A stretch of 15,222 nucleotides of DNA from Thermodesulfobacteriota bacterium (GTDB taxonomy: Bacteria; Desulfobacterota; Desulfobulbia; Desulfobulbales; SURF-16). A model generated the notes under the pieces. The model searched no databases, was not told where the DNA came from, and saw only the letters and a program-made list of their open reading frames with translations. Of this stretch, positions 1-15,222 are shown piece by piece (position 1 is the first letter of the stretch; each line of letters opens with the position of its first letter). The position numbers and the translations under genes are program-made. Where the stretch lies: the NCBI GenBank assembly GCA_039715015.1, contig JBDLIE010000060.1, forward strand, positions 1-15,222, in the 5' to 3' direction.

Positions 1-4
1 CCCT

Positions 5-1378
5 CTACCTCCCAGCCGCCAACCTAGCCGGATCAAGAAGCTCTTCAAGCTCCTGGCGTGACAAATCCGTATCCTCCAACGCCACCTCAAGAATAGGCCT
101 CTCCTCAGCCATTGCCTTTTTAGCAATTTCTGCTGCCGCCAGATAGCCAATCTTGGCGTTCAGGGCGGTCACCAAAATAGGATTACGGCTAACAAAGGCG
201 CCACACGCCTCCTCGTTCACCGTGAAACCAGCCACCGCCTTATCGGCAAGGTCACTGGCACTGCCACTAAGCAGCTCAATGGCCTGCAGGGTATTATGGG
301 CTGCCACCGGCAGCATAGTGTTGAGCTGGAAAGTGCCGCCCTGGGCGGCCAGGGAAATCACCTGATCATTGCCCATAATCTGGGCGCAGGCCATGAGCAC
401 TGCCTCGGGAATCACCGGATTAACCTTGGCAGGCATAATACTCGAGCCCGGCTGCAGGGCAGGCAGGGCAATCTCGCCAAGGCCGGCACCCGGGCCGGAA
501 TTCATCCAGCGCAGGTCGTTGCTGATCTTAACCAACACCACCGCCGCTGCCCGTAGCTGACCAGAGGCCTCCACCACCGTATCAAGACTACTGAGCCCCT
601 TATAAAAATTAGCCCCCACCGTGCACTCCATACCGCTCATGTCGTTAATACGCGCCACGGCCTTTGATGGAAAGTCAGGATGACAATTGACGCCGCTACC
701 CACGGCCGTACCGCCCAGGGCCAAGCGCTGAAGACGCGGCAGCAGGTCCCTAAATCGTTCCTGGCACTCATCAAGGGAGGCAGCCCAAGCCTCCAGTTCA
801 GCGCTCAACCTTACCGGCAGGGCGTCCATCAGGTGGGTACGGCCCGTCTTGATAACGTGGCCATATTCTGAGGCCCTGGCACGGATGGTCTGGGCCAGAT
901 GTTCCAGGGCGGGAATAACCTTCTCCCTGATGCCGATACTTGCCGAGAGATGCAGGGCTGTGGGGATAACATCATTACTACTTTGGCCAAGGTTCACGTG
1001 GTCATTGGCCGAGAGAGCGACTCCCTGCCGGGCTGCCAGTCCGGTAATGACCTCATTGACATTCATATTGGAGCTGGTGCCGGAGCCAGTCTGAAACACA
1101 GAAACCGGAAACTGCTCTGCATGCCCTCCATCAAGAATTTCCTGAGCTGCAATGGCAATGGCCTCTCCCTGCTCAGGGGGCAGCAATCCAAGGTCAACAT
1201 TTGTTTCGGCTGCTGATTTTTTGATGATGGCCAAGGCTGATATGAATACGCGCGGCATAACAAGATCGGCTATGGTGAAATTATCCACCGCCCGCTGGGT
1301 CTGGGCCCCGTAAAGGGCATTGACCGGCACCTGCACCTCTCCCATGCTATCTTTTTCCGTCCGAAACGCTCTTTCCAT
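5..1378 (-). CDS. fumC: Class II fumarate hydratase (fumarase/aspartase superfamily), 457 aa
   Basis: N-terminal R-T-E-K-D-S-M-G-E-V, TGSGTSSNMNVNE, GRTHLMDA and the signature GSSIMPAKVNP. Start moved from 1414 to the ATG at 1378 because GGAGGAG (1381-1387, minus strand) lies just upstream. Confidence 0.9.
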   Translation of the reverse strand: MERAFRTEKDSMGEVQVPVNALYGAQTQRAVDNFTIADLVMPRVFISALAIIKKSAAETNVDLGLLPPEQGEAIAIAAQEILDGGHAEQFPVSVFQTGSGTSSNMNVNEVITGLAARQGVALSANDHVNLGQSSNDVIPTALHLSASIGIREKVIPALEHLAQTIRARASEYGHVIKTGRTHLMDALPVRLSAELEAWAASLDECQERFRDLLPRLQRLALGGTAVGSGVNCHPDFPSKAVARINDMSGMECTVGANFYKGLSSLDTVVEASGQLRAAAVVLVKISNDLRWMNSGPGAGLGEIALPALQPGSSIMPAKVNPVIPEAVLMACAQIMGNDQVISLAAQGGTFQLNTMLPVAAHNTLQAIELLSGSASDLADKAVAGFTVNEEACGAFVSRNPILVTALNAKIGYLAAAEIAKKAMAEERPILEVALEDTDLSRQELEELLDPARLAAGR

Positions 1379-1546
1379 TACTCCTCCCAGACTCTTTGAG
1401 CCCATATATGACAAGCCCTGTCGAGGTTGTCAAAACAGGCTCTGATCACTGCCGCGTGTTGTTATAAGCTTGTCTCTGAAGTGCTGTAATTACTATTCTC
1501 CCACAAAGAGTTGGCAGCTTACAAAGAAGAAATATAAAAAAACACC

Positions 1547-2146
1547 ATGAAGATTAAGGAAAACATACTCATTATTAGTTTGATTTGGATAGGTTTAATC
1601 GCCCTTTCCTTCTATTGGAACTCTAGCAAGGCCGTTGAAAGCCTCGAAAAAACCGCCTTACTGGGCGCACCTGAAGCGGGGCTATTTTGCCCAAGAAGAT
1701 ACGCAATCACATTATTTCTACATGGCCCCGCTCTCCATTAGCCCCTGCGATACCGACAACCTCAAGGCCTACAATGCCGCCTACGGCCATACCAACGATG
1801 ATCTTTGCCTTAAAAAGGCAAGCCCAAGGCATTGAAAGTTCATTGCAAAGACCCGGAGATTTCTGCGCCCGATACGGAGGAGAAGAGTTTGCGGTCATCT
1901 TAACAAATACCCCTTCTGCAAGACGCCGTGCATGCAGCTAAGAATATCAGAAAGAATGTTGTGGATCTTGCCATTACCCATAAAAACTCCTCACCGCTGC
2001 CACTTGTCAGCCTTAGCCCGGGGGTGGCAACCTCGACAGATACCTCGCCCATCTGCCATGAGGACCTGATCAGGTTCGCAGACAAGGCACTTTACAAGGC
2101 CAAGAGAAAGGGGCAAAATCGGGTTGAAGCCTTTGTGGAAATTTAA
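1547..2146 (+). pseudogene. Decayed membrane-anchored diguanylate cyclase (GGDEF), with an internal deletion and frameshifts
   Basis: An N-terminal TM segment (MKIKENILIISLIWIGLIALSFYWN) is followed by GGDEF-domain pieces in three frames: PLSISPCDTDNLKAYNAAYGHTNDDLCLKK, then AQGIESSLQRPGDFCARYGGEEFAVILTNT (GGEEF at 1876-1890), then ...SLSPGVAT...LIRFADKALYKAKRKGQNRV. Several conserved residues are substituted. Confidence 0.85.
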
Positions 2147-2205
2147 TATCCTACCCTAAACGTTTTATCTGACAGCCAATTCTTTCACCCAAACCCCCTA
2201 TTGCC

Positions 2206-3018
2206 ATGTATGACTGGTTCATAAGCCTTTCCCCCATCTATCAGGCCTTCCTCGGCACCTGCTTTACCTGGTTTCTCACCGCCCTGGGCGCTGCTATAGT
2301 CTTTTTCTTTAAGGAGATTAATCGCAAGGTGCTCGATGGCATGCTCGGATTTGCAGCCGGAGTAATGATTGCCGCCAGCTTCTGGTCACTGCTGGCTCCG
2401 GCCATTAATATGGTTGAGGAGGCAGGGGGAACAATCTGGCTACCGCCCCTGATCGGCTTTTTAAGCGGTGGTGTCTTCCTGTGGATGATTGACAAGCTGC
2501 TACCCCATGTCCATCCCGGATTTCCAGCCAACGAGGCCGAGGGCATCAAGACAAGCTGGCAGCGCAGTGTGCTGCTGGTGCTGGCCATCACTCTCCACAA
2601 TATTCCTGAGGGCCTTGCTGTGGGGGTGGCCTTTGGCGCGGTGGCCTATGACCTGCCCTCGGCAACCCTGGGCGGCGCCCTGGCCCTGGCCCTGGGCATC
2701 GGTATTCAGAATTTTCCGGAAGGAGCTGCGGTCTCTGTGCCCCTGCGCCGGGAAGGATTTTCCCGAACAAAAAGCTTCATGTACGGCCAGCTTTCCGGCA
2801 TCGTGGAACCCGTCGCCGGTGTCCTCGGAGCTCTGGCAGTCCTGATGATGCGGCCGCTGCTGCCCTATGCCCTCTCCTTTGCCGCCGGCGCCATGATCTA
2901 TGTGGTGGCCGAAGAGCTCATCCCTGAATCCCAGGCTGAAAAACATTCCGATGTTGCCACTGTAGGCCTCATGCTCGGCTTTGCCGTGATGATGACTTTG
3001 GATGTGGCGTTGGGGTAG
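2206..3018 (+). CDS. ZIP family (GufA/ZupT-like) divalent metal transporter, 270 aa
   Basis: About 8 TM segments; [56 protein letters not shown]. Confidence 0.92.
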
Positions 3019-3025
3019 TTTTTTA

Positions 3026-3091
3026 GGCCACGGAATCCACGGAAGGCTCGGAAAGAAAAAATATTCCCTAAGTTCCGTGGATTCCGTGGCC
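3026..3091. repeat. Perfect 19-bp inverted repeat built from 9-nt subunits (CCACGGAAT-type); probable terminator or small repeat element
   Basis: GGCCACGGAATCCACGGAA (3026-3044) and TTCCGTGGATTCCGTGGCC (3073-3091), with a 28-nt spacer. Confidence 0.85.
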
Positions 3092-3100
3092 ATAAACAAA

Positions 3101-3182
3101 AGTAGGAGCCCACCCCTGTGGGCGATAAAAGAGCGGCATCGTGCAACATGCCAACAATCGCCCACAGGGGTGGGCTCCTACT
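3101..3182. repeat. GTAG-type REP doublet (REPIN-like)
   Basis: Perfect 26-bp inverted arms AGTAGGAGCCCACCCCTGTGGGCGAT (3101-3126) and its reverse complement (3157-3182). Each arm has GTAG followed by an internal hairpin GCCCAC-CCCT-GTGGGC. Confidence 0.8.
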
Positions 3183-3197
3183 AAAGCTCCCTTGTAA

Positions 3198-6100
3198 TCA
3201 CATTTTTACTGCAATCCGTTGCCTCTGTACCAACCGTCTCTCCTCAATCCAACTGTAAAGCACCGGCACCACAAAGACGGTGAGGGTGGCGATGGCCATC
3301 CCGCCAAATGAAGGGATGGCCATGGGCACCATGATGTCGGAGCCACGGCCGGTGGAGGTAAGAATGGGCATCAGGGCCAGGATGGTGGTGGCACTGGTCA
3401 TCAGGGCCGGCCTGATTCGGCGCTCGGCACCGTCAAGGACCATGGTGCGCACCGCCTGGAGATCATTACCCTTAAAGCGGGCCTTTGACTCATCAAGAAA
3501 GGTGGCCATCAACACGCCATCATCGGTGGCAATACCAAATAAGGCCAGAAAGCCAACCCAGATGGCCACCGACAGATTAATGGCCTGGACCTGGAAGAGA
3601 TCGCGCATATTGACGCCAAAGAGGGCAAAGTCGAGGAACCAGGACTGGTTATAGCACCAGATCATCATAAACCCACCGGACCAGGCCACCAGTATGGCGG
3701 AAAAGACCATGAGGGTGGTGGGCAGTGACTTAAACTGCAGGTAGAGAATGACCATGATGACAAGGAGGGCCAGGGGTAAAATAACGCTGAGGCGCTTCTG
3801 GGCCCGGATCTGGTTTTCATAGCTGCCGGCAAAGCTGTAGGACACCCCGGCCGGCATCTCCAAGGCGCCGCTGGCGATCTTTTCCTCCAAATAAACCTTG
3901 GCAGCCTCCACCACATCCACCTCGGCAAAACCCTTCTTCTTATCAAAGAGGACATAGGCGGTGAGAAAGGTGTCCTCGCTCTTGATCATCTGCGGCCCGC
4001 GGCTGTAACGGATATCAGCGAGCTGCACCAAGGGGATCTGCTCACCGCCGGGGGTGGCCACCAGGATCTGCTCCAGGGCCTCCAGGGAATCGCGGAGCTC
4101 GCGAAGATAACGGACCCGAACCGGATAGCGTTCACGGCCCTCCACTGTGGTGGTGATCATTTTGCCGCCCACGGCCACTGAAATCACCTCCTGGACCTGG
4201 GCCAGTTTAATGCCGTAGCGCGAGATGGCCTGGCGATTAATGAAAATCTCCATGTAGGGCTTGCCCACCACCCGGTCTGCCAGCACAGTGAGCGGCGCCA
4301 CTGAAGGCACCTCTTTTAGGAGGCCTTCAATCTCCAGGGCCACCGCTTCAATGGTGGCCAGATCGGGCCCCTTTATCTTGACCCCCATGGGGGCCCGCAT
4401 CCCGGTCTGCAGCATAACAATACGGGTGGCAATGGGCTGCAGCTTGGGGGCCGAGGTCACCCCGGGCATGTCGGCGGCAGCAATAATCTCCTGCCAGATA
4501 TCATCAGCGCTCTTAATGCCTGGCCAGGCCTCCCGATTTGGGTTGATGGCCGGGTCAAGGGCAGGACGCCATATCCGAAAGAGACGACCGCCGGAATCCT
4601 CAATGAGCCTGCCTTGCTCATCTCGAGCAAAACGGCCCTGAACCAGATAGGGCGCGCCATCACCCGCCTTAACCAGCTCACCGTCCGGTGCCCTGAAAAA
4701 ATCCTTTTTGCCTGCCTCAAACTGAAAACGCAGGCGCTGGCCTTGCCCGTCGCGCAGATATTCGGAGTGATAATTGATAATAGTTTCAATCATGGAGAGT
4801 GGCGCTGGATCCAGAGGGGTCTCGGCCCTTCCCAGCTTACCCACCACCGCTTCTACCTCAGGGATGGCAGATATCTGCCTATCCTGCTGAGCCAAAACCT
4901 CCTGGACTTCGCTGATGGCGGCATGGGGCATGGTGGTAGGCATGTAGAGAAAAGAACCCTCATCAAGGGGCGGCATAAATTCACGCCCCAGCCCTGGAAA
5001 ACCGTGGGCCAGCTGCACCATGGGCCTCGTCTTTAAGAGCCAGACAGGCATCCAGGAGGTCAGCCGCGGCGCCCCAAGCCAGACCATCGCTCCCACCAAG
5101 ACAAGGAGCATAGGCAAGGCCAGAAAAATCTTCTTGTGGGCCAGGCACCAGGCCAGCATCCGCCGATACTGGCCCTGGAAGATCTGGACAAAGGCCAGGG
5201 TGACACCGATCATCAGCCCGACAAAAAACAGATTCAGCAGCTCCCCTTTTTCCACCCCAAGAGGTTGCCAAAAATGGGCAAGGATAACGGTGATAACCAA
5301 AACAGCCAGCCAATTCTCCACTCTACCCAGCTGCAATTGCACGGCAGGTGGCAACCATTTAAGGGCAAAACGATAGCCGCCAATGCCGACAAGAATCAGA
5401 CCCAAGGGGCTGACCATCACCACCAAAACTATGCCGGCCACAACCAGGAGAGCCGGCAGAACAAACTGCAAAAATCCGGGCCGGCCATGCTTCTTCATCC
5501 GGGTAAAGAGGAGGTGGGCCAGGGGCGGCAGTACTGTGAGGGCCAGAATGATGGAGGCAATGAGGGCAAAGGTCTTGGTGTAGGCCAACGGCTTGAAAAG
5601 TTTACCCTCAGCAGCCTCCATGGCAAAGACCGGCAGGAAACTGACAATGGTGGTGGCCACAGCAGTGAGTACCGCAGAGCCAACCTCAACGCTGGCCTCG
5701 TAAATGACGGTGAGGGAATGGGCCTCAGGGCCCGATTCTTCCAATTTTTTCAGGATGTTTTCACAGATGATGATGCCCATATCAACAATGGTACCGATGG
5801 CAATGGCAATACCGGAGAGGGCAACAATATTGGCATCCACCCCAAAGATTTTCATGCCGATAAAACTTATCAGCACTGCCAAGGGCAGCATAGAGGAGAC
5901 GAGAAAGGAACTCTTGAAATGCATGAGGCAGATGAGCACCACGATGATGGTGATGAGAATCTCCTCGCCCAGAGCGGTCTTCAGGGTATCAAGGGTTTCA
6001 TGGATCAAACCGGAGCGATCATAAAAGGGAACAATGGTAAGCTTACTCACCGTACCGTCTGCCAGGGTTTTACTGGGCAGTCCCGGGCCGATCTCCTTGA

Positions 6101-7109
6101 TTTTCTCCTTTAGGCGGTCAATGGCGGCCAGGGGGTTATCACCGTAGCGCACCACAGCCACACCACCCACCACCTCAGCACCGCCCTTGTCAAGCACACC
6201 GCGGCGCAGGGCTGGGCCAAGGGAGACCCGGGCCACGTCTCCAACCCGGATGGGCAGGTTTTCGCTGGCCTTGATCACCGCAGATTCAATATCGCTCAGG
6301 TCCTTGACAAAACCAATGCCGCGGATGACGTACTCAACCCGATTAATCTCTATGGTACGCGCCCCGACATCGATATTGGACATCTTGACCGCTTTAAAGA
6401 CCTCTTCCAGGGTGACGTTATGCGACCGCATGGCCGCCGGGTCGACATCAATCTGGTACTCCTTGACAAAACCGCCGATGGAGGCCACTTCAGAGATGCC
6501 TGAGACCCCCATCAAGGCGTAGCGCACATACCAGTCCTGCACCGAGCGCAGCTCATCAAGATCCCAGCCACCGGTGGCCTGGCCCTGTTCATCACGGCCC
6601 TCTATGGTGTACCAAAAAATCTGGCCCAGGCCCGTGGCATCCGGGCCAAGGACTGGCCGGACCTCATCGGGCAAGGTACCTTGGGGCAGGCTGGCCAGCT
6701 TTTCCAAGAGCCGCGTTCGCGACCAGTAAAACTCCACCGAGTCATCAAAAATGACATAAATGGAAGAAAAACCGAACATGGAGTAGGAGCGCACCGTTTT
6801 AACTCCGGGCAGGCCCAGAAGCGCCACGGTGAGCGGGTAGGTGACCTGATCTTCAACATCCTGGGGGGAACGGCCCTGCCATTTAGAAAAGACGATCTGC
6901 TGGTTCTCGCCTATATCTGGAATGGCATCCACCGGCACCGGGTCACGGGGCAGGCCAGCCAGCTGAAAATGAAAAGGGGCCACCATCAGCCCCCACCCAC
7001 AAACAGCCAGCAATACCAGACCTACCACCAACTTATTAATCAGGCAGAATCGAACAATATGGCCCACCAGAGTGGTGGCCTTGGGGAGTTGGTCGTTGTC
7101 TGGGTTCAT
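3198..7109 (-). CDS. cusA: CusA/CzcA-family heavy-metal efflux RND permease, enlarged (about 1303 aa), likely Cu(I)/Ag(I)
   Basis: PVDAIPDIGENQQIV, GRSPQDVEDQVTYPL, LGPDATGLGQ, GIAIAIGTIVD, ERRIRPALMT. Met residues in contexts matching the E. coli CusA Met triad: FLYMPTT, DPAPLSMIET, TRIVMLQTG. Start is ATG 7109 (or TTG 7112). Confidence 0.92.
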   Translation of the reverse strand: MNPDNDQLPKATTLVGHIVRFCLINKLVVGLVLLAVCGWGLMVAPFHFQLAGLPRDPVPVDAIPDIGENQQIVFSKWQGRSPQDVEDQVTYPLTVALLGLPGVKTVRSYSMFGFSSIYVIFDDSVEFYWSRTRLLEKLASLPQGTLPDEVRPVLGPDATGLGQIFWYTIEGRDEQGQATGGWDLDELRSVQDWYVRYALMGVSGISEVASIGGFVKEYQIDVDPAAMRSHNVTLEEVFKAVKMSNIDVGARTIEINRVEYVIRGIGFVKDLSDIESAVIKASENLPIRVGDVARVSLGPALRRGVLDKGGAEVVGGVAVVRYGDNPLAAIDRLKEKIKEIGPGLPSKTLADGTVSKLTIVPFYDRSGLIHETLDTLKTALGEEILITIIVVLICLMHFKSSFLVSSMLPLAVLISFIGMKIFGVDANIVALSGIAIAIGTIVDMGIIICENILKKLEESGPEAHSLTVIYEASVEVGSAVLTAVATTIVSFLPVFAMEAAEGKLFKPLAYTKTFALIASIILALTVLPPLAHLLFTRMKKHGRPGFLQFVLPALLVVAGIVLVVMVSPLGLILVGIGGYRFALKWLPPAVQLQLGRVENWLAVLVITVILAHFWQPLGVEKGELLNLFFVGLMIGVTLAFVQIFQGQYRRMLAWCLAHKKIFLALPMLLVLVGAMVWLGAPRLTSWMPVWLLKTRPMVQLAHGFPGLGREFMPPLDEGSFLYMPTTMPHAAISEVQEVLAQQDRQISAIPEVEAVVGKLGRAETPLDPAPLSMIETIINYHSEYLRDGQGQRLRFQFEAGKKDFFRAPDGELVKAGDGAPYLVQGRFARDEQGRLIEDSGGRLFRIWRPALDPAINPNREAWPGIKSADDIWQEIIAAADMPGVTSAPKLQPIATRIVMLQTGMRAPMGVKIKGPDLATIEAVALEIEGLLKEVPSVAPLTVLADRVVGKPYMEIFINRQAISRYGIKLAQVQEVISVAVGGKMITTTVEGRERYPVRVRYLRELRDSLEALEQILVATPGGEQIPLVQLADIRYSRGPQMIKSEDTFLTAYVLFDKKKGFAEVDVVEAAKVYLEEKIASGALEMPAGVSYSFAGSYENQIRAQKRLSVILPLALLVIMVILYLQFKSLPTTLMVFSAILVAWSGGFMMIWCYNQSWFLDFALFGVNMRDLFQVQAINLSVAIWVGFLALFGIATDDGVLMATFLDESKARFKGNDLQAVRTMVLDGAERRIRPALMTSATTILALMPILTSTGRGSDIMVPMAIPSFGGMAIATLTVFVVPVLYSWIEERRLVQRQRIAVKM

Positions 7110-7181
7110 CAAATGTTATGTTTCCTGAGAGATCATCTGTAATTAACAGCACGAGGCAACTGTTTTGCTGCAGCCAATCTG

Positions 7182-7244
7182 CCCCCCTCACCCTAACCCT
7201 CCGGAGTCTCCCTCCGGTCGCATACCTCCCTCATGGAGAGGGGA
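7182..7244. repeat. CCCTCACCCTAACCCTC...GGAGAGGG-type palindromic repeat interrupted by a CCGGAG/CTCCGG hairpin
   Basis: CCCCCTCACCCTAACCCTC, then a roughly 25-nt insert containing CCGGAG-TCTCC-CTCCGG, then TCCCTCATGGAGAGGGG. A truncated partner-like CCCCCTTGCGGGAGAG lies at 7415-7430. Confidence 0.55.
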
Positions 7245-7431
7245 TACAATGCTCCCGCGCCCTTTGCTTGATGAAAAGCGTCGCGAGCGCCGGAAGGACA
7301 AGGAAAAAATGAGAGAAGAAGCATGCCCTGAAAGAGATAAGCGAAGACTTCGAGTGCCCTTGGGGTGCAGCTCACATGCGCAGGTGAGCATTCTAAATTC
7401 TTTTTTCCTCGGTACCCCCTTGCGGGAGAGT

Positions 7432-7501
7432 AGCGGCGACAACAAAGAGTGCGGCAACAAGGCCTTTAGACGCAGGATTTCCCAGCGCAGTAGCTTTTCA
7501 C
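7432..7501 (-). repeat. Degenerate direct copy of the operon leader and micro-peptide 5' region (11396-11500)
   Basis: 7432-7468 matches 11396-11432 at 35/37 nt. 7469-7501 aligns more loosely (about 24/36 by eye) with 11466-11500. Confidence 0.8.
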
Positions 7502-7505
7502 AAGC

Positions 7506-9554
7506 CTACACCTCGTCATGGAGCTGTTTCTGCACCTCGCCACAACGCAGCATCATGGCACCAAAATAGGGATTGTTAATCTCTTCATTTTCGGCAAGCC
7601 AGGTGGCACCGGTGTTTCCGAAGGCCATGGGGCAGAACTGCTGAAAGACCGGCCCTGTACCCTCAACCCCTAAATCCTTCACAGCCTGACTAAGCACCTG
7701 ACTCAAGGGATAGAAGGCTGTCCGGATCTCTTCTATTTCTCCGTTTGCCTGTAAGGCCATACCAACCTTGCTTAACTCCTGGGCCAAGGGCTCTTGGACA
7801 AAGGGGATGACCTCCTCTAAGGCTGCCTCAACCTTGGCCACTGCCTTCCGGGCAGCGGCAAGATCATCAGCAGCCAAGCCCTTCTGCAAAAGAAAATACT
7901 CATTCACGAGCCTGCCAAGGGCCAGCTGCACCTCCTGGGAAGCGCCACCATTCTCGTCATCCTGCAAATCATACTGACGGCGCAGGCCATGGAAATGCTC
8001 AGCCATGGAGGCATAAAGTCGATCACGTTCACCGCGGTCTGCGGCCTCTTGAAGAAGAATCACATCACCTGCAAGAAGCATGGCCATTTCCTGCCACACC
8101 AATTTATCCTCCCCGCCTAGGCCCACGTCAGCCATGGCCTGCAAACGCTGCTGAAAGGCGGCAAGGAGGGGTTTTAAATCATCCTGATTGTTCTGATGAA
8201 CCTGCTCGGAAAGCTTGCCAAAAAGTTTATTGAGAGTTTTGAGTTTGGAGGTAAAAAGTTCCGGCAGGGCTTCCTTCTTGTCGCCGCCTCCTGCCAGAAA
8301 GGGATTCATCATGGAAGGCCGGGCCTGGAGCTGGATGGCGGAGTCAATCTTGAAATTACCCGCACTTACGACAAGCTCCCCTTCAACAAGGCCGCTTTCC
8401 ACCTGGTAATAATTGCCGCGCCGGGGCCCGAGAATGACCTCCTTGCCCAGGTAGACACCTTCCTGATCTGGGAGTTGGACGTAAACAAGGGCACGCTTGC
8501 CGGTGATCAGCGGCGCTGACACCGGAATGAGCAAGGGCAGATTGACATCTGCCAACGGTGCTAACTCACGGGCCTGGGCCCTTACGAACATGCCGGGCTT
8601 AAGCGCCCCTTCTTCATTGTTAACATTAAGACGGACACGGATGGTCCTGGTCTTATCATTAACCAGCGGATCAATATAGGCGACCTTGCCCTGAAAGGAC
8701 CGGCCAGGAAAGGCCTCGACATTAAAGCTTACCTGCTGGCCCAGGCTGAGGCCCTGCAAATCCGACTCATAGGCCTCCAGCACCACCCAGAGAGACCCCA
8801 GGTCGGCAATGGTATAGATAGGGGCACCCGTTTTAACATACATACCCTCAAAAACATTTTTCTTGATAACAATGCCGCTCATGGGCGCCAGCAGAGTGAT
8901 ATGGTCAATGGGCTGGCCGCGCTCAACCACCTCATCAATCTGTTCCCGGGTCAAGCCGAGAAGACGGAGCTTGTCCCGGGCCGCCTTCTCGGTGCGCACA
9001 ACGGTATTTTTGAGGATTGAGGAGCTGCTCTTTTCAAACGTTGCCACAGCAGATACGGCCTGGATAAGCTCGGCCTGGGCAGTGAGCAATTCCGGACTGT
9101 AAATCTCGGCCATTGCCTGGCCCTTTTTGACCAGGGAGCCGGTATAATCGACATGGAGGGTATCAATGCGGCCTGCCACCCAGGCGGTGATGGTACCCAA
9201 CCGGGTTTCGTCATAATCCACCTTGCCCACCATCCGGGTCTCAACACCTGCCGCGCCGCGGATGACCGGCACGACCTCGACCTGGGCAAGCTTGCGGGCC
9301 CGTGCATCAAAGCTGATCTGACGCAAACTCTGACGCTTGCCGGCGCTATCATCCTTGGGCACCTCAATGAGATCCATAAAACAGATGGGGCACTGGCCAA
9401 ACTCCGGCAGCTGGATCTGCGGATGCATGGAGCAGGTCCACACCGTTTCCGCCTCGTCATGATCATGCTCTGCCGGAGCAGCTTGGGCCGTTACCGGCAA
9501 GACAAGCAGAACCAGGATGAACAGAAGGCCTATTTTTTTTATGTGCTGAAACAT
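7506..9554 (-). CDS. cusB: CusB-like RND periplasmic adaptor with N-terminal heavy-metal-binding domain and C-terminal DUF3347-like region, 682 aa
   Basis: Signal/TM segment, HDHD stretch, WTCSMHPQI...CPICFMDL, YSPELLTAQAEL, LKPGMFV, SAGNFKIDS, C-terminal FCPMAF...W...NPYFG.MMLRCG. AAGGAG RBS upstream of the ATG at 9554. Confidence 0.88.
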   Translation of the reverse strand: MFQHIKKIGLLFILVLLVLPVTAQAAPAEHDHDEAETVWTCSMHPQIQLPEFGQCPICFMDLIEVPKDDSAGKRQSLRQISFDARARKLAQVEVVPVIRGAAGVETRMVGKVDYDETRLGTITAWVAGRIDTLHVDYTGSLVKKGQAMAEIYSPELLTAQAELIQAVSAVATFEKSSSSILKNTVVRTEKAARDKLRLLGLTREQIDEVVERGQPIDHITLLAPMSGIVIKKNVFEGMYVKTGAPIYTIADLGSLWVVLEAYESDLQGLSLGQQVSFNVEAFPGRSFQGKVAYIDPLVNDKTRTIRVRLNVNNEEGALKPGMFVRAQARELAPLADVNLPLLIPVSAPLITGKRALVYVQLPDQEGVYLGKEVILGPRRGNYYQVESGLVEGELVVSAGNFKIDSAIQLQARPSMMNPFLAGGGDKKEALPELFTSKLKTLNKLFGKLSEQVHQNNQDDLKPLLAAFQQRLQAMADVGLGGEDKLVWQEMAMLLAGDVILLQEAADRGERDRLYASMAEHFHGLRRQYDLQDDENGGASQEVQLALGRLVNEYFLLQKGLAADDLAAARKAVAKVEAALEEVIPFVQEPLAQELSKVGMALQANGEIEEIRTAFYPLSQVLSQAVKDLGVEGTGPVFQQFCPMAFGNTGATWLAENEEINNPYFGAMMLRCGEVQKQLHDEV

Positions 9555-9594
9555 GACTATCTCCTTGGCCAGCATGGAGCAAGAGACCGAGAGA

Positions 9595-9704
9595 GGCCAT
9601 GGGTGCTACAGGAGTGAGCTCGCTTGTAAAAAAGGGGATGGATTTCACAAGATGCTTTTGAGAGAGAAGTTGAGCTTGAGCTCACCCCTGGACCACCCAT
9701 GGCC
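9595..9704. repeat. Imperfect 27-bp inverted repeat (110-bp MITE-like or stem-loop element)
   Basis: GGCCATGGGTGCTACAGGAGTGAGCTC (9595-9621) matches the reverse complement of 9678-9704 at 24/27. Confidence 0.75.
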
Positions 9705-9718
9705 CGGCAATAATTGCC

Positions 9719-9973
9719 TTACCCCTTGGGTACAGCCTTTGGCTCCTGGCCTTGCTCTTGCAGCTTATCCAGATACTTCTGGGGGTCCTTTTTAAACTGG
9801 CCATCACAATAGGCGCAGCAGAAATAGACCCGTTGGCCATCATGGTCAGCATAGAGCTGCTCGTTGACGGTACCGCCCATCACCGGACAGGTGGTCTGGG
9901 GTTCGGCCAGGGCAACGGTGGCAAAGGTCAACACCATTAACAGGGGAAAAAATAAAGATTTGGCGGTTTTCAT
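9719..9973 (-). CDS. Secreted YHS-domain protein, 84 aa, putative metal chaperone
   Basis: Signal peptide ending ALA-E, TCPVMGG, VYFCCAYCDGQFKKDPQKY. AAGGAG RBS at 9980-9985. Confidence 0.88.
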   Translation of the reverse strand: MKTAKSLFFPLLMVLTFATVALAEPQTTCPVMGGTVNEQLYADHDGQRVYFCCAYCDGQFKKDPQKYLDKLQEQGQEPKAVPKG

Positions 9974-10035
9974 AATCGACTCCTTAGTTTTTAAAAAAAT
10001 AATTCCGCTCACAGCAAAATAGCTTCTTCTACCTC

Positions 10036-11298
10036 TTACTCATGCCAGTCAGCCAAGGTCACCCCCACCAGCTCTTCCAGGCGGGCAACCTCAAGGGCCT
10101 GATCGGCCAGGGCTCTTTTCAGGTCCAACTCTAACTCCAATAAATTTTTTTCAGCATCTAGAAGGGAAAGAACACTCCGGCGCCCATCTTGAAAGGCCTG
10201 CAGGCCTACCTCAACCTCCTGACGGATCTTGGGGATGACACTCTTCTGATAAAGAGTATGGCGGCGTTGGGCGTCTCGGTACCGAAAGAGCCCTTGATCA
10301 ATAGCAGCATCAAGATTTCGAATCTGTTGCTGCCTTTTTCCCCGCGCGGCCCTGATCTCTTGCTGTTTTTCCGCCACCGCTCCGTTACGCCTGTCACGAA
10401 AGAGGGGAATGCTCATGGTAATTCCGGCAATCACTGGATCACGGCCACTGTCAGGTGGATCTGCAAACTCAGCCTCGTCAGTGATAATTGTTTTCAGACT
10501 GAATGCCAGATCCGGATAAAAATCACTTTCGGCAATTTCCAGGGAGCTCTTTGCCTTCTTCACAGCCTTCTCAGCCCCAGAAAGTTTTGGGCTTTTTTGA
10601 CGGGCCAAGTTATAGAGATCCGTCTCATTGACATTCATTATAATGGAGGGCAATTGGGCCGGATTTGTTCGCGCAATTTCTCGGGAAGCGCCCAGCACAG
10701 AATTCAACTGGCCTTGCAGAGGTTCAATCTGATCATGCAGGGAACGCTGCCGTTCTTCCAGACGGGCCAGCTCCACCTGAACCTTCAGGACATTGCCATA
10801 GTCAAGCTTGCCGGCGCTGTATCTGGTCAGGGCCACTGATTCAAAATAGCGCAACAACTCCAAGCCTTCGTCAGTGATCCGCCGGGCCTCGGTATTAAAG
10901 GCATAGGCTATGTAAATTTCCTTCACCCGCCGAACAACCTTGAGCTGCACCTCATGGAGCTGGCTTTCTACAATGGCGCTTTTAAGACGAACCTCTTTTT
11001 TCTGTGATGATAATTTTGTCGGCCAGGGCACACGCTGGCTGAGGCTGATAGCAGCCTCTTGGGGGCCGGTACGGGTTTCCACCGGTTCCAGATAATATTG
11101 CACCCCCAATACAGGGTCGGGCAGTACGCCTGTCCTTCTTATCTTCGCCTGGGCAGCTTGAAATGCCGCCTGAGAAGCGACAAGTTCATCATTATGAACC
11201 AGTGCCTCCTCGACATATTGCTCCAGCGAAGCAGAAGCCGTTTGCTGCCCCATGAGCAGAAAAACGGCTCCTAAAAAAATGCATATCCCCTTATTCAT
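10036..11298 (-). CDS. TolC-family outer membrane factor (CusC-equivalent), 420 aa
   Basis: Signal peptide, LPDPVLG, SQRVPWPTKL, YPDLAFS, SIPLFR, LLDAE, and two OEP repeats. ATG 11298 preferred over GTG 11355, which lies inside the upstream micro-ORF; no clear RBS. Confidence 0.88.
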   Translation of the reverse strand: MNKGICIFLGAVFLLMGQQTASASLEQYVEEALVHNDELVASQAAFQAAQAKIRRTGVLPDPVLGVQYYLEPVETRTGPQEAAISLSQRVPWPTKLSSQKKEVRLKSAIVESQLHEVQLKVVRRVKEIYIAYAFNTEARRITDEGLELLRYFESVALTRYSAGKLDYGNVLKVQVELARLEERQRSLHDQIEPLQGQLNSVLGASREIARTNPAQLPSIIMNVNETDLYNLARQKSPKLSGAEKAVKKAKSSLEIAESDFYPDLAFSLKTIITDEAEFADPPDSGRDPVIAGITMSIPLFRDRRNGAVAEKQQEIRAARGKRQQQIRNLDAAIDQGLFRYRDAQRRHTLYQKSVIPKIRQEVEVGLQAFQDGRRSVLSLLDAEKNLLELELDLKRALADQALEVARLEELVGVTLADWHE

Positions 11299-11311
11299 CA
11301 AACTGAGAAGC

Positions 11312-11443
11312 TTACTTGGCAAAAGTATCGGTCTCACAGTCCCAGTAAGTGCCACCGGGGACTGGGCCAGCTAAGGCGCTGGTTCCAACAAAAAGAGCAG
11401 CGACAACAAAGAGTGCGGTAACAAGGCCTTTAAAAGTTTTCAT
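11312..11443 (-). CDS. Small secreted peptide, 43 aa (25-aa signal peptide plus 18-aa mature GPVPGGTYWDCETDTFAK)
   Basis: AGGAG RBS at 11451-11455, 7 nt before ATG 11443. Typical Sec signal MKTFKGLVTALFVVAALFVGTSALA. First ORF after the predicted promoter; stop lies 13 nt before the TolC start. Confidence 0.7.
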   Translation of the reverse strand: MKTFKGLVTALFVVAALFVGTSALAGPVPGGTYWDCETDTFAK

Positions 11444-11515
11444 GGCTGGTCTCCTAAATAAAATGGACGCACCGTTTCCGGCACAATATAACTTCTTCAT
11501 TTATGAGGTTACTAG

Positions 11516-11531
11516 TTCAGATAATATGCCA
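11516..11531 (-). promoter_or_regulatory. Putative sigma54 (-24/-12) promoter for the efflux operon
   Basis: Minus strand TGGCATATTATCTGAA versus consensus TGGCACGNNNNTTGCW. GG-N10 spacing is correct, but -12 is GA instead of GC. It is adjacent to a sigma54 activator gene. Predicted TSS near 11505. Confidence 0.6.
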
Positions 11532-11594
11532 ATTTTGTGGCTCAACTCAAAAAAAATCGCTCCGTCACAACGGCAAAAGAAATATACATCGATA

Positions 11595-11607
11595 TAACAA
11601 ATAGTTA
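11595..11607. promoter_or_regulatory. Putative IHF site
   Basis: TAACAAATAGTTA has one mismatch to WATCAANNNNTTR, sits in AT-rich DNA, and lies between the predicted enhancer and promoter. Confidence 0.45.
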
Positions 11608-11690
11608 GGCGCTGCCAATTTTGCCCTGAGCGGGCGAAAAAAGAACTATTCGGGCTTTGGCAATAAGAGTGAAAGCAGAAAAAGAGCTAA

Positions 11691-11736
11691 AGATTAGAGA
11701 ATATTCTCTAATCTGATTAAAGAATATTCTCTAATC
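11691..11736. promoter_or_regulatory. Tandem palindromes, putative enhancer (UAS) for the sigma54 activator
   Basis: Perfect 24-bp palindrome AGATTAGAGAATATTCTCTAATCT (11691-11714) and a one-mismatch copy GATTAAAGAATATTCTCTAATC (11715-11736), with a 23-bp period. Confidence 0.7.
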
Positions 11737-13080
11737 TTCCTTATCAAACTTCTCCAACCTATAGATAAGGACGTGCCTGGGGATCTTGAGAAGACGGGCA
11801 GCCTGGGAGCGATTACCATTACTTTGTCGCAAGGCCTTTTCTATAAGGGCCTTTTCCACTTCAGGCAGGGAAAGCCCTTCCGGAGGAATTTCAGGAACCA
11901 GGCCTTTTTCCCCCAGGGAGGTACTCGGCAGAAAAATATCTTCCTTTTCAATGCATTCAGAGCTGCGCAAAATAAGGCAACGCTCCACAACATTCTGCAA
12001 CTCACGGATATTTCCCGGCCAGGAGTAGGACTGCAAATACCCAAGGGCCTTTTTGCTGAAACAGACCCCTGTTGGCGCCGAAAACTTCCTGAGGAAATGG
12101 TTTACCAGGGGTGTGATATCCTCCCGTCGTTCCCGCAGGGGAGGTAGGTGGAGGGGGATGACACTGAGGCGATAAAAAAGATCTTCTCGAAAGGCGCTCT
12201 GCTTGATCTCTTCTTGCAGATTACGGTTGGTGGCCGCGATAATCCTGACATCCACGGCCTCACTGTCGTCACTGCCCACCGGCTCGACTATCCTCTCCTG
12301 TAAGGCCCGGAGAAATTTCACCTGCATTTCCGGCTGCAGCTCTGCTATTTCATCGAGAAAAAGGGTGCCACCCTTTGCTGACTGAAAACGTCCCCTGCGA
12401 TCTTTAACCGCTCCGGTAAACGCTCCTTTCACATGGCCAAAAAGCTCGCTTTCAATAAGATTTGCCGGAATGGCGGCGCAGTTCACTGCCACAAAGGGTT
12501 CGCTACGCCGGCCGCTCACCTGATGAATAAGGCGGGCCAGCACCTCCTTGCCGGTGCCAGATTCGCCAGTAATTAAGACGGTGGCCTCTGAACCCGCCAC
12601 CTTCTGGGCTGTTTCCAGCAGCTCGGCCATGGCCGAATTTGCTGTCACCATTCCCTCAACGCCAGTGAGGCGATTAATCTCCTTGGCCTGATTTTTTGTC
12701 CGGCTTTTAAGTTTCTTAAGCTCCAGGGCCTTGGCACAGGAAAGCCGCAAAGCATCCCGGTCAAAGGGCTTGGTGATAAAGGTAAATGCCCCGAGGTGCA
12801 TGGCCTGCACAGCCATCTCAATGGACCCAAAGGCGGTTATGATGATAACCGGCACTTCCGGCGCCTCCTCCTTAAACTGTTTAAGGAGGTCTATGCCGCT
12901 CATATCGCCGAGCTGGACATCAGTGATAACAAGGGACGGCTGTTTTTTTGTAAATGCAGCAAGACCCTCGGCCCCATTGGCAGCCGACAGTACGGAAAAA
13001 CCTGCAGTAACGAGGTTATATTCTGTCACCCGGCGCAGACTCTCGTCATCATCTATAAGAAGTATATGTTCATCAGCCAT
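11731..13080 (-). CDS. Sigma54-dependent response regulator (NtrC/ZraR/AtoC family; REC-AAA+-HTH Fis), 449 aa
   Basis: LLIDDD and ITDVQL receiver motifs, [56 protein letters not shown]. Confidence 0.95.
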
Positions 13081-14197
13081 GTTTGTAGATCATTTCCTGG
13101 CGCGGCACATTCACTGTGAAAAGGGCTCCGCCCAGCTCAGAGCGAGACACCGTGATTTTGCCGCCATAGCTCTCGATGATTTTGGCGCTGATTGCAAGGC
13201 CAAGTCCGGTACCTTCTTCCCTTCCTGTATAAAAAGGGGCAAAAACCTGCTCATACTCTTCCTCTGGAACACCTGGCCCATCATCGGCAAAGGAGATGAT
13301 CCCCCCGCCGTCCTCCCGGGCAAGGTTTACGACAATGTGACCGCCTTGCGACACTGCCTCAACTGCGTTGATCAACAGATTGATAAAAACCTGGGCCATT
13401 TTATCGGCATCCACTAAGACGCCCTTGCCCTTTGATGGCAGGTTGAGTTCTACATTAATACCTTTTTTACTAAATGTATTATCCAGCAGAGTAATGACCC
13501 GTTTTAAAATCATAGAGGCTTCTTCCTTTTTCGGCTCCTCCCCCCCGCTCTGCTGCTGCCGCCGTGAAAAATTAAGAACTTCTTCAACCGTCTTATTCAA
13601 CCTGGATGTCTCTTTGAGAAGTATCTCAGCAAATTCCCTTTTTGGATGTCCCTCAGGAAATTCATCAAGAAAGATCTCAGCCGTACCCTTAACAGAGGCC
13701 AGCGGATTTTTAATCTCATGGGCCAATGAGGCTGAGAGCTGGCCCAGGGCTGAAAGTTTCTGGCTGGCCCGCAACTGCTCTTCAACTTCGATAAGAAGCT
13801 CTGCCTCCTCATGGAGGCGACGGTAGGAGCGTTCAAGCCGTGACGAGAGATCCTGATATTTTTCCCTGAGCCGTGACTCGCGACTGGCAATAAAACCCAC
13901 ACCACCTCCGGCCAAAAGATAAAGTATTACCTCGGCCAACTCACTGAGATAAAAATCATAGTTCATGGCGTGGAAGACATGGAGATGGGGAATAAATGCC
14001 AGGCAAGCAAGGAGGGCCAATGCAATACCACCCCGCATTCCGAAAAGAAGTCCCCCTACGACAATGGGAAAATAGCTTATGCGGCGATAAGTTTCATGAA
14101 AGACAAGTTTTTCACCCGGAGTGAGATGATGAAGTGCCCCTATCACGATGAGGCTCAAGGCCAAAAGGGTGAAGTGCAGGGCCGATTTATTAACCAT
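13073..14197 (-). CDS. Membrane sensor histidine kinase (HisKA-HATPase_c) with a His-rich N-terminal domain of about 4 TM segments, 374 aa
   Basis: H-box SLAHEIKNPL, N-box INLLINAVEA, DDGPG, FAPFYT, GTGLGLAIS. Overlaps the response regulator by 8 nt. Confidence 0.93.
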   Translation of the reverse strand: MVNKSALHFTLLALSLIVIGALHHLTPGEKLVFHETYRRISYFPIVVGGLLFGMRGGIALALLACLAFIPHLHVFHAMNYDFYLSELAEVILYLLAGGGVGFIASRESRLREKYQDLSSRLERSYRRLHEEAELLIEVEEQLRASQKLSALGQLSASLAHEIKNPLASVKGTAEIFLDEFPEGHPKREFAEILLKETSRLNKTVEEVLNFSRRQQQSGGEEPKKEEASMILKRVITLLDNTFSKKGINVELNLPSKGKGVLVDADKMAQVFINLLINAVEAVSQGGHIVVNLAREDGGGIISFADDGPGVPEEEYEQVFAPFYTGREEGTGLGLAISAKIIESYGGKITVSRSELGGALFTVNVPRQEMIYKHG

Positions 14198-14240
14198 AAA
14201 GATTGACGCTCATCATTAAGTATTGTCTTCGTCCACAGTT

Positions 14241-15222
14241 TTACGGAACATGCTCAGTTTCCTGTTCAATTGCCGAGGCCGGCTCTTTTTGGATCACAAT
14301 TTTTTGGGCAGGGAAAATGAGGTCTGGATTGTCAATCTTGTTTTCATCAGCCACTTTCAGAAAATTAAAAGGATCTCCCGTCATCTTTCCGGAAATGTCC
14401 CAGAGAGTATCACCCTGTTCCACCACATACAACTCAAGCTTCGTCCGGATGTCAGCGGGCACAACCATAATAATGGCTGCCCTTTCCTCTCCTGGTGGTG
14501 TCATAGCAGCAACTGATTTTTTCTCCTCCTCTGCTGCGGTATCGGCTTCGTGTGTGACAGGAGGTTCGATGGTGCCAAGATCAACTTGTATTTCGGGGAG
14601 CACTTCCTCAATAAGGATAGGCTTTTCTTCTGCTGACGCAACAGCAGCACCTTGCCTTTTCTCATCCCCTGCTTCGGGTGTCATTTCTCGCGTGATTGCA
14701 GGTTGGCTGCCCCCAAGATCAACTGGTTCAGCGGGCAGCACGCTCTCTTTCACTGGGGCCGGAGGCAGCATCTCTATTTTTTGTTGAAAGATAAAATAGG
14801 CAGCCAACAGCGCCAATGCAAGCGCCAACAAAATCCACATTACCGTTTTTCTTTTTGCACTTCTTCGGCATGAAGCATCTATGCGGCTTTTGCCGGAAGC
14901 AACGAACACTTTTTCTGACCTCTCATTGCCATCAGCCGCCGAGATATCAAGGCCTGCCCCCCCTCTCTCGACAGCTACCTGTTTGTGGCTTGGAGGGCCT
15001 TGTTTTCTTCCAGACTTTTGCCGGACAACTTTGGCCTCGAACATCTCCCGAACTTCCTGAACTGCAACTTCAACCTCCTTTATTTCCTTGAAAAAAACGG
15101 TCTGAACCTCCTCTTCCTGGCGCTGGCGTTCTTCCTCGGCTCGGGCGGCTTCTTCTGCCTCGGCCTTCTTACGGGCCTCTTCCTCCTGCCGTTCCTGCTC
15201 TTCCCGTTCCTGGCGCTGGCGT
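14241..15222 (-). CDS. Membrane-anchored LysM-domain protein with an ER/K-rich N-terminal region (5' end outside the window)
   Basis: The frame stays open from 15044 to the window edge (RQRQEREEQERQEEEARKKAEAEEAARAEEE...). TM segment WILLALALALLAAYFIF; C-terminal LysM YVVEQGDTLWDIS...NKIDNPDLIFPAQKIVI. Confidence 0.85.
   Translation of the reverse strand, partial: RQRQEREEQERQEEEARKKAEAEEAARAEEERQRQEEEVQTVFFKEIKEVEVAVQEVREMFEAKVVRQKSGRKQGPPSHKQVAVERGGAGLDISAADGNERSEKVFVASGKSRIDASCRRSAKRKTVMWILLALALALLAAYFIFQQKIEMLPPAPVKESVLPAEPVDLGGSQPAITREMTPEAGDEKRQGAAVASAEEKPILIEEVLPEIQVDLGTIEPPVTHEADTAAEEEKKSVAAMTPPGEERAAIIMVVPADIRTKLELYVVEQGDTLWDISGKMTGDPFNFLKVADENKIDNPDLIFPAQKIVIQKEPASAIEQETEHVP

Follow-up and report, generated by a model that had tools for sequence, protein, structure and literature searches.

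The window analysed here (the whole stretch of 15,222 nucleotides) carries on its minus strand, at 11312-11443, an ORF of 43 amino acids which, on the comparative evidence, is a real conserved coding gene. As judged from its distribution, this micro-peptide gene is a genus-specific, optional and late add-on to a metal-efflux operon. The function that we favour, and to which we give a little less than an even chance, is that of an unmodified, trans-acting periplasmic peptide that would bind Cu(I) or Ag(I) and count 18 residues after cleavage.

Organization of the operon and its promoter region

The genes follow one another on the minus strand in the order sensor kinase, sigma-54 response regulator, micro-peptide, tolC, YHS-like exported protein, cusB and cusA. 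The features considered are the following:

13073..14197, minus strand: sensor histidine kinase, 374 aa, with four predicted membrane spans (read from sequence); HisKA and HATPase_c domains
11731..13080, minus strand: sigma-54-dependent response regulator, 449 aa; Response_reg, Sigma54_activat and HTH_8 domains
11693..11738, no strand assigned: tandem palindromic site (GAATATTC twice), putative enhancer for the regulator, present at one place only in the genome
11517..11531, minus strand: sigma-54-type promoter TGGCATATTATCTGA, with a -12 element that reads TGA, not TGC, genus-wide
11468..11485, minus strand: GC-rich hairpin in the 5' leader, from leader folds
11451..11455, minus strand: Shine-Dalgarno (SD) sequence AGGAG of the micro-peptide gene, its GAG invariant in 7/7 aligned genomes
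11312..11443, minus strand: micro-peptide gene, 43 aa, from ORF reading, orthologues and core pN/pS
10036..11298, minus strand: TolC/CusC-type outer-membrane factor (PF02321)
9719..9973, minus strand: exported YHS/TRASH-like Cys protein, 84 aa (weak PF04945 match, below the cut-off)
7506..9554, minus strand: CusB-type membrane-fusion protein with a heavy-metal-binding domain (PF16576, PF19335, PF11827)
3198..7109, minus strand: CusA-type RND pump (TIGR00914, above the cut-off)

The pump scores above the TIGR00914 cut-off, and in its alignment with E. coli CusA (E 1.4e-193) a Met stands at each of the three Met positions of the metal site, M573, M623 and M672 of the E. coli protein. It was therefore assigned, by homology, to the Cu(I)/Ag(I) type. 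The YHS protein belongs to the operon both in and outside the genus, and in all 8 loci whose context was read the micro-peptide lies within a CusA-type operon. A ZIP-family metal transporter gene (2206-3018, plus strand) converges on the end of cusA, as it also does in the genome G002.

An earlier interpretation of this DNA made from its letters alone (hereafter the sequence-only reading) had described the micro-peptide as a promoter-proximal first gene; indeed, it is the first ORF downstream of the sigma-54-type promoter at 11517-11531 and is followed by tolC. RpoN is encoded in the genome. The palindrome lies 55-171 nt upstream of a sigma-54-type promoter in the 22 listed locus/strand cases across the order, and 157-168 nt upstream within the genus; this enhancer-like palindrome and the promoter travel with the kinase-regulator pair. 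A leader hairpin of 5-7 bp, differing in sequence, was found in 9/9 leaders of the genus (L002-L008 and L135 included), the peptide-less one among them, with leader z-scores from -0.2 to -5.1 across the loci. It is perhaps a 5' stabiliser or a weak attenuator.

The promoter variant of the genus (TGA at -12, usually TTTCCTGA) pairs in the consensus fold with the SD/start region of the peptide gene (11440-11455, minus strand); this pairing is weak in the window genome. It could hide the ribosome-binding site (RBS) when transcripts of the regulator gene read through, or reflect the chance complementarity of two conserved motifs.

Evidence that the micro-peptide ORF is a coding gene

The product, read from the window sequence, is MKTFKGLVTALFVVAALFVGTSALA-GPVPGGTYWDCETDTFAK-stop. 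The AGGAG stands 7 nt from the ATG, and the stop codon is separated from the tolC ATG (11298) by 13 nt, so that RBS, start codon, 43-aa frame and gap are all as the sequence-only reading had described them. An alternative in-frame ATG, 57 nt upstream, would open a 62-aa frame; it has no SD and is not conserved.

By itself, the anatomy of the ORF is only modestly above chance. When a heuristic (not SignalP) was applied for a signal peptide preceded by an SD, 6 of the 885 SD-led ORFs of 35-60 codons in the genome passed, against 2, 2 and 2 in three shuffles of 936-989 ORFs.

An orthologous ORF occupies the same place, each time flanked by a sigma-54-type promoter and tolC, in 7/8 genomes of the genus, and the homologues differ in length by whole codons only. 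Over nine gene copies, the eight-codon core gave a pooled pN/pS of 0.20 and a JC dN/dS of 0.13, against a pN/pS of 0.62 for the signal region, values which are descriptive because the copies are kin. In the same nine copies, the variable columns of the core number 1, 4 and 7 of 8 at codon positions 1, 2 and 3; the antisense frame sharing the wobble positions keeps 4/8 columns, as expected. From the shared place, the whole-codon lengths and the low pN/pS of the core, it was concluded that the ORF is real. The conservation of the mature region, with dN/dS below 1, by which the sequence-only reading had proposed to check the gene, was thus observed.

Distribution, loss and duplication of the family

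Among the genomes searched, the family is known from one genus of Desulfurivibrionaceae. In the protein collection it comprises 18 clusters of 41-47 aa, the window protein included, one of them with a longer called start. The prediction that gene callers would miss the gene did not hold, since the window protein is deposited there with 17 relatives, one of which carries the NCBI name 'hypothetical protein'. A 715-aa cluster 'member' was dropped, its sequence being unrelated. All these sequences are close kin, and counts of homologues are therefore not independent.

If the gene were truncated, as the sequence-only reading had considered, longer homologues would be expected. An HMMER profile scan of 1.84 billion representatives returned 7 matches, all of 41-45 aa, one of them new and diverged, and none longer; a weak search among 8000 candidates also gave no longer forms, and a wider alignment brought in no additional family members. 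At the DNA level, a pattern scan of 185,579 genomes retrieved 17 stretches, 4 of which are family members and 13 unrelated, the pattern having covered the Tyr form only, so that Trp forms were missed. The metagenome scan with the peptide led to 3 loci from 29 stretches, of which 1 is real and 2 are chance matches; with TolC, the metagenome scan gave no match. The two chance matches (L136 and L137) lie inside long polyproteins unrelated to the micro-peptide, which presumably resemble LTR-retrotransposon products.

Within the Desulfobulbales, the peptide was found in 7 of 401 genomes, all of the same genus, plus one weak eighth match. In 9 other genomes, the family-level matches are weak (E 0.003-0.08) and extend over nothing but the signal-like portion of longer frames. 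The 11 orthologous tolC-YHS operons read outside the genus all have no such ORF, and in 10 of them the regulator stands directly upstream.

One genome of the genus, G005, is without the peptide: the whole gene is deleted between the peptide ATG and the tolC ATG, the operon is otherwise intact, and tolC now stands behind the leader of the deleted gene. In the kinase tree, G005 is nested in the peptide-bearing clade as the sister of G006 (support 100/100), so that its state is a loss. Conversely, the closest relative of the window genome on this tree (L135) has two tandem copies, one of the His type and one of the Pro/Trp type; the window genome likely retained only the second, Pro/Trp-type, copy. 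The absence outside the genus, the loss in G005 and the doubling in L135 together indicate that the peptide is an optional and late addition.

A 37-bp copy of the DNA coding for the signal region (35/37 identical) was also noticed at 7432-7468, minus strand. It is inserted in one copy of a modular genome-wide repeat element, at about 7100-7500, between cusB and cusA; 7 other aligned copies of the element are without this insert, and the genome has no other match with up to 11 mismatches. One of its two differences corresponds to the allele of the relatives G003 and G004.

A further observation concerns the locus L140 (G143:C7), from another family, in which three tandem ORFs of 45 aa (1501-1638, 1712-1849 and 1923-2060), each with a strong SD, follow a sigma-54 activator gene and, at 1349, a sigma-54 promoter of consensus type. 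Their signal peptides resemble those of the micro-peptide family (E about 1e-4 to 1e-5). Each mature part is acidic and begins with C-E-D, the rest being different, and the first ORF has no NCBIfam match. This array possibly represents another family of exported micro-peptides with one Cys, or it consists of atypical lipoproteins.

Predicted anatomy of the peptide

The two parts of the precursor are the following:

11369..11443, minus strand: predicted Sec signal peptide, residues 1-25, with cleavage after A-L-A25 (alignment and heuristic, not SignalP)
11321..11344, minus strand: conserved core W34-D-C36-E-T-D39-T-F41, predicted beta-hairpin with the Cys in the turn (alignment, pN/pS and AlphaFold)

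Family sequences stand at 36-80% identity, and M1, K2, K5, L17, A25, the Cys and the Asp three residues past it are invariant in 21/21 aligned proteins, the invariance of Cys and Asp extending to the most diverged member. The signal peptide with its A-L-A site, as proposed in the sequence-only reading, is borne out by the heuristic and by the alignment: in 24 of 25 distinct sequences, position -3 is S, A or T, position -2 is F, L, Y or V, position -1 is A and position +1 is G or V. This conserved -3/-1 site supports the predicted export by the Sec pathway and cleavage of the precursor. A lipoprotein was rejected, the Cys lying 8-14 residues past the predicted cleavage site.

The predicted mature peptides have 15-22 residues (18 for the window copy) and a net charge of 0 to -3. 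They consist of a variable Gly-rich arm, the core [YW]-D-C-E-T-D-[TS]-F with its one invariant Cys, and 2-4 further residues; in all 18 proteins the stop falls within 2-4 codons past the core Phe and the mature part has a single Cys. In the W-D-C-E core singled out by the sequence-only reading, D-C-E belongs to the conserved core, and the Trp is a minority form (3/18 proteins). If cleavage occurs as predicted, 19 of 24 homologues have a His within the first four mature residues, and in 15 of 24 it stands at mature position 2 or 3. N-termini with His2 or His3 are described as Cu(II) sites in the available text of PMC9599103. The window copy, which belongs to the His-less Pro/Trp subtype, and four others of the 24 have no His.

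AlphaFold2, run with an 18-row alignment, gave a helix at 2-25 and strands at 32-35 and 40-42 joined by a C-E-T-D loop, the hairpin being predicted with low confidence (pLDDT about 60). The core shares with chignolin and the protein G B1 hairpin the pattern aromatic-Asp-x-Glu-Thr-x-Thr-aromatic and a predicted four-residue loop. As described in the part of PMC9054626 at hand, the chignolin fold is held by a Tyr2-Trp9 contact, an Asp3-Thr8 turn and a Thr6-Thr8 side-chain bond; Tyr2, Asp3, Thr6, Thr8 and Trp9 correspond to the aromatic residue, Asp, Thr, Thr/Ser and Phe of the family. Chignolin differs in being designed and in having Pro and Gly where the family has Cys and Asp, and the likeness is one of pattern, not of descent. 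A relaxed chignolin pattern, picked after the likeness had been seen, had a single match among the 6.0 million residues of the six-frame translated genome, the micro-peptide itself. A Foldseek search against the PDB gave no match at E 0.001, and the best ESM Atlas score was 0.78, below lead level. In the most diverged homologue, Y-D-C and the second Asp are kept but T, T/S and F are not. This suggests that the Cys region is what matters most, and makes a strict need for the hairpin less likely.

The kinase-regulator pair

In the kinase, residues H23, H34, R38, R39, Y42, H71, E86 and E89 are conserved (58 and 45 orthologues). Among them H23, H34, H71, E86 and E89, all in the membrane domain, are present in at least 90% of 58 orthologues, 49 of which come from outside the genus. 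Since these His/Glu residues are conserved outside the genus too, the kinase likely senses metal without the peptide. The sequence-only reading had suggested that the peptide could be a feedback ligand for this kinase; as the sensor residues are equally conserved in the 49 kinases from outside the genus, a required ligand is unlikely. The kinase of G005, where the peptide is lost, keeps the genus-specific residues apart from conservative changes. A complex prediction with peptide residues 14-43 and two kinase membrane domains was uninformative (score 0.00, controls not folded).

Among the L078-L117 loci listed, the pair, recognized by its invariant membrane His/Glu residues and its GAATATTC palindrome, heads two kinds of operon across the Desulfobulbales: tolC-YHS-cusB-cusA, or a gene for a GxxCxxC exported protein followed by one for a small Cys-rich exported protein. 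The pair has the appearance of a metal-sensing system that is as yet uncharacterised.

A putative periplasmic metal-binding peptide

The mechanism that we favour would proceed as follows. Metal bound at the His/Glu site of the adjacent kinase would activate the regulator, which would act from the palindromic enhancer. Because its gene leads the message and has a good RBS, the peptide would be made at least as abundantly as the pump. Signal peptidase I would then release a peptide of 15-22 residues, as the conserved -3/-1 site suggests. The [YW]-D-C-E-T-D-[TS]-F core may fold as a chignolin-type hairpin (a low-confidence prediction), in which most of the conserved residues would serve the structure and the Cys would be exposed in the turn, flanked by acidic residues. 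In the His-bearing members, the thiolate would bind Cu(I) or Ag(I) together with the His of the Gly-rich N-terminal arm; in the His-less members, the window copy included, a 2:1 Cys-metal-Cys complex would form. The peptide would thereby buffer periplasmic metal, and may hand it to the YHS protein or to CusB, as an optional booster and not as a core part of the pump.

The tandem duplicate of L135, with its two different N-terminal arms, fits a product acting in trans. A Cu/Ag-binding peptide had also been proposed from the sequence alone: the invariant Cys, the N-terminal His of most homologues and the CusA-type pump lend this proposal indirect support, the window copy itself being without His. 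CusF (PF11604) was not found in any of the 5 genomes of the genus searched. A ribosomally made, modified peptide of the MNIO kind was rejected, PF05114 being absent from 5/5 genomes, the own genome being 99.99% complete and the Caulobacter control positive; with neither this enzyme nor another modifying gene, the product is likely unmodified. There is a precedent in the Sec-exported bufferins, which sequester periplasmic copper according to the text available for 10.1101/2024.03.18.585515.

Several points weigh against metal binding. A single Cys is a poor stand-alone Cu(I) site, and the window copy and four other sequences are His-less; the YHS protein of the operon, with its four Cys, could already do the metal-holding job; and the operon is intact without the peptide in one genome of the genus and in 11/11 outside ones. 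The strict conservation of an eight-residue surface also fits protein binding. Moreover, short periplasmic peptides are often degraded fast.

A broader form of the metal-binding reading is advanced only tentatively. The peptide would be a natural, enzyme-free metallophore of ~2 kDa, in which signal peptidase alone turns a precursor of 41-47 aa into a chignolin-like hairpin that offers its Cys to Cu(I)/Ag(I), most members having an N-terminal His site for Cu(II) as well; it would then exemplify a larger group of exported micro-peptides with one Cys, driven by sigma-54, in the Desulfobulbales.

Alternative explanations

The most serious alternative, to which we nevertheless assign a minor share of probability, is that the peptide would be a protein ligand that tunes the system, either by damping or tuning the pump, as CzcI does, or by feeding back on the kinase, as MgrB does, with its Cys in a disulfide or a metal bridge to the partner. 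At the head of a metal RND operon, its gene stands where czcI does (PMC10127602, in the part consulted). In addition, its size and Lys-hydrophobic-polar layout recall the 47-aa MgrB, and C36, D39 and F41 share their Cys-to-Asp spacing with C28, D31 and F34, residues important in MgrB (10.1101/438515, available portion). A fixed eight-residue core on a free linker would suit a binding epitope, and the conserved R38/R39 of the kinase could meet an acidic peptide. However, MgrB as described there requires an uncleaved span and two Cys, and the family has a cleavage site and one Cys. The genus-typical kinase residues are kept in the peptide-less genome, and several of them recur in peptide-less family members, so that no co-evolving kinase patch is visible. 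Finally, many genomes have the kinase but not the peptide (the kinase in 88 of 301 Desulfobulbales genomes, against 7 true matches for the peptide in 401).

It is rather improbable that the Cys instead serves as a thiol in sulfur or redox chemistry, capping or carrying metal-sulfide clusters or persulfide in the periplasm of sulfur-cycling bacteria. Such a role would agree with an invariant Cys and an optional His, and with a gene confined to one genus of the Desulfurivibrionaceae, a family tied to sulfur cycling in the sources at hand. The sigma-54-driven array of another Desulfobulbales genome points the same way: it encodes three exported peptides, each acidic and with one Cys, and the long ORFs listed around it include no metal pump. 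But a CusA-type operon surrounds the peptide at each of the 8 loci whose context was read, and within the operon there is no thiol-redox or sulfur-transfer gene.

The sequence-only reading had also mentioned a translational coupler for tolC. More generally, the ORF could encode a leader peptide that acts in cis, as in CutF/CruR, or serve simply as a coupler, the released product being inert, an explanation with a very small chance in our estimate. The gap between stop and tolC is 10-13 nt in 8/8 loci. In 2 of them (the window genome and G007) tolC has no SD, and the anti-SD duplex of the window genome is worth -0.6 kcal/mol for tolC against -7.3 kcal/mol for the peptide; the absence of an RBS before tolC, noted from the sequence alone, stands for the window genome, but 6 of 7 related loci have a moderate SD (-4.5 to -7.1 kcal/mol) that often overlaps the peptide's stop codon. 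Single folds pair the Thr-Phe codons with the stop/SD region in 3/8 loci. On the other hand, the consensus fold of the stop-tolC junction contains 0 pairs over 8 loci, and a CutF-type stem-loop was rejected on this ground; the z-scores of the individual folds run from +1.8 to -2.2. The upstream tandem copy of L135 keeps its core, though it does not adjoin tolC. The ribosome tunnel holds about 30-40 residues; in a chain of 43 aa the Cys and most of the chain are still inside it at the stop codon, and a CutF-like co-translational sensing in the periplasm cannot work. CutF likewise has a Sec signal, a Cys and the first position (10.1101/2022.11.11.516240, in the text available), but the CxxxC and the C-terminal PP motif which are both needed in it are absent from 18/18 proteins of the family. 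Because of the tandem copy away from tolC, the clean loss in G005 and the want of a consensus RNA structure, coupling cannot explain the conserved peptide; it is likely a by-product in the window genome.

According to another explanation, with a slighter chance still, the hydrophobic stretch would stay uncleaved and anchor the product in the inner membrane as a single-pass protein, of which a short tail would reach into the periplasm. Many small membrane proteins have this length and layout, and AlphaFold gives one helix at 2-25; yet the small -3, Ala -1 and Gly or Val +1 residues are kept in 24/25 sequences while the hydrophobic core varies freely (pN/pS 0.62).

Finally, it is scarcely credible that the ORF arose by chance or is what truncation left of a longer gene: about 2 such ORFs arise per shuffled genome and one member of the genus has no gene, but the core is under purifying selection, no longer relatives were found in the searches above, and the stop lies 2-4 codons past the Phe in all 18 proteins. 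A frameshifted tolC N-terminus was likewise rejected, the frame differing from that of tolC, which has its own signal-like N-terminus.

Relation to known systems and significance

CusF, the small periplasmic accessory of a Cu(I)/Ag(I) RND operon, is a folded beta-barrel that uses His, Met and Trp, and CzcI has about 115 aa. Both cusF of E. coli cusCFBA and the micro-peptide gene are small periplasmic accessory genes; the micro-peptide is without PF11604. Searches of Pfam, NCBIfam and Rfam gave no meaningful match for it. A full-text literature search returned no paper with either motif string, and searches by topic over titles and the beginnings of abstracts returned none on the family.

In the part of PMC10127602 consulted, czcICBA of Cupriavidus metallidurans is a heavy-metal RND operon that opens, like the operon of the window, with a small gene; its periplasmic product CzcI is, as predicted for the micro-peptide, an accessory and no pump subunit, and it quenches CzcCBA. 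CzcI goes with a Zn/Co/Cd pump, in contrast to the CusA-type pump, the sigma-54 control and the predicted 18-residue mature product found here, and the micro-peptide has no Pfam or NCBIfam match.

The bufferins (BufA, DUF2282 / BUF_6/12Cys) are also Sec-exported Cys peptides proposed to hold periplasmic metal under copper stress. In the available text of 10.1101/2024.03.18.585515, they have 80-120 aa and 4-12 Cys and are modified by an MNIO enzyme with a DUF2063 partner, whereas the micro-peptides have 41-47 aa, one conserved Cys and no modifying gene in the operon. CutF/CruR share the first position, the Sec signal, the Cys and a stop close to the next copper gene (10.1101/2022.11.11.516240, same portion as above). 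In comparison, the micro-peptide has no CxxxC, no PP and no conserved SD-hiding stem-loop, and its mature part counts 18 aa against 90 aa; the lists of CutF-like proteins in that source were filtered on a PP motif, which the family does not have. MgrB, the 47-aa inhibitor of PhoQ, has a similar size, a basic-hydrophobic-polar layout and a Cys-x-x-Asp followed by Phe, and the micro-peptide may, like it, be induced by a two-component system, but MgrB is an uncleaved membrane protein with two Cys, whose span is needed (10.1101/438515, available portion); Pfam MgrB gave no match among 21 members at E up to 1. By its defining features the family fits none of CusF, bufferins and CutF, and probably not CzcI either. 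Its putative role is most like that of a bufferin and its position like that of czcI, yet it is no bufferin and probably no CzcI.

The reach of these observations is narrow, being one genus among the genomes searched, and the functional steps past a conserved coding gene are inferred or predicted. Among the small accessories known for metal pumps, CusF and CzcI are folded proteins, the bufferins are peptides modified by enzymes, and CutF is a leader acting in cis. With the 15-22 residues left after export, the family would set a lower size limit for a periplasmic metal accessory, and natural variants by gain, loss and duplication exist. If the hairpin is real, it would be the natural counterpart of a designed mini-fold; and if the metallophore reading is true, we know of no periplasmic copper buffer or chaperone serving a CusCBA pump that is smaller than the micro-peptide.
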